NCBI GenBank assembly: GCA_007096525.1
Contig: SFAQ01000031.1
Span: forward strand, 15,666 to 79,665
Source of the DNA: Microcystis wesenbergii Mw_QC_B_20070930_S4
Lineage (GTDB): Bacteria; Cyanobacteriota; Cyanobacteriia; Cyanobacteriales; Microcystaceae
Length of the DNA: 64,000 nt
Direction of reading: 5' to 3'
Shown here: positions 1 through 64,000 of the stretch, one piece after another
How positions within the stretch are numbered: position 1 is the stretch's first letter
How the letters are laid out: every line of letters begins with the position of its first letter
Notes under the pieces: generated by a model
The model's input: the letters and a program-made list of their open reading frames with translations, nothing else
What the model was told of the DNA's origin: nothing
Databases searched by the model: none
Translations under genes and position numbers: made by a program

Positions 1-513
1 CCTACTTTAATGAGTATGGCCAAACACTACCAAACCGGTGAAACTCTCCCCGAACATTACTACCAAAAACTGCTCCTAACTAAGAATTATATGAGTGGTT
101 CGGCCATGTTGCGTCAGCTACATTTGTCTTTAGTAGATTTGGAATTACACCATCGTTATCAACCCAATGGCGGCGAAACTCCTAAACAAGTCAGACAGCG
201 TTTAGCGGCGACGACGACGATAATTCCTCCCCTACCGGAAGATGCTTTCTTGTGTTCTTTTGGGCATATTTTCGCTGGCGGTTATGCGGCGGGTTACTAT
301 AGTTATAAATGGGCAGAAGTCCTCAGCGCCGATGCTTTTGCCGCTTTCGAGGAAGTGGGATTAGATAACGAAGAAGCAGTGAAAGCGATCGGTCGCCGTT
401 TTCGCGATACTGTCTTAGCTATGGGGGGAAGTTCCCATCCTATGAATGTTTTTAAAGCTTTCCGCGGTCGCGAACCTAGTACCGAACCTCTCCTCCGTCA
501 TAGCGGCTTATAA
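1..513 (+). CDS. prlC: Oligopeptidase A (M3 peptidase), C-terminal part; 5' end lies outside the window
   Basis: FGHIFAGGYAAGYYSYKWAEVLSADAF and FRGREP are typical M3A C-terminal motifs; the frame is open from base 1. Confidence 0.9.
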   Translation, partial: PTLMSMAKHYQTGETLPEHYYQKLLLTKNYMSGSAMLRQLHLSLVDLELHHRYQPNGGETPKQVRQRLAATTTIIPPLPEDAFLCSFGHIFAGGYAAGYYSYKWAEVLSADAFAAFEEVGLDNEEAVKAIGRRFRDTVLAMGGSSHPMNVFKAFRGREPSTEPLLRHSGL

Positions 514-538
514 AAGTAGCCAAAAACCTTTCTTTGTG

Positions 539-601
539 GTGCGTTACGGCAATATTTAGCTCTTGATTTTTTCCCTGAAAACAAGGAATTGCCTGACGCA
601 C
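539..601. repeat. REP-like imperfect inverted repeat
   Basis: GTGCGTTACGGCAAT (539-553) vs ATTGCCTGACGCAC (588-601). Confidence 0.6.
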
Positions 602-791
602 TCTAATTAACTGCAACGTTTGTGCTACCAAGGTCTGCCCATTCCTTCACCTGTCTGTGCTTCTCGTCGTAAACGGGAAGCCTTAGCTTGTCAAACAGTT
701 TTTTCGGGTTGAGGCTCAACTGACACTTGACTTTTCTGCACCACTAAGGTTATTGTAGGGGGCGTGCAAAATATATTTTTCATAATTTACC

Positions 792-2495
792 ATGGCTTTA
801 TTGGTACAAAAATACTTTTGGTTACTCCTGTTTACAATACCTTTAATTCCAATTATACTATATTTTAATAGGGATCAACTGAAATCAAAAAGGAAAATAA
901 TTAACTTTTTGATCTCAGTTTCATTCTGTATTTTCATGATTTTTTATATTTATGCTATTTTTTATAAAGCAGACTTTGCCTACTACGATGAGGATGCGTT
1001 TCTCCTTTTCAAGATGTTGAGCGGTGCAGATTTTCCAACAAATATAACTCCTAGGACGGGTGGAAGATTCTACCCCCTAGCGGGTGCTGAATTTAATATC
1101 ATTAATGATTTTGTTAATACCCCCAAGGGATATCATGCCTATCCAGTGCTACAGCTAATAATTTTTATACTAGGTTTATTTTGGTTTCTGAGGGACTTTC
1201 AGATATGGTTTCGCCTAAGTACAATAATGTTGATAGTAACTAATCCTAGTTTCGTCATTTCATTTTTTGGGTTAGTATATCCCGAGAGAAATTTGATATT
1301 CTGGATATTTATTTTCCTACTGTCCTTTCAATCCTTTACTCAAAAAAAATCGCCTTGGTTTTTTGCGGGGACATTAATTTCTGCCCAGATTATTCTTTAT
1401 ACTAAAGAACCCATATTTTTAATGATTGGAACTTTTGCCACGTCCCGATTAATAATAGAATTTTATCGGCAGCAGGTTTCTTATAATTTTACCCAAATAT
1501 TAAAATTTTTGCGTAATCATTTCCCAGAGATTAGTTTATTATTCCTTGCTGGTATTTTTGCCTTGATATATTTTACAATTTATCCAATTTTTTCAGCAAA
1601 TTCTACTGAATCTAGTTATGCTTCCACGAGAGCTATTGGGTACTTAGAAGTTTTGTCTAACTATTTTTATACTGATCTATTATTAATAGTTTTTCTCCTA
1701 GCTATCGTCATCAGAGCAGCATATTTGATTAAGTACAAGAAGTATCCTGATTCTTTCTATGATCCCTTGGCCTTGGCAGCGGTCGTCTATTTCTTGGTTT
1801 TTTTAAAGTTGCAAATATTTTCTAGATACTATATGGCACCGGTTAACCTGATCGCCATTCTTTACCTAAGCCGCTTTGTTTATTCATGGATACAAGGTAA
1901 ACGATTCTCTCGTGTCCTCGCCTTATTCTTGATATTCATTTTTATTTTCTTAAGAAATGCCTCCTATTCCTTTTTCCATGTTGTTGAAAGAAAAAATTTA
2001 ATAACTGCCAAAGTGAGGCTTTATCAATTTCTCAAAGATTATCAGAAAGAGACTCAGTCCCAAAAAATTTATTTATTTTTTCCCTACGCTCATCGCTTTT
2101 TTAAAGTAAATCCTCTTTGGACTGTTGGGGAGTTGACAACTTTTCTAGAATACAAGGGACTAAATATTAGAGGCAATTTAGGGATGGAAAATGAGGGAGT
2201 TGAGTTTATTGTAAAACTTCCTACGCATTCAGTTAATAATCAACCTATGGCCTATGGAGAACCACGATTTTATTATGGCGAACGTCCAGAATCCGGAGAT
2301 ATAGTTATTGTTTTACCTGATGATGATGTTTCTAGACAAGAAATTAATCAAATGAAACAAGAAGCAGAGTTGCTGTGGCACTATGAACATCAGCTGTTTC
2401 CTTTAGCCAAGAATTTGATATCAATATTTATGATGGATAAAGTTGTATTTATGCCTTATAAAGCCTCGGGAATATATGTATTTCGTTGGCCGTAA
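792..2495 (+). CDS. AT-rich polytopic membrane protein, possible GT-C-fold glycosyltransferase
   Basis: 567 aa with many hydrophobic segments, early YYDED acidic motif, GRFYPL, KEP motif and a soluble C-terminal domain. Confidence 0.55.
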   Translation: MALLVQKYFWLLLFTIPLIPIILYFNRDQLKSKRKIINFLISVSFCIFMIFYIYAIFYKADFAYYDEDAFLLFKMLSGADFPTNITPRTGGRFYPLAGAEFNIINDFVNTPKGYHAYPVLQLIIFILGLFWFLRDFQIWFRLSTIMLIVTNPSFVISFFGLVYPERNLIFWIFIFLLSFQSFTQKKSPWFFAGTLISAQIILYTKEPIFLMIGTFATSRLIIEFYRQQVSYNFTQILKFLRNHFPEISLLFLAGIFALIYFTIYPIFSANSTESSYASTRAIGYLEVLSNYFYTDLLLIVFLLAIVIRAAYLIKYKKYPDSFYDPLALAAVVYFLVFLKLQIFSRYYMAPVNLIAILYLSRFVYSWIQGKRFSRVLALFLIFIFIFLRNASYSFFHVVERKNLITAKVRLYQFLKDYQKETQSQKIYLFFPYAHRFFKVNPLWTVGELTTFLEYKGLNIRGNLGMENEGVEFIVKLPTHSVNNQPMAYGEPRFYYGERPESGDIVIVLPDDDVSRQEINQMKQEAELLWHYEHQLFPLAKNLISIFMMDKVVFMPYKASGIYVFRWP

Positions 2496-2542
2496 TCTTT
2501 AATTAAGTTATAAAAGTGGTCACTCTTTTTCTTGTTCTTCTT

Positions 2543-2566
2543 GAGGATAGGATAACTCCTATCCTC
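2543..2566. terminator. Perfect hairpin, possible terminator
   Basis: GAGGATAGGA-TAAC-TCCTATCCTC, 10-bp stem downstream of the 792-2495 gene. Confidence 0.45.
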
Positions 2567-2583
2567 CATTCCCAACATACAAG

Positions 2584-2609
2584 GGTGCGTTAACGTAGCC
2601 TAACGCACC
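2584..2609. repeat. REP-like hairpin, same family as 539-601
   Basis: GGTGCGTTA-ACGTAGCC-TAACGCACC. Confidence 0.65.
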
Positions 2610-2682
2610 TTTTCAACCTCAATGCTCAAGCTTGTTGTCGGGAGGGAGTGCAGCATCTAACTCATCGCTATATTGTGATAAC

Positions 2683-2779
2683 ATATAGTCATTTCAATTA
2701 AGATTGAGAATATCAATGCTAGAGTTCATAAGGGTTTCATCGGTCTAGAGTGTATCAGACTTATCTGAAATGACTATAT
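2683..2779. mobile_element. 97-bp MITE
   Basis: Perfect 14-bp TIRs ATATAGTCATTTCA / TGAAATGACTATAT; no ORF. Confidence 0.8.
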
Positions 2780-2814
2780 CAGGAAAAAAAGTTAACTAAC
2801 AGGAGTAAACTTTA

Positions 2815-3039
2815 ATGAGTATCGCATTTTTTCAAGATCTGATCGAATCGGTAGAGAGTCTATCCATTGAAGACCAAGATTATTTGTTTGAGCTAATTCG
2901 TAAAAGACGCATTGAGAAACGCCTGGAGGAGATGGCTAAAAATGGCGAAGAAACCTTAAAATCTTTAGCAATGGGAACAGCAAAAAAAGGCAGCGCTGAA
3001 GAGATAATGGCTTATTTGTTAGAGGATGAAGAAGAATAA
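2815..3039 (+). CDS. Type II TA antitoxin (small acidic protein)
   Basis: 74 aa, RBS AGGAG, overlaps the downstream RelE/YafQ-like toxin. Confidence 0.7.
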   Translation: MSIAFFQDLIESVESLSIEDQDYLFELIRKRRIEKRLEEMAKNGEETLKSLAMGTAKKGSAEEIMAYLLEDEEE

Positions 3040-3271
3040 AAGCAAAAATCCTCAACTACAAAGCAAGGTATCAGAGGTTCTACATTTGTTAGAAGATAAT
3101 CCCTTCACCCCTTCTTTAAAATCTCATAAGCTGACAGGTAGATTAGAAGGTTATTGGTCATGTTCTGTTAGTTACGATTGCCGTATTATTTTTACTTTTC
3201 GTCAAGATACTGATTCAGGAGAAACTTTAATTGTTATAGTTGATATTGGAAAACACGATCAAGTTTACTAA
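3026..3271 (+). CDS. RelE/YafQ-family toxin, possibly N-terminally truncated
   Basis: PSLKSHKLTGRLEGYWSCSVSYDCRIIF and DIGKHDQVY motifs. Confidence 0.8.
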   Translation: MKKNKSKNPQLQSKVSEVLHLLEDNPFTPSLKSHKLTGRLEGYWSCSVSYDCRIIFTFRQDTDSGETLIVIVDIGKHDQVY

Positions 3272-3660
3272 TTTATCTCTTTAATTTGTTCTTGCTTATC
3301 AATTGTACAACCACAGTGGGATATCGCCTACTTTTCTAGCGTGCGTTCCTGGAAATTTTTGGGTCTGAAACCCCTTAACTACCATATATTTTTATTAAGA
3401 ATTATCTGTCCCTTGTAACATTAACTCTTAATTCTTAACAAATGACCATAGATTCTCAACAGAAAAACCGATTATAATAAAGGTAACTGAACAGAACTGC
3501 TCGATCGATAGATAACTGATTAATTAAAGTTTTATTACTTTTGATGGCCTAGGATTAAGAGAAGTAAATTTATTCTCGATCGCTCCCTGAAAGTGAGAAG
3601 AAATAGTTTTAATAAACAAAGAGTTTTCAACTTGGCAAAAATCCTCTGGGAGAAATACAC

Positions 3661-5967
3661 ATGGAAGTTCTAACCGAGACAATTAACCCAACTTCGATCG
3701 AACGGGAACCGATCCATCTCTATAACCGAATTCAACCGCACGGAGTGCTTTTAGTTCTCAGCGAACCAGAGCTAAAAGTCAGCCAAACTAGCAGTAATAG
3801 CCGCAGTTTATTGGGTATTTCTCCAGGAGAAATTATCGGTAAAACCCTAGAGGAAATCTTCGATCCCTTTCAGATCGATCCTCTAAAATCAGCCATAGAA
3901 AATAACGATTTTGATGCTATCAATCCCTCCAAAATTTGGGCGCGGGTTAAAGGGGATGATTTTGCTGTCTTTGATGCTATTTTCCACCGTAACGCCGAAC
4001 AAATGCTGATTTTAGAGTTAGAACCAGCTATTTCCTATGAAAACATTCCTTTCCTGAGATTCTATCACCTAGCTAAAACTTCGATCGATAAACTTGAAGC
4101 CACCCGTAGCCTAAAAGATTTCTGTAATATCATCGTTAAAGAAGTGCGAAAAATGACAGAATTCGATCGAGTTATGTTATACAAATTCGACGAAGAAGAT
4201 AACGGTGATGTGATAGCAGAAGACAAAATAGAGCAACTAGAACCCTATCTCGGTTTACGTTATCCCGCTGCCGATATCCCTCTCCCAGCACGAAATTTAT
4301 TAACTGCTAATTGGATTCGACAGATTCCCGATGCCACCTCTGAACCCGTCGATCTAGTGCCTAGTCTTCATCCCGAAACTCAACAACCTTTAAATTTAAC
4401 CCTGTCCAGTCTTAGAAGTGCTTCTCCCTGTCATTTAGAATACCTGCATAACATGGGAGTGGGAGCATCTCTAACTATTTCTCTGATTGAAAATAAACGT
4501 CTTTGGGGTATTATTGCCTGTCATCACCGCACCCCTAAATATGTACCCTACGAACTCCGTAAAGCTTGTGAGTTCTTAGGAAGAGTAATTTTCTCGGAAA
4601 TATCAGCACGGGAAGAAACCGAAGATTATGACTATCGAGTGAAATTAAACTTTGTGCAATCGCAATTAATCGATTATATGGCGGAAGCTAATAACTTTAT
4701 CGATGGATTAATTGCCCATAAACCTAATCTGCTCGATCTAACTAAAGCCACAGGAGCCGCTATTTGTTTAGGCGGCAATTATACCTTAATTGGAGTAACA
4801 CCGAGCGAAGAAGAACTAAATTATCTGATTACTTGGCTAGAAAAAAACGTCCATGAAGATGTTTACTATACTAATTCCTTACCGCAAATTTATGCCGATG
4901 GGGGTAAGTTTAAAGACATTGCCAGTGGCCTACTAGCAATTCCCATTTCTAAACGTAATTATCTCCTCTGGTTTCGTCCGGAAGTAATTCAAACCGTCAA
5001 CTGGGGTGGTGATCCGGGTAAAGCGATCAAAACGACTGCCATAGATGGTAATATTCGTCTCTGTCCGCGTAAATCCTTCTCCCTCTGGAAAGAAACCGTT
5101 CGTCTCAAATCTTTACCCTGGAAAGCAGTAGAAATTAACGCCGCACTAGAATTACGAAAAGCGATCGTCAATATCATCTTAAAACAAGCCGATGAATTGG
5201 CACGTTTAGCGCGGGATTTGGAACTATCAAACGCCGAATTAAAAAAATTCGCCTACGTCGCTTCCCACGATTTACAGGAACCCCTCAATCAAGTCGCCAA
5301 CTATGTGCAGTTGCTAGAAATGCGCTACACCGAAGAACTGGACGAAGATGCTAAAGAATTTATTACTTTTGCCGTCGAAGGTGTCAGCTTGATGCAAACA
5401 TTAATAGATGATGTGCTGGCTTACTCAAAAGTGGATATGCAGGCGGTAGAGTTTAATACCATCGATGCTAATCTGGCACTGGAAAAAGCTCTCGCTAACC
5501 TGAAAGGGAGAATTCAAGAAAGTCAAGCTATAATCACCGTTGATCCTTTGCCAATTGTCATGGCAGATAAAACCCAGTTAATGCAATTGTTCCAAAATCT
5601 TATCGGTAATGCCATTAAATTCCGGGGAAAAGCAACTCCCACTATTCATATTGCTGCCCAACGTCAAGAGCAGGAATGGCTGTTCTCTGTCACCGATAAT
5701 GGAATTGGTATCGATCCCCGATTTTCCGAACGCATTTTCGTGATTTTCCAACGACTGCACACCCGCGACGAGTACCCCGGCACAGGTATGGGTTTAGCGA
5801 TTTGTAAGAAAATTATCGAGTGTCATCGCGGACGAATTTGGGTAGAATCCCAATTAGGTAAAGGAGCGGTTTTCTATTTTACAATTCCCCTAGGAGGTGA
5901 CGAGCGTGAGCGCTGGCGAGGACGTGCCACACAAAATTATCTTATTAGTGGAGGACAGCAAAGCTGA
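3661..5967 (+). CDS. cph1: Cyanobacterial phytochrome, PAS-GAF-PHY histidine kinase (Cph1/CphA type)
   Basis: EPIH..IQPHG, YPAADIP, SPCHLEYLHNMGV (GAF Cys), PRKSF, SHDLQEPL and DNGIG kinase boxes. Confidence 0.93.
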   Translation: MEVLTETINPTSIEREPIHLYNRIQPHGVLLVLSEPELKVSQTSSNSRSLLGISPGEIIGKTLEEIFDPFQIDPLKSAIENNDFDAINPSKIWARVKGDDFAVFDAIFHRNAEQMLILELEPAISYENIPFLRFYHLAKTSIDKLEATRSLKDFCNIIVKEVRKMTEFDRVMLYKFDEEDNGDVIAEDKIEQLEPYLGLRYPAADIPLPARNLLTANWIRQIPDATSEPVDLVPSLHPETQQPLNLTLSSLRSASPCHLEYLHNMGVGASLTISLIENKRLWGIIACHHRTPKYVPYELRKACEFLGRVIFSEISAREETEDYDYRVKLNFVQSQLIDYMAEANNFIDGLIAHKPNLLDLTKATGAAICLGGNYTLIGVTPSEEELNYLITWLEKNVHEDVYYTNSLPQIYADGGKFKDIASGLLAIPISKRNYLLWFRPEVIQTVNWGGDPGKAIKTTAIDGNIRLCPRKSFSLWKETVRLKSLPWKAVEINAALELRKAIVNIILKQADELARLARDLELSNAELKKFAYVASHDLQEPLNQVANYVQLLEMRYTEELDEDAKEFITFAVEGVSLMQTLIDDVLAYSKVDMQAVEFNTIDANLALEKALANLKGRIQESQAIITVDPLPIVMADKTQLMQLFQNLIGNAIKFRGKATPTIHIAAQRQEQEWLFSVTDNGIGIDPRFSERIFVIFQRLHTRDEYPGTGMGLAICKKIIECHRGRIWVESQLGKGAVFYFTIPLGGDERERWRGRATQNYLISGGQQS

Positions 5968-6352
5968 TATTCGCCTCATCCAAGAGGCATTAAAAACTAG
6001 CACCGTCCCGCACGAATTAGTTATCGTTAGGGATGGTGTCAGCGCTATGGATTATCTGCGTCGAGAAGGGGAGTATCTCGATTCTCCCCGTCCTAATCTT
6101 ATTCTTCTCGATCTGAATTTACCAAGAAAAGACGGACGGGAGGTATTAGCGGAAATAAAAAACGATCCCAGTTTAAAAAGAATTCCCGTGGTGGTTTTAA
6201 CCACTTCTCGCAACGAGGAGGATATTTTTTATAGCTATGAACTGCACGTTAATTGTTATATAACCAAGTCACGCAATCTCAACGATTTGTTCAAAATTGT
6301 CAAAAATATCGAGGCTTTTTGGTTAGAAACCGCTACTTTACCCAGTGAGTGA
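5897..6352 (+). CDS. rcp1: Phytochrome-associated response regulator; exact start uncertain
   Basis: ILLVEDS, LILLDLNLPRKDG and NCYITK; coupled to cph1. Confidence 0.9.
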   Translation: MTSVSAGEDVPHKIILLVEDSKADIRLIQEALKTSTVPHELVIVRDGVSAMDYLRREGEYLDSPRPNLILLDLNLPRKDGREVLAEIKNDPSLKRIPVVVLTTSRNEEDIFYSYELHVNCYITKSRNLNDLFKIVKNIEAFWLETATLPSE

Positions 6353-6421
6353 ATCATTATCAGTTATCAGGAGGCAGTCCCGATGAAAAAATTTTCACCC
6401 CCACAGATGAAAGAGGTTTCT

Positions 6422-6575
6422 TTCCCTACACCCTACACCCTACACCCTACACCCCACACCCCACACCCTACACCCTACACCCTCTTTCAAGTCAGGAGTC
6501 AGGAGACGGTCGGCAGGAGGCAGCTTTATTCTCCCCACACCCCACACCCTACACCCCACACCCTACACCCCACTT
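6422..6575. repeat. Heptamer tandem repeats CCCCACA/CCCTACA with a TCAGGAG block
   Basis: Two runs of degenerate 7-mers between rcp1 and the next kinase. Confidence 0.85.
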
Positions 6576-6612
6576 CCTAACTTCCCAAATCTCTTTAACT
6601 CTTGATTAAAAA

Positions 6613-7788
6613 ATGGGACTCTCGCAGGATATAAAAGTTCTTTTAATCGAGGATAATTTAGCCGAAGCTCGATTATTAAAGGAAATTCTTAAGGCTAATG
6701 AAAAAAAAGAATTTCATCTGGTTAATGTGTCAAGATTATCCGATGCAATTTCTCTTTTAAAACAAACAAATTTTGATGTAATTTTATTAGATCTAACTTT
6801 ACCAGATAGTCAGGGTTTAGAATCCTTAGCTCCCCTTTTAATTACGGCTCCGAAATTACCGATCGTGGTTTTAACTAATATTAATGATGATAATTTGGCT
6901 TTGGCAGCACTGCGTCAGGGAGCGCAGGATTATTTAATTAAAAGAGAAGTAAGTTTAGAAATTTTAACTCGATCGCTATGTTATGCGATCGAGCGAAAAC
7001 AGATGGAGGAAGCTTTACGAGAATCGAACGAAGCTTTAAAAATGAGCGTGATTGAACGCACTAATCAACTGGAAAAAGCTCAGGAATTAAATCAGTTAAA
7101 AACTGAATTTGTTTCCATGTTATCCCACGATTTTCGCAATCCTTTAAATAAAATTTTACTCTCGGCTGGATTATTAGAAGAAAGTCGCGATCGGTTGACA
7201 AAAGATCAGCAAGTTAGCTATTTTCGCATGATTCGATCGGCTATTAAAGACATGGATCAATTGCTCACAGAAGTGTTATTAATTGGCCGGGCCGATTCTG
7301 GGAGATTATACTGTCAATTTGATCCGGTGGATTTGCTCGATTATTGTCAGAAATTGGTAGAATCTTTTATTGTTAAGCCAGAACACCAATCAGCAATTAT
7401 TTTCCAAATTGAGGGCAGCTTAGAAAGAGGACTTTGGGATATAAATTTAATTAAACATATCTTGACAAATTTACTGGGAAATGCTATAAAATATTCACCC
7501 CAAGGAAACCCCGTAGAATTTAAGATTATTGTCGAATCCGAGCAGGTAGTCTTTAAAATTATCGATCGAGGCATTGGTATTCCCAGCAAAGATCAAGAAC
7601 ATTTATTTAAACCTTTTTATCGCGGTAGCAATGTCGATAATATTCAAGGAACGGGATTAGGATTAGCCATTGTCGGACGCTGTGTGGAAGCGCACAAAGG
7701 ACAAATTTACCTAGAAAGTGAGGAAGGAAAAGGCACAAAGATCACGGTGATTCTACCGATTATTACCGAGATTGAACACCTAAATTGA
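6613..7788 (+). CDS. Hybrid receiver-histidine kinase
   Basis: N-terminal REC domain (LLIED, LLDLTLPD); SHDFRNPL, NAIKYS, DRGIG, GLGL. Confidence 0.92.
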   Translation: MGLSQDIKVLLIEDNLAEARLLKEILKANEKKEFHLVNVSRLSDAISLLKQTNFDVILLDLTLPDSQGLESLAPLLITAPKLPIVVLTNINDDNLALAALRQGAQDYLIKREVSLEILTRSLCYAIERKQMEEALRESNEALKMSVIERTNQLEKAQELNQLKTEFVSMLSHDFRNPLNKILLSAGLLEESRDRLTKDQQVSYFRMIRSAIKDMDQLLTEVLLIGRADSGRLYCQFDPVDLLDYCQKLVESFIVKPEHQSAIIFQIEGSLERGLWDINLIKHILTNLLGNAIKYSPQGNPVEFKIIVESEQVVFKIIDRGIGIPSKDQEHLFKPFYRGSNVDNIQGTGLGLAIVGRCVEAHKGQIYLESEEGKGTKITVILPIITEIEHLN

Positions 7789-8010
7789 GATCAACAATAG
7801 GGTGGAACCACAATTTTTTTCCTGCTGCCCCCTCTCCCCACTTCCCTACTCCCTTCTCTCCTCTCCCCTCTCCCCACTTCCCCACTCCCTTCTCCCTTCT
7901 CCCCTTCCATAGGATTGATACTAAATCCAGTTATTAAAAACTGATTATCTATTCCACCTTTTGCCTCTTGCCTCTTGCATGAGTGCCTATCCTGATATGT
8001 CACCTATACT

Positions 8011-8182
8011 TAGGGTTTGCTGAATAAATCTAAAAACCTTGTTGGGTAAGAATTTTAGATTTTTTTCCCCTCAAAAAGTGCTAACCATTGGAGTGATCGG
8101 GGGTAAAATCCCTGGACTTTTTCCCTGAAAATCCCTACACCCCACACCCTACCCCCACGAAAAACTTTTTCAGCAGACCCTA
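8011..8182. mobile_element. MITE with TAGGGTYTGCTGAA termini
   Basis: TAGGGTTTGCTGAA ... TTCAGCAGACCCTA; related inverted copy at 9272-9488. Confidence 0.8.
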
Positions 8183-8447
8183 CTTAACGGATTTAGTATG
8201 AGGATCACCCTGAGCGTTCATCCGATCGAGTGATTTTGCGAAAAAGTGTTAAAAAAGATTGCTGTTTGTAAAGACAACTGTTACCGTAGGTTCAAGAGTG
8301 CGCTTTGAAGGAGGAAAAACCCCATGCAGCCTCACCTATCCATCTATACCTCGATTGCTTCGCTACTTATGTAGGGCATGGATGCACAAATCAAAGATTT
8401 CAGAAGCAAAACCAATAAATTCCCGTACTGTTGCTTAAAACAGGAGT

Positions 8448-9263
8448 TTGATCATGAAATTACAGGGAAAAACAGCCCTAGTCACGGGGGCATCCCGGGG
8501 CATTGGACGAGCGATCGCCTTAGAATTAGCCCGACAAGGTTTAAGCAGAATTGTGATTGTTGCCAGAGATCAAGAGCGATTAGAAAAACTAGCGAAAGAA
8601 ATTGAGTCCCTAGGGGTCATTGCCACACCCTTAGCCCTGGATTTAACCGAAAATGACCTTGTTAGTCCTGCAATTATCCGCGTTTGGCAAGAATGCCGTG
8701 GCATCGATATCCTCGTTAACTGTGCCGGTATTGCCCATCAAACCCCCTTTCTGCGATCGCAATTTTCGCAAGTGCAAGCAGAAATATCTTTAAATCTGAT
8801 GGCCATGTACACAGTTACTCGCTTAATTGCCCGCCGGATGGCAATTAGGGGACAGGGAACCATCGTCAATGTTTCCAGCATGATGGGTAAAATTGCCGCT
8901 CCTAGCTTCGCTACCTACTCGGCCACCAAATTTGCCATTTTGGGTTTTAGTCAAGCTCTCAGGTCGGAATTACGGGAACACAACATCAAAGTTGTCACCC
9001 TCTTACCCTCTTTAACCGATACGGATATGGTGCGAGAATTGCAGTTATTTCGATGGTTAAAACCGATGAGCGCCGAAGAAGTCGCCAAAACTCTCATTAC
9101 CGGGTTAAATAGGGAAAAAACGGAAATTGTCGTCGGTTGGCAAAGTCATCTAGCTCTTTGGTGCCAAAAATTTGCCCCGAAACTGCTCGAGAAAATTGTC
9201 GATTTAGCCTCTCCCTTGCGTCAGAGCAAAGGAAAGCGAGGATGGCGAGAAGTGTTTAACTAG
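8448..9263 (+). CDS. Short-chain dehydrogenase/reductase
   Basis: TGASRGIG, NCAG, YSATK. Confidence 0.93.
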   Translation: MIMKLQGKTALVTGASRGIGRAIALELARQGLSRIVIVARDQERLEKLAKEIESLGVIATPLALDLTENDLVSPAIIRVWQECRGIDILVNCAGIAHQTPFLRSQFSQVQAEISLNLMAMYTVTRLIARRMAIRGQGTIVNVSSMMGKIAAPSFATYSATKFAILGFSQALRSELREHNIKVVTLLPSLTDTDMVRELQLFRWLKPMSAEEVAKTLITGLNREKTEIVVGWQSHLALWCQKFAPKLLEKIVDLASPLRQSKGKRGWREVFN

Positions 9264-9271
9264 GGTTTAAT

Positions 9272-9488
9272 TAGGGTCTGCTGAAAAAGTTTTTCCTAGT
9301 GGCAGGGTGTGGGGTGTGGGGTGTGGGGTGTGGGGTTTTACTCATTTTCAGGTGGTCAATTACCTAATTTTCAGGAAAAAAGTACCTTAATTTTCCCCCC
9401 AATCACTCCAAAGGTCGGCACTTTTTGAGGTCAAAAAAGTCTAAAAACCTTATCCAACAAGGTTTTTAGATTTATTCAGCAAACCCTA
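9272..9488. mobile_element. MITE, same family as 8011-8182, opposite orientation
   Basis: TAGGGTCTGCTGAA ... TTCAGCAAACCCTA; shares interior segments with the first copy. Confidence 0.8.
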
Positions 9489-9543
9489 ATTAAATCCATC
9501 AGGGTGAGTCACGCTCACCCTAATCACCTTAACCAACAGGCAA

Positions 9544-10410
9544 TTAAACGGCTGTCAGGGTTTTTTCTAGAAGTTGTCGGGGAGTTTGAACCGAACCACG
9601 ACAGTGGATTTCCGCAGAATTATTGGGACTTTCAATCAGTTTAACTTTATCTAATTGGGCCCCTAATTGCCGGATACGTTCCTCTAATAGTTGAGCGATG
9701 TGTAGGGCAATATTTTCTGCGGTGGGGACTACTTCGGCAAAGTAGGGAATATCGTTATTTAAAAAAGTATGATCGAAGGGTTCCACTACCAATTCATCGA
9801 TCGCTTTTTGTAAATCCCCCAGATCTACAATCATACCGGTGCGGGGATCGATTTCCCCCGCCACGGATACTTCTAGGTGATAATTATGACCATGACCGTT
9901 TACCCTGGCGCATTTGCCGTAGATTTCCGAGTTTTGTTCGAGGGTTAATTGCGGTAAAGCCAAACGATGAGCGGCACTAAAATGGGTTTTGATAGTTAAA
10001 GTTGCTTCCATATCTTTTCCTTGATATTCTGCCCACAATTCGGGGTGTTCAAATAGTTGAATTTTGACCAATGGTAAATAGGGTGCTAATCTTTGCCAGA
10101 TAACTCTAGCGATATTTTCTGTGGTGGGTAGGGTTTGCTGAAATTCCGGCCAGACTTGATTGAGATAGGAGTAGTCTAATTGACTGGTTATCTCTCGTTT
10201 AATTACCTGTTTCACGGTGGAGAGATTTTCCACCATGCCATAAAGATTGAGTTCTTTGTATAGGGAGACGTATAATTCGTAATTGTGACCATGACCGGGA
10301 AAACGGCTACCAAGACCAAAAAGTCTTTGATTTTCGGCTTCGTCCCATTCTGGCAGATAATAGCGATGGCTGGCTGAAAACCGCGCTCGACGATTGATGA
10401 TGCAATCCAT
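9544..10410 (-). CDS. Two-domain 6-pyruvoyl-tetrahydropterin synthase / QueD family
   Basis: Two repeats of FSA(S/A)HR...GHGHNY; start reassigned to ATG 10410 (MDCIINRR). Confidence 0.88.
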   Translation of the reverse strand: MDCIINRRARFSASHRYYLPEWDEAENQRLFGLGSRFPGHGHNYELYVSLYKELNLYGMVENLSTVKQVIKREITSQLDYSYLNQVWPEFQQTLPTTENIARVIWQRLAPYLPLVKIQLFEHPELWAEYQGKDMEATLTIKTHFSAAHRLALPQLTLEQNSEIYGKCARVNGHGHNYHLEVSVAGEIDPRTGMIVDLGDLQKAIDELVVEPFDHTFLNNDIPYFAEVVPTAENIALHIAQLLEERIRQLGAQLDKVKLIESPNNSAEIHCRGSVQTPRQLLEKTLTAV

Positions 10411-10741
10411 AAATGTGGGCGATCGATGACTTTGTAAAGTTACGTTAACAGTAACCCCTTCTAGCATAAACCAGTTTTGTCTCCTCCGGCCTGGGGATCG
10501 GAGAAAGTTATCCCTCAATTCCGGCAGGATGCGATCGCTGTGAGTCGATAAGTAGTCGTGCAAAATTAATTTCCTAGTCGAGACAGGAGACTCCGAGACA
10601 GGAGACAGGAGACGGGAGACGGGATACAGCTATTAGGGATCGGATTTGAGTTTTCAGTTCACTGTTTCCTCACATCAGAAGTCTGACGGAGTAGTGGCTT
10701 AGATGTGTAATTAATTTTGCTTAGTTACTTAGTGAGAAAAT

Positions 10742-10952
10742 TTATCTTTGAGAAGGCAAAGGAATTGCTTTTTTACCACTAAAATAAACTTTCTAGCTTC
10801 TTCAATATTAATCATCACTTCCTCTAAAGTTTCCCCCTGAGTAATACAACCATCTAAATCTGGAATTAACGCGGTGTATCCGCTCTCTTCTTCGGGATAA
10901 ATTGAAATCGGATATTTAAGAGATAAAAAGTATTCTAATATTGGTGTTCCAT
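10742..10952 (-). pseudogene. HicB-family antitoxin pseudogene
   Basis: Core frame LEYFLSLKYPISIYPEEESGYTALIPDLDGCITQGETLEEVMINIEEAR; ATG 10952 and the tail SGKKAIPLPSQR* are each out of frame with it. Confidence 0.75.
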
Positions 10953-10960
10953 CGATAGGT

Positions 10961-11362
10961 CTAAATAGGTTTGACTAAATCGCCAACTTGAGCATTATCA
11001 AAAGGTTTTAATTCATCGGATTCTACCACTTCAGATTTATAACTCCTCAATCCCAAAGAAGAATTTTCTATTCTTTTTCTATAAGTTTTTTTCTGATCGG
11101 TTTCAATTATAGATATTTTATCTTGAACGAAAATAATTGTCCCCGTCCCTCTCACTAAGTCAAGATAGCCTAAAGACTCACCAGTCTGAGGATCTTTTAT
11201 TTCTTCTTCGCTTGTATTGTAAACTAACATTCTTTGCCCTTCTCGAATTCCACTAATTTCACCTCTATTGATCACTAATTTATAGTCGTCAATAACTTTG
11301 ACAACTTTGGCAGGAAAAGTTCCTTTAGGAGATAAAAGGGTAGTTTCTGTGACGTTTTCCAT
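10961..11362 (-). CDS. Hypothetical beta-rich protein (FlgT C-terminal-like pattern); paralog of 11409-11819
   Basis: Start reassigned to MENVTETTLL by comparison with the paralog; LVINRG..GI..G and DPQTGESLG motifs. Confidence 0.75.
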   Translation of the reverse strand: MENVTETTLLSPKGTFPAKVVKVIDDYKLVINRGEISGIREGQRMLVYNTSEEEIKDPQTGESLGYLDLVRGTGTIIFVQDKISIIETDQKKTYRKRIENSSLGLRSYKSEVVESDELKPFDNAQVGDLVKPI

Positions 11363-11408
11363 TATATTGACTGGATCAAGACAAAAATAATCTCTATAGC
11401 CGTTTTTC

Positions 11409-11819
11409 CTAACGTGGTTTAACCCAATCTCCAATTTTAGGATCTTCAAATGGCTTTAGTTCATCAAATTCAATGATTTCCGCTCTTTCTTTCGGTGATG
11501 CCAGATAAAAAGGATTTGAATTATCTAACTTTCTTCGGAATGTCTGTTTTTTATCGGATTCGATCGTAGCCATATTATCCTGTACATTTATGACCCGACC
11601 CGTACCTTTGACAATTTCTAGATAACCTAAAGATTCTCCCGTATTAGGGTCTATAATTTCTTCCTCGCTTATCCCATATATCAATACTCGGCGACCCACT
11701 TGAATTCTATTTCGTTCGCCTCGATTCATGACTAATCGATACGGATCAAGGATATTAACTATCTGGGCGGGGAATGTACCTTTAGGCGATAATAATGTCG
11801 TTTCAGTGAGGTTTTCCAT
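11409..11819 (-). CDS. Hypothetical beta-rich protein (FlgT C-terminal-like pattern)
   Basis: 136 aa; LVMNRG and IIDPNTGESLGYLEIVKGTG; 7 bp downstream of the preceding ORF. Confidence 0.75.
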   Translation of the reverse strand: MENLTETTLLSPKGTFPAQIVNILDPYRLVMNRGERNRIQVGRRVLIYGISEEEIIDPNTGESLGYLEIVKGTGRVINVQDNMATIESDKKQTFRRKLDNSNPFYLASPKERAEIIEFDELKPFEDPKIGDWVKPR

Positions 11820-11826
11820 GTTTCTT

Positions 11827-12426
11827 CTAGGGTTGACCGGTATTGAAATTTCTAGGAATGCTAGGCTTGATGATTATTTTTTCAATTAATTTGGGATCGT
11901 TTCCATCTAGGTCATCGATAATATTTTGATAGTTAGGATACGGCTGATTTAGAATAGCTTGTATTTTTCCATCATTTTGGATCACGTTTACGAAACCTAT
12001 TGCAATTAAATTTTCAAACCCGTCATCATCCGTGTAGTAGAAAGAAATATAGATATCATTCGCTAATAAATTTGATGCTTCAAGTAAGCATTGGATATTA
12101 TTATTCGCATCCTTTTGAACTCTTAGAATTTTAGGGATAATGCGCTGTTTAATTTCAGTCTCTAGCTTTTGGTTTACCTCCTGAAGTTGCTTAACTTCTG
12201 CCTCTAATTTTTGCTTCTGTCTAAGAAGCGTGTTAACAGCGCTTAACAAAGTAGCGATTAACAGCAAGGTGAAGAAACTGACAATAATTACTAGATCTAG
12301 AGGGATAGAAGTATTGAATGGATAACGAATTAAAGCAATACCTCCTAAAAATCCAAGAAGACCGAGTAAAACCCCTTGAATTTCGTTAAAACTAGACCAA
12401 ATTAACCCCCAAAAGTTATTTTTCAT
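11827..12426 (-). CDS. Hypothetical 2-TM + coiled-coil + soluble-domain protein
   Basis: Two hydrophobic stretches, heptad QKQKLEAEVKQLQEVNQKLE, beta-rich C-terminus. Confidence 0.75.
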   Translation of the reverse strand: MKNNFWGLIWSSFNEIQGVLLGLLGFLGGIALIRYPFNTSIPLDLVIIVSFFTLLLIATLLSAVNTLLRQKQKLEAEVKQLQEVNQKLETEIKQRIIPKILRVQKDANNNIQCLLEASNLLANDIYISFYYTDDDGFENLIAIGFVNVIQNDGKIQAILNQPYPNYQNIIDDLDGNDPKLIEKIIIKPSIPRNFNTGQP

Positions 12427-12486
12427 CTTTTTTGAAAACTCAAGAGACCGGTGATTAGCCAGTCCCTCAAGTCTTATCTATCTATT

Positions 12487-15400
12487 CTACTCGATTCCTT
12501 CGATACGGTCCTCCACTTCTTGATAAAGTTCCTGTAAGCGGTCTAAATTTTCCTGAGAAGTTTCCCAGTAACCGCGACCATTAACTTCTAACAGGGTTCC
12601 CACCATCTTGCGGAAAGAATTAGGATTGAGATTCATTAGACGCTGACACATTTCCTCATCTTGAATAAAAGTGGTGTTCACATCTTCATAAACCCAATTA
12701 TCCACCGCATCAGCAGTTGCCGACCATCCCATCGTATTAACCAAACGCTTCGATAATTCTCGGACTCCTTCGTAACCGTGACTTAACATTCCCTCGTACC
12801 ATTTGGGATTGAGTAACTTGGTGCGGGTATCTAAGCGCACGGTTTCCGATAAAGTACGCACCTGAGCGTTAGCGGTGGTAGTATCAGCAATATAGGCCGC
12901 CGGTTTTTTGCCATCATCGCGTAAACTAGCGACAACTTTGGTGGGATCCGAGTCGAAATAGTGGGAAACATCGGTTAAACTAATCTCGCTAGAATCCAAG
13001 TTTTGGAAAGTCGCTTCCGCAGTTTTTAAGGATGCTTCAAACAACTGACGATTATCGGCCATCATCCCGGGATTATCCGAGTCGAAAGCAAAACCCTTGC
13101 GGTTGAGATACATATTCTGTAACTCTTTTTCATCTTCCCAACTGCTATTTTCCACCGCGAGATTGATATTAGAAGAATAGGAACCGGAAGCATTAGAAAA
13201 GATGCGGGTGGCTGCCTGTCGAACCGTTAAACCCATTTCTTTTGCTTGTTCCATAGCGTGTTTGCGGACATAATTCATCTCTATCGGTTCATTTGCTTCC
13301 GCGGCCATTTTTACCCCTTGGTCAAGCAAATTCATCTGATTGATAAATAAATCCCGGAAGACACCAGAACAGTTGACCACCACATCAATGCGTGGTCTTC
13401 CCAACTCCTCTAGGGGAATTAATTCCAATTTATTCACCCGTCCCAAAGCATCGGGAACAGGACGAACCCCCACCATCCAGAGAATTTGTGCTAGGGATTC
13501 CCCATAGGTTTTGATGTTATCGGTTCCCCAGAGAACACAAGCGATGGTTTCGGGATATTTACCGCCATTATCCAGTTTTTGCCGTTCTAACAGGCGATCT
13601 ACCACGATTTTAGCCGATTTTACCGCCGCTAGGGTCGGGATAGACTGGGGATCTAAAGCGTGGATATTTTTACCCGTCGGTAAAACTCCGGGGTTACGGA
13701 TGGGGTCGCCACCGGGACCGGGAAGAACGTATTCCCCTTCCAATGCTTTTAATAGGGCCCCTAATTCATTATCGGCACAAACCTGTTCTAAACAGAATTC
13801 TAGGTATTCAAACAGGGGTTTTAACGCTTCCGGATCAACTTTTGGATAACCCATCGACCGTAAAGTTTCGATCCAAGGCGATTTCTTGCCTATATTCAAG
13901 AAATTCAGCTTAGAAAGCATCGATACCCGACCTTCCGCGTCGGTTTGGGACTCGACTAAAGTTGCGACGGCAGCGCGAGTCGCTAGGGTGATGTTTTGCA
14001 GTAGTTCCACATCCTCTAACACACCTCGATCGCTATTGCGATAAACTTCCTCTATATCCCGGCCGATGCTGTTGGCAATAATCCGGGGTAAGGAGAGTAA
14101 ATCGTCCTCTTCCCGGTCTAAACTGGCAATATTGACCAAAGTTGCCACTGCTTCGAGCGCCGAGGGGGGTTTCCCGATAACATGAAGTCCGCAGGGAAGC
14201 AAGCGCGATTCAATTTCCATCAGTTTACGATAGACAGAACCGACAATATTATCCCGTTCCTCTTGACTGAGATGGGCAGTGTCACCATCCCTTCGGCCTG
14301 GCTCAGGGCAAGCAGGTAAACTTATATCTTTGTCGAGATTGACTAAGAAACATTTATCAACAATAGTATTGACAATTTGCACCCCACGCCCACTATCTTT
14401 CAGGGTTTGGTAGGAACCGATCAACTCGCTTAGTTCTTTTAACCCTTTGTAGAGTCCGGCATTTTCTGCGGGAGGAGTAAGATAGGAAATAGTTTCCGCA
14501 TAACTACGACGTTTAGCGATCGTCGCTTCGCTCGGGTTATTAGCGGCATAATAGTAGAGGTTGGGAATCATCCCGATGAGGTTATCGGGGTAGCATTCTC
14601 CAGACATTCCCATCTGTTTCCCCGGCATAAATTCTAGGGATCCGTGGGTGCCAAAATGGAGAACCGCATCTGCTTTCCAGACTTGATTGAGATAGGTGTA
14701 GTAGGCTGCAAAACCGTGGTGGGGACTAGCAGAACGAGAAAAGAGCAGACGCATCGGATCCCCTTCATAACCGAAGGTGGGTTGAACCCCAATAAAAACA
14801 TTACCGAACTCTTTCCCGTAGATTAATAGATTTTGTCCATCACTGTTGAGGTGTCCCGGTGGTGGTCCCCAATTTTCCTCTAAACGGACGGAATAGGGGG
14901 TTAAACGTTCGTATTCCGGTACGGACATCCGATAGGCGATATTTAGCTCCGGACTATGGTATTGTGCTTGAGCATCATGAATTACCGCTTCCATCAGTTC
15001 TTGGGGAGATGCGGGTAAGTCTTGCAAGTCATAACCGTTATTTTGTAACGCTTGCATCACTTCGTAGATGGAACCGAACACATCTAGATAGGCTGCGGTT
15101 CCCACATTCCCTTTATCGGGGGGGAAACTAAAGACGGTGATGGCGACTTTTTTGTTTAGTTTCGGTTTCTTTCTTAGGGTAGCCCATTTTAGCGCCCGTT
15201 GAGCGATCGCTTCTACCCGATCCTGTAAGGCGATCGCTTTACCCGTGGCCCCATCCCGGCCTGATAATATAATAGGTTCGATCGCACCGTCTAATTCCGG
15301 AATAGCAATCTGTAGCGCTACTTGAATCGGGTGTAACCCTAAATCGCTTTCTTCCCATTCCTGGGTGGTTTGGAAAACTAGCGGTAACGCGCACATATAG

Positions 15401-16497
15401 GGACGATTGAGACGTTTTAAGGATTCTATCGCTTTCGGATGATCTTGTCGCGCTGGACCTCCCACTAAAGCAAATCCTGTCAGGGAAATTACCGTATCGA
15501 CGATGGGAACCGCTTCTACTCCTTTTAAGCTTTTATCCCAGAAATATTCTTCTACGGGTTTAGAAAAGTCTAATCCCCCAGCAAAAACGGGAAGGACTCG
15601 CGCACCCATAGACTCGAATTCCTGCACGAGAGCGACATAATGAGCGTCATCACCAGTAACGAGGTGAGTTCTCTGTAAAATTAAGCCAACACAGGGAGCT
15701 AAGGGGTCTTTTAAGTCATCGGCAATATCACTGCGGTTATTGTACCAAGCGAAGTATTCCTTGACATCCTCGAACATTTTCATGGATAAAGGATGCCAGA
15801 TACCGAGATCTGGATAAACTACTGGTTCTTGGTAAACTACGCTGTCATCCTTGTGATCGAAGACGTACTTATCGGCCAACATTAACAGGAAGTTCTCTAA
15901 ATTTTCTGCGGAACCCCCTAGCCAATACTGGAAACTTAACATAAAGTTGCGTGCGTCCTGAGCTTTTTCCATGGGGAGGTATTTCAGGACTTGCGGTAAA
16001 GTTCGCAATAACTTTAACATCGCATCTTGGAAACCAGCACCGGAGTTTGACCTGCGCTTTTTCATAAAATTAGCGATGACACTCTTAGACTGTCCCAATT
16101 GGGCCATGGAAAAGCTGCCTAATTTATTTAAGCGCATTACCTGGGGCATGGAGGGAAAGACGATCGCCGCGTCTAATTTATCCCGATGGGGACTGACAGC
16201 GGCCACAACTTTATCGGCTAAATCTTCGATAAAGATGAGAGAAGCAATGAAAATATTAGCTTTGGCTACATCCTCCTGAAAATTGCGATAGTTTTCCCCA
16301 TCGCGCAGTTCTTCGATTAAATAACCACTAATTTCGATCGCTAGTTTCCGGTTGTTAGCGTTGATTTCCCTGACCGCACTACTCAGCGCACTTTGGTACT
16401 GAGGTTCTAGCACGACATAGACCACCTTGACCAGCGATCGACCATTCAACGCGTCGGGAACTATGTGACGAATGGTGGACTTGACGTGAGTGAACAT
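12487..16497 (-). CDS. chlH: Magnesium chelatase subunit H
   Basis: 1336 aa; [36 protein letters not shown]. Confidence 0.97.
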
Positions 16498-16889
16498 ATA
16501 TGATGGTTCTCCTTAGGATTGCTGAGTCTGGTATGAAGTGATTTTCGTCATCTGATGACGATCGCCCTTTGTTTAAGGTGTTTAGATATATATGTTTCTG
16601 TTTTGTATCAGAAAATGTCACCCAAATGAGCATTTACTCTGGGTTTCGACACAATTTGATAAATATCTTGCCATATTTTGTAACAGATGGTAAAGAGCTT
16701 TTTGAGTAACTGCTCAGGCTTTCCTTTACAAAAATTAATATTTAATCTATTGACTTTTAATTGCAAAAATGCTAATGGTTAGCACCTCAGACGAGATGTC
16801 CCTGTTCAAAGATGATCAGGGTGAGGATTCGAGATCATCTCATAGAGAGCTGCAAGTGCTATAACTCAATCAAGATCAGCTTTTTGTGC

Positions 16890-17118
16890 TAGACCTCTGG
16901 TAAAAATCAAAAATTGTTGTTAGGGTGAGGAGTTATCTATGGCGGTTCTCGCATCTGTGCGGCACACTTAAACCTTTGCTGATTAAGCTGTTCAGGATCG
17001 GGAATGTACCTCTTGTGAATCAGAAACGCTATAAATCCTGTTTAAAAAGTATAGGAAAGTGGAGGGTGCCGGAGCTGCGGAGCAGCAAGAAACAATCGAT
17101 AACTAGGCCAGAGGTTTA
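16890..17118. mobile_element. MITE (TAGACCTCT termini) with a nested second element at about 16938-17033
   Basis: TAGACCTCTGG ... CCAGAGGTTTA; first ~40 bp shared with 50043; inner TATGGCGGTTCT ... AGAAACGCTATA. Confidence 0.7.
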
Positions 17119-17415
17119 CTAAAAATTATGTCAATGACTGAAACGCTCATTGATCATTCCTAATTGAATTTCATCAAAAAATTATGGGATCGCTACAGCG
17201 TTTCTGATCAAGAGGAAGTATAACTTGATAGGGTTTCGTCTCGGAGTCTCCCCAAAACGAAACCCTCATAACTCACCATTAGGATAACTACTATATGTAG
17301 TAGAATACAATGAGAAACACCAACTAAACCTAGCAGATTTTAACAGTTGATAACTCCGATAGTTAATTTGTATTATTCGGTGATAAACCCTATTATTTTC
17401 AGTAACCGATCAACA

Positions 17416-18291
17416 ATGTTTTTTAATTGGATAACTTTACCCTATTTATTAATTAATCCTGTTTTAATTCCCTTGAGTATAGCTCGATCGGAAACTATTC
17501 TTGTTCGAGAAGTCAGCGATCCTAATTATCAAAAACTGGTGCAGTACGCTCAAAATCAACAACTCGATCGCTTACCGATGGCTGATATAATTCAGAATAT
17601 CGCCACTCAATTTTTAGGAGCAAAATATCAAGCAGGATTACTCGATCGCTCGGCAACAGAAAAATTATTTATCTCTTTAAAAGAGTTTGATTGTGTCCTC
17701 TTTGTGGAAACAGTTCTCGCTTTGAGTCACAATTTTGCTTTAAAAAATTATCACTATTCTGCTTTTAGTCAGCAGGTTTTAAATCAACGTTATCGCCACG
17801 GTATTCTCGACGGTTATTGTAGTCGTCTGCATTACTTTTCCGATTGGATTAATGACAACCAAAAACGAGGCAATCTAGAAAATATTACTCAAAAATTAGG
17901 TGGAATTACTCTTGACAAAAAGCTCAATTTTATGAGTCAAAATCGCCGCTTATATCCCCAGTTAAAAAGCCAAGATAATTACGATTGTATTCAACAGGTA
18001 GAACAGCAATTAGAAAGCTTATCCTTAACCTATATTCCCACCGCTAAGATTAAAGATATTTATCCACAACTACAAGCTGGCGATATTATCGGTGTTGTGA
18101 CTAATATCGCTGGTTTAGATACCACCCATACCGGTCTAGTTTATCGCTTTTCCGATGACAAAATTGGCTTAATTCATGCCTCTCCTGCTGGTCAAGTTAC
18201 CATTGCTAAAGACCTACAAAAATATATCACTAAAGTGGACAAAGCCATCGGTATTTTTGTCGTTCGTCCCCTTGATCCAAGAAATAATTAA
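17416..18291 (+). CDS. DUF1460 / AmiA-like N-acetylmuramoyl-L-alanine amidase-like protein
   Basis: [28 protein letters not shown]; start reassigned to ATG 17416. Confidence 0.82.
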
Positions 18292-19109
18292 CCCTGAATT
18301 GCTTTAGCTAATTGAATGTGCAGTTTATGACTGGCTTTAAAAGCCATGTAATGAGCAGTAGGAATGGTTCCCAGTAAACTCAAATCACCAATTAAGTCCA
18401 ATAATTTATGTCTTGCTGGCTCATTATCAAAGCGCAGAGGAGGATTTAACCATTGATTTTGATCGCAGACTAAAGCATTTTCTAAACTGCCTCCTTTAAT
18501 TAAACCAGCCTTTTGCAGATACTCAATTTGATCAGCAAAACCGAAAGTCCGGGCGGATGCGATCGCCTCTTGAAAACTTTCTTGATCAGGACTCCAACTA
18601 TACCATTGATTACCGATAGGTTTATAGGCAAAATCAATACCGTAGGTAAAGCGTAATTCAGGGGAAGGAATCGCCGCTACAAAAGCATCTCCTTCGTACA
18701 ACCAAATCGGTTGAGAAATAGTTAAATCTGATGGAGAAAAAGAGTTATTTAAACCAGCATTTTCGATCGCTTCCACCCAGATTTTAGCCGAACCATCGAG
18801 GAGGGGAATTTCCGCACCATCCACCTCAATGCGAGCATTCTCTACCCCCAAAGCGGTTAAGGCCGCTAATAAATGCTCAACAGTTCTAACCTTTGCTTCT
18901 CCTTGTCCCAATTCCGTTGATAAAGTCGTTTGGTAAACCGAAGAAACTAGAGCGGGAATAATTGGTTGATTGGCTAAATCTCTGCGGACAAAATAACGTC
19001 CTTCTCCCAGATTGGCCCCACAGACGCGCACCCGTGTTATCTCCCCCGAATGTAGGCCAATTCCCGATAATTCAAATTGTTTAGGGATAGTAGAAACCAT
19101 AATTATCAA
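18288..19109 (-). CDS. lpxC: UDP-3-O-acyl-GlcNAc deacetylase
   Basis: [32 protein letters not shown]. Confidence 0.96.
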
Positions 19110-19192
19110 GTAATAAAGCTTTTATCAGTGAACAACAAAAAGAACTAAATTTATCGATAACTGATAACTGATAACTGATAACTGATAACTGA

Positions 19193-21256
19193 TTAGAATC
19201 GTTCCCCGATACCGAAATGGAGACGAGAACTACCATCGACATTAAAACCGTAGTCAACCCGAATTTGGCCGACGGGAGACTGTACCCGAACACCTAAACC
19301 GTAACCGAGACCAGTACCGGGTAAATCCCGGACAATCCCGGGTTGACCGGGGACATCCCCTTGGGAACCAATAGTAGTGCCGAAATCGACAAATAAAGCC
19401 CCCCCGATAATGGCGACAATGGGAAAACGATATTCGGCCGTCGCTTGGAAATAACTGCGACCGCTACCCACTTCTCCCTCGGCGTAACCCCGTACAGAGT
19501 TACTACCCCCCACAATAAAAGCATCGTAGGGGGGTAAATCGCCTAATACTGTCCCTGCTTGCACATTAAAAGCGAGGGATTGCTGACCTTTAAAAATATC
19601 GGTTTCAAAGAGATTAAAGGAATTAATAAAGCGAACGGGGATAAAGTAACTGTAACTACCCCGAACACGAGTGCCGAAAATACTGCCAGAACCGACCGGA
19701 ATAGTTTGTTCTAAACCTAGACGCAGGAAAGAACCACTGGTAGGCTGCAGGGGATTGTCGCGAAAATCCTGAATAGCGCCAATATTTAGGGAAAGTAGAT
19801 CATCGATCCCAGAGGAACTAAAAGCCAGTTGTTGACTGCCAAAACCATTGAGAGGTGCAGACAGGGGGGAGATGTCACCACTGGCATTTTGCACCTGTAC
19901 CTGTTGATAGTTAAAGCCTAGGGAAACCACCCATTTTGGTTTTGTAAACACATCAGGGGCCAAAGGACGAACAAAAGTAATACCGCCACCCGTCCGGACG
20001 ATACGGGGACTATCATTATCGTTAAGCGTCCGAATTGAGGAATTTTCCCCATCATAAACTAGAGAAATCGACTGTCGCCGGAAAACGTTGACCGTGTAGG
20101 AAGTGCGGAAATTATCCTTGGCAATCCAAGGATCGGAAAAACTCAGATCAAATAACAATTCCCGTTCCCCTAACTGGACTTCCGCCCCTAAAGTTTGGTT
20201 ATTACCGCCAAAATTGCGCTGTTGATAGCTAACAGTCCCGAATAAGCCCGCATTCGAGCTAATACCACCCCCAGCGGCCAGGGAACCGGTGTTACCTTCC
20301 ACCACATCGACGTTAACGATTACCTCCCTTGGGTCGCTGCCGGGGGAAAAAGACAGACGCACATCCTCGAATAAACCGAGACCGAAAACACGCTGTAAAT
20401 CCTGTTGGGCGGTATTGCGGTTAAAAATATCCCCCGCTTTTAGGCGCATTTCCCTAGTAATGATAAATTCTCTGGTTTTACCCTTGACCGGTTCCTGTTC
20501 GACGTTAAAGTAGCGTACTTGAATTTTTTCGATTAAACCTTCGGAAATGACCAGAATCACCCGACCATCGGGAGTGACTTGGGGCGCACCAATTACCTGG
20601 GCTAGATCATAGCCGTTTTTGCTGTACCAGTCATTGATTTTTTTTACCCCCGCCTGTAATTCCCGCAAATTCAGGGTTTTGCCGTATTGACTGGCGAAAA
20701 TTTCCTCGACCACCCCGGCAGGTAAAATCGATTTGTCCACGGTTTCTGGGGCAATTTGAATCTGTACGCCCTGAAAAACGGGGTTAGGTTGCACCTCGAA
20801 GGTGACTCGCACCCCTAGGGGCGTATCTTGGGGAACTGCCCGCACATCGGCAAAAAAGCCCGTGGCAAAAACGGCGTTAATATCTTCTTGTAGTTGCGAT
20901 CGAGTCGTGCTGCGTCCGGGTCGGGTACGAATGGTATTATAAACTAGATTTTCTAATTCTCGATCAGCCCCCTGTACTACCACTTCAGCCACCAAGACCC
21001 GCGACTCCTCGGCCTGCGCTGGTGGGGGTGTTGTGCTAGTTTCTGGAGGGGTTGGGGTTTCCGGCGGCGGTAGCACGGGTGGAGTAGTTTCTCCCGTCGC
21101 GGGAGGCGACTGTACTAGCTGATCGACCCGGGGAAAAACCGTCTCTGGGGGTTCTTCTTCGGCCATTACCGTCCCGTGAAATAATCCGAAAATAGCCAGC
21201 AGCAAGGCCAGCGAGGAATATCGCCTCGAAAAATTGAGATTTTTAAGCACTTCCAC
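19193..21256 (-). CDS. bamA: BamA/Omp85 outer-membrane assembly protein
   Basis: POTRA-like repeats, VRGY motif, C-terminal HFGIGERF. Confidence 0.9.
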   Translation of the reverse strand: MEVLKNLNFSRRYSSLALLLAIFGLFHGTVMAEEEPPETVFPRVDQLVQSPPATGETTPPVLPPPETPTPPETSTTPPPAQAEESRVLVAEVVVQGADRELENLVYNTIRTRPGRSTTRSQLQEDINAVFATGFFADVRAVPQDTPLGVRVTFEVQPNPVFQGVQIQIAPETVDKSILPAGVVEEIFASQYGKTLNLRELQAGVKKINDWYSKNGYDLAQVIGAPQVTPDGRVILVISEGLIEKIQVRYFNVEQEPVKGKTREFIITREMRLKAGDIFNRNTAQQDLQRVFGLGLFEDVRLSFSPGSDPREVIVNVDVVEGNTGSLAAGGGISSNAGLFGTVSYQQRNFGGNNQTLGAEVQLGERELLFDLSFSDPWIAKDNFRTSYTVNVFRRQSISLVYDGENSSIRTLNDNDSPRIVRTGGGITFVRPLAPDVFTKPKWVVSLGFNYQQVQVQNASGDISPLSAPLNGFGSQQLAFSSSGIDDLLSLNIGAIQDFRDNPLQPTSGSFLRLGLEQTIPVGSGSIFGTRVRGSYSYFIPVRFINSFNLFETDIFKGQQSLAFNVQAGTVLGDLPPYDAFIVGGSNSVRGYAEGEVGSGRSYFQATAEYRFPIVAIIGGALFVDFGTTIGSQGDVPGQPGIVRDLPGTGLGYGLGVRVQSPVGQIRVDYGFNVDGSSRLHFGIGERF

Positions 21257-21528
21257 ACACCCAGTAACACCATTATGGTTTTGTTTGTTTTCTCTGCCCG
21301 AGAAATTTAACGAACGTTAAAACTCTAGCAGATCGCTTACTCTCAGTAAATCCCAGCTTGACCAGTGACTAAAGAGACACTGCTTCAGGTCTGATACTGG
21401 TCAGCCGTTAGCATTAAGTTTTTATCTTGCCATATCTTAGCTTTTTTCGGTTTGGCTCTATCCCCACTTCACCCTCTAGGATTATTGCCACCTCGGTTGG
21501 TGAACAATTAATTACGCCAGCGCCGATG

Positions 21529-22404
21529 TCAACCTTTCTTTTGTAATAACTGTACCAGCTGCGAGACCTGTTGGCGATTGAACATTTCCAGCAGGGTACT
21601 AGCTACCAATTCCGGTTCCAGGGTAATCAGGATTTGTGGTAATTTAGCGGTGGCTAATAACTGCAATTCTTGACTGACGGTGATTTCTTCCCCGCGACCC
21701 CATTCTAATAAATCATTAGCTTGTTTTAATTCTTTAATAATAACCGGGGCGAGAGTACGATAGGAATGTTTGGGGTTAGCCAGGGCTGATTGGGCATTTT
21801 TAACTAAATATTGCCATTTTTTCTGTTCTGAAGCCAATTGAAGAGATAAAGTTAATTTTTGTAATTGCTGACGGGAAGCACTGGTTTCTTCCTGTTTGAA
21901 CAGTTGTAACATCTGCTTGAGGATATCTCTGACGCTGATGGAGATAGAAGAGGCTGCCGCCATAGCTGGGGTAGATTTTCCTTGGCCGAGAAGATAGTTA
22001 AGATGGGCCTGTAATTCGGCAAAAGTCGGTTCACCTTTTTTAACGATAGCGTTAGCTTCCTCGGCTTGCAAACCTAAGGGACTCTGCAGCTTATTGATCA
22101 ATATCTTAAGCAGATCATAACCCTTGAGGAACAAAGATTCTAATTTTTGATCCACTTGTAGGGGATTTTCTTTCAGTATTTTAAAAGCATCCTCAAGACG
22201 GTGAGCCGTTTTTTGGATACTGCTATAACCTAAGATGGCCGCCCCCCCCTTGATGGAATGGGCGGCACGAAACATCTCGTTAATCTTTTCAGTGTCGTTC
22301 ACGAGATTGCCTAAGTCTAAAATCCCCTGCTCCAAAATTTGGAGGTGTTCTTTTGCTTCTTCGATGAATATACCGAGAATTTTCCGAGCGTTAGCGTAGT
22401 CCAA
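21529..22404 (-). CDS. Stand-alone CheA-like Hpt-domain protein
   Basis: FIEEAKEHL and MFRAAHSIKGGA; no kinase domain; TTG start. Confidence 0.8.
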   Translation of the reverse strand: MDYANARKILGIFIEEAKEHLQILEQGILDLGNLVNDTEKINEMFRAAHSIKGGAAILGYSSIQKTAHRLEDAFKILKENPLQVDQKLESLFLKGYDLLKILINKLQSPLGLQAEEANAIVKKGEPTFAELQAHLNYLLGQGKSTPAMAAASSISISVRDILKQMLQLFKQEETSASRQQLQKLTLSLQLASEQKKWQYLVKNAQSALANPKHSYRTLAPVIIKELKQANDLLEWGRGEEITVSQELQLLATAKLPQILITLEPELVASTLLEMFNRQQVSQLVQLLQKKG

Positions 22405-22815
22405 GGTCTTATCCCCCTTATCAAGATGCTGTCCAATCCTAGATTGCCCAGTTTTTCAGGAAATATATCAGTTATTAGGCAATGGCTAGGAAAACTGGCC
22501 CTGACGGACACAAGCTAAGTTCAAAAGCCTGCCCACAAAAGTTCTCAGCTTCTCTTGCTCAAAATAGAGCGAGCAACGGCAGGCAAAAACCTAAGGAAAG
22601 AATCGGGGATGGGAGCAAGCTGACTAGAAATTATTATTGATCCGTGGCAGCTAGTCAACAGCTTAGAGGGAATTAGAGTTAGATGGACTGATTCACTGAG
22701 AAGTTTATCCAGAAATTCCTCCCAAATTTGAATACTCTTTCACCGCTTTCGCAGAAACCATGAAACCGATTATTCTGCCAATGCACCAATTAGGAATTGA
22801 GAAAAATACCAGACT

Positions 22816-23244
22816 TTAAGGTTTTAAATTTCCTCCTCGAATAAACCAAGTAATTGTGGCACTGGTAAAAGCGGTGATAGCGACAATAGCTATTTGTTTC
22901 CAGTTTTTTAATTCCCCAACTTTCTCGATTAAATCGGGAATTTTTTGGGTTAATACTGCTTGGGATTGAATTGTTCCTTCAATTTTAGCCGTGATAATTT
23001 TGACTTCTGTGATTTCTTTCTGTAGGTTAATAAATTGCTGGTTATTTTCTTCTCTTAGGGTTTCTAGTTGTTGGCGATTATCTTCCTTTAGCGTATCAAT
23101 TTGCTTGCGGGTTTCTTCTCGCAGGGAACTTATTTGCTCGCGGTTTTCCTGTCGCAGGGAAATCATTTGATCCCGGTTTTCTTGTCGCATTGCCGAGAGT
23201 AAGTCTTTCAATTCTTGAATATCATTGCTAGTAACAGTAGTCAT
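22816..23244 (-). CDS. Coiled-coil protein with 11-aa repeats and a C-terminal TM segment
   Basis: Five RxENRxQxxxL-type repeats; WKQIAIVAITAF tail. Confidence 0.7.
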   Translation of the reverse strand: MTTVTSNDIQELKDLLSAMRQENRDQMISLRQENREQISSLREETRKQIDTLKEDNRQQLETLREENNQQFINLQKEITEVKIITAKIEGTIQSQAVLTQKIPDLIEKVGELKNWKQIAIVAITAFTSATITWFIRGGNLKP

Positions 23245-23274
23245 ACAATTAACATCAGGCACTCTTTAATTTTA

Positions 23275-24936
23275 TTATACTTCACCTACGCTAAAAAGGT
23301 CAAATTCATCAAATTTAATTACCTCGGAGTCAGGATAACGAGTATCAAAACGATAACTGATCACGGTTCCTTTTTCTGTATCTAAAATGCTAAAAACCGT
23401 TACATCATTACTGGCAATATAGGGTAAAGGTTGATTAACCCAATCCACTAGAGGGGCAATATTCGGGATAATTGCTTCTAATCCATTGGGATTACTGATC
23501 GCCGCATAATTTCTATCGAGAGGTACAGGACGTTTTTTATCACCTAAATAAGCACCATAACTATTACCAACGTTAGAAGATTCGAGAAAATTCATACCGT
23601 TAGGACTAAGAAAACGATTCCATAAATGAGAATGCCCATAAAAAACCAAATTAACCTTGGCTGATTCTAATAAAGGAATTAGATCACGAATAATATAATC
23701 ATTTTCTTGGGGATAATCATAACGTACTGATCTAACTTTTCCCGTGATATCCTCTTGAATTGTCGGCACGGGATCGGTGTAGGGTGGAACGATATTTACC
23801 CCTAGGGTATGGGGAGGATGATGAAACATAACTACTTTATATTTAGCTTCTTGAAATTCTCGACTATTTAACTCTTTTTCTAACCATTGATATTGAGTAC
23901 TACCCTGAACAATTGGCTCAAAAATATGCTGACCATAACCCCAGCGATCTGGTCTATCTAAATCTCTTTGATTTTCATAATATCTTCCCCTTGCACTGGC
24001 TTCTAAATTGGGATTTCTCCAGATATTAGTAACATATAAAACCACTAAACGAACATCACCAAAAGTCAGAGAATAATATTTATTTTGAGGCAAAGAAAAA
24101 ATTTCTTCGTAGGTTTCTGTGTTGAAAGTATTATTTTTTAACCAGTTTTCATTAATTGCTGCTGTATCCTCTGCTAGTTTTTTAGCAATAAATTCAGGAA
24201 TAGCATCTTCAAACTGTTCATTTAAACCTCTGGAATTAGAAAATCTGCCCATAACTTCATGATTACCAATAGCAGGAAATAAGGGCGCATTTTGAATAAT
24301 TTCCCCCCCTTTATAAATAGTCTGAATACCATTCTTTGTAAGAGTATAATTAGCACGACCTTGTAAACAGGGAAAGAATGCCCCACCGCGACTATCATCA
24401 AACCATTCGGAAGCTCGATCGGGTATATTAACTAAATCTCCTGCTAAAAAAACTGCATCTACCTGTCCAATAGTTTCGCTAACTTTTTGCAAATTAGCGG
24501 CAGTCATCGGCATTAATTGATGATCGGAAGTGAGCAGAATTTTGAGATTAGTTCCTTTTTTTGGTCTTGGGGTAAGGGTATAAATATCACTTCTAATCGC
24601 TGTATTTTCTTGAAAACTGGTGACTTGATAGGGAATCCTTTCCCCGGGATTTAAATCAGTAATTTCGGCCTGATGTCGCCAGATTTCTCGATCGGTTAAA
24701 GATTGATAAGCTTCAACGGTTCTCGATTGAGCATCTTCTCTAACTCTAGTTAATTTGCTAGTGCGAGCGGGTGCTATTTTCTCTAGTTTTTCCCCGTAGC
24801 GCACCTGATGACAAGTGCCAAAAAATTCCGTAAACCAAATCACTTGTATTGATGTTTCGGTGGGTAATTGTAAAAAAGGTTCGGTTAAAAGTTGATCCTT
24901 GTTCATTGTCGCTAAAAGATAACTGCTGTACTGCAT
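23275..24936 (-). CDS. Metallophosphoesterase (purple-acid-phosphatase-like)
   Basis: SDHQ, GDLV, GNHE, HH and GHSH motifs. Confidence 0.85.
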   Translation of the reverse strand: MQYSSYLLATMNKDQLLTEPFLQLPTETSIQVIWFTEFFGTCHQVRYGEKLEKIAPARTSKLTRVREDAQSRTVEAYQSLTDREIWRHQAEITDLNPGERIPYQVTSFQENTAIRSDIYTLTPRPKKGTNLKILLTSDHQLMPMTAANLQKVSETIGQVDAVFLAGDLVNIPDRASEWFDDSRGGAFFPCLQGRANYTLTKNGIQTIYKGGEIIQNAPLFPAIGNHEVMGRFSNSRGLNEQFEDAIPEFIAKKLAEDTAAINENWLKNNTFNTETYEEIFSLPQNKYYSLTFGDVRLVVLYVTNIWRNPNLEASARGRYYENQRDLDRPDRWGYGQHIFEPIVQGSTQYQWLEKELNSREFQEAKYKVVMFHHPPHTLGVNIVPPYTDPVPTIQEDITGKVRSVRYDYPQENDYIIRDLIPLLESAKVNLVFYGHSHLWNRFLSPNGMNFLESSNVGNSYGAYLGDKKRPVPLDRNYAAISNPNGLEAIIPNIAPLVDWVNQPLPYIASNDVTVFSILDTEKGTVISYRFDTRYPDSEVIKFDEFDLFSVGEV

Positions 24937-25012
24937 TTAAACAGTCTTAAGGAGTAATTGAGATAGTCCACAGCTTCACTGGCAATAACTAGCAGATTCC
25001 CTATTTTATCGG

Positions 25013-26755
25013 CTAATGTAAAACCTTAGACTCTAACTGCTGCTGTTGCCAGAGATTTTGATAGACTCCGGAGACTGCGATTAACTCCTCGTGGGTTCCC
25101 ATCTGGACAATTTCTCCGCGATCCATGACAAAAATGCGATCGGCAGTGGCAGCGGCCGATAATTGATGGGAGATAAAAATCACGGTTTTTTGGCTTTCTT
25201 GGGCGAGATTTTCCAAAATAGCCGTGGCCGTTTGATTATCGACGCTAGATAGGGCATCATCAAGGATTAAAATCGGTGCTTGGATGGCTAAAGCGCGCGC
25301 TAAAGAGGCCCGTTGACGTTGACCCCCGGAAAGAGTAATCCCACGTTCTCCCACTAAAGTGCCGTATTTTTGCGGGAAATTATCGATTTCTTCCTCAATT
25401 CTCGCTTGTTTGGCCGCCGATGCCACTGCCAGAAAACTCAGCAGCGGATCGCCATAACGGATATTATCTTCAATGGTGGTACTAAATAAAAAACTTTCTT
25501 GGGGAACATAAGCGATCGCTTTTCGTAGATCTTCAAGGGCAATTTGAGTGACATCTTGATCATCAATAAATAACTGTCCTTCAGCAATATTCAAAAGACG
25601 GGGAACAGCGTTAGCAAGGGTAGATTTTCCCGACCCGATCGCACCGACGACCGCTACCGTTTCCCCCGGGTTAATGGTAAAAGAAAGAGATTTTAAGGCT
25701 GGTTCCTTAGCATCAGGATAGAAAAAAGTCAAGGCTTTGGCGGTAATTTTTCCTTGAATATTTTTTAGGTGAATACAATCGGCATTGTCTTTAATTTTAG
25801 CCTCAGCTAACAGGATAGTTTCTAGGCGATCGATACTCACTTCTCCCTGTTGGTAGGCCGTAATAGTGAAACCTAATAAAGCAGTGGGAAAAACTAATCT
25901 TTCTGCCAAAATTAACAGAGCAATAAAGTCTCCAATGGTGATATTATCCGATATAATTTGTCTAGTACCGAGGGCAAGCAACGCCAATAAACTCACATAG
26001 GATAAAGCTTCAATCAGGGGAAAAAGAAAATTACGAGTCTGGACTAAATCTAAATTAGCCTGTAATAATTTGCGATTTCTTTGTTTAAATGCTAGGTGCT
26101 CGTTAGCTTCTTGGGCATAGATTTTAATCAGAGTGATACCACTCATATCCTCTTGAATTAAATCGCTTAGATGCGAGAGTTTTTCTTGTACTGTTTTCTG
26201 TTGCCGCTGCAGACGACCACTAAATAACTGCACAGCAATTAACATCAAAGGATAGACAGAAATAGCGGCGATTGAAAGGGGAATATGAATCGCTAACATC
26301 ACGGGCAAAGTTAACCCATATGCAAAAAAAGTATTGGCCAAACTGAGCAAAGCAAAACCCACCAGACGACGCACATTATCTACATCGCTAGTGGCACGGT
26401 TGATTAAATCTCCTGAAGTTTGTCGAGAAAAATAAGCAGGTTCAAGGGTTAATAAATGCTCAAATATTTTTTGTTTAAGATCGAACTCTACCTGACGGCC
26501 GATCCCGAATAATAACACTCTGGAAATCATGCGGATAAACCACATAATCGAGGCTAAAGCGACAATGACAATCACATAGTAAATGATTTTTTGGAAATCA
26601 AAGGATTTACTCAAATCATCGATGCTATCCCGGATTAAAAGCGGTATATAAACACCCAAAAGATTAACAATAAGCAGAGTAACTACCCCCCCAGTGACTA
26701 TTTGCCAATAGGGACGTAGATAATTTGCTAGTTTTTTAATGCGAGAATAAGCCAT
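25013..26755 (-). CDS. ABC exporter, fused permease/ATPase
   Basis: GAIGSGKST, LSGGQRQR, ILILDD; N-terminal TM domain. Confidence 0.93.
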   Translation of the reverse strand: MAYSRIKKLANYLRPYWQIVTGGVVTLLIVNLLGVYIPLLIRDSIDDLSKSFDFQKIIYYVIVIVALASIMWFIRMISRVLLFGIGRQVEFDLKQKIFEHLLTLEPAYFSRQTSGDLINRATSDVDNVRRLVGFALLSLANTFFAYGLTLPVMLAIHIPLSIAAISVYPLMLIAVQLFSGRLQRQQKTVQEKLSHLSDLIQEDMSGITLIKIYAQEANEHLAFKQRNRKLLQANLDLVQTRNFLFPLIEALSYVSLLALLALGTRQIISDNITIGDFIALLILAERLVFPTALLGFTITAYQQGEVSIDRLETILLAEAKIKDNADCIHLKNIQGKITAKALTFFYPDAKEPALKSLSFTINPGETVAVVGAIGSGKSTLANAVPRLLNIAEGQLFIDDQDVTQIALEDLRKAIAYVPQESFLFSTTIEDNIRYGDPLLSFLAVASAAKQARIEEEIDNFPQKYGTLVGERGITLSGGQRQRASLARALAIQAPILILDDALSSVDNQTATAILENLAQESQKTVIFISHQLSAAATADRIFVMDRGEIVQMGTHEELIAVSGVYQNLWQQQQLESKVLH

Positions 26756-26811
26756 ATTCAGTTATCAGTTATCAGTTATCAGTTATCAGTGAGCAGTTAT
26801 CAGTTATCAGT
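26755..26811. repeat. TCAGTTA heptamer tandem repeat
   Basis: About eight degenerate units directly upstream of the ABC gene. Confidence 0.9.
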
Positions 26812-26849
26812 TAGAACAGGTAAAAGGGGGAATAGCCACCCAAGAACTT

Positions 26850-26987
26850 TTATTTTTTCTCCTTGTCCTGATTTGGCGGCGGTTTAACATTAGAACCACC
26901 CTGGGGAGGTTTACCGGGGGGTCTATCAATTTTAGCTTGATAGCCGTCATTAAATTTATCAGCCCGTCTTTCTTGTTTTTCGGACAT
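26850..26987 (-). CDS. 45-aa Pro/Gly/Lys-rich small protein, not in the ORF track
   Basis: MSEKQERRADKFNDGYQAKIDRPPGKPPQGGSNVKPPPNQDKEKK*; AGAGG 8 nt upstream of the ATG. Confidence 0.5.
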   Translation of the reverse strand: MSEKQERRADKFNDGYQAKIDRPPGKPPQGGSNVKPPPNQDKEKK

Positions 26988-27062
26988 TTAAGTTACCTCT
27001 GTTTGATGCTGCCAAAATTCAATATAGCGAATTTACTCTGCATTAATCCAAATAAGCTGCCC
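26988..27062 (-). pseudogene. C-terminal relic of a gene that was coupled to the small ORF
   Basis: Reads GQLIWINAE*IRYIEFWQHQTEVT*, ending TAA directly before the small ORF ATG; one internal stop. Confidence 0.35.
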
Positions 27063-27176
27063 GCGCAGGCTGCATCTCAATTCCAGTAATCAGTGAACTG
27101 CAAACTCAAATCTGATAACTGATTCAAGATAGCTAAAAACCCCCATCACCCTACCATGCGTTTCAGACAAATTTTT

Positions 27177-27191
27177 ATGCTCTTATTACAT
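27177..27191 (+). promoter_or_regulatory. Putative NtcB (LysR) box ATN11AT
   Basis: ATGCTCTTATTACAT, centred ~29 bp upstream of the NtcA site centre. Confidence 0.55.
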
Positions 27192-27206
27192 GACTGGCAA
27201 TATTTT

Positions 27207-27247
27207 GTAACAATCTATACGAATTTTCTCGTTGAAGACTGTAAATT
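27207..27247 (+). promoter_or_regulatory. NtcA-activated promoter of nrtABCD
   Basis: GTA-ACAATCTA-TAC (27207-27220), 21 nt, then TAAATT (TAN3T -10 box). Confidence 0.8.
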
Positions 27248-27566
27248 TAAGTTAATTGCTTCGGTGATAACCCTAAAATAAAGTGATCTTTCTAGCTCAG
27301 ATGACTAAAAACCGACCCTATCTATCGACTCCTCAAAACTGTTATGCTTCTAGGAAAAATCTCTTAGACAAAAACTCCTGCTAAATCTCTCTAGATGGAG
27401 AAGCAAAAGCGATCGAGAGATAAAAATAGTTACAGCATCCTTACTCAATCAACAGTTACTTTCAAGAAATTTTCTCGGTGATCACCGCAGTCAGTGAGGG
27501 GAAGTAATGAGAATTTTTCACCGTTTCATCACCTTTGTTTAGTTTCTAATCACGATTTTTTAGTCC

Positions 27567-28889
27567 ATGAGTAAACTTTCTAGACGTAGATTTATCTTCA
27601 CTGCCGGGGCAACTGCCGTAGGAACCGCAATTCTCCACGGTTGCGCCACTCCCAATAATACCGCCACCAGTCCCTCCCCCGCCGGCAGTCCTGCCGCTTC
27701 CCCCGTTGCCGGTGGAGAAACTCCCGAAGTCACCACCGCTAAACTAGGTTTTATTGCCCTCACTGACTCTGCCCCCTTAATTATCGCCAAAGAAAAAGGT
27801 TTATTCGCTAAACACGGGATGCCCGATGTGCAAGTGATGAAACAAGCCTCTTGGGCTGCCACCCGGGATAACCTCGAATTAGGTTCGGCGGGTAACGGTA
27901 TCGATGGGGCGCATATTTTATCCCCCATACCCTACCTGATGACCTTGGGCAAAATCACCAAACAGCCCGTACCGATGTATATCTTGGCACGGTTGAATAC
28001 CAACGGTCAAGCGATTTCGATCACTAACGAATACATAGACCTGAAAGTGGCCCTCGATAGCGGTGTACTTAAAGAATCCTTCGCTAAAGCTAAATCTGCG
28101 GGCAAAGAAGTTAAAGCCGCCGTCACTTTCCCCGGTGGTAATCACGATCTCTGGATGCGCTATTGGTTAGCCGCCGGTGGCATCGATCCGAATAAAGACC
28201 TATCCCTAATTGTTGTTCCTCCGCCACAAATGGTGGCCAACATGAAAGTCGGCACGATGCAAGCTTTCTGTGTGGGGGAACCTTGGAATGCCCAATTAGT
28301 TAACAAAAAACTCGGTTACACTGCCCTGATCACCGGAGAATTCTGGAAGGATCACCCCGAAAAAGCCTTCGCTTTACGCGCCGATTGGGTGGATAAAAAT
28401 CCCAAAGCGGCAAAAGCTTTAACCATGGCTGTTCTGGAGGCGCAACAATGGTGCAACGATCCAGCTAATGTTAAGGAAATGTGCGAGATTATTTCAGGAC
28501 GGGAATGGCTGAAAATTGACCCCGCCGATATCTTGGGAAGAATGCAGGGTAATATCGATTTCGGTGATGGTCGCAAGATCGAAAATAGCCCCGTAGCCAT
28601 GAAATTCTGGGCTGATAACGCTTCCTATCCCTACAAGAGTCATGATACTTGGTTTGTGACTGAAGACATCCGTTGGGGCTATATTCCCGCCGATACGGAC
28701 ATCAAAGCTTTAGTTGATAAAGTTAACCGGGAAGATATCTGGAGAGAAGCCGCCACAGCCCTCAATGTTCCGGCTGATCAAATTCCCACCTCTACCTCTC
28801 GCGGTGTGGAAACTTTCTTTGATGGTGTTACTTTTGACCCTGAAAATCCCACCGCTTACCTGAAATCTCTCAAGATTAAAAAGGTTTAA
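27567..28889 (+). CDS. nrtA: Nitrate/nitrite ABC transporter substrate-binding lipoprotein
   Basis: Tat-like SRRRF, lipobox LHGC, KLGFIALTD, FCVGEPW; NtcA promoter upstream. Confidence 0.92.
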   Translation: MSKLSRRRFIFTAGATAVGTAILHGCATPNNTATSPSPAGSPAASPVAGGETPEVTTAKLGFIALTDSAPLIIAKEKGLFAKHGMPDVQVMKQASWAATRDNLELGSAGNGIDGAHILSPIPYLMTLGKITKQPVPMYILARLNTNGQAISITNEYIDLKVALDSGVLKESFAKAKSAGKEVKAAVTFPGGNHDLWMRYWLAAGGIDPNKDLSLIVVPPPQMVANMKVGTMQAFCVGEPWNAQLVNKKLGYTALITGEFWKDHPEKAFALRADWVDKNPKAAKALTMAVLEAQQWCNDPANVKEMCEIISGREWLKIDPADILGRMQGNIDFGDGRKIENSPVAMKFWADNASYPYKSHDTWFVTEDIRWGYIPADTDIKALVDKVNREDIWREAATALNVPADQIPTSTSRGVETFFDGVTFDPENPTAYLKSLKIKKV

Positions 28890-29048
28890 ATCAGTGATCA
28901 GTAATCAGTAGTCAGTCAACAGTTAAACATGATTTGCTGATAACTGGTAATTAATAACTGATAACTAAAATACTTGGGAATCAAGGCAAGATCAACGCTG
29001 ATAACTGAACCACTGAACCACTGATAACTCAACCACTGATAACTGATT

Positions 29049-29876
29049 ATGGCTGTTTCTATTTCTCGTCGTTCTAAGAGTCCGAAATGGGTAAAAGACC
29101 TCAAAAAAAAATTACCCAAACTAGCAACTTCGGTGATTGCTTTATTAATTTTCCTTGCCCTCTGGCAAATACTCTGTTTTAGTCCCGATGCCCCCCTTCC
29201 TAGTCCCACCAAAGTGGTTAGCGATACCTGGGAATTAATTATTAATCCCTTCTTCAATAATGGTGGCACGGATGTGGGGTTATTCTGGCAAATTTTCGCT
29301 AGTTTACAACGGGTAGCCGTCGGTTTTACCCTTGCCGCTATTGTTGGCATCGCTGCGGGTATTTTAATCGGTAGCAATGCCCTAATTTATGATGCGATCG
29401 ATCCGATTTTCCAAATCCTGCGTACCGTTCCCCCCCTAGCTTGGCTACCCATCTCCCTAGCGGCTTTTCGCAATAACGAACCTAGTGCCATATTTGTAAT
29501 TTTTATTACAGCAATTTGGCCAATTATTATTAACACAGCCGTGGGAGTACAACAGGTTCCCCAAGACTATAAAAACGTTTCTAGAGTGCTAAAATTATCC
29601 AAAGTTGAATACTTTTTCAATATTCTTTTTCCCGCCACCGTTCCCTACGTTTTCACGGGATTAAGAATCGGTATCGGTTTATCTTGGTTGGCGATTGTAG
29701 CGGCGGAAATGCTGATCGGTGGCGTGGGAATTGGCTTCTTTATCTGGGATGCGTGGAATAGTTCTATGATTAGTGAAATTATCCTCGCCCTGATTTATGT
29801 GGGTATTGTTGGGTTCTTACTCGATCGCCTCATGGCCTACATCGCTAAATTAGTTGTACCCGAAGAAAATAAATAA
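29049..29876 (+). CDS. nrtB: Nitrate ABC transporter permease
   Basis: SLQRVAVG, PPLAWLPI, SWLAIVAAEM. Confidence 0.92.
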   Translation: MAVSISRRSKSPKWVKDLKKKLPKLATSVIALLIFLALWQILCFSPDAPLPSPTKVVSDTWELIINPFFNNGGTDVGLFWQIFASLQRVAVGFTLAAIVGIAAGILIGSNALIYDAIDPIFQILRTVPPLAWLPISLAAFRNNEPSAIFVIFITAIWPIIINTAVGVQQVPQDYKNVSRVLKLSKVEYFFNILFPATVPYVFTGLRIGIGLSWLAIVAAEMLIGGVGIGFFIWDAWNSSMISEIILALIYVGIVGFLLDRLMAYIAKLVVPEENK

Positions 29877-30124
29877 GTTTAATTGTGACGAGTAGATAAA
29901 AGTGGGTGAGTTTCAAAACTAAATTATTAGCTACCAAACCCACCCCACACCCGATAACAAGGGTCGAATCTAAAACCTAACTTGTTAAGCTAAAAGCTTT
30001 GATCTACCTAGTTTATAACCTTCTTGTTAGATAGGAGAATTGCCAGATTCTTTCTTTTGCCTCTTGCCTGTTGCCTCTTGCCTTCAGAAGCTAATAACTG
30101 ATAACTGATAACTGATAACTGAAA

Positions 30125-32131
30125 ATGTCTGCATTTATTGAAGTCGATCACATTGATAAGGTTTTCCCTCTCCCCGATGGCCGTCAATATATTGCCCTAA
30201 AAAATATCGATCTCAGCGTTACTCAAGGGGAATTTATCTCTTTAATCGGTCATTCCGGTTGTGGGAAATCCACCCTCTTAAATATGGTCGCCGGACTCGA
30301 TCGCCCCACGGTGGGAGGGGTGATTTTAGAGGGAAGAGAAATTAAAGGCCCCGGCCCCGATCGCATGGTGGTCTTCCAGAATTATTCTCTGCTGCCTTGG
30401 TTAACCGTCCGGGAAAATATCGCCCTAGGAGTTAACCGTGTGCTGCGTCATCTGCCGGCCGCTGAACGCAAAAGTGTCATCGAACATAGTATCGATATGG
30501 TACACCTGCGCCATGCCGCCAACAAACGACCGGGAGAATTATCGGGAGGCATGAAACAACGGGTAGCGATCGCCCGCGCCTTGGCCCTACGGCCAAAAGT
30601 CCTGCTACTCGATGAACCCTTTGGGGCGCTGGATGCGTTAACCAGAGGCAATTTACAGGAACGTTTGATGGAAATCGTCGAAGAAAGCCACGTTACCTGT
30701 ATCATGGTCACGCATGATGTGGATGAAGCCCTATTACTATCCGATCGAGTGGTGATGTTAACCACCGGTCCGGAAGCCCATATCGGTCAGATTCTCGATG
30801 TTCCCATTCCCCGGCCCCGGCATCGTTTAGAAGTAGTTAATCACCCTAGTTACTACGCCCTCCGTAACGAGATCGTTTATTTCCTCAACCAACAGAAGCG
30901 ATCGAAGAAAGTCGGTCAACCCACCGGACCGGTGACGGTGATCGGCCAAGCTACCCGACTGAAAACCAATCCCACCATCGGTTTTATCCCCCTCACCGAT
31001 TGCGCCCCGATTATTATCGCCCAAGAGAAAGGTTTCTTCGCCGAGGAAGGATTAGAGGATGTTATCCTGCAACGGGAACCCAACTGGAAAGCACTTGCCC
31101 AAGGAGTGGCTACCGGTCGTCTCGATGCAGCCCAGATGGTGGCGGGAATGCCCCTGAGCATGACCATTGGGGCCGGCAATAAGCCCTCTGTCCCCGTGAT
31201 TAGCGCTTTGGTACTCAGTCGCAACGGTAACGCCATCACCCTCAGCAATAAATACAGGGAATTGGGGGTAGAAAAACTGGAGGACTTGAAGGATGCCCTC
31301 CTGCAAAGTCCCGATAAAATCGCCACTTTCGGCATGGTTCACCCCGCCTCCATGCACAATCTACTGTTACGCTACTGGTTAGCTAGTGGCGGCATCGATC
31401 CCGATAGTGATGTCAATTTAGCCGTAATTCCGCCGCCTCAGATGGTTTCCCTACTAAAAGCGGGTAATATCGACGGTTATTGTGTGGGGGAACCCTGGAA
31501 CTCCTACGCCGTTCACGAAAAATTAGGCTACGTTATCGCCACCGATCTTGATATTTGGCCCGGACACCAGGAAAAAGTCCTCGGAGTCAAGGAAACTTGG
31601 GCGGCGAAACATCCCGAAACCCATATCGCCATGGTGAAAGCTTTAATCAGAGCCTGTGAATACTGCGATGATCGGCGTAATCGAGAAGAAATCGTCAATA
31701 TTCTCAGTCAGCCCCAGTATGTGGGCGTGGATAGCGCAATTATTCGCCCCGGTTTCCTCGATGGTTACGATCGCGGTTTAGGAACTGCCCCCGAACCCCT
31801 ATTCCGATTTAATCAGTTTTACGTCGATCAAGCTAACTGTCCGGGCCGGAGTGAGGCCCTATGGACCCTAACTCAGCTTGCCCGTTGGGGTTACGCCCCT
31901 TTCCCCCGCAACTGGGTGGAAGTGATTGAACGCGTCCGTCGTCCCGATCTGTTTGGGGAAGCTTGCCGGTCCCTGGGCCTTCCCGATTTGGAACCCGATC
32001 GCCACAGTTTTGCCCTCTTTGATCATCTTATTTTCAATCCTGACGATCCGATCGGCTATCTAGAACGTTTCTCGATCCGTCGCGATTATCGCGTCTCGGA
32101 AGTTCTCCTCGATGATCCTGTCGCTAATTAA
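30125..32131 (+). CDS. nrtC: Nitrate ABC ATPase with C-terminal NrtA-like regulatory domain
   Basis: GHSGCGKS, LSGGMKQR, second domain with GYCVGEPW. Confidence 0.93.
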   Translation: MSAFIEVDHIDKVFPLPDGRQYIALKNIDLSVTQGEFISLIGHSGCGKSTLLNMVAGLDRPTVGGVILEGREIKGPGPDRMVVFQNYSLLPWLTVRENIALGVNRVLRHLPAAERKSVIEHSIDMVHLRHAANKRPGELSGGMKQRVAIARALALRPKVLLLDEPFGALDALTRGNLQERLMEIVEESHVTCIMVTHDVDEALLLSDRVVMLTTGPEAHIGQILDVPIPRPRHRLEVVNHPSYYALRNEIVYFLNQQKRSKKVGQPTGPVTVIGQATRLKTNPTIGFIPLTDCAPIIIAQEKGFFAEEGLEDVILQREPNWKALAQGVATGRLDAAQMVAGMPLSMTIGAGNKPSVPVISALVLSRNGNAITLSNKYRELGVEKLEDLKDALLQSPDKIATFGMVHPASMHNLLLRYWLASGGIDPDSDVNLAVIPPPQMVSLLKAGNIDGYCVGEPWNSYAVHEKLGYVIATDLDIWPGHQEKVLGVKETWAAKHPETHIAMVKALIRACEYCDDRRNREEIVNILSQPQYVGVDSAIIRPGFLDGYDRGLGTAPEPLFRFNQFYVDQANCPGRSEALWTLTQLARWGYAPFPRNWVEVIERVRRPDLFGEACRSLGLPDLEPDRHSFALFDHLIFNPDDPIGYLERFSIRRDYRVSEVLLDDPVAN

Positions 32132-32177
32132 TGGTTGTGGTGGGTAAAGCCCACCTTAAAATAAATCTAGGACGAAT

Positions 32178-33176
32178 ATGCAAACTTTTACCGATAAGAC
32201 CGTGAATTCCAGCACCACTACCCAGCCTTTTTTATTAGTTAGTAATGTTGCCAAAGAATACCCCTCCCCCGAAGGGGTTTACACCGTTTTAGACGGTGTG
32301 GAGCTGCAAGTCAATGAGGGGGAATTTGTCTGCATTATCGGTCACTCCGGCTGCGGTAAATCGACCCTTTTAAATATGGTGGCGGGGTTTTCTTCTCCTA
32401 GTCGTGGGCAAGTGCTGCTACAGGATAAAGAGGTTAAGGAACCAGGACCAGACCGGATGATGGTATTCCAAAATTATTCGCTTCTGCCCTGGAAAACTGC
32501 CTTTGAGAACGTTTATATCGGGGTTAATTCGGTTTATCCCGAAAAATCTCAGGCTGAGAAGGTGAAGATTGTGGAAGAAAATCTATCCTTAGTGGGATTG
32601 ACAGAGGCAGCCCAGAAAAAACCCCCCCAATTATCGGGAGGCATGAAACAACGGGTAGCGATCGCCCGCGCCCTGGCCATTCGTCCCCAAGTCCTCATCC
32701 TCGATGAACCCTTTGGGGCCTTAGATGCGATCACTAAAGAGGAATTACAGGAAGAATTGCTGAAAATCTGGCAAGAACACCAGTTAACCGTGTTGATGAT
32801 TACCCACGATATCGATGAGGCTTTGTTCTTGTGCGATCGCTTGGTGATGATGACCAACGGCCCGAGCGCTAAAATCGGTGAGGTGTTAAAGATGCCTTTT
32901 GCCCGTCCCCGGGTTCGTTCCCAAATTACCGAGGACCCCCGTTACTACGAACTCCGCAATGAAGCTCTCGATTTCCTCTACAATCGTTTTGCCCATTCGG
33001 AGGATCCCAACGAGGATGCCCCCGAACAACCCCGCACAGAAAATCTCGTGGGTAAAATTGTTACTACTATTGGTGGCATAGCTTTACTCGCTTTTGTCGG
33101 TTTTAGTCTAATACAAATGTTCACTAGCAAGACTCCCAATACTGCTAATCCTGCCACCATAGAGGCCCCCAGATAA
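32178..33176 (+). CDS. nrtD: Nitrate ABC ATPase with hydrophobic C-terminal tail
   Basis: GHSGCGKS, LSGGMKQR, ILDEPFGALD. Confidence 0.92.
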   Translation: MQTFTDKTVNSSTTTQPFLLVSNVAKEYPSPEGVYTVLDGVELQVNEGEFVCIIGHSGCGKSTLLNMVAGFSSPSRGQVLLQDKEVKEPGPDRMMVFQNYSLLPWKTAFENVYIGVNSVYPEKSQAEKVKIVEENLSLVGLTEAAQKKPPQLSGGMKQRVAIARALAIRPQVLILDEPFGALDAITKEELQEELLKIWQEHQLTVLMITHDIDEALFLCDRLVMMTNGPSAKIGEVLKMPFARPRVRSQITEDPRYYELRNEALDFLYNRFAHSEDPNEDAPEQPRTENLVGKIVTTIGGIALLAFVGFSLIQMFTSKTPNTANPATIEAPR

Positions 33177-33200
33177 GTATCAGTTATCAGTTATCAGTTA

Positions 33201-33827
33201 TCAATGATTAAGGTGTTCAAAGACTGATTTATCACCGATATCGTTGGGGAGAGGTTGGCTTAACTTTCCCAGAGCAAAGATAACGAATAAAGTCGCCCAG
33301 AGAATTAATAGACCCTTCTCCCAATTTAAGGGCAATATCCCCAAAAGATGACCGAGTAAAAGGGTGGGAACTAGAGGGGTTAAAAACTTGGTTTCTAGAC
33401 GATTAAAACAAAAAGCTTCTTTGAAATAAATCCCCGTGAGACTAGCAAAAATAAAGCCCACACCCAATAAACTCACCGGGTGGTTATAGACAAATTCTAG
33501 GGGAGAAAGTTGATAATAAAGGCTGAAAATTAGGGAAGTAATCGCCCCGATTAGCCAAAAAACTTGCAGGAGACGATGGAGGGGAATTAAATAAATATGG
33601 ATAGTCAGTAAACTGATGCCTAACCCCAGACAAAAACCAATGTATAAAAGGTTGGTCAGGGGCAATAATTGCGGTCGTGTGAGAACTATAATTGTAGCGA
33701 CAGCGAAACTAAAAGCCGCTAAATTTAATCCCAGACGGTAGAGACGTACGCCTAGGCGATCGCTATCGGTAATCGTAAACTCTCCGAATTGACCTTGATA
33801 AACTCGATCGACAGCAGGGGAAGTCAT
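33201..33827 (-). CDS. DUF2301-like integral membrane protein
   Basis: YQGQFGEFTIT, KEAFCF, DIGDKSVF; several TM segments. Confidence 0.75.
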   Translation of the reverse strand: MTSPAVDRVYQGQFGEFTITDSDRLGVRLYRLGLNLAAFSFAVATIIVLTRPQLLPLTNLLYIGFCLGLGISLLTIHIYLIPLHRLLQVFWLIGAITSLIFSLYYQLSPLEFVYNHPVSLLGVGFIFASLTGIYFKEAFCFNRLETKFLTPLVPTLLLGHLLGILPLNWEKGLLILWATLFVIFALGKLSQPLPNDIGDKSVFEHLNH

Positions 33828-33975
33828 AATGCTCTAAAGAAAAAGGGAAGCTTAGAAAAGATCGACTACAAATCATCTTAATCTTGAATTATGCCAGTAG
33901 CCTCACTTCTCCCTCCTCTCGGCTGACTAATTGCGAGTTAGGATCAAGGTTACATTTCCTTTAGATTTTTAAGCC

Positions 33976-35952
33976 ATGTCGTTGAACCAAGAATCCCTCG
34001 CTTTTAGCCATGGGAGGGTCAAGAACTCAACTAGCGAAATTTTGATCGTGGGCGGTGGTATCATCGGATTAGCGATCGCCGTCGATTTGCAATTGCGCGG
34101 GGCAAAAGTTACCCTCCTAGTTCGAGATATAGCTCAGGCCGCTAGTCGTGCGGCTGCGGGAATGTTGGCCCCCCATGCGGAAGGGATTCCCCCGGGTCCG
34201 TTTCTCGATCTTTGTTTACAATCGCGCTGGTTATATCCAGAATGGAGCCGCAAAATCGAGGATTTAACGGGGATAAACAGCGGTTACTATCCCTGTGGTA
34301 TTCTTGCTCCCATTTACGAGCTAGATCAGCCTATTAGTGCCAATACAGCTAATAAAATTTGGTTAGACAGCAATGCAGTTCACCTCTACCAACCCGGACT
34401 AGGTAAAGATGTGGTCGGTGGTTGGTGGTATCCCGACGATGGACAAGTAGATAACCGGCAGCTAGTGACTGCCCTGCAACAAGCGGCCGAAAATTTAGGG
34501 GTAGAAATTCGCCAAGGGGTAGAAGTCCACGCCATACAACAAAAGCAGGGAAAAGTCAAGAGTATTTATACCTCAATTGGGGAATTAGAAGCAAAAATTT
34601 ACATTTTAGCGGCGGGATCCTGGGCCAGTCAACTTTTACCCCTCCCTATCCATCCCGTCAAAGGTCAAATGGCCGCGGTAAAAATGCCCCCTAATCAGAC
34701 CTTAACTAGGGTTTTATTCGGTCCCCAAACCTATCTGGTTCCCCGTCGCAATGGTCGTTTAATTATCGGGGCCACTTCCGAAACAGTGGCCTGGCAAACG
34801 GGTAATACACCCCAAGGACTACAAACCCTTTTTGCGCGTGCTACCCGTCTCTATCCCCCTTTAGCTGACTGGGAAATCGAGGAAATGTGGTGGGGATTCC
34901 GTCCGGGTACAGCCGATGAATTACCCATTTTAGGCCGCAGTAGCTGTGATAACCTGATTTTAGCCACAGGTCACTATCGTAATGGCATTTTACTCGCTCC
35001 TGTCACTGCTTCTTTAATCGCTGACCTAGTAATTAATCAAAAAACCGATCCGATTTTGACCCATTTTCGCTGCGATCGCTTTAATCAACCGTCACCCGTT
35101 ACTATTCCACCTATGTCCTTAACTATTATTGAAAATCAACCCCAAGCGCTTTTATCGCCCCAAAATGATCGCCTCACCATTGCCGGGAAAACCTTTCACT
35201 CCCGCTTGATGACTGGAACTGGCAAATATGCCAATCTGACGACTATGCAGGAAAGTATTAGTGCCAGTGAATGTCAGATCGTCACCGTTGCCGTTAGACG
35301 AGTACAAACGAACGCTCCCGGCCATGAGGGATTAGCAGAGGCGATCGATTGGTCTAAAATTTGGATGTTACCCAACACTGCCGGTTGTCAAACGGCAGAA
35401 GAAGCGATTCGGGTGGCCCGTTTAGGACGAGAAATGGCCAAATTATTGGGACAGGAAGACAATAACTTTATTAAACTCGAAGTTATTCCCGATCCTAAAT
35501 ATTTATTACCCGATCCGATCGGAACTTTGCAAGCGGCCGAACAATTAGTTAAAGAAGGTTTTGCCGTACTGCCCTATATTAACGCCGATCCTCTCTTAGC
35601 CAAACGTTTAGAGGAAGCCGGCTGCGCCACGGTTATGCCCCTAGGATCGCCAATTGGGTCGGGACAGGGGCTGAAAAATGAGGCAAATATCGCGATTATC
35701 ATCGAATCGGCCAAAATTCCCGTGGTGGTCGATGCTGGGATCGGTACACCCTCAGAAGCGGCCCGGTCCATGGAAATGGGGGCCGATGCTTTATTAATTA
35801 ACAGTGCGATCGCTATGGCCGCCAATCCAGCTATGATGGCCCAGGCCATGGCAATGGCGGCAAAAGCGGGACGTTTAGCCTATTTAGCGGGAAGAATGCC
35901 GATTAAGTCCTATGCTAGTCCTAGTTCCCCCCTGACGGGAACGATCGCCTAA
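33976..35952 (+). CDS. thiG: Fused glycine oxidase / thiazole synthase (ThiO-ThiG)
   Basis: [19 protein letters not shown] (ThiO); [27 protein letters not shown] (ThiG). Confidence 0.93.
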
Positions 35953-36006
35953 CCGATTAAGCTAGGAATGGGCTGTTTTCAGCGATTAGAGCCAGCAAAA
36001 ATCTCT

Positions 36007-36759
36007 ATGACTACAGACAATCAAACTGAGTATGTTGCCGCTTTAACTGATTTACACCGCGGACTTGACCGTAAAGGGCCTGGCGACTCTGACTTCTCCC
36101 TAAAAATTTTGAGTAATCTCTCTATTTTGCCCCTCAAGCCGCGAATTGCCGATCTAGGATGTGGAAGTGGTGCTAGTGCTTTACTGCTGGCACAATACTA
36201 CCAAAGCCCTGTCATGGCAGTGGATTCCTCATCGGTTTTTATCGACGAACTCAAAACCCGAGCAAAACAGCTTGGTCTTGAGCATTTAATCATTCCAATT
36301 CATGGTGACATGGCTAAACTTGATTGGTCAGTGGGTTCAGTTGATCTACTTTGGTCTGAGGGGGCTGCTTATAATCTTGGGTTTGAGCAGGCCCTTAAAA
36401 TCTGGCGACCGCTTGTTTCTAACAACGGGATTGCCGTCATCTCGGAGATGAGTTGGTTTACTAATGAGCTGCCAGAGCCGGCTGTGGCCTATTGGCAAAA
36501 CGCCTATCCTATGATGGGTAATGAGTTTGAGAATATCGTTCGGGCTAATAGGTCTGGTTTTAAGGTACTTTCTACCCAGAGGCTGCCCAGTCAGGTTTGG
36601 TGGCTAAATTATTATCAACCTCTCCGTGAGCGAATCGGGCAGCTGGAAATCAGCCCAAGTAGCTCATCGGTTATTCGTGAAACTGAAGAAGAGATGAAAC
36701 TTTTTGAGAAATTCAGCAACTTCTATGGTTATACCTTTTATGTTCTGCAAGCGGCCTAG
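36007..36759 (+). CDS. Class I SAM-dependent methyltransferase
   Basis: DLGCGSG, GDM, DLLWSEGAAY; start reassigned to ATG 36007. Confidence 0.88.
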   Translation: MTTDNQTEYVAALTDLHRGLDRKGPGDSDFSLKILSNLSILPLKPRIADLGCGSGASALLLAQYYQSPVMAVDSSSVFIDELKTRAKQLGLEHLIIPIHGDMAKLDWSVGSVDLLWSEGAAYNLGFEQALKIWRPLVSNNGIAVISEMSWFTNELPEPAVAYWQNAYPMMGNEFENIVRANRSGFKVLSTQRLPSQVWWLNYYQPLRERIGQLEISPSSSSVIRETEEEMKLFEKFSNFYGYTFYVLQAA

Positions 36760-36944
36760 AAAAAAAGCCGTCCAATTTATGATCAGCTTTGTTTCGCAGT
36801 AATTCCTATCGTTAGGTACAAAATCGACGGGAAAGCCACAACCTGAAGCAATTGCGCAAACAACAGATTAGAATCATCGAAACCCGTTAAAATAGGGGAG
36901 ATTTGACCATCTCCCCCCACACCACAGATCAATAAATCCCACAA

Positions 36945-38480
36945 TTAACGCACTTCAAACAAACGATTATCCGGTAAATTACTAATCGATCGCTGGAGAC
37001 TATTCAAGGATCTATTGTAATCGACGATCGCCTGTAGATAACGACTTCTGGCATCGGTTAAATCCCGTTGGGAGTTGATCACATCGGTTTGGGTTCCCAC
37101 ACCCGCCTGAAAGCGTAAACGGGCTAATCGCAGACTTTCCGTGGCCGATTCAATGCTTTTTTGCGAAGTTTTAATGTTTTCTTGGTTAGAAATCAAACTA
37201 TAGTAGGATTCCTCCACTTGAAGGCGAATTTCATTGCGACGGAGGGAGAATTCCGTATCGGCGCGATCGATATTTCTTTCCGCTTGACGGGCGCGAGCAA
37301 AAGCACGACCACCATCAAAGAAAGTCCAGCGAATCCGGCCACCGACGCTAAAACCATCGCCAAAACCGGCTTCATCACTGAGATCGTTGAGGACATTATA
37401 CTGACCCAAAAGGTCCACTTGGGGAATCACCGCCGAAATAGCGATCGAGCGGTCTTCTGCGCTAATTTCCCTCTGTAAGAGTTGTTGTTCTAATTCCGCA
37501 CGATTTTTATAGGCCAAAACGATACTATCATCAAGACTTAAGCCCCAAGTTCCCGCCTCGCGAATCTCATCTGCTGCCGTTAACTCGATGTGCTGACCGA
37601 CACTCAAGATCTGTGCCAGTCGCCGTCGGGAAATACGCTGGTTAGAAATCGCCCGGGTTAAGTCTTGGTTAGCGTTAGCGAGGTCAACTTCCGCCTGTAG
37701 GACAGCAAATCGGGTTCCTAGTCCTGCTTGCTCCAATAATTGTGCATCGCGTAAACTTTGACTAGCATCTTCGATCGCAGCTTGGGAGATCGCTACCTGA
37801 GCATCACCCCTCTGTAATTCATAATAGGCATCGGTGGCATCAAAACGAGTTTGTTCCGAAACTCGTTCCACCTCTAATTCCCTTTGCCGGATGACTTTTT
37901 CGGCCCTTTTGATCTGGGCTGCTCGTTGACCCCCCGTATAAACCCCATAGACGATGCTAACACTACCCTGAAGGTTGGTACTATCTTCCGGTGTAACTGC
38001 TGGGATTCCCTGTTGACGGGCCAAATTATTCTGTCTTTGGGCAGCTGCCGATTGATCTTGAGTGAGACTGGTTTCCGCTTCGGCCGTGGGTAATAAAGCG
38101 GCCTGTTGTTCTTTTAATTGGGCGCGAGCGATTTCTAAATCGACCCGGGCTGTCTGTAAGGTCTGATTATTTTTTAAAGCTAATTCGATCGCTTGATTTA
38201 AGGTGAGCGGTTGTACTACCCTAATATTCACCTCATCCGGTTTGGTGGGAAAAATTAGGGGATTGCCACTAGGATTAAGATAATTGGGGGCTTTGGGATC
38301 TGCTGCCGTGGTTGCCGGTGCCGCCGAGGGACTGGGTAATTGAGAAACTGGATTGGCAGTAGGTCGGGGTTTCTTCAATAAATCGGCAGCGGACTGAGTT
38401 TGTGCCTTAACCGAGGATTCAGCCAAGCAAATCAACCCAAGCACCGCACTCACGGTAATACCATAACGCAAGAGCAACAT
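36945..38480 (-). CDS. tolC: TolC-family outer-membrane efflux protein
   Basis: LTLNQAIELAL, ARLRFQAGVGTQTDV; signal peptide from ATG 38480. Confidence 0.88.
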   Translation of the reverse strand: MLLLRYGITVSAVLGLICLAESSVKAQTQSAADLLKKPRPTANPVSQLPSPSAAPATTAADPKAPNYLNPSGNPLIFPTKPDEVNIRVVQPLTLNQAIELALKNNQTLQTARVDLEIARAQLKEQQAALLPTAEAETSLTQDQSAAAQRQNNLARQQGIPAVTPEDSTNLQGSVSIVYGVYTGGQRAAQIKRAEKVIRQRELEVERVSEQTRFDATDAYYELQRGDAQVAISQAAIEDASQSLRDAQLLEQAGLGTRFAVLQAEVDLANANQDLTRAISNQRISRRRLAQILSVGQHIELTAADEIREAGTWGLSLDDSIVLAYKNRAELEQQLLQREISAEDRSIAISAVIPQVDLLGQYNVLNDLSDEAGFGDGFSVGGRIRWTFFDGGRAFARARQAERNIDRADTEFSLRRNEIRLQVEESYYSLISNQENIKTSQKSIESATESLRLARLRFQAGVGTQTDVINSQRDLTDARSRYLQAIVDYNRSLNSLQRSISNLPDNRLFEVR

Positions 38481-38724
38481 GAGTATCTCAAAAGTAAACA
38501 GTAAACGATAAGAAGTAAATAAGCTCACACCACTATGTTGGCCGATTACTAATTACCGATAGTAACACGGGAGCATGAAAGCCACCGTCTTTTAAGCACC
38601 AGCTAAAATCAGATTCGATTGATTTGGAATTGTCTCCTTATTCTCTTTTTTGCCCAATCCACCGGCTAAAAGGTTGGTGAAATTCTCTGTTGTCTTTTTG
38701 TATCCTTAAAGATACACTGGAAAC

Positions 38725-39015
38725 ATGATTGAAATTCGCCAGACCGAAACCTATTCTGAGTGGTTTAGTGCTTTGCGAGATCATCAGGCCAAGGCACGCA
38801 TAAATATCCGCATTCGTCGTTTATCTATGGGCAATCCGGGTGATGTTAAGCCAGTAGGACGAGGTGTATCGGAACTGCGCGTTGATTATGGACCGGGCTA
38901 TCGCGTGTATTTCAAACAACAAGGTGAGACTTTGATTATTCTCTTGGCGGGGGGAGACAAACGGACTCAAGAACGGGACATCAAAACAGCATTAGATTTA
39001 GCCCAATACTTATAG
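38725..39015 (+). CDS. RelE/HigB-like addiction-module killer protein
   Basis: GNPGDVKPVG, SELRVDYGPGYRVYF, LLAGGDK. Confidence 0.9.
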   Translation: MIEIRQTETYSEWFSALRDHQAKARINIRIRRLSMGNPGDVKPVGRGVSELRVDYGPGYRVYFKQQGETLIILLAGGDKRTQERDIKTALDLAQYL

Positions 39016-39025
39016 GAGGTTCTCT

Positions 39026-39316
39026 ATGGCTACAATTCAGACTTATCCTTGGGATGCAGCAGATCATTTGAAAACAAAAGAAGATATCGCTGCTTATCTG
39101 GAAGCTGCCCTCGAAGAGGGCGATCCTAGCTTAGTAGTGGCAGCATTAGGCGATATTGCTCGTTCTCAAGGGATGACTCATATTGCCCGTGAGACGGGTT
39201 TGGGACGGGAGAGTCTCTATAAATCTTTGTCGAATCAGGGTAATCCAGAGTTTGCTACAGTTCTTAAGGTTTTGCAAGCACTTGGGTTACGCCTGCAAGT
39301 TGTACCCATTATCTAA
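39026..39316 (+). CDS. Addiction-module antidote (HTH)
   Basis: WDAADHL, ALGDIARSQGM, RESLYKSL, GNPEF. Confidence 0.9.
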   Translation: MATIQTYPWDAADHLKTKEDIAAYLEAALEEGDPSLVVAALGDIARSQGMTHIARETGLGRESLYKSLSNQGNPEFATVLKVLQALGLRLQVVPII

Positions 39317-40857
39317 AAATCCCCCATCACTAATCCTACTCCATCCCGACGCGGATCGCCCGTAGCGGTTAACTCCCCCCGATCATTCACGAACACCCCA
39401 TGCACACCCCCAAAAAACATATTTTGTTCTTGCCACCGGGATACTTGAGTATTTGCGGGTAAAACCAGATTTTCGAGCATATTCTCCCGATCTTCTAAAG
39501 GTTCAACTCCTAATTGTTGATTTTCCCAATGTATGCGCGAAGCAGCGATCGCATCGGGTAAAGATTGCCGAAAATCGATTAAATTGCTAATAACTTGCAA
39601 AATAGCGGTGCGAATGCGATTGGAACCCCCAGAACCGAGAACAAATCGCGGCTTTCCTTCCTCTAAAATCATCGTCGGGGACATCATTGAGGATAAACGA
39701 CGATCAACGGGCCAATTGTGAAAGCCAAAGGGATTTAAGTCCGCTTCCCCGATCATATTATTGAGCATAATTCCCGTCCCCGGCACGGTATAAGCTGATC
39801 CTTCACCGTTGGAAAAGGTGGCGCTGGCGGCATTACCTTCCCCATCGATAATGCTAATATGGGTGGTACTGCCCCATTTATTGGGATATTTGCCTAAAAA
39901 TTCCGACGAGAGGAATTGCTCTTCGATTCCCTCCTGATGGATAAAATTATCGTAGCCTTGAGCGCGTGCTTGATTGGTTAAGGCCATCACTTCCGTTAAA
40001 ATTTGCAGATGTTTGGCTCCTAGATGCTCTAAAGCCGATAAATTAACTGTTTCCAGTAATTTTAGGGCAAAAGCTAGGAGAATTCCCCCAGAACTAGGAG
40101 GCGGATTAGTCAGTATTTCGTAACCCCGATATTGGCTTTTTAGGGGTTTTCTCTCAAGGACTTGGTAATGATTTAAATCCTCTAGGGTAAGATAACCACC
40201 CTCCTGCATATCTTTGGCAATTTGGTGGGCGATTTCTCCCTCATAAAAGTCTTTTACGCCTTTTTTGCTTAATTCCTCTAAGGTGTTGGCAAAATCGCCC
40301 ATCACACAGCGATCGCCAGCTTGGAGGAGTTTTCCTTGCGGGGCATAGACTTTTAAACCCTCTCTATCTTTGAGCAGGATGGAAGAGAGTAAACCCAGGC
40401 AAAAGCCGTTATATTGGCTCAAAATGTAGCCTTGTCGAGCATATTCGATCGCTGGCTCCGCTACCACGGCAAAGGGTAATTTTCCTAGTTTTTTCTGCAC
40501 TGTTTCCAATCCCCGTAACGCCCCAGTCGTAGCGATCGCACCTCGGCCAATGTGAAAATCTTGACTAGCACCACCAAAATTGATCGCCACAGGGTAAAAG
40601 TCGATATTTGTCAAGGGTTTTTTAGATTTTGGAGTTTGACAAAAAAAATCAAAAAGGGTATTGACTTTTTCTTTGGTATGTGCTAGTAAAAAACCGCCGC
40701 CCCCCGCGGAAGCGAGGGTGAATTCGACCACGAAGGCCGCTAAAATCGAGCCAACTATCGCATCGAAGGCATTGCCGCCCATTTCTAAGATTAATTGTCC
40801 AGCTTCGGCAGTTTTTGGATGTCCTGCGGCGATAGCGCCCTTGCTTTTGCGAGTCAC
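39313..40857 (-). CDS. ggt: Gamma-glutamyltransferase family protein
   Basis: GGNAFDA, GGGGF, PPPSSGG, STTHISIID, SMMSP, GSGG, DPRRDG. Confidence 0.88.
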   Translation of the reverse strand: MTRKSKGAIAAGHPKTAEAGQLILEMGGNAFDAIVGSILAAFVVEFTLASAGGGGFLLAHTKEKVNTLFDFFCQTPKSKKPLTNIDFYPVAINFGGASQDFHIGRGAIATTGALRGLETVQKKLGKLPFAVVAEPAIEYARQGYILSQYNGFCLGLLSSILLKDREGLKVYAPQGKLLQAGDRCVMGDFANTLEELSKKGVKDFYEGEIAHQIAKDMQEGGYLTLEDLNHYQVLERKPLKSQYRGYEILTNPPPSSGGILLAFALKLLETVNLSALEHLGAKHLQILTEVMALTNQARAQGYDNFIHQEGIEEQFLSSEFLGKYPNKWGSTTHISIIDGEGNAASATFSNGEGSAYTVPGTGIMLNNMIGEADLNPFGFHNWPVDRRLSSMMSPTMILEEGKPRFVLGSGGSNRIRTAILQVISNLIDFRQSLPDAIAASRIHWENQQLGVEPLEDRENMLENLVLPANTQVSRWQEQNMFFGGVHGVFVNDRGELTATGDPRRDGVGLVMGDF

Positions 40858-40979
40858 TTTGATTCAGTTATCAGTGGGGAGATGGGGTGATGGGGTGATG
40901 GGTGTTAGGGGTTAGGGGTTAGGGAAGTGGGGAGAAAAAAGCTGCCTCCTGTCTCCTGAATCCTGTTTCCTGAATAGGG

Positions 40980-42011
40980 CTATTTTTGCAACTGCTTAAC
41001 CGCTTGATAGATTTCGGGTAAACGCTTGTAAACGGCTGCTACCTTGAGGAATAGTTTATGAGGTATAGCAGGAGAACCGGAAACCACTTCTCCTGCCCCG
41101 ATATCGTTGTGAATGCCAGTTTGGGCTGTGGCGATCGCACCGTCCCCGATCGCTGCTTGATTGGCAATGCCCACCTGTCCTGCTAAAATAACGCGATTGC
41201 CCAATTTTACGCCTCCTGCCATGCCCACCTGTCCTGCTAGGGCGCAAGCTTGGCCAATTTGGCAATTATGGGCAATATGGACGAGATTATCGATCTTAGT
41301 CTGGCTGCCGATGCGGGTTTCTCCCACTGCCGGACGATCCACGGCACTATTACAGCCAATTTCTACCCCATCTTCTAAGACCACGATACCCGATTGTTCC
41401 ATCTTAAACCAGCCTTCGGGAACCGGCACAAAACCGAAGCCCTCGGCACCGATAACAGCGCCACTGTGGATAACGCAATCATTGCCGATTTGTACCCGTT
41501 CATGGATAGTACAGTTAGCGTGGAGAATTGTGCGATCGCCAATATGCACACTGGGGTAAACAACGGCGTTAGGATGAATGCACACCCCATCACCGAGGGT
41601 AACATTGGCTTCTACCACGGCATGGGCCCCGATGGCGACTTTATGGCCGATTTTAGCCGATGGATGGACCACGGCGGTGGCGTGAATGTAGGGTTGGGGC
41701 TGAAAGGGTTGATAGAATAATTTGATGGCGTGGGCGAATAAAAGTCGGGGATTGGCACTAGCTAACCAAGCGATGCCGCGTTCGTCGGCCTGTTGTTGTA
41801 GATTGGGATCAAGGGGCAGAATTAGGGCAGTAGCGTCAGTTTTGGCGACAAAAGAAGCAAATTTTCCCCCTTCGATATAGCTGATGGTATCGACTAGGGC
41901 GGTTTCGATGGGAGTTATGGCTTTAATTTGGGGATTTCTGTCGGGATAGGCGGTTAAACTGTGGGATTGCACTAAAGGGCTTAATTTTTGGGCAATTTCA
42001 CTAAATTTCAT
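40980..42011 (-). CDS. lpxD: UDP-3-O-acylglucosamine N-acyltransferase
   Basis: Hexapeptide repeats, GAEGFGF, KIDNLVHIAHN. Confidence 0.96.
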   Translation of the reverse strand: MKFSEIAQKLSPLVQSHSLTAYPDRNPQIKAITPIETALVDTISYIEGGKFASFVAKTDATALILPLDPNLQQQADERGIAWLASANPRLLFAHAIKLFYQPFQPQPYIHATAVVHPSAKIGHKVAIGAHAVVEANVTLGDGVCIHPNAVVYPSVHIGDRTILHANCTIHERVQIGNDCVIHSGAVIGAEGFGFVPVPEGWFKMEQSGIVVLEDGVEIGCNSAVDRPAVGETRIGSQTKIDNLVHIAHNCQIGQACALAGQVGMAGGVKLGNRVILAGQVGIANQAAIGDGAIATAQTGIHNDIGAGEVVSGSPAIPHKLFLKVAAVYKRLPEIYQAVKQLQK

Positions 42012-42263
42012 AAATATATACGGCGATCGAGATAGGGCTTATCATAGGATAGTCTAAGGCTATACCGATAATATTGTCGTTATTATAGTCAAAAAAGTTG
42101 CTGGTTTTTTAGGAAATTATTCTTGAGTTTGATCGGGATATTATGCTGGGATAAATAAGGTTTTTGAGCAAGTTTTGTCTTGAAATTTATATTTAATATC
42201 AAGCTGTTTTTGCTACCGATGATGATTTTAAACTAGATTATAGCGATACTTTCACAATTACTC

Positions 42264-43151
42264 TTAATTATAAACTGGTAAGCGCGCTTTTAATTCCCAG
42301 TCATAAATTGCTAAAAATTCCTTTAATTTATTGGGGTGTAAATGGAGGTAATCGGGATTAACTTCATCGATAAGGCCAATACCGCCTAAATCCCGCGCTC
42401 CTGCCGCTAAACAATCCAAGAGAAAAAGAGGATCTGGTACTAGATTTGGGGGAATTTGAATGACAATATCTGGGGGCAAAATTTCCCTAGATTGTCTAAC
42501 TAGAGCGGGTAATTTTTGCAGATCAAAAGGATTATTTTGCCACTGTTCTCTTTTACCCGGATTGTAGGGTTGTAGGATCACTTCTTGAATATGTCCCCAA
42601 CGTTGATGAATAGTGGCAATAGTTTCTAAGGTCACTAAGCGATCGCATTCCGTTTCACCAATTCCTAATAATAAACCCGTGGTAAAAGGAATTGCTAATT
42701 CTCCCGCCCATTGTAACTGTTCTAAGCGCAGGGACGGCACTTTACTGGGAGCATGACGATGGACAGTATTTAATAAAGTCACCGTCATTTGTTCCAACAT
42801 TATGCCCATAGATAGATTGACATTTTTTAGTTTTTCCATCTCAGCAAAAGTTAAAATCCCCGCATTGGTATGGGGATAAAAACCCATATTTAAAGCCAAT
42901 TCTGCTAAATTATAAATATGCCGAAACCATAACTCTCGATTGGGTGCTAAAGGATGAACTTCACCGCTCAGAATTAAAATTTCCGTAATTTCCGAACCCT
43001 GCAAAGCAGTTAAAATCTCTTTGGCTTTTTCCAAACTTAACCAGCCATCAGTGCCTAAATCCCTGCGAAAATTACAATAACTGCAACGATTGAAACACTC
43101 GTAGGTAGGTACAAGGGTATGAGAGGGACTATAGGTGACAATTGTTGACAT
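42264..43151 (-). CDS. cofG: FO synthase subunit CofG (radical SAM)
   Basis: CFNRCSYC, PHTNAG, PFTTGLLLGIG, IQIPPNL, DEVNP. Confidence 0.88.
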   Translation of the reverse strand: MSTIVTYSPSHTLVPTYECFNRCSYCNFRRDLGTDGWLSLEKAKEILTALQGSEITEILILSGEVHPLAPNRELWFRHIYNLAELALNMGFYPHTNAGILTFAEMEKLKNVNLSMGIMLEQMTVTLLNTVHRHAPSKVPSLRLEQLQWAGELAIPFTTGLLLGIGETECDRLVTLETIATIHQRWGHIQEVILQPYNPGKREQWQNNPFDLQKLPALVRQSREILPPDIVIQIPPNLVPDPLFLLDCLAAGARDLGGIGLIDEVNPDYLHLHPNKLKEFLAIYDWELKARLPVYN

Positions 43152-43263
43152 TTTTTTCGGGATTGCAGTTCATTACGAGCATTCAAGGGCGAGAAAATTT
43201 GCTATCGTGGGGAGAATTGCTGTTTTATTCACTTAAAAACGCTCTCCCTTTTCGTTTCCTCCT

Positions 43264-44928
43264 ATGATTTTCGATCCTGCCAGTCTTCCCTCCCATCGTC
43301 AAACGATTCGTCCGATTAGCGCCACGGCTCTGCACGGAATTGTATTTCAAGATGACAAATTAATCGCTATCGACGCAAAAAACGGCTATTTATACCAAAT
43401 TGTCCTCGATACTGGTCATACAAGCGTACTTAATTCCCATCGCTGGCAAGAATTCGTCGGGACGACGGGATTGGCAATCGATGATCAAAATAACCTCTGG
43501 TTTACTACTCGCGAAAATCTCTACTGCTGCACTCTCGAAGATTTTACCCCGAAATTTTTTACCCGTCTTCCCTACACCGCTAACGGAGTCGCCGTAACTG
43601 CTAACACAATTTATGTCACTTGTCAACGTTCTGGACAAATCTTTATATTTGATCGCCAATCGGGACAGGAAATTACTCGTTTGTACGCGCCTGGTATCGG
43701 CATCGAAAATATCACTATTCGCGGGGAAGAACTTTGGTTAACGGATACCCTAGAACAAACGGTTTACTGTCTTGATCGCGCCACGGGAGAACAGCTTTTT
43801 AGCATGATAACTCCTTTTGAATCGCCGACGGGATTAGCATTTTATCGCGATGCTAACAGTGGCAAGGATATCCTATATGTAGCCTATGCTTTCCAAGAAC
43901 CCTGTATCCGCGATAATCCCAATTCCGAACAGGTTCACGAACTTAGTTATCGTCCGCGTACTTTTGTCCATCCTCTATATTTTCACTACGATCCCGCTAA
44001 AAAATACACCCTTTCTAACGGTTATCTGATTGAATTATCCTACGTCGAGGAATTGGAACCCCTCTATAATATCGAACTCAAAAATGTGGAATGGCGCATC
44101 GCTTTACCCTTAGAAACACCACGGCAAAAAATTCGCAGCGTCGAAGCGGTGGGATTGCCTTTTATTGAAGAAATTCAGGACGGGCAGCGGGTGGCAGTAT
44201 TTAAGTTCGAGCAAATAACAGGCAAACAACGTCATATTTTTGGGTGGAAAGTAGTATTAGAAGTATGGGGTATTAAATACCAAATTACTCCCCAAGATTG
44301 CGAAGATTTACCCCCCTTACCCGCCGATTTTCCCGATCGCTATTTGATCGATAATGATGATCTGGCTATGAATACAGAAATTATCCTCAATGCTGCCGAA
44401 GAAGCGATCGGTCGGGAAACCAATCTCCTCCGAAAAGTTTATAGTATTCGTAATTACGTCTATGATCAGCTTTCCTACGGGATCAAACCCAACATCGACA
44501 CCCCTGATATTGCCCTGCGGCGCGGAGTCGGTTCCTGTGGGGAATATGTGGGTTTATTATTGGCTTTGTGTCGTCTCAATGGTATTGCCTGTCGCACGGT
44601 AGGACGCTATAAATGCCCACCCCATCCCCTCGAACGTAATTTACCCCTCGAACCGGATTACAATCACGTCTGGATGGAATTTTATCTGCCCTCTATCGGT
44701 TGGGTTCCCATGGAGTCCAATCCCGATGATATTTTTGAAGGTGGTCCCTATCCCAATCGTTTCTTTATGGGTTTAGCTTGGTATCACACGGAAATTGCCA
44801 AAGATATCCCCTTTGAACGAATGCTCAGTGAAGGACAACCGGTGTTAAAAACCCAAGTTCCCATCGGCGATTTAGCGATTAATCACGTTCAATTTATCAT
44901 TCTTGAGGAATTAGCCCCAAAAGACTAG
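43264..44928 (+). CDS. Beta-propeller + transglutaminase-like domain protein
   Basis: GSCGEY and YNHVWMEFY catalytic motifs; repeated short beta motifs at the N-terminus. Confidence 0.8.
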   Translation: MIFDPASLPSHRQTIRPISATALHGIVFQDDKLIAIDAKNGYLYQIVLDTGHTSVLNSHRWQEFVGTTGLAIDDQNNLWFTTRENLYCCTLEDFTPKFFTRLPYTANGVAVTANTIYVTCQRSGQIFIFDRQSGQEITRLYAPGIGIENITIRGEELWLTDTLEQTVYCLDRATGEQLFSMITPFESPTGLAFYRDANSGKDILYVAYAFQEPCIRDNPNSEQVHELSYRPRTFVHPLYFHYDPAKKYTLSNGYLIELSYVEELEPLYNIELKNVEWRIALPLETPRQKIRSVEAVGLPFIEEIQDGQRVAVFKFEQITGKQRHIFGWKVVLEVWGIKYQITPQDCEDLPPLPADFPDRYLIDNDDLAMNTEIILNAAEEAIGRETNLLRKVYSIRNYVYDQLSYGIKPNIDTPDIALRRGVGSCGEYVGLLLALCRLNGIACRTVGRYKCPPHPLERNLPLEPDYNHVWMEFYLPSIGWVPMESNPDDIFEGGPYPNRFFMGLAWYHTEIAKDIPFERMLSEGQPVLKTQVPIGDLAINHVQFIILEELAPKD

Positions 44929-45191
44929 AATTCTGAGCCATCATCTAGGATGCCCATTTCTCTGTCTCTTTCTTCTTTGAGTTCTTTGACCATTTGTAAA
45001 CCCGCACCCACACAGAAGCCCAGGGCTGCCCCAGCACCGGCAAAATAACGTCCATAGATGATTTGATAGTGATAGGGATTTTTATAGTTGACTTGGCTGG
45101 GATTGCGTTCAATGCGGCTAATGCCATAACCGATACCAGCGCCAACTAAAGCCGTTACTAGGCCTGAAAATAGAACTAGACGAAAGTTCAT
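44925..45191 (-). CDS. Small membrane protein
   Basis: 88 aa with two Gly-rich hydrophobic helices. Confidence 0.6.
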   Translation of the reverse strand: MNFRLVLFSGLVTALVGAGIGYGISRIERNPSQVNYKNPYHYQIIYGRYFAGAGAALGFCVGAGLQMVKELKEERDREMGILDDGSEF

Positions 45192-45424
45192 GATCTTATC
45201 TCCCGATGGACTCTGACTTTAGATTATCGCTGAAAGTTAGTTAATGGCAAGCGATCGCAATAATTTGTTATACCATTTTTCTCAAGTCCTGACAGACATA
45301 GAGATTCTAAAATCCAAGACCATCCCGTCAAATACCCAATCCTGTCATTGGATAAGGAGACCTTTCAGTGAGAAGAAGCGTCAGAAACTCCCAGGGAGTG
45401 CCTAGTGGGAGTAGTTCATAAGAG

Positions 45425-45498
45425 GGCGAACGAGGGGACTTGAACCCCCGAATGGTGGAACCACAATCCACTGCCTTAACCACTTGGCTACGCTCGCC
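45425..45498 (-). tRNA. trnH: tRNA-His(GTG), CCA not encoded
   Basis: G-1, acceptor GCGAGCG/CGTTCGC, anticodon arm GTGGA-TTGTGGT-TCCAC, GGTTCAAGTCC T-arm. Confidence 0.97.
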
Positions 45499-45600
45499 GC
45501 ACACCTTCCCTAGTATAGCACAAAACGAATGGTTGGCAACAGGTTTTTTATCCTCAATTCGGGCTATGGTTAGGGTAAGTGAGTGATGATTTGAGAGCTT

Positions 45601-45987
45601 ATGAAATTGGCACGGTTAGGGGGAGTGGTGGTAGGAGTGGTTTTAGGGGGAATTGCGGGGATATTGCTGACAACTAACCCCAATCGTCAAGATTACGAAC
45701 AATACGCTTCCCAGAGGTTAACTAGCTATCTTAGGGATAATGTCTGCGCTCGGGCGCAAGCTTCCCTCGATGTGCAAGCTCTCTTGCGGGGTTACTGTAA
45801 AATGTTGGTGGATACGGGTCAACCTTTTTTACAAGAAGCGATCGCCAGTAAGACTACTAGAAAGAATTTTCTCATTTTCAGTGTTTATCAAACGGAATTA
45901 TGGTTCCCTCCCCCTTTACCTAGTTACCACTTCAGCAGCGTCGGTTTTTTGAATAAATTATACATCTACGAAGCTTTAGAACTGTAA
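45601..45987 (+). CDS. DUF4359-like protein
   Basis: N-terminal TM, TNP..DYEQYA, NFLIFSVYQT. Confidence 0.7.
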   Translation: MKLARLGGVVVGVVLGGIAGILLTTNPNRQDYEQYASQRLTSYLRDNVCARAQASLDVQALLRGYCKMLVDTGQPFLQEAIASKTTRKNFLIFSVYQTELWFPPPLPSYHFSSVGFLNKLYIYEALEL

Positions 45988-45999
45988 TCAGTTTCTGGG

Positions 46000-46064
46000 T
46001 GTGGGGATTTTTAAAACCTAGACCCAAACTAACTTTTGGATAAGATGCACAGTTGGCATTCATA
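46000..46064 (-). repeat. 65-bp dispersed repeat; second copy at 49514-49577
   Basis: Reverse complement matches 49514-49577 with 6 mismatches and 1 indel. Confidence 0.85.
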
Positions 46065-46081
46065 GCTTGATTCAGTAAGGC

Positions 46082-47689
46082 CTACTTTTCTTCTTGTCTT
46101 CTTGCTGCTAATTGGTCTAAAATTTCGGCGTGAACTTGGCGAGTAATTGGATAAAAATAGGCAAGAATTAAGCTAATGATCAGGAAAAATGCTGGTAAAG
46201 GGGCAATTGCTAGGCGAATTGCTATTAAAGCACTATCTGGCTGTAGGGGAATTGCTTCTCCTGGTATTCTCGGTTTAAAACCGGATGTTTCTAGGGCAAT
46301 ACCGACAAGAAATAACCCCAAAGCTAAACCAATTTTTTGCAGAAGTACCATGAAAGCATAAAAAATCCCTTCTCGACGTTTTCCTGTTTCTAATTCGTCT
46401 AATTCAATCACATCAGGAACCATTGACCAAGGAATTAAATAGGCCACAGATACGCCAAATCCCGCCAAAACTGCCAAAGCATACATCAAAGTTATTTCTC
46501 CTGGTTGGAGCAAAAATAAACCGATTTGGGCAATAATCCAGACTGTCATCCCTAAAAAATAGACTATCTTTTTGTCTAATTTCTGACTAAATGCTTGCCA
46601 GAAAAATAACATCACTAAAGCTGTTCCCTGTACTGCTAAAGCGACTAAACCCGATTCTGCTTCCGATAGTCTCATGTAGCTGACGACGTAGTAAACCAAA
46701 ATCGAGGCGGTTAATTGTACTCCTAACCAGGCACAAAGATAGATGCCAATAACGTATAAAAAGGGACGATTACCAAAAACTATTTTTAATTGTTCTTTCA
46801 GGGGAATAGTTTCGGTATTATTAGCAGCTTCCCTCTGTTTAATTGCTGCGCTATCCCTGAGATGATTTTCAGTTTTGCCATAGTAAAGGGTTAACCCCGA
46901 AACTATCCCTTGTATTCCTAATAAAATTGTGGAAATAGCGATAAAGTCTCTGGGATTTACCCCAATTTTTCCCAGTCCATAGACGAAGGCAAGCGCACCG
47001 ATAACTATACAAGCAATTGCTAAAACTTTTTTCTGAGGGGGATTGAGAATCGCTTTTGATCCTCGTTCTTGCAAAACCAAAGCGCACCAAATAACTGCTA
47101 TAATCGACATTAAAGCACAAACTACACCTAACAATAAAAAAGCTTGATGGAGATCGTTGCGATAGGACGATGAGACGAGAATATAGAGAATTAATGAGAG
47201 AATGCTGCCCCCGATGGAAAAGGCAAAACGAAAACTATTTAAGCGGGTTCTCTCATTATAATCATGGGTTAATTCAGGGGTGAGTGCCTGGTAGGGAAGA
47301 TTGACTACTGTATAGGTTAAATTAAAGATAATGCCGATAAAAATATAATATAAAAATAACCATAATTGGTTATTGGTCGGGATTAACCACAGTAAAAAAT
47401 AGCTAATTCCGAAGGGAATCGACCCCAATAACATCCATGGTAAGCGACGACCCCAAATAGTACGAGTTCGATCGCTCCACATTCCAATAATCGGATCGTT
47501 AATAGCGTCGAAAATTCTCACCACCATCAGCACACTACCAGCTAATCCTGCCGATAATCCTGCCACATCAGTGAGGAAAAATAGCAGGTAAAATACCGAG
47601 ATATTGGCAGTGATAGCCGGTCCCAAATCGCCAGCACCATAGGCGATTTTTGTGGTTAAATTGAGTCTTTCAGCAGTTAAATGAGCCAT
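46082..47689 (-). CDS. MFS/GPH (MelB-like) sugar:cation symporter
   Basis: KIAYGAGD, DAINDPIIG..SDRT...GRR, PYQAL, PDVIE. Confidence 0.9.
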   Translation of the reverse strand: MAHLTAERLNLTTKIAYGAGDLGPAITANISVFYLLFFLTDVAGLSAGLAGSVLMVVRIFDAINDPIIGMWSDRTRTIWGRRLPWMLLGSIPFGISYFLLWLIPTNNQLWLFLYYIFIGIIFNLTYTVVNLPYQALTPELTHDYNERTRLNSFRFAFSIGGSILSLILYILVSSSYRNDLHQAFLLLGVVCALMSIIAVIWCALVLQERGSKAILNPPQKKVLAIACIVIGALAFVYGLGKIGVNPRDFIAISTILLGIQGIVSGLTLYYGKTENHLRDSAAIKQREAANNTETIPLKEQLKIVFGNRPFLYVIGIYLCAWLGVQLTASILVYYVVSYMRLSEAESGLVALAVQGTALVMLFFWQAFSQKLDKKIVYFLGMTVWIIAQIGLFLLQPGEITLMYALAVLAGFGVSVAYLIPWSMVPDVIELDELETGKRREGIFYAFMVLLQKIGLALGLFLVGIALETSGFKPRIPGEAIPLQPDSALIAIRLAIAPLPAFFLIISLILAYFYPITRQVHAEILDQLAARRQEEK

Positions 47690-48160
47690 AAAAGCAATTA
47701 CAGAGATTAAAATAAGCTTAACCGTTCTCGGGGAATTTGTAACCTTTGCTAGGGCAGTTGAGGAAGTTTAATTTTTTTTGTCTCTAGTAATTCCTGAAAA
47801 TATCTAGCACTAAAAAGAGAAGATTCCTCGATCACACAAGGGACAAAGAAATGGCTTTATCTGTGGCATCTGGGAAAATTCTGACTATTTCCCCGTCCTT
47901 TACTTTTTATCTATCGCCTTGGCCAGCATTATGAGCTAAACTGACTAATATCACTTATTTTAGCTATCAGCATCAGAATTATCCTTATTTTGGCAGTTAC
48001 ACTTAAGAAGAGCGACTGGATTGTTCTTTTTCGGACTGTTAGCGGTGAGGATGTATTACTTGGGGGACGATCGAGATAGAGCCAGAAAGTGCGATAGTAC
48101 AGATAAGAGATCAGGGAAAATTTTTTCGCCCAACCTAAACCTTTTTGAAACTGACGTTCT

Positions 48161-49264
48161 ATGATGCCTCATATCTTCCTATTTTTAGAGATTTTTGCCC
48201 AAGAAGGCGGTATTCAATCATATATCAAGGATGTTCTGCAAGCTTATCTCACTTTGCCCAGTTCCGAGGCGGCCGAGGTTTTTTTGCTGCGGGATGCCCC
48301 TGATTGTCCTAATCCTTTCAAAAATCAAGGTATTACCTTTCATTACCTGAAAAATAACTCAGCAACTCTCGGACGCATTCAATTAGCCCTTAAGTTTTTA
48401 GTTTCTCTCCTCCGGAAACGTCCCCAACGGGTTTTTTGTGGTCATATAAATTTAGCCCCCCTCACCCGTCTTTACTGTCAAGCTTTAGGCATACCCTACA
48501 CCGTCCTCACCTACGGCAAAGAAGTCTGGGAACCTTTAGCAAATTCCCAAAAACAGGCCCTGCAAGCGGCCGAATCGATCTGGACAATTAGCCGTTACAG
48601 TCGCGATCTTATGTGTGAGGCTAACGCTATTGATCCCAAAAAAGTAGCAATTCTCCCCTGTGTGGTAGATGAAGAAAAGTTTAATTTAGGTGAAAAGTCC
48701 TTGACATTAATCAAGAAATATGATCTAGAAAATGCCAAAGTTTTATTAACAGTGGCCCGGTTGTGGTCGGGGGATATCTATAAAGGGGTAGATGTGACCA
48801 TTCGGGCCCTGCCGACAATTCTAGAGACTTATCCCGAAGTCAAATATCTAGTCATTGGACGGGGGGACGATCGCCCGAGGTTAGAAGCTTTAACCAAGCA
48901 GTTAGGAGTGGATAAACAGGTAATTTTCGCCGGTTTTGTCCCCACGGAGGAATTAGCCGACCATTATCGTTTAGCCGATGCTTACGTTATGCCCTCCCGG
49001 GAAGGTTTCGGGATTGTTTACCTAGAAGCGATGGCCTGTGGTATCCCTGTGGTTTCTGGAGATGAGGACGGTTCAGCCGATCCGCTGCAGGATGGTTTGG
49101 TGGGGTGGCGCGTTCCCTATCGAGATGCCGAAAAGGTGGCTAAAGCTTGTCTAGAAATTTTGCCAGGTCAGGATCAACGTTGTCACCCGCAATGGTTGCG
49201 TCAACAAACTGTGACTAAATTCGGCAAAAAGGCTTTACGGGCAAAATTACTCGATTGGTTGTAA
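48161..49264 (+). CDS. Glycosyltransferase family 4
   Basis: TVARL, YKG, EGFGIVYLEAMACG. Confidence 0.92.
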   Translation: MMPHIFLFLEIFAQEGGIQSYIKDVLQAYLTLPSSEAAEVFLLRDAPDCPNPFKNQGITFHYLKNNSATLGRIQLALKFLVSLLRKRPQRVFCGHINLAPLTRLYCQALGIPYTVLTYGKEVWEPLANSQKQALQAAESIWTISRYSRDLMCEANAIDPKKVAILPCVVDEEKFNLGEKSLTLIKKYDLENAKVLLTVARLWSGDIYKGVDVTIRALPTILETYPEVKYLVIGRGDDRPRLEALTKQLGVDKQVIFAGFVPTEELADHYRLADAYVMPSREGFGIVYLEAMACGIPVVSGDEDGSADPLQDGLVGWRVPYRDAEKVAKACLEILPGQDQRCHPQWLRQQTVTKFGKKALRAKLLDWL

Positions 49265-49319
49265 GCAAGCGTATCCTAATTTTACACCCCCGGGCAAGAT
49301 GTCTGTTAAGATAAACGGC

Positions 49320-49460
49320 ATGGCAACTTTAACTCTCACACTTAAACTTCCTTTTTATCGGTTAAACCAGTGCAAAGCACAAGAATTTGAGCGACTAACT
49401 GAGTTGAACAAGGCTATGACTAATCAACTTCTAGAAACCCCTAAAACAGATAGAAGAAAG
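49320..49460 (+). pseudogene. 5' fragment of a TnpB-like (IS200/IS605-type) gene
   Basis: MATLTLTLKLPFY..KAQEFERLTELN resembles TnpB N-termini (from recall); breaks after ~46 codons at a hairpin. Confidence 0.5.
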
Positions 49461-49513
49461 TGGGGGCATCCCACTTTCTTCCTGAGTATAAATACTTAAG
49501 TTTAAATAAAAGG

Positions 49514-49577
49514 TATGAAGGCCAACTGTACATCGTATCCAAAAGTCAGTTTGGGTTTAGGGTTTAAAAATCCCACA
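49514..49577 (+). repeat. 64-bp dispersed repeat; second copy at 46000-46064
   Basis: TATGAAGGCCAACTGTACATCGTATCCAAAAGTCAGTTTGGG...AAAAATCCCACA. Confidence 0.85.
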
Positions 49578-49613
49578 GAAGAAGATTCAGAGATCAAATC
49601 AGCAACGCCAAAG

Positions 49614-50045
49614 ATGACAACCTATCGCAATCCTGCTCCCACTGTTGATATTATCATCGAACTGATCGACTCGCCCCACCGTCCGATCGTACTGATTGAG
49701 AGAAAAAATCCGCCCTTTGGTTGGGCAATTCCGGGGGGATTCGTGGACTACGGTGAATCGGTGGAAACGGCGGCCATTCGGGAAGCTTACGAGGAAATCA
49801 GTTTAGAGGTGCAGTTAATCGAGCAATTTCACGTCTATTCCGATCCTAACCGCGATCCACGTCAACACACCATTAGTATTGTTTTTATCGCCACGGCAAA
49901 AGGCAAACCAATTGCTGCCGATGATGCCAAAAAAGTCGGGGTTTTTCATCTCTGGGAATTCCCGCAACCTTTATGCTTTGATCACGATCGCATCCTCAAT
50001 GATTATCGTCGTTATCGGGATTATCAAATTCGTCCCACACATTAG
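49614..50045 (+). CDS. Nudix hydrolase
   Basis: Nudix box [21 protein letters not shown]; SDPNRDPR; start reassigned to ATG 49614. Confidence 0.92.
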
Positions 50046-50224
50046 ACCTCTTGTAAAAATCAAAAATTGTTGTTAGGGTTAGGAGTCTCCGAGTCAGGAG
50101 TCTCCGAGTCAGGAGTCAGGAGAATAAACAATAATCGATTAAATAGTCTATTTACAGATTTTATGCAATTTTATCCTTATTTTTGCCGTTTTTGAACCCT
50201 CAAAAAAATTGTGCAAGAGGTTTA
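50043..50224. mobile_element. MITE (TAGACCTCT termini)
   Basis: TAGACCTCTTGTA ... TGCAAGAGGTTTA; shares its left end with 16890. Confidence 0.72.
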
Positions 50225-50371
50225 TTAGGTCTTCTGCAAAAATCAAAAATCTTCCCTTAGGTGAGGAGATAGGAGAAAGGAAACCTTAAAAAATTAAGCT
50301 AAGGGGCATTTTAAGCGCCTATCCTGAGATTAGCTGAATCTCCCCCACCCCCTTTACTAATGCGCGGCAGC

Positions 50372-51589
50372 TTATACACTTCTGAGGGCGACAATCGGTT
50401 GCAATTTAGAGGCACGATAGGCGGGAAAAACGCCAAAAAAGAGACCAATACCCGTGGAAACACTCAAAGACAGGGCGACGGCGGTGGCGGAAACAGTGGC
50501 AGCCAGGGGAGAGAAACTGGAGACGAGAACGATCGCTCCTGCACCGACGAGAATACCCAGCGCACCGCCGGCGATGGAAACGAGAGTTGATTCAATCAGG
50601 AATTGTAAGAGAATATCCTGTTCTCTGGCTCCGATCGCTTTTCTTAGTCCGATTTCCCCGGTTCTTTCCGAAACCGAAACGAGCATAATATTCATCACCC
50701 CGATACCCCCGACAATTAGGGAAATACCGGCGATTAGAGCCAAAAGTAAGGTTAGACCCTGGGTAATCGTGCCGAAGATTTCGATCATTTTTTTAGCAGT
50801 TTCGACGCGAAAATCATCCTCAGCCACGATTTTATGGCGTAAACGCAGGAGATTCTCGATTTGGAACTTAGCGGCGCGGATTTCCTCCCCCGATCGCGCA
50901 TTGAGACTAATCCAACTCAACTCGACACCGTAGGGTCCGGTTTTGCCCACCAGTTGCGAGTTCATGGTGCTAAGGGGGATAACCAGCATTTCATCCTGAT
51001 TATTGCCAAAAAAGGAGCCTTTCGCCTCTAAAATCCCGATCACCTCAAAACTGAGATTTTTGATCCGCAGCTGTTGACCAAGGGGATTTTGGGTGGGGAA
51101 AAGTTGCGCTGCCACTTCAGCACCGATCACCGTTACCCGTTTGTTACGGGCTAGATCGATATTATTGATAAAACGACCTTTTTCCACGGTAAAATTGCGG
51201 ACAGAAGCGTATTCCTCTGTGCTTCCCGTGACTAGAGCCGTCATGTTGCGATTACGATAGGAAATCAGGAAACGAGCGTTTATTTCTGGGGCGACTTCAG
51301 CGACGGTGGGAACCTGTTCGGCGATCGCCTGAGCATCGGCTAAAACTAGGGTTTTCGGTAAATTAACGGTGGTATTGCGTGCTTGTCGCGACCCCGGCAC
51401 CACAAAAATGGTATTGGGTCCCAAGTTAGCAAACTGGTCATTGGCTAAGGTTTGCGCCCCTTGGCCAATACCGATCATGGCCACCACCGAAGCGTTACCG
51501 ATGATAATTCCTAACATAGTCAGGCCGCTACGCACTTTATTGGCCCCGAGGGTGGAGACGGCCATTTTTAAACTTTCGATGATCAACAT
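50372..51589 (-). CDS. MacB/FtsX-type ABC permease
   Basis: RSGLTMLGIIIG, GGIGVMNIMLVSVSERTGEIGLRKAIGA. Confidence 0.93.
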   Translation of the reverse strand: MLIIESLKMAVSTLGANKVRSGLTMLGIIIGNASVVAMIGIGQGAQTLANDQFANLGPNTIFVVPGSRQARNTTVNLPKTLVLADAQAIAEQVPTVAEVAPEINARFLISYRNRNMTALVTGSTEEYASVRNFTVEKGRFINNIDLARNKRVTVIGAEVAAQLFPTQNPLGQQLRIKNLSFEVIGILEAKGSFFGNNQDEMLVIPLSTMNSQLVGKTGPYGVELSWISLNARSGEEIRAAKFQIENLLRLRHKIVAEDDFRVETAKKMIEIFGTITQGLTLLLALIAGISLIVGGIGVMNIMLVSVSERTGEIGLRKAIGAREQDILLQFLIESTLVSIAGGALGILVGAGAIVLVSSFSPLAATVSATAVALSLSVSTGIGLFFGVFPAYRASKLQPIVALRSV

Positions 51590-51762
51590 ATCAGTTATCA
51601 GTTATCAGTTATCAGTTATCAGTTATCAGTTATCAGTGGGGTGTGGGGTGTGGGGTGTGGGGTGTGGGGTGTGGAAAGAATAAATAAAAATAATCTCCTG
51701 TCTCCTGAATACTGTCTCCTGTCTCCTGAATACTGTCTCCTGTCTCCTGAATACTGTCTCCT
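51590..51762. repeat. Stacked tandem repeats: TCAGTTA x7, GGGGTGT x5, and a 21-bp unit CTCCTGTCTCCTGAATACTGT x3
   Basis: Read directly in the intergenic region. Confidence 0.9.
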
Positions 51763-51828
51763 GACGACGGACGACCGACCGCTGCCCGATCATAAAAAAG
51801 ACAATTTGGAGATATTTGTTAAGAAAAA

Positions 51829-53313
51829 TTATTGAGATTTTTTATTAGTTTTCGAGGTATCTTCGGCTCCTTCGGGGAGATCGATAAAGACCTTTTCTCC
51901 GGCTTCCAAACCTGATAAAATTTGAGTTTTATCGTCTAAGACTAAACCGATCGAAACGGGTTTAAAACTGGGTTTATTTGCGGCATCGGGAACTAAAACC
52001 CCTGACTTGCCTTCCCGGGTGACAATGGCGACAGTCGGCACGACGAGGGCATTATCTAACTGCTGGCCGACAAAAGTTACATCCACATTCATTTTCGATT
52101 TGAGTTTGTCCCGTCCCGTCACCAAACCGATTCTCACTTCAAAAGAAGTAACATTATCCTCGATAATTGCTTCAGGAGCCACAAGAATAACTCGACCTTC
52201 AAAGACTTCTTCAGGAAAAGCATCGGCGACAATTCGCACGGGTTGGCCGCGCTGCAATAAACCCACATCTACTTCCGGCACTTTAGCAATCACTTCCAAT
52301 CCCGATGCTAGGGCGATAATCGAGGTGGAAGTGGCGGAAGCGGTACTAGAGGCCGAAGTGGTGGGAGTGACAAAAGAACCCTCGGTGGCGTATTTTTGGG
52401 TGACGATGCCATCAAAGGGAGCAGTAATGACCGTATCGCGGTATTGAATCTTGATTTGCTCTAAATTGGCCCTAGCGGCCGCTACAGATGATTCTAGTCG
52501 AGCAAGCTCCGTTTCTTGGGTTTTTTGGCGTTGTTCGAGGGCAAATTTGGCTTCTGCGATCGCTGCTGCCGCTCCTATCATTTCCTGCTCAATTCCGGCC
52601 ACTTCTGGGGAAGCGGTTTTATCTGCTTGTTCCAAACGGCGGATCGATTCCTCTAAATTGGCTTTGGCGTTGAGATATTCATTGAGGACGGCATCAAATT
52701 GGTCTTGAGCGATCGCCCCTTCCCGGACTAAATTTTCATTGCGTTTAATCCGATTTTCTGCTAGTCGAAAACGGGATTGGGCTGCTTGTACCTGAGCTTG
52801 CAGTTGGTCTAAATCTTTGGGAATTCTTTCTTTGGCCTGAGCTAAACGGGCTTCTAATTGCTTATAACTGGCCTGGGCTTGATAAAATCGGGCTTGTAAT
52901 TGGCGGATATCTTCGGGAATGCTGCGTTTAGCCTGTTCCAGATTGGCTAGAGCTTCCCGCAGACGCGCTTCTGACTGCATCCCCTGGGCATACACCTCTA
53001 AATTATCCATGACGGCGAGGGTTTGTCCCCTTTTAACGATCATGCCCTGATCCACCAATAATCGCACTAATCGGCCGGGGTTTTTCGGGCTAATGTTAAC
53101 ACTTTGGATTGGTTCCACCCTACCACTAGCTTTAATTTCCACAGCGAGGGTTTCTCGTTGAGCAGGAACGGTCATTTTCGCCAATTCTAGGGCAGGAGGA
53201 GGTGTTTGCAGTAAGCGATAAGAAATCACTCCCACCGCCAGAAAACCACTAGCCATGAGTCCGAATATCCAAAATAGGGGGCGATTTGATTTTCCCAACA
53301 CGGTTATTGCCAT
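51829..53313 (-). CDS. HlyD/MacA-type periplasmic adaptor
   Basis: N-terminal TM, ISPKNPGR, long coiled coil, ITAPFDG. Confidence 0.9.
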   Translation of the reverse strand: MAITVLGKSNRPLFWIFGLMASGFLAVGVISYRLLQTPPPALELAKMTVPAQRETLAVEIKASGRVEPIQSVNISPKNPGRLVRLLVDQGMIVKRGQTLAVMDNLEVYAQGMQSEARLREALANLEQAKRSIPEDIRQLQARFYQAQASYKQLEARLAQAKERIPKDLDQLQAQVQAAQSRFRLAENRIKRNENLVREGAIAQDQFDAVLNEYLNAKANLEESIRRLEQADKTASPEVAGIEQEMIGAAAAIAEAKFALEQRQKTQETELARLESSVAAARANLEQIKIQYRDTVITAPFDGIVTQKYATEGSFVTPTTSASSTASATSTSIIALASGLEVIAKVPEVDVGLLQRGQPVRIVADAFPEEVFEGRVILVAPEAIIEDNVTSFEVRIGLVTGRDKLKSKMNVDVTFVGQQLDNALVVPTVAIVTREGKSGVLVPDAANKPSFKPVSIGLVLDDKTQILSGLEAGEKVFIDLPEGAEDTSKTNKKSQ

Positions 53314-53435
53314 CGATCAGCCAAAAGTTAATTGGTTATATACTAACGTCTCTAGAGCTGCCTTTGTTGTTTCTTTAGCCAACAACTCCCAAGCGAGATA
53401 GACTGATTAAAAAAGGCCTATCGCGGGGGTAAACT

Positions 53436-54317
53436 GTGCCAAAACTTCAATTAATCGTTTCTTTGCTCATTTTTTTCGTTGCTGGCAGCCCGCCGGCTTT
53501 TTCCCAAGCGCTACTCCCCTACGCCATCGAACCGGAGTTAGAACAGATGGAACAAGCGGGAATTGAAATGGCCGAAGATGCCATCCAATTAGCTCGTTTT
53601 CGCCGTACCGATGCAGCCCTCGCACGGGCTAAGTTAGCGGTGCAGTTAGCCCCCCATCTCTATCAAACTTGGTTTATTCTCGGTAGTTTATATCTGCAAG
53701 ACGATCAGGTACAACTCGGTATCGAGGCATTAAATCAATCTTTGTCCCTTGCTCCCGCCGATGCCCACGCTAATATTAAATTTTCCCTCGGTAGTGCTTA
53801 TTTTCAGAATCAAGATTACAAGTCTGCTATTGCCCAGATTGAAGCGGGTTTGCAAATGAAACCCGATATCTCCCCCGCTCTTTTTGATCTCGGTAATTCC
53901 TATCTCAAGTTAGCACAATATCCTGCCGCGATAGCAGCTTACGAAAAGGCTGTTAGTCAAGATAAAGATTTTTGGCCGGCTATTAATAATATTGGTTTAG
54001 TTAAATACGAACAGGGTGATAAGGAAGCAGCCCTTAAAGATTGGCGCGCCGCTTTGAAAATCGATCCTAAACAGGCGGAACCTCAGTTAGCTATTGCGGT
54101 GGCTATTTATAGTCAAGGAAAAACTGAGGAGGGCATCAAATTAGCTCAGGCCGCTCTCACTAGCGATAGTCGTTATGTCAGTCTGAAATTTTTGGGGGAA
54201 AATCTCTGGGGCCAACGTCTTCTGCAAGATACGGAGAAGATGTTTAATCATCCTAAAATGAAAGATTTTATCGCTCGTTTACCAAAACCAATCCCAGAAG
54301 CGGAGGAAGAAAATTAA
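53436..54317 (+). CDS. TPR-repeat protein with signal peptide
   Basis: Repeated LG..Y / A...Y..A helical motifs. Confidence 0.85.
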   Translation: MPKLQLIVSLLIFFVAGSPPAFSQALLPYAIEPELEQMEQAGIEMAEDAIQLARFRRTDAALARAKLAVQLAPHLYQTWFILGSLYLQDDQVQLGIEALNQSLSLAPADAHANIKFSLGSAYFQNQDYKSAIAQIEAGLQMKPDISPALFDLGNSYLKLAQYPAAIAAYEKAVSQDKDFWPAINNIGLVKYEQGDKEAALKDWRAALKIDPKQAEPQLAIAVAIYSQGKTEEGIKLAQAALTSDSRYVSLKFLGENLWGQRLLQDTEKMFNHPKMKDFIARLPKPIPEAEEEN

Positions 54318-54322
54318 GCTTA

Positions 54323-54440
54323 TAGAACCTATTTGGTATCTCTCTTGTGACGCTTCACGGGTAAGAATTACAGGTATTTTGGCTAATTCGCTCTAATCCA
54401 TACTGGGTAAGGATTTTGGGAAAGATACCAAATGGACTCT
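54323..54440. mobile_element. 118-bp MITE with an 8-bp target-site duplication
   Basis: TIRs TAGAACCTATTTGGTATCT / AGATACCAAATGGACTCTA; TAAGCTTA on both flanks. Confidence 0.82.
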
Positions 54441-54574
54441 ATAAGCTTATAAGCTGCCCGCTCATTTAAATTGCTGGTTGAGATGAGGCACTCTTGCAAG
54501 AGGGAACCCCCCAACCCCCTAGCGGGGGAGATTCAGCTAATCTAAGGATAGGCGGTTAAAATGCGTCTTAGCTT

Positions 54575-54642
54575 AAAACCCCACACCCCACACCCCACAC
54601 CCTACACCCTACCCCTAGGAAAAACTTTTTCAGCCAACCCTA
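54575..54642. mobile_element. Single end of the 8011/9272 MITE family
   Basis: CCCCACA repeats followed by GAAAAACTTTTTCAGCCAACCCTA. Confidence 0.65.
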
Positions 54643-55827
54643 ATTAGGATAAACTCGCCCTTTCCAACTTCCCCCTTGGCCGCGCCAATAACCCAGGGCA
54701 GAATCCACAGTCATTAAACTATAAAAGAGGGCAATTAGGGGTAAAGTTAAAGCCCGCAGGGGGGATAATTTATATAGTCTTAAAGTCGGGCTATAGGAGA
54801 GGGCCATTAGTAATAAGGTGACGGTGCTAATTATCATAATTGATGTTTCTTTTAATACCAATCCCCAGATTAAGCCCAAGGGGGCGGCTAAATAGGTTAA
54901 AAACATCCCGAAAACTGTCCCGATTAACCAAAGTGTTGAGTAATTAAGTTGTGTAAAGGCGGTGCGGGCTACCATATTCCAAATGCTGGCTAAATCGGGA
55001 TAGGGACGGAGACTATAGGTGGTTTCTGTTAATCCTAACCAGATGGATTGCTCAGGATTTTCGGGGTGATTTTGCAGATATTTTTTAACCACAATCGCCA
55101 AGGAACAATCATCAATTAAAGCTTGTTTAAGAATCTCAATACCGCCAATTTTTTCTAGGATATCTCGGCGAATTAAAATGCAGCCTCCAGCAGCCGCTGC
55201 TATAGGGGAATTAGGGTTATTAACTAGGGGAAAAGGATAGAGTTTCTCGAAGAAAAAAACAAAGGCAGGAATGAGGAATTTTTCCCAAAAACTGTCACAG
55301 TTTAGCCACACCATCAGGGAAACTAAAGCTTGTTTTTCTTGTACTGCTTTAGTAACTAATTGGGTTAAATTATCTGGTGCGTGGGCAATATCGGCATCGG
55401 TAAACAGAAAATAATCGGGTGCGAATTTCTCGGTAGCCTCTGTTATTCCCTGTTTCATTGCCCATAATTTACCCGTCCATCCCATCTCTAAAGCTTGTCC
55501 AGAAATAATAGTTATCTGGTCAGATTTATGAGATTTATCGGCAATTTTTTGGGCAACTTTTCCCGTGTCATCACTGCTTTGATCGTCAATTAAAATAATC
55601 GAAAATTCGCCTTGATAATCTTGGTTAAAGAGGGAGGTTAAACTGATAGGTAAAACGTCGGCTTCGTTTCTCGCTGGGATAATTGCCGAGACTTTTGGAT
55701 AATTTGTTAAAGGAGAAGTGACAGGATTAATTTTTTGGTTAGATAGCCAAAATTGTCCCCTGGCTAAGATTAAATATAACCAAATTATCAGCGATAGGGA
55801 AGTAACTAATAATAATAAAAATGTCAT
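54640..55827 (-). CDS. hpnB: GT2 glycosyltransferase, hopanoid-associated HpnB-like
   Basis: IIPARNEA, DDQSSD, GWTGKLWAM, FTDADI, AAAGGCILI, LIDDC. Confidence 0.75.
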   Translation of the reverse strand: MTFLLLLVTSLSLIIWLYLILARGQFWLSNQKINPVTSPLTNYPKVSAIIPARNEADVLPISLTSLFNQDYQGEFSIILIDDQSSDDTGKVAQKIADKSHKSDQITIISGQALEMGWTGKLWAMKQGITEATEKFAPDYFLFTDADIAHAPDNLTQLVTKAVQEKQALVSLMVWLNCDSFWEKFLIPAFVFFFEKLYPFPLVNNPNSPIAAAAGGCILIRRDILEKIGGIEILKQALIDDCSLAIVVKKYLQNHPENPEQSIWLGLTETTYSLRPYPDLASIWNMVARTAFTQLNYSTLWLIGTVFGMFLTYLAAPLGLIWGLVLKETSIMIISTVTLLLMALSYSPTLRLYKLSPLRALTLPLIALFYSLMTVDSALGYWRGQGGSWKGRVYPN

Positions 55828-55874
55828 AAGCTGGTGGCCTTTCGATGAGGGAATAGGGAACAGGTTAAAAAGAG

Positions 55875-55994
55875 TAAGTAGGTAGGTGTTGAAAACTTTC
55901 AGATCCCCCCGCCTATCGGCACCCCCCTTATTAAGGGGGGCAGGGGGGATCGAACCTAAAATCCATTTTTAATTTAATTATAATCAGCTACTTA
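55875..55994. repeat. Dispersed repeat with a CCCCCTTATTAAGGGGG palindromic core
   Basis: Short TIRs TAAGTAG / CTACTTA around the palindrome. Confidence 0.65.
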
Positions 55995-56089
55995 TCAAAT
56001 TTAGATGGACAACAGCTTCATAAGTTTGGGGTTTAACAGAGGGCAATTTAGGGTAAAATAGAAGCAAGTTAGCAAGATTAGGCGAGGGG

Positions 56090-57319
56090 GTGATCATGGA
56101 TTATGATGTAGTAATTATTGGGGGAGGACCAGCGGGAGGTCACTGTGGCAGATTATTAAGTGAAAAAGGTTATCGTGTTCTTTTAGTGGAACAACATTCC
56201 AGTTGGCAAGATAATAACTTTTCTAGTGCCGCTTCTCCCCTAGAAATTTTAGAACAATTCAATCTCCCCGAAACCGTAGTGGCTAGGTTTTGGAAAAATA
56301 TCGAAATCATCTCCACTAGCATACATCGTTCTTGGTCATCACCGCAACCTTTAGGGGTAGTTTTTGATTTTGCCAAATTGCGAGAGTTTTTAGCCGCAGA
56401 AGTGCTGCGTTGGGGGGGAGAAGTTCGTTTAGGTTGTCGTTATCTGAAATATCAACAGATGGAGAATAAGCTAACTGTTTTCTTGAAATCAAAAGGAGAA
56501 AAAATCGAGACAGTTAATACTCGTTTATTGGTTGATGCCACGGGATATGCTAGAGCAGTTATGTATAAACATAGACGAGAAAAACCTGATTTTTTAAAAG
56601 CAGTGGGCATTGAATATTTAATTACAGTACCAGAACAATTTTATCAAAAATATCAAGATAATTTAGTATTTTTTCTCGGTCATAAATGGAGTCCTAAAGG
56701 TTATGGCTGGATTTTTCCTATGGATAATCAGCAATTAAAAATAGGAGCCGCTTGGTTAGAGGGAGAACATCCTTATATTTCTGAAGTTAAGCCTTTAAAA
56801 AGTTATATTACACAAATTATGCAAACCTACATGAATCTCTCTAATTATGATATAATTGACAGCCATGGTTCTATTTTAGAATATTCGCTCAATCTGCAAG
56901 ATATTTATTATCAAGAACCGAATATTATAGCGATTGGTGATGCGGTTTCTACGGTTAACTTTTTAGGAGGGGAAGGTATTCGCCATGCTATGAAAGGAGC
57001 CGAAATTGCTTGTCAATACATGGAAGAATATTTACAGGGAAAATCGAGGAGTTTTACCGCTTATCAACAGAGAATGCAAGAATATTTTCAACCAAAATGG
57101 AATTTATCTGATCGCCTCAGTCGCCAAGTTTATTTAGAATATAGTGATGCGCGTATTGATCAAGGAGTAGCCTATCTCAAGTATCTTTCTACCCAGGATA
57201 TAATCGACATTTTATTTTACTACAAATTTGAAAAATACACAAAAGGGTTAGGAGGATTTCTGCTGGGGAAATTACGTCAATGGTGGCGCAAAATTTTCCC
57301 TAGTCAAAAACCTGAGTAA
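56090..57319 (+). CDS. FAD-dependent oxidoreductase (geranylgeranyl-reductase-like)
   Basis: GGGPAG, VDATG, GYGWIFP, IGDAV..VN..GGEGI. Confidence 0.85.
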   Translation: MIMDYDVVIIGGGPAGGHCGRLLSEKGYRVLLVEQHSSWQDNNFSSAASPLEILEQFNLPETVVARFWKNIEIISTSIHRSWSSPQPLGVVFDFAKLREFLAAEVLRWGGEVRLGCRYLKYQQMENKLTVFLKSKGEKIETVNTRLLVDATGYARAVMYKHRREKPDFLKAVGIEYLITVPEQFYQKYQDNLVFFLGHKWSPKGYGWIFPMDNQQLKIGAAWLEGEHPYISEVKPLKSYITQIMQTYMNLSNYDIIDSHGSILEYSLNLQDIYYQEPNIIAIGDAVSTVNFLGGEGIRHAMKGAEIACQYMEEYLQGKSRSFTAYQQRMQEYFQPKWNLSDRLSRQVYLEYSDARIDQGVAYLKYLSTQDIIDILFYYKFEKYTKGLGGFLLGKLRQWWRKIFPSQKPE

Positions 57320-57349
57320 ATAAGCTAGGATAAAGCTAAGGAAACAATA

Positions 57350-58576
57350 TTGGTAAAGACCGTGAGTAAGTTTATTCGCTACAGTACAATTATCACCCTG
57401 CTGGGCATTTTAGCAGCCTGTAGTGGCAATCCTGTCCTAGAAAATCGTCTGGCTGCCGATCCTAATCTACAAACAAATCCCATACCAGAAAACTCTCCTA
57501 ATAACAAGCAATTACCCGCAAACTTTCCCGCAGAAATTCCTCGATATAGTCAATCAGAATTATTATCCGTGCAGACAAATTCTGATAATAATGGTGGGCA
57601 AACCCGTTGGCAATCCAACGATCCCAGCAATGCGATCGAGGCTTTTTATCAACAGGAATTAGTTAATAATAATTGGGAAATTGTCACTCCCTTTTCTGGG
57701 GAAGGAGTCAATAGTACCCTAACGGCCCGTCGAGATAATTTAGAGTTAACTATCACCATAACTGCCACTTCTCCCAATACCGAATATAGCCTCGATTATC
57801 GTCCAACGGGAACTCCGATTGCGTCCCCTAGTCCCTCCCCTAGTCCCTCCCCTAGTCCCTCCCTTATTCCCTCCCCGTTACCCAATCTTAATCCCACCAG
57901 TTTTAACGATCTCGAATCCTTACCTAATCCCTTAAAGAGCCATATTCAAGACTTAGCTAGATTAGGAGTATTAACAGGTAATAACAATCAGTTTAACCCT
58001 AATAATACAATAACACGCCGAGAATTTGCTCGCTGGTTATTACAGGCTAATAATGCCATTTATGCTAATGTAGCGGGTAAACAAATACGTTTAGCTACTC
58101 CCAATAGTTCCCCAGCTTTTAGTGATGTTAAAAATAACGATCCCGATTATATTTATATTCAAGGATTAGCGGAAGCTGGGTTAATTCCCTCTCCTTTAAC
58201 CGGAGATAGTAGCGCCCTTTTATTCCGTCCCAATGCTCCTTTAACCCGGGAAGATTTAATCGCTTGGAAAGTGCCATTAGATATCAGAAAAGCTTTACCG
58301 AGCGCCAATCTTGATACAATTAAAAATACCTGGGGTTTTCAGGATACTAATAAAATTAACCCGCAGCTGGTGCGCGCCCTTTATGCCGATTTTCAAAATG
58401 CCGAACAAGCCAATATTCGGCGAGTTTTTGGTTTTACTACCCTATTTCAGCCAAAAAGACCAGTAACTCGCGCTGAAGCTGCCGCTACTTTATGGTATTT
58501 TGGTTTTCAAGGTGATGGTGTTTCCGCTGCCGATGCCGTACAAGGTCAAGAGCCGCAACAGAGTGGGGTTAATTAA
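57350..58576 (+). CDS. SLH-domain lipoprotein with a Ser-Pro linker
   Basis: Lipobox LAAC, (SP)n from a 12-bp repeat, FNPNNTITRREFA and FQPKRPVTRAEAA. Confidence 0.85.
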   Translation: MVKTVSKFIRYSTIITLLGILAACSGNPVLENRLAADPNLQTNPIPENSPNNKQLPANFPAEIPRYSQSELLSVQTNSDNNGGQTRWQSNDPSNAIEAFYQQELVNNNWEIVTPFSGEGVNSTLTARRDNLELTITITATSPNTEYSLDYRPTGTPIASPSPSPSPSPSPSLIPSPLPNLNPTSFNDLESLPNPLKSHIQDLARLGVLTGNNNQFNPNNTITRREFARWLLQANNAIYANVAGKQIRLATPNSSPAFSDVKNNDPDYIYIQGLAEAGLIPSPLTGDSSALLFRPNAPLTREDLIAWKVPLDIRKALPSANLDTIKNTWGFQDTNKINPQLVRALYADFQNAEQANIRRVFGFTTLFQPKRPVTRAEAAATLWYFGFQGDGVSAADAVQGQEPQQSGVN

Positions 58577-58578
58577 TA

Positions 58579-58765
58579 GGGATCATCCCACTTTTGCCAT
58601 AAGCAATTGTACTTAGATGCGAAATACTTATATGGCAAGCCTTTTCGGGAGTTCATAGATTTTCAACGGTTCTCGCGCATTGTGTGATTGGAACCAGAAT
58701 CGTTACTACAAAAGCCTTCTCACCTTTCTGAGCATTTATACTCATTACATAATTGGGATGCTCCC
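58579..58765. mobile_element. 187-bp MITE
   Basis: TIRs GGGATCATCCCACTT / AATTGGGATGCTCCC (13/15). Confidence 0.78.
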
Positions 58766-58786
58766 ATTCAACGTTGAGGAAATACC

Positions 58787-58984
58787 GTGAACATCAGCCT
58801 AGATCTACCTTCAGAGCCAGAGAATGAGTTATCAAGAAAATCCTCCTAAAACAGGGCTGGAGCCGGTTGCTTACTGGGAAAGTGTTGGGGTTATTGGCTC
58901 CCCACCTGATATTGCTGTTGGGCATAATGCAACCCTTGGCACTTTCAACGTGAAGCACTATCGAGTCATCCCAGGCTTGAGCAT
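58787..58984 (+). pseudogene. Collapsed, internally deleted copy of the vapBC locus at 59976-60708
   Basis: Three colinear blocks match 59954-60022, 60097-60173 and 60616-60686. Confidence 0.88.
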
Positions 58985-59018
58985 TGATTATGCTTGTGGA
59001 GTCCATCTGTTATCATCT

Positions 59019-59159
59019 TGGGTAGTTCTGTAAACGGAACTGCCCGGATGCACATCTGCCGGTATTACACAAGAGGAAGCTCTCAACAATATACAGGAAG
59101 CGATCGAGCTTTATTTACAACCCGACGCTATCGACTTCTACCCGGACAGTAATCCGTGA
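59019..59159 (+). pseudogene. HicB-family antitoxin relic
   Basis: WVVL*TELPGCTSAGITQEEALNNIQEAIELYLQPD; no start codon; in-frame stop. Confidence 0.72.
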
Positions 59160-59228
59160 GGTTATGGTGGGATGACTCGACTCGGGAGGTGGTAAAATAG
59201 TCCGATGCCTGTAAAACATTAACAAAAC

Positions 59229-59456
59229 ATGACTACTCTGTTGCAAAAAGCATTCACAGAAATCCAGAAACTGCCAGAGTCTCTTCAGGATGAACTTGCT
59301 CAACAATTGCTGGAAGACATTGAAAGTGAATTAAAATGGCAGCAAAGCCTTTCTAACGAAGATCTGGAATTGGGAGCTTTAATAACAATGGCACAGGAAG
59401 CCCTGATAGAAGAACAAGAGGGAAGAACAGAAGATAAAGGCTTTGGGGAAGAATGA
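59229..59456 (+). CDS. Type II TA antitoxin
   Basis: 75 aa acidic protein; ATGA overlap with the toxin. Confidence 0.78.
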   Translation: MTTLLQKAFTEIQKLPESLQDELAQQLLEDIESELKWQQSLSNEDLELGALITMAQEALIEEQEGRTEDKGFGEE

Positions 59457-59728
59457 AGTCAGCCAGAACCAAGAGGTTTCGTCAACTTTTTCTCAGTTTG
59501 CCGCAAAGGGTACAAGAAACAGCCAAGAAAAATTACGAGATTTGGCAAGAAAATCCATTTCACCCCAGCCTAGAGTTCAAAGAGGTGAAACCAAGAGAAA
59601 AAATCTGGTCAGTCAGAGTCGGCATTGGATGGCGAGCATTAGGGATTAAAAAGTCAGACGAAGAAAAGATAGTTTGGTTCTGGGTTGGGTCGCACTCCGA
59701 GTATGACAAGATTCTAGGTAAGAATTAG
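59453..59728 (+). CDS. RelE/ParE-like toxin
   Basis: NPFHPSLEFK, WSVRVGIGWRALG, WFWVGSHSEYD. Confidence 0.85.
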   Translation: MKSARTKRFRQLFLSLPQRVQETAKKNYEIWQENPFHPSLEFKEVKPREKIWSVRVGIGWRALGIKKSDEEKIVWFWVGSHSEYDKILGKN

Positions 59729-59733
59729 GAGCG

Positions 59734-59819
59734 ATCTAACCAATCACTGCACCCGACCGAGAGTTAGACTAATAATATTATTCAAGGTTGATGATAGCGG
59801 GTCAGTGCGATCGTTATCT
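59734..59819 (+). other. Integron attC recombination site (86 bp)
   Basis: R'' ATCTAAC, 5 nt, L'' ACTG(C)ACC with an extra base; L' GGTCAGT, 6 nt, R' GTTATCT; second unpaired base after CCCG. Confidence 0.78.
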
Positions 59820-59881
59820 GTAAATATTCTCATTTTCAAGGTTTAATTGGGCGATAACTCTATCAATTAAATCACAGCCCT
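59812..59881 (-). repeat. Diverged duplicate of the dusB 3' end
   Basis: 65/70 identical to 60725-60794; encodes GCDLIDRVIAQLNLENENIYR*. Confidence 0.92.
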
Positions 59882-59975
59882 AGGCTGGTTTGACCCAAGG
59901 AAACCCAACCCCTTCGTTTAACTGAATATATTCCGATATAATCAAAGACAGGTCATTGAACGTTGAGGAAATACC

Positions 59976-60320
59976 GTGAACATCAGCCTAGATTTACCTT
60001 CAGAGCTAGAGAATGAGTTATCTGCAGAAGCTTCTCATCTCAAATTGCCTTTATCAGAGTATATTCTGCGTGTTCTCTCCTTTCGCCCTTTTCTTCAAAA
60101 TCCTCCTAAAACAGGGCTGGAGCTAGTTGCTTATTGGGAAAGCGTTGGGGTTATTGGCTCCCGACCTGATATTATCGATAGTCAGGAGCAGGCAACAACT
60201 ACTAATACTATTAATAAGATAATCCATGCAACAACATCTACGACCCGACCTGATATTATCGATAGTCAGGAGCAGGCAAGCAAATTGCGCCATGAAGCTG
60301 AAACCCGTGAGCGGGCTTAG
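59976..60320 (+). CDS. VapB-like antitoxin carrying an in-frame 84-bp insertion
   Basis: GTG start after GAGG, TATAAT upstream, directly before a PIN toxin; RPDIIDSQEQA occurs twice. Confidence 0.78.
   Translation: MNISLDLPSELENELSAEASHLKLPLSEYILRVLSFRPFLQNPPKTGLELVAYWESVGVIGSRPDIIDSQEQATTTNTINKIIHATTSTTRPDIIDSQEQASKLRHEAETRERA
60160..60279. repeat. Exact 36-bp direct repeat flanking a 48-bp unique spacer
   Basis: CCCGACCTGATATTATCGATAGTCAGGAGCAGGCAA at 60160-60195 and 60244-60279. Confidence 0.95.
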
Positions 60321-60327
60321 GTAGTAA

Positions 60328-60708
60328 ATGTACCTTGTCGATACTGATGTCATGATTGATATTCAGCGGGGTTATGAGCCTGCAATCGCTTGGTTTGCCT
60401 CTCTCCCAGAACTGCCGAGTATCTCTGGCTTTGTTGTGATGGAGTTGATTCAGGATGCTCAGAACCAGCAACAGGTTCGTCGAGTCCTACAGCTTGTAAA
60501 ACCGTTACCCATTGTTTGGCCTACTGAAGCTGACTGTACCCGTGCTTTATCTGACTTTACGACTTACCATCTGTCTCATAAAGTTGGACTGATTGATGCC
60601 TTAATTGCCGCTTCTGCCGTTGGGCATAATGCAACCCTTTGCACTTTCAACGTGAAGCACTATCGAGTCATCCCGGGCCTGCGCATGGAGCAACCCTATA
60701 GTCGCTGA
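60328..60708 (+). CDS. VapC/PIN-domain toxin
   Basis: YLVDTDVMID, MEL, GLIDALIAA, TFNVKHY. Confidence 0.9.
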   Translation: MYLVDTDVMIDIQRGYEPAIAWFASLPELPSISGFVVMELIQDAQNQQQVRRVLQLVKPLPIVWPTEADCTRALSDFTTYHLSHKVGLIDALIAASAVGHNATLCTFNVKHYRVIPGLRMEQPYSR

Positions 60709-60712
60709 AGTA

Positions 60713-60732
60713 GCCTAACCCCAACGTTATCT
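60713..60732 (+). other. Collapsed attC relic
   Basis: GCCTAAC (RYYYAAC) 4 nt after the vapC stop, joined via CCCAAC directly to GTTATCT at the dusB stop. Confidence 0.5.
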
Positions 60733-61779
60733 GTCAATATTCTCGTTTTCAAGGTTTAATTGGGCAATAGCTCCATCAATTAAATCACAGCCCTCCCCCA
60801 GGGATTCGATCCGCGAAAACCGATCGCGCCAAACCGCCGCACCGGTAAAATCCTGACAATACCAAGCCAGATGTTTCCGCGCCTGCCAGATACCGCGTTG
60901 TCCCTTGTATAGCCATAGCCCCTGTAAATGCTCTTTAGCTAGGCTTAACAGGTCAATAGAGGTGGGTTTCGGCAACTTTTTGCCTGTTTTGAGGTAATAA
61001 TCGATTTCCCCCACCAAATAGGGATAACCGAGGGTTCCCCGCGAACACATCACCCCATCGGCCTGGGTAAATTCCAAACAATTAATCGCCGCTTCCACAG
61101 AAACAATATCACCATTAGCGATGACAGGAATCGATAAAACCTCCTTCACCCGTTTAATCCATTGCCAATCGGCCGGCCCGTGATAACCCTGTTCCCTAGT
61201 GCGTGCGTGCAGGGTCAACATTTGCGCTCCCGCATCTTCCAAACGACGGGCAAAATCGATAATATTAATCTCTTGATCGTTCCATCCCAAGCGAGTTTTC
61301 ACCGTTACCGGCACCGATACCGCTCCCACCACTTCCCTAACAATTTGCTCGGCAATTTCTGGCTGTCGTAAAAGGGAAGAACCGCCGCCTTTTTTAGTAA
61401 TTTTATTAACAGGACAACCCATATTAATATCGATGGTCATCGCTCCTTCTTTAACCGCTTTTTCCGCTGCCACAGCCATAAAATCGGGACGGCAATCAAA
61501 TAATTGCATACTAATTGGTTGTTCCTTGTCCCCGATAACCATCAATTGCGGTAACTCTTGCAGCTGGGAGATTTCTGTCGCATTAACCATCTCCGTATAG
61601 AGCATGGAATCAGGAGCAAAACGTCTCACCAAGCGCCGAAAAACTAAATCGGTGACACCGGATAAAGGTGATTGCAAGACGCGGCTATGCACTGCTAAGT
61701 TACCGATTTTGAGAGGGGATGAGTAGATAGCCATAGGACCGGTTAAAAAATCAACAGCCAACACCAGCAAACCGAACAA
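60727..61779 (-). CDS. dusB: tRNA-dihydrouridine synthase
   Basis: SPLSGVTD, DINMGCP, GGGSSLL, TVKTRLG, LHART, IANGDI. Confidence 0.9.
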   Translation of the reverse strand: MFGLLVLAVDFLTGPMAIYSSPLKIGNLAVHSRVLQSPLSGVTDLVFRRLVRRFAPDSMLYTEMVNATEISQLQELPQLMVIGDKEQPISMQLFDCRPDFMAVAAEKAVKEGAMTIDINMGCPVNKITKKGGGSSLLRQPEIAEQIVREVVGAVSVPVTVKTRLGWNDQEINIIDFARRLEDAGAQMLTLHARTREQGYHGPADWQWIKRVKEVLSIPVIANGDIVSVEAAINCLEFTQADGVMCSRGTLGYPYLVGEIDYYLKTGKKLPKPTSIDLLSLAKEHLQGLWLYKGQRGIWQARKHLAWYCQDFTGAAVWRDRFSRIESLGEGCDLIDGAIAQLNLENENIDR

Positions 61780-61934
61780 TTAGGGGATAGTTCAGTCACT
61801 GTTAACATTTTGCCAACCCCATAATATATGCTTAACCGTCAACTTCTAGCCTAAAACTACCTGTATGATGATTGGAGAGGATAGAATCTTATCTCTCCTA
61901 AACGAGCAATTAAACCAAAATTTCGCTTTTTTTT

Positions 61935-63509
61935 ATGGATAATCTGCAACTCTGGCAACGTTACCAAGATTGGTTATACTATCACCCTAACCTAGAACTT
62001 TATCTCGATGTCAGTCGGATTCCCTTCGATGAGGCTTTTCTCAAAGGTCTAGAAGCAAAATTTGAGCGTGCTTTCCAAGATATGGCAGCTTTAGAACAGG
62101 GTGCGATCGCCAATCCCGACGAACAGCGTATGGTCGGCCACTACTGGCTGCGCGCTCCTGAACTCGCTCCTAACCAGGAATTGCAGGCCGAAATCACCGA
62201 ACCCATAGCACAGATTAAAGAATTTGTCAAGAAAATTCACTCCGGAGCGATTAAACCGCCTGATCAAGAAAAATTTAGCCATATTCTCTGTGTAGGCATC
62301 GGGGGGTCTGCTTTGGGTCCCCAATTCGTCGGTTCGGCTCTATCCCCCCTTAATCCCCCCTTAGAGATTGCTTTTATTGATAATACCGACCCGAAAGGCA
62401 TCGATCGCACCTTAGCCCATTTACCCCTAGCTACCACCCTCGTTATCGTCACCAGTAAATCCGGCGGCACTCCCGAAGCGAGAAATGGAATGTTAGAAGT
62501 CCGCAACGCTTACGAAAAACAGGATTTAGACTTTCCCCAACACGCGGTCGCCGTCACTATGCCGGGTAGCCAACTGGACAAATACGCCCAAGATTGGCTA
62601 ACTCGTTTCCCCATGCAGGATTGGGTCGGTGGTCGTACATCAGAACTATCCGCCGTCGGTCTTCTCCCAGCCGCTTTGCAGGGTATCGACATTGATGAAA
62701 TGTTAGCTGGGGCCAAAGAAATGGACATCGCCACCCGCGTCCATAACCTGAAAAAAAATCCTAGCGCCCTACTGGCTCTAGCTTGGTATCATGAGGGCAA
62801 TGGCAAGGGAGAGAAAGATATGGTTATTCTGCCCTACAAAGACAGCCTCTATCTCTTTAGCCGCTATCTGCAACAATTGGTCATGGAGTCCCTGGGTAAA
62901 GAAAAAGACCTCGATGGTAAGGCGGTGTACCAAGGTATCGCCGTCTATGGTAACAAAGGTTCCACGGACCAACACGCCTACGTCCAACAATTACGCGAAG
63001 GGATTCCCAATTTCTTCGCCACTTTTATTGAAGTGTTAAAAGACCGACAAGGAGATTCCATGGAAGTGGAAACCGGCTCCACTGCTGGTGATTTCCTCTC
63101 AGGATTACTGCAAGGTACTCGACAAGCTTTATACGAAAATAGTCGTCACTCTATCACTATCACTATCCCAGAGGTTACTCCCCGTCAGGTGGGGGCCTTG
63201 ATCGCCCTCTACGAACGGGCCGTTAGTTTCTATGCTAGTTTAGTTAACATTAACGCCTACCATCAACCCGGGGTAGAAGCAGGGAAAAAAGCCGCCGCTT
63301 CTATTCTGGATTTACAAAGAAAAATCGTGCAAGTTGTTCGGGAAACGGGAACTTCTCTCGACCTAATCACTCTAGCGGCCAAAATCGGTGCTAGTGACCA
63401 AGTTGAAGCTATCTATAAAATCGTCCGTCATCTCCACGCTAATCAGCGCAGTTTAACTATTACCGGCGATTTAAGCAAACCGGAAACGATCCAAATCTCT
63501 ACCCGCTAA
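61935..63509 (+). CDS. pgi: Glucose-6-phosphate isomerase
   Basis: [41 protein letters not shown]. Confidence 0.96.
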
Positions 63510-63570
63510 TCAGTTATCAGTTATCAGTTATCAGTTATCAGTTATCAGTTATCAGTTATCAGTTATCAGA
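63508..63570. repeat. TCAGTTA heptamer repeat (about 8 units); ACTGTTT/ACTGATT-type repeats follow to ~63700
   Basis: Read directly after the pgi stop. Confidence 0.9.
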
Positions 63571-63711
63571 TGTAAGTTAATTAGTTAATTAGTTATTTAT
63601 TTATCTTCATCTTTATCCCTGATAACTGTTTACTGTTTACTTTTCACTGATTACTGTTTACTTTTCACTGATTACTGTTTACTGATCACTGATCACTGAA
63701 TGTAACTAACC

Positions 63712-64000
63712 ATGGAAATGCTCGAAAACCTGAAAATGGCTTTTTCCGCTTTGATGGCCAATAAACTGCGTAGTGGTCTAACCATGCTGGGAATTGCTAT
63801 CGGTAACGCCTCCGTCATTGCGCCCTGGAGCAGTTTGAAGCCCTCGGTCCGAATGTTTTATTTGTTTCCACCTCCTCGCGCAATGTCCGCCGGACAATTC
63901 CCAATCCCCGGCCTCTCACCTACGAAGATGCTCAAGCGATCGCATCTCAAGTTCCCGCCATTGCCGCCATTTCTCCCGAATTGAGCGGTAAAAGAATCTT
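63712..64000 (+). pseudogene. MacB/FtsX-type ABC permease, frameshifted near 63821; runs off the window end
   Basis: MLENLKMA..RSGLTMLGIAIGNASVIA continues in another frame as ALEQFEALGPNVLFV..TYEDAQAIASQVP. Confidence 0.78.

Follow-up and report, generated by a model that had tools for sequence, protein, structure and literature searches.

A widespread two-gene module behind chlH in Microcystis, encoding a small membrane protein and a predicted soluble beta-barrel: a candidate virus exclusion system

Introduction

FlgT is a protein of the flagellar H ring and TsaP of the type IV pilus secretin ring, and the FlgT_C/TsaP/HAS-type fold forms rings and scaffolds in other machines. The lambda RexA/RexB system and the two-gene exclusion modules of mycobacteriophages pair a cytoplasmic protein with a membrane protein, both from the lysogeny module. 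A literature search returned no paper combining the terms 'FlgT' and 'anti-phage', and none on the module described here.

We analysed three small genes, g1, g2 and g3, in a 64,000-nt stretch of the Microcystis wesenbergii contig SFAQ01000031.1 (the whole stretch is referred to as the window). Comparison with relatives indicates that the locus represents, in Microcystis, an unnamed module of two genes that is widespread among bacteria and whose second gene has here been duplicated.

Organization of the locus

The features of the locus are collected in Table 1. The ORF list contained g1, g2 and g3 as co-directional frames of the minus strand between chlH and a HicB relic; a 162-aa TTG ORF overlapping g2 was rejected as an over-extension. 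The intergenic gaps read from the sequence are 7 nt (g1-g2) and 46 nt (g2-g3), and the GC content of the block is 0.33–0.385 vs. 0.42–0.49 for chlH and the downstream genes. The first-pass annotation had thus placed these genes correctly and had rightly described them as co-directional, AT-rich and closely spaced. It had also remarked on the lack of the HIP1 octamer. Indeed, no copy of GCGATCGC is present within 10961–12426, but with 27 sites in 64 kb only about 0.6 would be expected per 1.47 kb, so that its absence says nothing on the origin of the block and was ruled out as a mark of foreign DNA. No tRNA was found near g1-g3 in window positions 1–30000 and no integrase was seen near them in the window. 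None of the genes next to g1-g3 in the window is an RM or Abi gene, the only defence-type neighbour being the HicB relic. The chlH gene is 80–98% identical to the genes with PF11965 and PF02514 in other loci, and its only other paralog in the genome is 38% identical.

Table 1. Features of the g1-g3 locus (window coordinates).
Feature	Position	Strand	Length	Basis	Remark
g1	12426..11827	-	199 aa	ORF	small membrane protein; proposed effector
g2	11819..11409	-	136 aa	ORF	predicted soluble beta-barrel, FlgT_C/TsaP type; proposed sensor or inhibitor, g1 partner
g3	11362..10961	-	133 aa, counted from ATG	ORF	g2 paralog
chlH (Mg-chelatase H subunit)	16497..12487	-	1336 aa	ORF	upstream of g1; single copy
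HicB-like (UPF0150-type) pseudogene	10952..10742	-		sequence reading, tblastn	8 nt downstream of g3
RNA hairpin	12435..12475	-	17 bp, then UUUUC	RNAfold	between chlH stop codon and g1 ATG

The hairpin lies 12 nt ahead of the g1 start codon and has a folding energy of -21.6 kcal/mol (z -3.3, RNAfold). It came from folding; a consensus terminator scan made no call in the region. A hairpin occupies the equivalent place in all 16 of the 16 cyanobacterial loci examined, and its core is conserved across Microcystaceae, with compensatory changes in two of ten pairs. Its probable role is that of a leaky terminator or 3′ stabiliser of chlH, with transcription reading through it into g1.

Pairing of g1 and g2 and spread of the module

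Of 48 complete loci from at least five phyla, about 45 have a g1 relative directly ahead of a g2 relative, the sample covering cyanobacteria, Aerophobetes, Firmicutes, Desulfobacterota, Gammaproteobacteria and non-photosynthetic cyanobacterial relatives. Overlap of the two reading frames is frequent, trees of g1 and g2 are alike in shape, and pairwise identities of the two proteins correlate (Spearman 0.69). Other cyanobacterial genera have a single-copy gene that is nearer to g3 than to g2 (tblastn), and the tree resolves three Microcystis paralog clades of the g2 family. Co-occurrence of the homologs, which the first-pass annotation had made a point to be checked, is thus borne out. Its three-gene operon holds insofar as the genes form one accessory module, but the functional unit is the g1+g2 pair, the third gene being a duplication that arose in the Microcystis/Pannus lineage.

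No family in Pfam, NCBIfam or PADLOC claims g1, g2 or g3. The suggested comparison with catalogued defence systems gave no matching model for the three genes (PADLOC 2023), so the module falls into no described defence system. Searched against PADLOC-DB 2.0.0, g2 and g3 had no matches and g1 matched only ZorB (E 0.15, 9.5 bits).

Genomic contexts outside cyanobacteria

Non-cyanobacterial relatives of the pair recur in prophage cargo slots, RM operons or defence islands, a recurrence that does not extend to the window. Among 148 neighbouring ORFs the commonest assignments were HTH_3 (10), Resolvase (8), Phage_integrase (5), Peptidase_M78/ImmA (4) and Peptidase_S24 (3), and PHROGs identified repressors and integrases. 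As these context data come mostly from distant relatives (25–50% identity), they need not apply to the genes of Microcystis.

The gene order in Lacticaseibacillus phage P7.1 is cro, cI-like, ImmA, HSDR_N nuclease, the pair and integrase, and prophages of Clostridium and Acidaminococcales have the pair co-oriented with the repressor. The 7.2-kb Psychrobacter plasmid pA27P3 carries mobQ, the pair and repM, and little besides the pair, rep and mob genes. In gut-metagenome relatives the pair is built into a type III restriction operon (Mtase, g1, g2, Abi_alpha, ResIII, all co-directional), and this cassette was found in three distinct flanking contexts. A further relative locus has the pair adjoining a type IIG restriction enzyme. 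PADLOC detected type III and type IIG RM, RmrA, PDC-S03 and PDC-S48 among the neighbours.

The prophage lysogeny modules, small plasmid and RM operons that house these relatives give strong support from context to the reading of the module as a defence candidate, put forward by the first-pass annotation. Our preferred reading, which we hold to be about as likely as not, is a conflict system in which an effector in the membrane would be matched with a soluble protein acting as sensor or inhibitor; the module is thus a credible candidate for virus exclusion.

Polymorphism and decay of the module

Microcystis strains whose ChlH proteins are 96–99% identical vary in the presence or absence of the module and in its pseudogenes. 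Of 17 Microcystis species genomes, 13 have g1 and 16 have a member of the g2 family; g1 without g2 occurred in none of the 17, while g2 without g1 occurred in three. One Microcystis genome (G405) represents the empty site, with hicA-hicB in place of the pair behind chlH. With ChlH identities of 95% or more, alleles of g1 are 49–99% identical, and identity drops sharply about 40 nt into g1. Several allele classes and one to three barrel genes occur at the locus. A broken g1 next to an intact g2 was also seen in Kamptonema, Maridesulfovibrio, Aphanothece and others, although the asymmetry of decay beyond Microcystis is partly biased because it comes from g2-seeded searches. Both the polymorphism and this asymmetry count in favour of the conflict system.

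Such a pattern, in which g1 is the first gene to disappear or break and every g1 is accompanied by g2, would also fit a toxin-antitoxin-like addiction module in which g1 is a membrane toxin and g2 its protein antitoxin, and which chiefly stabilises plasmids, prophages and islands and has no dedicated anti-phage role. Two small, tightly coupled genes, carried as cargo on a plasmid otherwise composed mostly of rep and mob, would fit this explanation, as would the module's occurrence alongside HicAB and HigBA modules and its taking of hicA's position upstream of the hicB-like gene, as the empty-site genome illustrates. We nevertheless consider it unlikely. The insertion between mod and res of a type III system together with Abi_alpha is more defence-like, repressor-side prophage slots are more typical of defence cargo, and the long chromosomal residence in cyanobacteria offers no mobile element to stabilise. 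As the boundary between addiction and abortive infection is blurred, this explanation overlaps with the conflict system that we favour.

The cyanobacterial branch behind chlH

In nearly all cyanobacterial loci for which upstream DNA was available, the pair lies 57–107 bp behind chlH. These loci come from about 25 species (Microcystaceae, Oscillatoriales-type genera and Pleurocapsales) with differing downstream flanks; one cyanobacterial locus, L064, has no chlH nearby. Gene order is otherwise poorly conserved among cyanobacterial orders. The cyanobacterial branch is monophyletic in the tree, and divergence of the module tracks that of ChlH (Spearman 0.71 and 0.75). The branch has long been resident there and has descended roughly vertically with chlH. 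The block cannot be called a recent insertion, given the monophyly of the branch, a site that stays the same through several orders (about 25 species) and divergence in step with ChlH. A fixed site behind an essential gene and roughly vertical descent are unlike typical defence cargo.

A HicB-like gene usually follows directly 3′ of the pair in cyanobacteria and is intact in many of them. Its relic in the window is frameshifted and deleted, and aligns at 84% identity with residues 8–58 of the intact HicB-like protein of Crocosphaera (tblastn). Since the HicB-like gene is dead in the window and g1-g3 are intact, it is not needed for their retention. No HicA was found in pair-bearing loci. Kamptonema-type HicAB was rejected as the common neighbour, as it belongs to a different HicAB family from that of Microcystis, and the gene commonly found is the short HicB-like one.

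The constant position raises a second alternative, namely that the pair is co-expressed with chlH and tethers, regulates or monitors ChlH or its products at the membrane. Retention of the 57–107-bp spacing despite changing downstream flanks, in genomes whose order is otherwise poorly kept, would suit this role, and so would the parallel divergence of module and ChlH and the fact that nothing but a hairpin with a weak U-tract lies between chlH and g1. Were it true, the pair would be a previously unknown accessory factor in chlorophyll biosynthesis. Yet the pair is present in just 14 of 401 sampled cyanobacterial genomes, four of which have it without chlH; homologous pairs are also found in non-phototrophs, on phages and on plasmids; and the variation among Microcystis strains, with ChlH nearly identical, together with L064, is hard to reconcile with a service to ChlH. 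A ChlH-linked role therefore seems to us quite improbable.

Predicted structure of the encoded proteins

The AlphaFold2 model of g1 (pLDDT 79.7) contains helices 5–34 and 43–95 and a beta-rich domain 100–188, in agreement with the two TM segments, coiled coil and beta tail that had been read from the sequence at first. The conserved N-terminus MKNNFWGLIWSSF is followed by the 2-TM hairpin. According to the family alignment, the coiled coil (about 65–95) varies by lineage and is absent in many family members, while the beta domain (about 98–190) with its terminal VKP motif is conserved; the family comprises 348 representatives at 50% clustering. Lys and Arg residues are clustered after TM2, which by the positive-inside rule would place the beta domain and both ends of g1 in the cytoplasm.

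Searches of Pfam, NCBIfam and PADLOC with g1 gave no curated family, only sub-threshold coiled-coil or TM artefacts. The scores against the Pfam/NCBIfam cut-offs were 20.8/28 for LapA_dom, 19.9/28.9 for DivIC, 14.7/42.45 for FtsL and 13.4/343 for MreC, and all four matches span the TM and coiled-coil segment only. The names that databases attach to g1 (bZIP, FtsL) and the weak LapA_dom, DivIC, MreC and eIF2-gamma matches, all below cut-off, were accordingly dismissed as products of TM and coiled-coil sequence or of chance. A 1455-aa database protein with six partial matches to g1 (P0228) was likewise set aside; it is a repeat protein, having only a YYYTDD-type motif in common. With a profile of diverse members, no fusions of the g1 domain, e.g., to enzymatic effectors, were found among proteins of 110–348 aa. 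By Foldseek, the best match of g1 was the Upf1 1B barrel (E 1.8e-3), and no FlgT-type match was obtained. The first-pass annotation had suggested that the g1 tail may echo the g2 fold; hhalign aligned only 15 columns at a probability of 3.6% (FExLIGxGxVxxIQ vs. LEIVKGTGRVIxVQ), which does not support this idea. The VKP end motif that g1 and g2 have in common is suggestive only.

The g2 and g3 proteins share 56% identity and 82% similarity (BLASTP, E 6e-58) and contain the common motifs TETTLLSPKGTFPA, DPxTGESLGYL, GTG and DELKPF, which agrees with the earlier description of diverged paralogs, roughly half identical. The AF2 model of g2 is all-beta (pLDDT 84.6). It has the FlgT C-terminal barrel fold, its top two Foldseek matches being FlgT 8z5n (E 1.8e-4, TMq 0.50) and 3w1e (E 3e-4, TMq 0.46), and the g2 family profile detected TsaP in the PDB at E 0.001 and 0.008. 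In Pfam, FlgT_C (PF16538) scored 19.8 bits in g3 (E 0.0011), below the 27-bit gathering threshold, and 26.5 bits in the phage P7.1 homolog; it gave no match in g2, while one database homolog (P0074) has a precomputed PF16538 match. The likeness to FlgT noted in the first-pass annotation is thus real but weak. The same barrel fold is found in small phage proteins in BFVD, and the g2 family matches phrog_27728, both of which speak for the conflict system. Across the family alignment the DPxTGESLG hairpin loop is invariant, the C-terminal strand PFxxPxxGDxVKP is conserved and the linker (about 96–118) is variable. No signal peptide or lipobox was found in g2 or g3 in this alignment, and their N-terminus consists of 13 disordered polar residues (alignment and AF2 model). 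On the models, g2 and g3 are predicted to be soluble cytoplasmic beta-barrels of FlgT_C/TsaP/HAS type.

A periplasmic or envelope scaffold analogous to FlgT, TsaP or MreC, to which the shared barrel fold, the weak NCBIfam MreC and FtsL matches of g1 and the type IV pili possessed by Microcystis might point, is hardly credible, given the missing export signals and polar disordered N-termini of g2 and g3, the Lys and Arg after TM2 that would put the g1 beta domain in the cytoplasm, MreC and FtsL scores that fall far under their cut-offs and concern the TM/coiled-coil stretch only, the lack of a LysM domain and of pilus or flagellar genes nearby, and prophage and plasmid contexts that do not fit. 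Between defence and envelope, the two roles offered by the first-pass annotation, the contexts of relatives thus speak for the former, and the lack of a signal peptide and the probable cytoplasmic location of the g1 ends against the latter.

Discussion

For the conflict system that we favour, the following course of events can be envisaged. The g1 protein would enter the inner membrane as a 2-TM hairpin with its beta domain facing the cytoplasm, sometimes borne on a coiled-coil stalk. The g2 barrel, presumably a physical partner of g1, would dock on this cytoplasmic domain and either hold g1 inactive or sense the invader. Upon infection, the 2-TM hairpins of g1 might assemble so that the membrane is damaged or sealed, and the infection would be aborted or the incoming virus excluded. 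Duplicated barrel genes with a variable linker may widen or shift recognition, and in the cyanobacterial branch expression would probably proceed by read-through of the chlH hairpin. What the data show are the gene structure, the folds, the pairing, the genomic contexts and the polymorphism; from these we infer the topology, the physical interaction, the assignment of g1 as the effector, the direction of control and the anti-phage role.

A more far-reaching version, which we put forward as possible but tentative, is that the pair founds a phylum-spanning anti-phage or exclusion system in which a submembrane barrel ring gates a 2-TM pore and one branch became wired to the 3′ end of chlH. A ring of FlgT/HAS-type barrels, with the invariant DPxTGESLG loop, would then lie under the membrane, and the pore would be made of the partner's 2-TM hairpins. 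The wiring would predate the divergence of several cyanobacterial orders, and alleles would be swapped by recombination anchored in chlH. Being tied to the 3′ end of the chlH transcript, expression would follow the demand for chlorophyll synthesis.

If the module protects against phages, it would represent a new defence family whose parts, a barrel of FlgT/TsaP type and a 2-TM protein carrying a beta domain of its own, were not known from immunity before. The family extends from gut Firmicutes and sulfate reducers to marine Gammaproteobacteria and bloom-forming cyanobacteria. The Microcystis locus is a natural polymorphism that could help to explain strain-specific susceptibility to cyanophages in blooms. 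Moreover, its nearly invariant position behind chlH is unusual for accessory genes and makes the locus a candidate case of an accessory module carried on an essential gene's transcript.

Comparison with known systems

By fold, the nearest relative is the C-terminal domain of FlgT (PF16538; 3W1E, 8Z5N), which has the same small beta-barrel as the g2/g3 model (TM about 0.5), followed by the TsaP barrel domains (6VE2, 3JC8) that gave the profile matches mentioned above. In contrast to FlgT, g2 and g3 (each about 135 aa) stand alone as putatively cytoplasmic proteins, lack the N-terminal and middle domains and have Pfam scores below 27; they also have no signal peptide, LysM domain, or flagellar or pilus context. 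The g2 family is further set apart by its own invariant DPxTGESLG loop, its GDxVKP strand and its 2-TM partner.

With HicAB, the module has in common the HicB-like gene directly 3′ of the pair in many cyanobacteria, reduced to a relic in the window; g1 and g2, however, are unrelated to HicA. The gut-metagenome pairs resemble cargo of RM operons such as Abi_alpha (PF14337), as they are placed between the methylase and ResIII, just before Abi_alpha, but no homology links the pair to Abi_alpha or an RM component.

A Pfam scan at E up to 1 revealed no Rex family in g1-g3. RexB has four TM segments, whereas g1 has two and a putatively cytoplasmic beta domain, and the cyanobacterial branch, in contrast to RexAB, is chromosomal behind chlH and not part of a prophage. 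In architecture, though, the module is like RexAB and the mycobacteriophage modules: a soluble protein is combined with a small membrane protein, relatives of the pair are found on the repressor side and co-oriented with the repressor, and in the logic proposed here a sensor would likewise control a membrane effector.

Organization and distribution of the gene pair

Behind chlH in the window lie g1, coding for a membrane protein with two transmembrane (TM) segments, and g2 and g3, coding for soluble beta-barrel proteins. The three-ORF layout described in the first-pass annotation was confirmed, including the intergenic gaps of 7 and 46 nt, the lower GC content (0.33-0.385 within the block vs. 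0.42-0.49 on both sides) and the HicB-like relic that follows. A 162-aa g3 ORF with a TTG start was rejected as an over-extension overlapping g2. As had been proposed, g2 and g3 are paralogs: they are 56% identical (E 6e-58) and every motif quoted for them is common to both. The HIP1 octamer is indeed absent from the block, yet this carries no meaning, because only ~0.6 sites are expected per 1.47 kb.

Coordinates of the genes and associated features in the window and in related loci (L), genomes (G) and contigs (C)
Sequence	Feature	Position	Strand	Description
Window	chlH	16497..12487	-	1336 aa, upstream of g1
Window	hairpin	12435-12475		17 bp, -21.6 kcal/mol, z -3.3, then UUUUC; ends 12 nt before ATG
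Window	g1	12426..11827	-	199 aa
Window	g2	11819..11409	-	136 aa
Window	g3	11362..10961	-	133 aa counted from ATG
Window	HicB-like relic	10742-10952		8 nt past g3; frameshifted, internally deleted; dead
L044	HicB-like gene	8443-8676
L048	HicB-like gene	8543-8770
L060	HicB-like gene	8409-8702
L055	HicB-like gene	2445-2747
L079	HicB-like gene	689-898
G407, C1	split g1	2865256-2867104		residues 1-166 and 160-199 apart
L001, Kamptonema	frameshifted g1	5372-5979		140-aa and 56-aa pieces
G410, C1	solitary g2-like copy	5270427-5270687
G408, C16	solitary g2-like copy	401-661
G403, C8	solitary g2-like copy	8172-8417
L083, phage P7.1	nuclease	1949-3061		370 aa, HSDR_N/PD-(D/E)XK-like
L085	type III restriction cassette	5322-11299		also in L086, L087, L088
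L006	Band_7/SPFH gene	6786-7607
L065	Band_7/SPFH gene	4925-5824

The three genes had been taken together as one operon. Our results showed that the unit is a widespread, mobile pair, in which a g1-family gene stands immediately 5′ of a g2-family (barrel) gene, frequently overlapping it; this order was seen in ~45 of 48 complete loci, using HMMs from our own alignments. The g1 family comprised 348 representatives at 50% identity (exhaustive search) and the g2 family 121 clusters at 90% identity (word-indexed search). Among 185,579 species genomes scanned, 43 loci were recovered; these include ~27 cyanobacterial species as well as Aerophobetes, Eubacteriales, Clostridium, three Lachnospiraceae, Veillonella, Acidaminococcales, Maridesulfovibrio, Syntrophobacterales, Desulfobacteraceae and Sansalvadorimonas.

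Predicted structure and topology

No family was matched at threshold by g1, g2 or g3 in Pfam, NCBIfam or PADLOC; the sub-threshold g1 matches were discarded as TM and coiled-coil artefacts. A literature search found no paper on the g1/g2 module, and neither protein falls in any described family. The AlphaFold2 model of g2 (pLDDT 84.6, 63 homologs as input) predicts an all-beta barrel with 13 disordered residues at the start and a low-confidence linker at ~100-112. Its best two PDB matches were to FlgT (8z5n and 3w1e, E ~2-3e-4, TM ~0.5), followed by MreC, the N-terminal barrels of F1-ATPase and HerA, and TsaP, the last also matched in sequence by the g2-family profile (E 0.001 and 0.008). The likeness to FlgT C-terminal domains noted in the first-pass annotation is thus upheld for the modelled structure but not at family level, as g3 scored 19.8 bits against Pfam FlgT_C (cut-off 27). 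The barrel protein of Lacticaseibacillus phage P7.1 reached 26.5 bits. Small phage proteins in BFVD share the barrel fold, and the g2 family matches phrog_27728. In the family alignment the DPxTGESLG hairpin loop, GTG, Q80 and the C-terminal PF..P..GD.VKP strand are invariant, while the linker joining the core to the last strands varies in length.

For g1, the model (pLDDT 79.7) predicts helices at 5-34 and 43-95 and a beta domain at 100-188. A shared fold of this tail and g2, suggested earlier, found no backing: hhalign aligned 15 columns with a probability of 3.6%, and Foldseek on g1 returned nothing significant. The coiled-coil part is missing from many relatives, and conservation of the N-terminus MKNNFWGLIWSSF and of the C-terminal domain extends even to an Aerophobetes MAG. 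No fusion of the g1 domain to other effectors was detected in a profile search covering proteins of 110-348 aa. Since Lys/Arg residues cluster past TM2 and a signal peptide is missing from g2, the beta domain of g1 and g2/g3 should all be cytoplasmic.

Linkage to chlH in cyanobacteria

The pair is rare in the phylum, occurring in 14 of 401 sampled genomes and 8 of 155 genera. Within the taxonomic order to which the window belongs, same-strand chlH nevertheless precedes it at every locus with enough upstream DNA (9 loci from the genome search, ENA and Kamptonema, plus ~20 more named species). At one locus, L064, chlH is absent from the vicinity. The gap is mostly 57-107 bp. Linkage was found in Microcystis, Pannus, Crocosphaera, Snowella-type genomes, Merismopediaceae, Aphanothece, Waterburya, Pleurocapsales, Microcoleus, Tychonema and Kamptonema. 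All 16 loci that were folded carry a GC-rich hairpin in the spacer from the stop codon of chlH to the ATG of g1. Comparison of the window with the chlH-g1 spacers of L036, L044, L048, L049, L058 and L063 showed that the core GAGAGACTGG..CCAGTCTCTC, with two compensatory pairs, is common to pair-bearing Microcystaceae. Pair-less Microcystis G405 has another hairpin despite a 99% identical ChlH, indicating that, at the junction, the hairpin belongs to the module side and moves with it. As no space is left for a promoter past the hairpin in Microcystis, g1 is likely expressed by read-through from chlH or from a promoter located within the 3′ end of chlH.

The block is no recent insertion. The cyanobacterial sequences group into a single clade in the g1 tree (support 96) and likewise in the g2 tree (support 92), the branching in both broadly matches taxonomy, and ChlH pairwise identity correlates with that of g1 (Spearman 0.71) and of g2 (0.75) across 210 pairs, which are not independent. 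The simplest history would be a single old entry behind chlH, followed by mostly vertical descent with many losses and fast sequence change.

Flanks 3′ of the pair differ among genera, apart from one small HicB-like gene (75-100 aa, without HicA). In Microcystis, Pannus, Crocosphaera, SU3, Snowella, Waterburya and Laspinema, this gene stands immediately 3′ of the final barrel gene. Its identity across genera (75-90%) exceeds that of g1 or g2. At the empty site of G405, chlH and the different hairpin are followed by hicA and the HicB-like gene; the pair thus occupies the hicA position.

Variation and decay of the pair

Of 17 species-level Microcystis genomes, 13 contain g1 and 16 contain the g2 family. 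No g1 occurs without a barrel gene, whereas a barrel gene without g1 was found in three cases, G150 and G406 having kept the barrel gene. In G407, g1 is split by ~1.2 kb, which suggests an IS or MITE insertion within the gene. Frameshifted or truncated g1 beside intact g2 was also seen in Kamptonema, Maridesulfovibrio, Aphanothece and others, in a sample biased by its g2 seeds. In both Kamptonema genomes with a broken g1 (GCA_000332155.1 and GCA_000180455.1; L001 and L002), a frameshift leaves g1 in pieces of 140 and 56 aa, and the pair is followed by Kamptonema-type HicA/HicB, DUF6888/DUF6887 and Uma2 genes, so the region behind chlH collects TA-like genes there as well.

At ChlH identities of at least 95%, g1 proteins are 49-99% and g2 proteins 49-96% identical. 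DNA identity is 97% from chlH across the hairpin to ~40 nt into g1, beyond which it drops to ~67%, a pattern that would be expected of allele replacement by flank-anchored recombination. Microcystis barrel paralogs form three clades with Pannus alleles nested among them. Solitary, shorter g2-like copies (~105-aa ORFs, 43-45% identical to g3, one with a stop codon) lie away from chlH in some Microcystis genomes (G410, G408 and G403).

Mobile and defence contexts

We surveyed 148 ORFs within 4.5 kb of the pair at 16 non-cyanobacterial loci. Pfam matches included HTH_3 (10), Resolvase (8), Phage_integrase (5), Peptidase_M78/ImmA (4), Peptidase_S24 (3), DNA methylases and ResIII; PHROGs gave repressors, integrases and invertases, and PADLOC type III and type IIG restriction systems, RmrA, PDC-S03 and PDC-S48. 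Such phage, plasmid and restriction-operon contexts are the usual basis for predicting new defence systems. In a Clostridium prophage the order is DUF6173, pair, HTH_3 repressor and ImmA, opposite the replication genes; in an Acidaminococcales prophage, pair, an 89-aa ORF and a CI-like S24 repressor; in the sequenced temperate phage P7.1, cro, cI-like, ImmA, HSDR_N nuclease, pair and integrase. Lying in that lysogeny-module slot, with ImmA on one side and the pair on the other, the nuclease is a further candidate for a prophage defence gene. The 7.2-kb Psychrobacter plasmid pA27P3 carries mobQ, pair, a 158-aa ORF and repM.

In a gut-metagenome type III restriction operon, N6_N4_Mtase, g1-like, g2-like, Abi_alpha and ResIII genes run in one direction with gaps of 0-6 nt, the middle three being inserted between mod and res. 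A Bro-N gene lies ahead of this cassette and an integrase or resolvase at its flank; it is itself mobile, as it recurs in three differing chromosomal flanks. In a 2-Mb genome from the same GTDB phylum as the window, a near-identical pair stands beside a type IIG enzyme. Small genomes of this kind have no ChlH homolog and are therefore non-photosynthetic. At two unrelated loci, one cyanobacterial and one from Eubacteriales, a Band_7/SPFH gene lies 0.4-1.6 kb from the pair, which may be coincidence.

Putative function

The best-supported reading, to which we give an even chance, is that g1 and g2/g3 form a conflict module of a membrane effector and a cytoplasmic partner. The obligately paired g1 would act as the effector and presumed toxic component, and g2/g3 as a sensor or inhibitor in direct contact with it, with a putative effect on phages like that of RexAB-type exclusion or abortive-infection pairs. 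A TA-like addiction module, which overlaps with this reading, is considerably less probable. Somewhat less probable still is a chlH-linked physiological role in cyanobacteria: synteny with chlH is remarkable, but the pair is rare, is lost within a genus and has homologs in non-phototrophs. A periplasmic scaffold is very improbable given that export signals are absent.

The conflict module is a well-supported candidate with an odd, testable cyanobacterial twist, its role being putative. Membrane effectors with a soluble partner on mobile elements are a known kind of system, and the g1/g2 pair shares that architecture.

Follow-up and report, generated by a model that had tools for sequence, protein, structure and literature searches.

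We propose, with a probability of about 0.8, that positions 59734-59819 are the attC site of a parDE integron cassette, and that this cassette belongs to a small, decayed, integrase-less array ending on the stop codon of dusB in the Microcystis wesenbergii window (the whole 64,000-nt stretch of DNA analysed here). In the best reading of the data, the array would consist of fossil toxin-antitoxin (TA) cassettes of the SALIN/CALIN type, which came from cyanobacterial integrons and were joined to dusB at G|TT.

The parDE cassette and its attC site

The cassette is ~650 nt long and carries two overlapping genes. The first encodes a putative antitoxin of 75 aa (59229..59456, + strand), which accompanies the toxin as a conserved partner at every homologous locus and gave no match in the family search; its ORF overlaps the toxin start by 4 nt (ATGA). 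The second encodes a ParE-like toxin of 91 aa (59453..59728, + strand), which matches PF24732 (ParE_like) with 37.2 bits against a cut-off of 24.4 and has 365 relatives, mostly cyanobacterial where they are named. A toxin of a curated family preceded by a small overlapping partner is the arrangement that marks type II TA systems of the ParE/RelE superfamily, and the pair is regarded here as a putative type II toxin-antitoxin. The attC site occupies the 3' end of the cassette in gene orientation. Promoter and terminator scans of the window returned no more sites than those of shuffled sequences, and no terminator-like site was called on the + strand at the attC. Metatranscriptome contigs, in which DNA contamination is possible, cover parDE, the attC and vapBC.

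The toxin stop TAG (59726-59728) is followed by a 5-nt gap (GAGCG, 59729-59733) and by R'' (ATCTAAC, 59734-59740), which is a full match to RYYYAAC. The 5' spacer of 5 nt (CAATC, 59741-59745) leads into the L'' side (ACTGCACCCG, 59746-59755), which pairs with the L' side (CGGGTCAGT, 59798-59806), and an unpaired A (A59756) and a loop of 41 nt (59757-59797) lie between the two. The 3' spacer of 6 nt (GCGATC, 59807-59812) and R' (GTTATCT, 59813-59819) complete the site, which is on the + strand with its crossover between G59813 and T59814. The boxes and spacers lie where the earlier note had placed them, with R'' 5 nt past the stop, spacers of 5 and 6 nt and GTT in R', and the second unpaired base that it had named is A59756. 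Its unpaired C needs a qualification. C59750 is indeed the one unpaired base on the 5' side of the L'' arm, whereas in the family-consensus register the unpaired base is G59749 and a C.C mismatch is added.

The L helix has 3+6 positions, 8 of them paired, with one bulge in addition to the unpaired A59756, and the stem beyond A59756 is weak, consisting of one G-C pair and one G.T pair. The first extrahelical top-strand base in the family register is normally G, not C, and the C bulge of the window site results from a G-to-C change in L'. When R' is compared with GTTRRRY, the GTT and the first R fit, and two of the distal positions deviate because they come from dusB; R' pairs with R'' at 5/7 positions, and other Microcystis variants have GTTAGAC or GTTAGGC as their R'. 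The spacer GCGATC is also a derived state, in place of which the other Microcystis variants and the integron contig L096 described below have TCAACC, TCAAAC or TCAGCC. The box register is identical to that of the published consensus, and three L-helix pairs are changed on both sides with pairing kept (A-T for G-C at 13/74, and C-G for G-C at 19/69 and 21/67). From its sequence, the bottom strand of the folded site is predicted to be a recombination substrate of IntI.

Tests with attC models

Thermodynamic (MFE) folding of either strand did not distinguish the attC from shuffled sequences (z = -0.29 and -0.99). Since the folding energy fails to single out the site, attC models were used as the test. 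The first was the filter HMM of the Cyanobacteria attC model published by Ghaly et al. 2021 (PMC8352920), transcribed from their Supplementary Data 1; it spans 87 positions and derives from 51 attCs, a training set whose overlap with Microcystis is possible. When it was run with nhmmer without filters, one significant match was obtained in the window, at 59735-59817 on the + strand (20.6 bits, E=3e-05), spanning model positions 2-85, and the runner-up had E=4.9. In the register of this HMM, the site shows the 5-nt and 6-nt spacers of the family and two unpaired positions on the 5' side.

The second was a covariance model of our own, R1, built from 12 attCs, of which 11 came from the L096 integron and one from L052, with the L096 parDE attC excluded. 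Its alignment shows covariation in 9/13 L-helix pairs, and 86% of its cells are paired, compared with 27-46% in slid controls; as a positive control, the attC downstream of aadA1 on plasmid R46 scored 38.4 bits. With filters off, R1 gave a single significant match in the window, 59734-59819 at full length, with 48.2 bits and an E-value of 7.6e-11, which partly measures homology because R1 holds attCs of the same sequence family; the runner-up had E=1.6. The window attC (48 bits) scores lower than those of other strains (61-63 bits), and only one intact attC was found per Microcystis locus. Rfam at the gathering threshold found tRNA-His as the only hit in the window and nothing at the attC site. 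The check by an attC covariance model that the earlier note had proposed came out positive with R1, as did the profile HMM, and the note's assignment of a canonical attC is borne out by the sequence, the structure, the two models and the homologous attC of the parDE cassette in the L096 integron.

The same cassette in a cyanobacterial integron

A relative of the ParE-like toxin with 87% identity is carried by L096, a 54-kb metagenome contig. On its minus strand, L096 has an IntI homologue that shares 47-53% identity with IntI1 across residues 1-328, and a stretch of this protein aligns to what we take to be the IntI-specific insert. The gene is frameshifted in the assembly, and an intact relative (P0121) is 94% identical. 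The plus strand holds at least 13 attCs in an array that also has empty cassettes of 185 nt, and in this array the parDE cassette begins at position 7716 (G|TTAGAT) and ends at 8361 (the G of GTTATAC). The DNA of this cassette is 84% identical to window positions 59189-59770. Its attC, which reads ATCTAAC AAATC ACT[G]CACCCG[A]...CGGGTG AGT TCAACC GTTATAC, scores 79 bits and is the undamaged form of the window site. Many other attCs of the L096 array belong to the same sequence family as the window attC. The host of L096 is a cyanobacterium other than Microcystis, judging from a flanking protein whose best named relatives are at most 52% identical.

An intact IntI is also present on a second set of contigs, L180/L181, where attCs of the window-type family occur together with attCs of the vapBC type. 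The 120 best relatives of the L096 IntI include named ones from Pseudanabaena, Synechococcus, Cyanosarcina, Halomicronema and other genera, and none of the 120 carries the name Microcystis or lies on a 5-Mb contig. Distant ParE homologues, among them those of Synechococcus PCC 6312 and Phormidium, lack an attC, with at most a degenerate 3' trace in PCC 6312.

A second cassette with a collapsed attC

A vapBC cassette (59917..60726, + strand), whose relatives lie in attC arrays, is located beside the real dusB gene. It consists of vapB (59976-60320, + strand), with an 84-nt internal duplication, and vapC (60328-60708, + strand), encoding a PIN toxin (PF01850). The attC of this cassette has collapsed to a 20-nt scar (60713..60732, + strand). 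In the scar, R'' (GCCTAAC, 60713-60719) lies 4 nt past the vapC stop and is a perfect match to the consensus, CCCAAC is the remnant of the 6-nt 3' spacer, and R' is GTTATCT (60726-60732), the TTA of which is the real dusB stop. In L009 and L101 the scar reads GCCTAAC|TTCACC GTTATCTG, and in the window it reads GCCTAAC CCCAAC GTTATCT. A full attC is absent after the window vapC stop, where only R'', 6 nt and R' are present.

A metagenome scan with VapC returned 80 relatives, of which more than 25 have a full attC, detected with R1, 7-8 nt past the stop of vapC. These sites read GCCTAAC ACTGC GTT[G]GTGCGG[A]CGG...GCCGCAC AAC TTCACC GTTA, and many of the attC-bearing relatives are located in multi-attC arrays, one of which also has an IntI fragment. 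The full sites of these relatives and the scar in Microcystis together show that vapBC is also an integron cassette. On comparison with the full sites, ~73 nt of hairpin have been deleted from the vapBC attC, which is a derivative of an attC and not a functional one. A window-wide search for R''-N5-7-R' scars was not specific, with 8 found versus ~3 expected, most of which look unrelated.

The cassette is preceded by a 35-nt segment (59882..59916), which travels with the vapBC module and is also present in L003 and L081. It ends in ...CCCTTCG|TTTAAC, a possible cassette start.

Junctions at the dusB stop codon

The conserved gene dusB (60727..61779, - strand) encodes tRNA dihydrouridine synthase B (TIGR00737, 392 bits), and the array ends on its stop codon. 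The window dusB is 96-99% identical to dusB of Microcystis genomes. A 70-nt copy of its 3' end (59812..59881, - strand; 93% identical to 60725-60794) adjoins the parDE attC, and the TTA at 59814-59816 on the + strand is the reverse complement of the TAA stop in this copy. The crossover GTT lies on that stop codon, as the earlier note had read it. The dusB-terminal sequence around GTT is CG|TTATCTG; …CCGTTATCTGTAAAT…, and the right-hand attG motif of IntI1 (CRGM, +6 to +9) is absent at the junction, with TGTA in its place.

In Microcystis, the array fills the gap between two convergent genes, an SLH-domain gene and dusB. Across 11 species-level genomes the sequence downstream of dusB is hypervariable, and in 10 further strains from different samples the cassette always lies between these two genes in an identical arrangement. 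The homology of the cassette always ends at R', after which the neighbour differs between loci. In the window type, R' runs into the dusB copy (G|TTATCTG); the junction reads GTTAG|AAAG in L006 and GTTAG|GCTT in L008, and in L002/L085 it reads GTTAGAC|ATAC with a globin gene after it. The junction of L001/L010 (GCGATCG|CCGATC) has a G without TT and is therefore not a canonical IntI crossover, so that at least one rearrangement there is non-canonical. What is left of the 3' part of this attC (...CGGGTCAGTTCA[A/G]CC|GTTATCTG) directly adjoins the stop of the real dusB in L004, L007 and L081/82/84/89. Since this is seen in several Microcystis lineages, the attC-dusB junction is old in the genus. 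The conservation boundary at the dusB end could partly reflect selection on dusB, not site-specific recombination. The delivery of TA cassettes to the dusB terminus by an IntI-type recombinase, which the earlier note had proposed, holds up as an account of the past, to which the attC remnants at dusB and the vapBC scar point.

Probable duplication and remodelling of the array

The two crossover points (59814-60726) delimit 913 nt, which comprise the dusB fragment, the 35-nt segment, vapBC and the collapsed attC. To the left of parDE lies the remnant of another vapBC copy, vapBC#2 (58765..58987, + strand), in three pieces that match 59954-60689 at 92-96%. This copy has two internal deletions and lacks the last ~16 nt of vapC, and its spacing fits the replacement of its last 37 nt by the parDE cassette. 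A 913-nt segmental duplication is a more likely origin of the dusB copy than an integrase reaction. In the simplest account, the vapBC cassette and 70 nt of dusB were duplicated together, and the parDE cassette came to lie at one of the two resulting attC/dusB junctions; the outcome would look alike if a 913-nt circle had reintegrated through its attC. In L081-type strains, 48 nt of the parDE attC were duplicated together with the dusB end, and therefore more than one event has taken place.

The native 5' end of the parDE cassette (G|TTGAATTGCAAG) is kept in L010, and the native start in both L096 and L010 is G|TTRRRY. In the window, this end is replaced at 59188/59189 by a HicB-like antitoxin remnant (58999..59188, + strand; PF15919 with E=4.4e-4, under the curated cut-off), which is fused to the truncated 5' end of the cassette, and the left boundary is not G|TT. 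The remnant itself has a 75-nt deletion relative to L001/L006.

Integrase and integron class

The earlier note had seen no integrase in the window, and the searches agree with it. No tyrosine recombinase (PF00589) was found among the window ORFs of at least 150 aa, which were Pfam-scanned or annotated in near-identical strains; those with matches are ordinary chromosomal genes, and three are without a match. PF00589 was likewise absent from the Pfam tables of 10 strain loci, and IntI1 of plasmid R46 gave no tblastn match in the window or in 90 loci, including 21 Microcystis loci. The Microcystis sequence searched for IntI comprises the window and these 21 loci, about 0.4 Mb. Since no IntI was found in it, the enzyme that made the junctions is hypothetical for the genus, and the attC is most likely a fossil now.

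With regard to its class, the locus lacks the intI gene with an adjacent attI that defines a complete integron. It has one CDS-associated attC, with no other model-detected att site and no integrase nearby, and this corresponds to a SALIN. A CALIN requires at least two attCs within 4 kb and no integrase, and here one model-detectable site is accompanied by one collapsed 20-nt scar. The vapBC scar is invisible to attC models, so a standard tool would probably call a single attC. Cyanobacterial integrons and a cyanobacterial attC model have been published (Ghaly et al. 2021, PMC8352920), and clusters of attCs that lack an integron integrase are known as CALINs (Cury et al. 2016, PMC4889954; Neron et al. 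2022, PMC9024848). Single attCs (SALINs) and the insertion by IntI at genomic GWT sites (attG) have been described as well, experimental insertion at such sites gives the same kind of junction, and the decay of integrons has been put forward as one way in which CALINs arise (Loot et al., bioRxiv 10.1101/2022.09.11.507474). The route that the earlier note called poorly described in cyanobacteria is therefore not an undescribed one. A full-text literature search found no description of integron elements in Microcystis.

Origin of the array

The IntI and attC steps of the mechanism that we propose are drawn from established integron biology. The parDE cassette would have left the chromosomal integron of a different cyanobacterium as an excised circle. 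Its attC would fold on the bottom strand so that the R box, the unpaired spacer and the L box form a hairpin with extrahelical bases, and an IntI tyrosine recombinase would join this hairpin to a double-stranded G|TT target, in this case the GTT overlapping the dusB stop (CG|TTATCTG). As the target overlaps the stop codon, the latter would be rebuilt on insertion. The vapBC cassette beside the real dusB would have arrived by the same route, with later deletion of its hairpin leaving R'', the 3' spacer and R'. The subsequent remodelling would need no integrase: it would include the 913-nt segmental duplication, deletions, insertions of MITE-like small inverted repeats, replacement of the cassette 5' end by the hicB fragment, and conversion of the L'-R' spacer to the HIP1-like GCGATC. 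The TA pairs were presumably kept through an addictive or defensive effect. Against this explanation stand the lack of an IntI in the Microcystis sequence searched, the C.C mismatch or shifted bulge of the L helix, the deviations in R', the L001/L010 junction and the left boundary that is not G|TT.

It is possible, if doubtful, that the array is instead the remnant of a complete chromosomal integron, which lay beside dusB in the Microcystis ancestor with intI and attI on the SLH-gene side and later lost its integrase and decayed. Such an origin involves no one-by-one delivery in trans and differs from our explanation only in the mode of arrival. Because the cassettes are oriented toward dusB, this gene marks the distal end, at which one expects a fixed junction of an attC with the chromosome. 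Two or more cassettes are stacked there along with further cassette-like units, which hold globin in L085/L002 and unknown ORFs in L006/L008. The gap between dusB and the SLH gene is larger than 6 kb in 11/11 species representatives, and decay of this kind is among the published explanations of CALINs. However, neither an intI pseudogene nor an attI was seen in the 21 Microcystis loci, only one intact attC was found per locus, and the attC families match the distant integrons L096 and L180/L181, not a Microcystis-specific family.

We consider it rather unlikely that the attC is a passive passenger, in which case the parDE-attC unit and its junction with dusB would have been made by ordinary recombination (transformation, illegitimate or HIP1-associated recombination, or duplication) and not by an integrase at GTT. 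Two unrelated cassettes are joined to dusB at the same G|TT, each with its own R' in register, the attC consensus C-GTT is preserved, and IntI makes such junctions at GWT sites in experiments. These observations oppose a passive origin, which is favoured by the integrase-free events at the locus (the 913-nt duplication, the deletions and the MITE-like insertions), by the lack of TT at the L001/L010 junction, by a left boundary that is not canonical, and by selection on dusB, which would set the conservation boundary just past the stop.

Two further readings are improbable. In one, a speculation, the GTT of the dusB stop would be a recurrent natural landing pad of the attG/attI type in a genus lacking its own integrase. 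IntI supplied in trans (e.g. from plasmid-borne cyanobacterial integrons) would have stacked TA and other cassettes at this GTT, the 913-nt unit (dusB 3' fragment, vapBC and attC) would be a circularly permuted cassette reinserted via its attC, and cassettes with collapsed attCs may be an unrecognised source of many Microcystis TA loci. The other, to which we give slightly less credit, is that the system is still active, with cassettes being moved by an IntI encoded elsewhere in the Microcystis genome or on a plasmid and landing at the dusB GTT as their dedicated site. Several different neighbours right after R' among the strains would fit ongoing activity, as would the window vapC-dusB junction, which is of the same type as the cassette-free L009 allele and looks as it would after precise excision. 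The metatranscriptome contigs also contain co-occurring variants, one of which joins 59188 to 59735, and plasmid NZ_CP083584.1 of Kovacikia minuta has an integron integrase. This is, however, the only plasmid with a relative at least 60% identical to the L096 IntI among the best 5000 records, and the Microcystis sequence searched holds no IntI. Of the two attCs, one is a collapsed scar and the other a degraded site (48 vs 61-63 bits in other strains), and the identical arrangement in ten strains from different samples also argues against present movement.

Finally, a site unrelated to integrons, either a chance hairpin flanked by HIP1-like GCGATC or a terminator of the TA operon, is hardly credible and is refuted as far as sequence evidence goes by the attC models and the L096 homologue: although the folding energy is not unusual, HIP1 (GCGATCGC, the highly iterated palindrome of cyanobacteria) is 27-fold enriched in the window (27 vs ~1 expected) and GCGATC stands on both sides of the hairpin, the two models match only the attC site in the window, a homologous attC lies in a real integron array, the window site departs from the family consensus by compensatory changes, the scan called no + strand terminator there, and the HIP1 explanation of the hairpin was rejected on the ground that the GCGATC spacer is a derived variant of TCAACC.

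Read as fossil cassettes from cyanobacterial integrons, the locus provides a natural, datable example of integron cassettes outside integrons in a bloom-forming cyanobacterium. Its main added value lies in the collapsed second attC, the likely donor-type arrays and the precise host junction on a stop codon. An attC can shrink to a scar of 20 nt and so escape standard tools, and counts of cassette-derived genes may therefore be too low. Microcystis is known for its heavy load of toxin-antitoxin genes, and integron traffic as a contributor to the Microcystis accessory genome becomes a testable question.

Comparison with known systems

Like SALINs and CALINs, the locus has one or a few attC cassettes without intI nearby and a host junction at G|TT as in attG insertion. 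It differs from them in its Microcystis host, in a junction placed on the stop codon of a housekeeping gene, in the collapse of the second attC, and in that the CRGM motif reported for IntI1 at attG (+6 to +9) is missing. Genomic islands can integrate at the 3' end of a gene and duplicate that end, and the 70-nt dusB copy, which lies 913 nt away from the gene's own 3' end, resembles this outcome. However, the unit between the repeats is only 913 nt long and encodes no integrase, and the dusB repeat is best explained either by a segmental duplication that took in a cassette and the end of the gene, or by a circularly permuted unit that reintegrated via its attC.

Sedentary chromosomal integrons of the Vibrio superintegron type carry TA cassettes. 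As in these integrons, ParE/RelE-type and PIN-type pairs occur in Microcystis as single cassettes with the attC a few nt past the toxin stop, whereas the Microcystis cassettes are outside an integron platform, in an integrase-less region, and are partly decayed. Cyanobacterial chromosomal integrons have IntI, many near-identical attCs and 185-nt empty cassettes, and the Microcystis site stands isolated; in it, a G in L' has become C, the spacer is HIP1-like, and dusB sequence completes R'. The architecture is nevertheless the same in both (R''-5 nt-3 bp-bulge-6 bp-bulge ... 6 nt-R'), and they share the attC sequence family ACTGCACCCGAC...CGGGTGAGTTCAACCGTTA and a parDE cassette with 84% DNA identity.

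Sequence features of the attC site and the dusB end

In the attC of the parDE cassette (antitoxin and ParE-like toxin; window 59734-59819, plus strand), the spacer between L' and R' (59807-59812) has become GCGATC in place of the earlier TCAACC, which other strains and L096, a metagenome contig from a non-Microcystis cyanobacterium, carry. A second GCGATC lies at 59731-59736, immediately ahead of R''. These hexamers resemble HIP1, the highly iterated cyanobacterial palindrome; they seem to have originated inside a recombination site, and they seem to give the site an alternative pairing. The cyanobacterial attC consensus contains a conserved internal CAAGGTTATCTG (consensus positions 50-61; compared with the attC loops of L106, L108, L113 and L125). 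At the dusB end (60725-60770), GTTATCTG is present at the stop codon and TTCAAGGTT lies 25 nt deeper into the gene, and this likeness to the attC consensus may be a coincidence or may be one reason for the suitability of this end as a target.

Internal repeats in the window

The vapB gene contains a 36-nt perfect repeat with copies at 60160-60195 and 60244-60279, spaced by 84 nt. The 84-nt duplication keeps the reading frame, so that RPDIIDSQEQA is present twice in a VapB of 114 amino acids, and it is absent from other Microcystis loci. Tandem repeats of 12 nt (57815-57874) encode a Pro-Ser-rich linker of the SLH-domain protein.

Variants and mobile elements of the region in Microcystis

Metatranscriptome contigs (runs X12, X13, X15 and X17) contained a variant in which about 229 nt of other sequence take the place of the parDE body (window 59188/59735), while the hicB flank on one side and the attC on the other are unchanged; loose ends showed that the attC variant of the L002 type was also present in these samples. 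In M. ichthyoblabe (L001, 7462-11500), dusB is separated from the parDE cassette by a gene for a PIN toxin together with an operon of type I restriction-modification, and the attC junction reads GCGATCG|CC.

A MITE-like element whose ends, GTAGGGTTTGCTGAA...TTCAGCAAACCCTAC, are inverted was inserted into the cassette region of L081 (10547-10720) and L085 (11190-11410) and beside the dusB stop of L006, and the final two dusB codons were apparently replaced by this element in L005 and L006. Several variable-region modules are flanked by a recurrent hairpin repeat of about 110 nt, GGGTGCGTTCCC...GGGAACGCACC...AAAAACGTCTAGGCACAGCG (L085, 10900-11010; also L002, L003, L008 and L010), which was not detected by the attC models.

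Comparison with integrons of other cyanobacteria

The L096 integron, which is of the donor type, includes several empty cassettes of 184-185 nt bordered by near-identical attCs (5072-5435, 6825-7009, 9131-9315 and 9959-10321). DUF6884, HerA-like and TGT-like genes lie in a long cassette region of this integron and possibly form a DNA-modification or defence system. In another cyanobacterium, UBA999 (L052), the published HMM gave a strong attC match of 31 bits at 9308-9389 on the minus strand, immediately after a two-gene pair (211 and 82 amino acids) and 2.3 kb downstream of dusB. The Kovacikia minuta CCNUW1 plasmid NZ_CP083584.1 (58.5 kb) encodes an integron integrase (32027-32980) with 65% identity to the L096 IntI, and a plasmid of this sort might carry an integrase that works in trans.

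Follow-up and report, generated by a model that had tools for sequence, protein, structure and literature searches.

A toxin-antitoxin unit between two copies of the dusB end in Microcystis, read as a frozen remnant of integron cassette traffic and duplication

Sedentary chromosomal integrons, such as the Vibrio superintegron, carry type II toxin-antitoxin cassettes that have their own promoters and are thought to stabilise the arrays against loss. Some genomic islands insert at the ends of tRNA, tmRNA or dusA genes and restore the target gene. Clusters of two or more attC sites without an integron integrase are termed CALINs (Cury et al. 2016, PMC4889954). Cassettes can also insert into chromosomal non-classical (secondary) attG sites, according to PMC12614218, which cites Loot et al. 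(2024, Nat Microbiol). In the literature searched, integrons of Cyanobacteria are recorded at phylum level only, and our search found no paper on integrons in Microcystis.

Here we describe a locus within a 64-kb stretch of a Microcystis wesenbergii genome (the window). A short row of toxin-antitoxin cassettes, apparently of integron type and with no integrase, lies downstream of the dusB stop codon, and a vapBC pair lies between two copies of the dusB end. On balance, we read this vapBC/tail locus as a frozen remnant of integron cassette traffic and one old duplication, and not as an active mobile island. Its features, from left to right, are these:

58580..58764, no strand: MITE-like dispersed repeat, at the left edge of the variable region and directly after the SLH-protein gene
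58765..58987, plus strand: degraded older vapBC copy, internally deleted, found by repeat search
59037..59159, plus strand: HicB-like antitoxin gene, C-terminal fragment, translated as TELPGCTSAGITQEEALNNIQEAIELYLQPDAIDFYPDSNP and stop
59229..59728, plus strand: ParE-type toxin-antitoxin pair, in which an antitoxin ORF of 75 aa (59229-59456) overlaps a ParE_like toxin of 91 aa (59453-59728)
59734..59819, plus strand: integron attC of the ParE cassette, R'' ATCTAAC and R' GTTATCT, crossover G|TT at 59813|59814
59812..59881, minus strand: pseudo-tail, a non-functional repeat of the terminal 70 nt of dusB (21 codons plus the stop codon and the 2 nt that follow it)
59882..59909, plus strand: REP-like hairpin repeat of 28 nt, AGGCTGGTTTGACCCAAGGAAACCCAAC, heading the vapBC module
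59910..59975, plus strand: spacer upstream of vapB, the presumed vapBC promoter region, kept with vapBC in all contexts
59976..60320, plus strand: vapB-like antitoxin gene of 114 aa, identified as an ORF
60328..60708, plus strand: vapC, PIN-domain toxin of 126 aa, intact (Pfam PIN, 1.8e-10)
60713..60732, plus strand: candidate collapsed attC of the vapBC cassette, GCCTAAC (R''), CCCAAC (right spacer) and GTTATCT (R')
60725-60794: right repeat copy, the last 70 nt of dusB including 2 nt past the stop
60727..61779, minus strand: dusB, tRNA dihydrouridine synthase of 350 aa (Pfam Dus, 1.4e-99)

The direct repeat that first drew attention to the locus was confirmed. A repeat search aligned 59812-59881 with 60725-60794 over 70 nt at a spacing of 913, with 65/70 positions identical (93%), and each copy encodes the last 21 DusB residues, in agreement with the ~21 of the original prediction. 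On the minus strand the pseudo-tail translates as GCDLIDRVIAQLNLENENIYR and stop, versus GCDLIDGAIAQLNLENENIDR and stop for the true end of the 350-aa Dus protein. The dusB-end repeat has no third copy anywhere in the 4.5-Mb genome. The last 476 nt of dusB are 93-99% identical in 16/16 congeners. Five variable positions in the tail, compared across 17 genomes and 10 strains, form a mosaic that does not indicate the resident tail allele. The combination of tail and vapBC recurs in independent assemblies, which excludes an assembly artefact.

The start of the repeat coincides with the crossover of the left attC, where G|TT gives the first base of the repeat. The proposal that DusB exchanged its C-terminus does not follow from this geometry: DusB would retain its own C-terminus after a crossover at G|TT, and the C-terminus is complete throughout the history proposed below.

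We recognised attC sites by the boxes R'' (RYYYAAC) and R' (GTTRRRY), an imperfect hairpin with extrahelical bases on the R''-L'' arm, and a length of 57-141 nt. A covariance model, R1, was built from a seed of nine attC sites (85-89 nt) adjoining full-length IntI genes, drawn solely from the intI-linked arrays of four congeners (G006, G010, G012 and G015) and chosen by a stricter regular-expression and duplex-energy scan, the first version of which was very noisy. The structure of R1 covaries, with seven pairs that change on both sides and 0/500 shuffles reaching the observed covariation score. Against the 64-kb window R1 returned a single match, 59734-59819, over its full length (1-86) at 38.4 bits (E=5.3e-8), so the attC-type sequence predicted there is borne out.

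At 86 nt this left site falls within the attC range, and its outer boxes conform to the R'' and R' consensus; in R', GTT is conserved and the remainder is downstream DNA. In the hairpin, CACTG-C-ACCCG-A-C pairs with G/CGGGT/CAGTG and leaves two bases, a C and an A, unpaired on the left (R''-L'') arm, spaced as in the seed sites. The site begins 5 nt past the toxin stop; other attCs of the genome begin 5-13 nt past an ORF stop or overlap it. When the palindrome was compared with the intI-linked arrays by BLAST, the only matches were 10-12 nt long, and the likeness within the Microcystis attC family is, as judged from these alignments, structural. In relatives the DNA downstream of the same attC differs exactly from G|TT onward, reading TTATCT (the dusB tail), TTAGGC, TTAGAA or TTAGAC. 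Single-strand DNA folding of 59725-59822 was unremarkable (z-scores -0.3 and -1.2), which is a poor test given the long variable loop; use of these scores as evidence against an attC was overturned by the covariance model match. We take 59734-59819 to be a genuine integron attC of the Microcystis family.

Full-length IntI (TIGR02249, cut-off 265 bits) was identified in 4/17 Microcystis species genomes at 444-467 bits, and fragments occur in 10 further species, N-terminal ones in nine cases. IntI is absent from the present genome, and among the 17 congeners neither IntI nor its fragments adjoin dusB. R1 matches 5-22 dispersed attC sites per Microcystis genome; when the window and 20 related dusB loci were scanned, each locus had a single attC. 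The dusB locus is thus neither a complete integron (no intI) nor a CALIN (a single attC).

The 913-bp unit (59814-60726) consists, in order, of the dusB pseudo-tail, the REP-like hairpin, the spacer, vapB and vapC. It has G|TT at both ends and no functional attC at its 3' end, and vapB and vapC are its only genes; neither the unit nor its surroundings contain an integrase of any type. We predict that vapBC is a type II toxin-antitoxin pair by gene layout and PIN domain: the PIN toxin lies directly 3' of a small antitoxin ORF, 7 nt separating the vapB end from the vapC start. The VapB-like protein had no Pfam or NCBIfam match, and VapC matched the NCBIfam VapC models below their cut-offs. Within vapB, 84 bp have been inserted or duplicated in frame, and an exact 36-nt repeat (60160-60195 / 60244-60279) marks the bounds; L053 carries an 86-aa version that lacks the insert. 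The hairpin motif has 17 matches in the genome by fuzzy search, most of them clear family members, and precedes vapBC in other contexts as well, in either loop orientation. A consensus promoter scan of 59910..59975 gave no match, the vapBC promoter there being inferred, and promoter and terminator scans of the region added nothing. Identical VapC protein was found in 112 blocks of public assemblies, and the 913-bp spacing is kept in 10/10 examined assemblies that encode it.

Whether this unit once ended in its own attC depends on the right-hand site. Its G|TT falls at 60726|60727, where TTA is the dusB stop codon on the opposite strand. With R1 the site scored 3.9 bits, which is not significant in a search of 2.4 kb (E=7.9); the alignment covers only the outer boxes, lacks 72 model positions and shows no recognisable attC structure. 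A genome-wide comparison of RYYYAAC-N6-GTT with other spacings gave no clear excess of the 6-nt form. The same 7+6+7 form, GTCTAAC TTTACC G|TTATACTGAATCGG, occurs at a proven cassette boundary, both on another contig of this genome (C144) and within the intI-linked array of G012, and the cassette downstream of the C144 site also follows a full attC on contig C145 of the same genome. At the vapC-dusB junction of G001 the spacer is TTCACC, identical to that on the right side of a canonical attC. The 7+6+7 form would result if the AAC of R'' slipped against the AAC closing L', with loss of the attC hairpin. Recurrence of the form supports descent of the right site from an attC, as far as sequence can tell, and not its membership among attC sites. 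Of the collapsed attC predicted at 60713, then, the sequence and its recurrent form stand and a significant model match does not. We regard a collapsed attC as a plausible and rather probable identity for this site, and vapBC was probably formerly a cassette as well.

The degraded vapBC copy left of the pseudo-tail consists of three colinear blocks that are 92-96% identical to 59954-60022, 60097-60173 and 60615-60689, and in G015 this block is contiguous with the ParE cassette. The HicB fragment just misses the Pfam HicB_lk_antitox cut-off of 27 (26.5 bits, 7.5e-6). The ParE_like toxin (Pfam, 2.9e-9) is present in identical form in many assemblies. Copies of the first 117 nt of the MITE-like repeat, at 92% identity, lie at the ends of contigs C60 and C2 of the same genome.

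The right joint of the pseudo-tail, CACAGCCCT|AGGCTGG, is identical in four species, including G014, G015 and G010, and in four metagenome contigs, and this junction with the hairpin contains no GTT/AAC integrase core. Identical everywhere and without GTT, it therefore arose once, by an illegitimate, non-site-specific event; for the same reason the pseudo-tail would not be the product of repeated site-specific integration.

Most economically, the history would have begun with tandem duplication of a segment comprising the hairpin repeat, vapBC, attC and dusB tail. HicB/ParE cassettes would then have been inserted by IntI-type recombination at the G|TT of the left copy, after which the left vapBC copy would have decayed. 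Tandem duplication had been named as the explanation that would displace the original prediction, and it agrees well with the layout: the parts keep their order (vapBC remnant and tail copy, then vapBC and tail), the second, degraded vapBC being to the left of the pseudo-tail, with a single joint and a left unit that is interrupted and partly deleted. Such an order would fit duplication and is not proof of it. In G015, which has full-length IntI, a vapC remnant is joined at G|TT to tail, hairpin and vapBC, the form of a joint between tandem units; no genome with two intact tandem vapBC-tail units was found. The left junction of the HicB/ParE insert (58987|58988, ...ATTGA|TTATGC) has no clean G|TT and the old vapC end is lost, so the duplication history needs an extra deletion.

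The unit is fixed today: the genome lacks IntI, there is no working right attC, and the spacing is invariant across strains. Of the earlier reading, the attC at 59734 and the start of the repeat at its G|TT are supported; an integrase and a site-specific right joint were not found. The sole remaining way to lose the unit would be RecA-type recombination between the two 70-bp copies, which would leave ParE-attC-dusB. Strains lacking vapBC were to be sought, and G003 has exactly this arrangement, with the ParE promoter intact and no vapBC unit at dusB. It could equally be the ancestral empty site.

As an ancestral site, G003 would suit the entry of a circle of dusB tail, hairpin, vapBC and perhaps attC into a ParE-attC-dusB genome, via IntI at G|TT or homologous recombination in the tail, with later locking by attC collapse. 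We consider this possible, and unlikely. The 913-bp unit has G|TT at each end, the left one at a real attC crossover, and IntI-positive G015 carries a complete cassette-like unit (CCG|TTATCTG, tail, hairpin, degraded vapBC, HicB fragment, ParE, attC and CG|TTAGAA) that is bounded by G|TT and ends in a real attC. The repeat copies diverge by 6-7%, most orthologous comparisons being lower (2-3% in dusB), a difference that would also fit import from another lineage. Cassette insertion outside integrons, at non-classical attG sites, is established (Loot et al. 2024, cited as ref. 15 in PMC12614218). However, an earlier illegitimate event would still be needed to place the dusB tail in the circle, at a joint without GTT, and therefore this history is no simpler than duplication in place. 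In the 17 genomes tail-bearing vapBC units occur at the dusB locus only and at no other attC or attI. The sole vapBC copy elsewhere, at a second locus in G003 and G007, lies away from attC within a larger insert, with 34 nt of tail on its right; an empty-site search there showed that the insert exceeds the module and ends away from the tail, which is mechanism-neutral. Moreover, this genome is without IntI and the unit is invariant in all strains sampled. The survey of dusB ends for other cargo returned the same vapBC unit in relatives, deleted or interrupted. Neither independent cargo nor a unit at another attC was found, and the unit holds no integrase gene.

A related and doubtful suggestion is that GTTATCT at the dusB stop is a preferred attG-like landing site for IntI, where a vapBC cassette that had acquired the terminal 68 nt of dusB moves in and out and leaves the gene undamaged (a "self-repairing" cassette). 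This would also account for the four or more unrelated sequences whose junctions with dusB fall on one and the same nucleotide or a few bases from it. If the dusB stop is indeed a recurrent landing site, it would offer a natural attG example outside Proteobacteria.

Integron chemistry might also have had no part in the repeat, the locus being a toxin-antitoxin mosaic reshuffled by homologous or illegitimate recombination after natural transformation, with the attC as a passenger of the ParE module. Among the 17 species the locus is highly mosaic, with many breakpoints off G|TT (for example 59189, 59748, 59758 and 58987). L092 has the same VapC and a different dusB allele, which marks a homologous-recombination breakpoint near the vapC-dusB junction, and REP-like hairpins and MITEs flank the modules. 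Yet four or more unrelated sequences begin precisely at the G|TT of the attC, congeners carry full-length IntI and homologous attC arrays, and one vapC deletion allele joins an internal vapC CCG|TTACC to CG|TTATC at the dusB stop, which together leave this explanation improbable. A dedicated island of the dusA/tRNA type, whose tyrosine integrase targets the dusB 3' end and which restores the gene end, has the geometry in its favour (70-bp 3'-end direct repeats flanking accessory genes) but is highly improbable for a unit of only 913 bp with a uniform right joint, no independent cargo, and no integrase within it or in 56-64 kb of the window.

If the duplication and cassette history is correct, the locus is a worked example of cassettes freezing beside a housekeeping gene: the integrase lost, an attC hairpin collapsed and the end of the host gene duplicated. 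Microcystis, a cyanobacterium that forms blooms and is notorious for its fluid genome, carries a decaying integron system in which several attC-tagged cassettes are toxin-antitoxin pairs. For annotation, the 70-bp repeat is better treated as a relic than as the attachment site of an active island.

Compared with described systems, the locus shares with solo attC sites and CALINs (PMC4889954) an 86-nt imperfect hairpin behind an ORF, R''/R' boxes, unpaired bases, G|TT boundaries, no nearby integrase, and homologous arrays next to IntI in related genomes; it differs in having a single recognisable attC, and the host is Microcystis. With attG insertion (Loot et al. 2024, cited in PMC12614218) it would share a G|TT junction between an attC and ordinary chromosomal DNA, at this locus the GTTA of the dusB stop, although reconstruction of the empty target was ambiguous. 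Toxin-antitoxin cassettes are common to this locus (ParE-type, VapBC/PIN and a HicB remnant) and the Vibrio superintegron, but the dusB locus lacks both a large array and an integrase, one cassette has apparently lost its attC hairpin, and one carries a copy of the end of the neighbouring housekeeping gene. Islands at tRNA, tmRNA or dusA genes likewise place direct repeats of the target end around accessory DNA and leave the gene intact, whereas the vapBC unit has no integrase, is tiny, has a joint of single origin, and involves the 3' end of dusB and not the 5' part of dusA. Ordinary tandem duplication with later decay of a copy shares two copies of vapBC and of the dusB tail in the same order, with one novel joint common to carriers; here, the left copy is interrupted by foreign cassettes exactly at the attC crossover.

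A repeat search of the window returned a 70-nt direct repeat at 59812-59881 and 60725-60794 (65/70 identical, 913-bp spacing), reproducing the coordinates and identity of the original prediction; the whole 4.5-Mb genome holds no copies beyond these two. Their minus-strand translations are GCDLIDRVIAQLNLENENIYR and GCDLIDGAIAQLNLENENIDR, each ending at a stop. The right copy is the real dusB tail, and the left is a non-functional pseudo-tail. The structure of the locus is not an artefact, because independent assemblies have the same arrangement.

Features of the dusB/vapBC locus
58580-58764: MITE-like repeat, left of the direct repeat
58765-58987: second vapBC copy, degraded and internally deleted, left of the direct repeat
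59037-59159: HicB-like gene fragment, left of the direct repeat
59229-59728: ParE-type toxin-antitoxin pair, left of the direct repeat
59882-59909: REP-like hairpin repeat, 28 nt, at the right joint of the pseudo-tail
Between the two repeat copies: VapB-like ORF and intact PIN/VapC ORF
60727-61779, minus strand: dusB, dihydrouridine synthase of 350 aa (Pfam Dus, 1.4e-99), its true 3' end being the right repeat copy

Within vapB, an exact 36-nt repeat bounds an in-frame insertion or duplication of 84 bp (60160-60279); positions 60196-60243 are absent from most relatives and from an 86-aa vapB at a second locus (BLAST gaps, ORF). The assembly collection lists the identical VapC protein in 112 blocks, and at the 10 places examined the 913-bp spacing was always kept, with the same two tail alleles at 9. 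One contig (ENA ERZ937545) has ParE, vapB, and vapC as in the window and a different dusB allele from the vapC-dusB junction on; ordinary homologous recombination therefore acts at the locus, with a breakpoint at that junction.

The fold of the region left of the pseudo-tail is unremarkable, and first tests spoke against an attC. We built a covariance model from only nine sites of common architecture (85-89 nt) beside Microcystis integron integrase genes. The proposed pairing covaries: both sides change in 7 pairs, and the observed score was reached in 0/500 shuffles. The model matches the 64 kb once, at full length on the plus strand (59734-59819, 38.4 bits, E=5.3e-8), which bears out the full attC predicted at 59734. 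Across genomes, the palindrome is followed by unrelated DNA exactly from CG|TT (the bar marks the crossover point), namely TTATCT (the dusB tail), TTAGGC, TTAGAA, or TTAGAC, the signature expected of integron cassette boundaries. On this sequence evidence, the left attC is real. It begins 5 nt past the stop codon of ParE, much as other attC sites in this genome start 5-13 nt past an ORF stop or overlap it. The model finds 5-22 sites, scattered over the chromosome, in every Microcystis genome. The dusB locus has one, and is therefore a solo attC rather than a CALIN as PMC4889954 defines it.

Two variants of this site were seen elsewhere. A 55-nt copy (94.5%) of its left arm and loop, without the right arm, lies at C172:116-170 of the same genome. 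At loci L099, L104, and L035/L043 (genomes G008 and G006), an identical ParE toxin is followed by a chimeric attC (88 nt, 30 bits) with the window's left arm and another loop and right arm, then by G|TTAGAC and a truncated-globin cassette.

Integron integrase is absent from the window's genome (best TIGR02249 match 37 bits, cut-off 265). Among 17 Microcystis species genomes (16 others and this one), the gene is full-length in 4 (444-467 bits) and fragmentary in 10 more, the fragments being mostly the first ~105 residues and N-terminal in 9. All the integrase genes lie away from dusB.

Full-length integrase genes, each beside a small array of canonical 85-89-nt attC sites
G015:C25:22957-23898
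G012:C26:29617-30531
G006:C1:2991069-2992010
G010:C1:4445947-4446834

Dispersed attC sites in the window's genome
C74:4822-4907
C144:30387-30472
C71:1435-1525 and 2416-2503 (two sites)
C145:6143-6225
C166:105156-105243

Several dispersed sites lie directly 3' of small ORFs; judged by eye, one ORF resembles a BrnA/CopG-type antitoxin and one a retropepsin-like protein.

The reduced attC predicted at 60713 fared less simply. The sequence is there (GCCTAAC CCCAAC GTTATCT, 60713-60732), but only the two outer boxes align to the model (E=7.9 in a 2.4-kb search, 3.9 bits), a score that taken alone proves nothing. Descent from an attC is plausible because the same 7+6+7 form occurs at an independently known cassette boundary: GTCTAAC TTTACC G|TTATACTGAATCGG... 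is found on the minus strand of this genome's contig C144 (GTCTAAC TTTACC GTTATAC), some 2 kb away from the attC at 30387-30472, and again within the array beside the G012 integrase gene (L067); in contig C145, the same cassette comes after a full-length attC. It is plausible also because the vapC-dusB junction of G001 (GCCTAAC TTCACC GTTATCT) has as spacer the exact right-hand spacer, TTCACC, of the canonical attC G006_5239. The inner box L' of the Microcystis family ends in CAAC; slippage between the AAC of L' and that of the outer box R'' would remove the hairpin, with exactly R'', the right spacer, and R' remaining. We lean toward reading 60713-60732 as a collapsed attC.

The dusB end is a hot spot. 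In the 17 genomes, the real tail is abutted by an intact vapC end (2), a deleted vapC in which internal CCG|TTACC is fused to CG|TTATC (7), an attC right arm that is either full or eroded from the left (5), or other sequence (3). The length retained falls from 86 nt to about 48, then about 23, then about 20, and perhaps in the end to CA(A/C)CG alone, a series that suggests an old attC at the dusB end, eaten away from the left. Read so, the coincidence of joints there is less striking than at first. This reading leaves room for GTTA at the dusB stop codon to have served as a non-classical landing site, of a kind already known (Loot et al. 2024, as cited in PMC12614218).

Copies of the tail also occur in G014, G015, and G010, and the exact tail-to-hairpin joint in four metagenome contigs. 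In all copies, dusB sequence meets the hairpin repeat at ...ATCACAGCCCT|AGGCTGGTTTGAC. Since this joint is identical everywhere, it arose once, and since it lacks GTT or AAC, it is no integrase crossover. The 28-nt hairpin family, AGG(T/C)TGGGTTGA..GAAACCCAAC, often with the HIP1-containing leader GCGATCGCCGATCTTGT ahead, has 17 matches in this genome by fuzzy search, most of them clear members. Members also sit at several rearrangement joints. The stretch separating tail copies measures 410 bp, 913 bp, about 1.7-1.9 kb, or 4.5 kb. It always holds the vapBC unit, with deletions, with an interruption, or lengthened by the ParE block; the independent cargo sought at dusB 3' ends did not appear. 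At one window-type locus (VYLM01000032.1, 2248-6171), a 3.9-kb insertion lies inside vapB, and vapC is the deleted allele. A complete vapBC with the hairpin repeat occupies a second locus, between ABC-transporter and C5 DNA methyltransferase genes (L053, G003:C1 ~2,959,900; L052, G007:C226). It belongs to a larger insert, does not lie at an attC, and carries on its right 34 nt from the start of the dusB tail. These 34 nt correspond to the C-terminal extension that Microcystis DusB has beyond the conserved ...AIAQL and that is not itself conserved.

The most likely history, as reconstructed, is tandem duplication in place. A vapBC with the hairpin repeat at its head and its own attC at its end would have sat against the dusB stop; an illegitimate event would have duplicated hairpin, vapBC, attC, and tail in tandem; HicB and ParE cassettes would have inserted at G|TT of the left copy; the left vapBC would then have decayed, the right attC collapsed, and IntI been lost from the lineage. 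Such a history explains why the pseudo-tail has on its left a vapBC remnant whose order matches that of the intact pair, and why in G015 a vapC remnant is joined at G|TT to tail, hairpin, and vapBC. Against it, the left joint of the HicB/ParE insert (58987|58988) lacks a clean G|TT, which calls for one more deletion, the tail copies differ by 6-7%, and the genomes compared include no pure tandem allele.

The originally predicted insertion of a circle carrying vapBC and a dusB tail we think unlikely. G003 has ParE, attC, and dusB without the vapBC unit, and G015 has a cassette-like unit with the tail at its start and a real attC at its end; but a prior illegitimate event must likewise have placed the tail inside the circle, transfer between lineages is needed too, and other insertion sites lend no support, the tail-bearing unit occurring at no other attC or attI in the 17 genomes. 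The accompanying exchange of the DusB C-terminus does not follow, as a G|TT crossover would leave that terminus in place. Tail alleles are mosaic among the 17 genomes and the 10 VapC-identical places, and do not indicate which tail was resident.

Toxin-antitoxin cassettes are well known in chromosomal integrons. Both integrons and attC clusters lacking an integrase are established, with phylum-level records of integrons in Cyanobacteria (PMC4889954, PMC2426708); the literature searched yielded no paper on Microcystis integrons. The elements at dusB are thus of an established kind, integron cassettes and a solo attC, with two unusual details: the cassette-like vapBC unit includes a copy of the neighboring gene's end, and a collapsed (7+6+7) form of attC recurs, at the C144/G012 boundary and probably at dusB.
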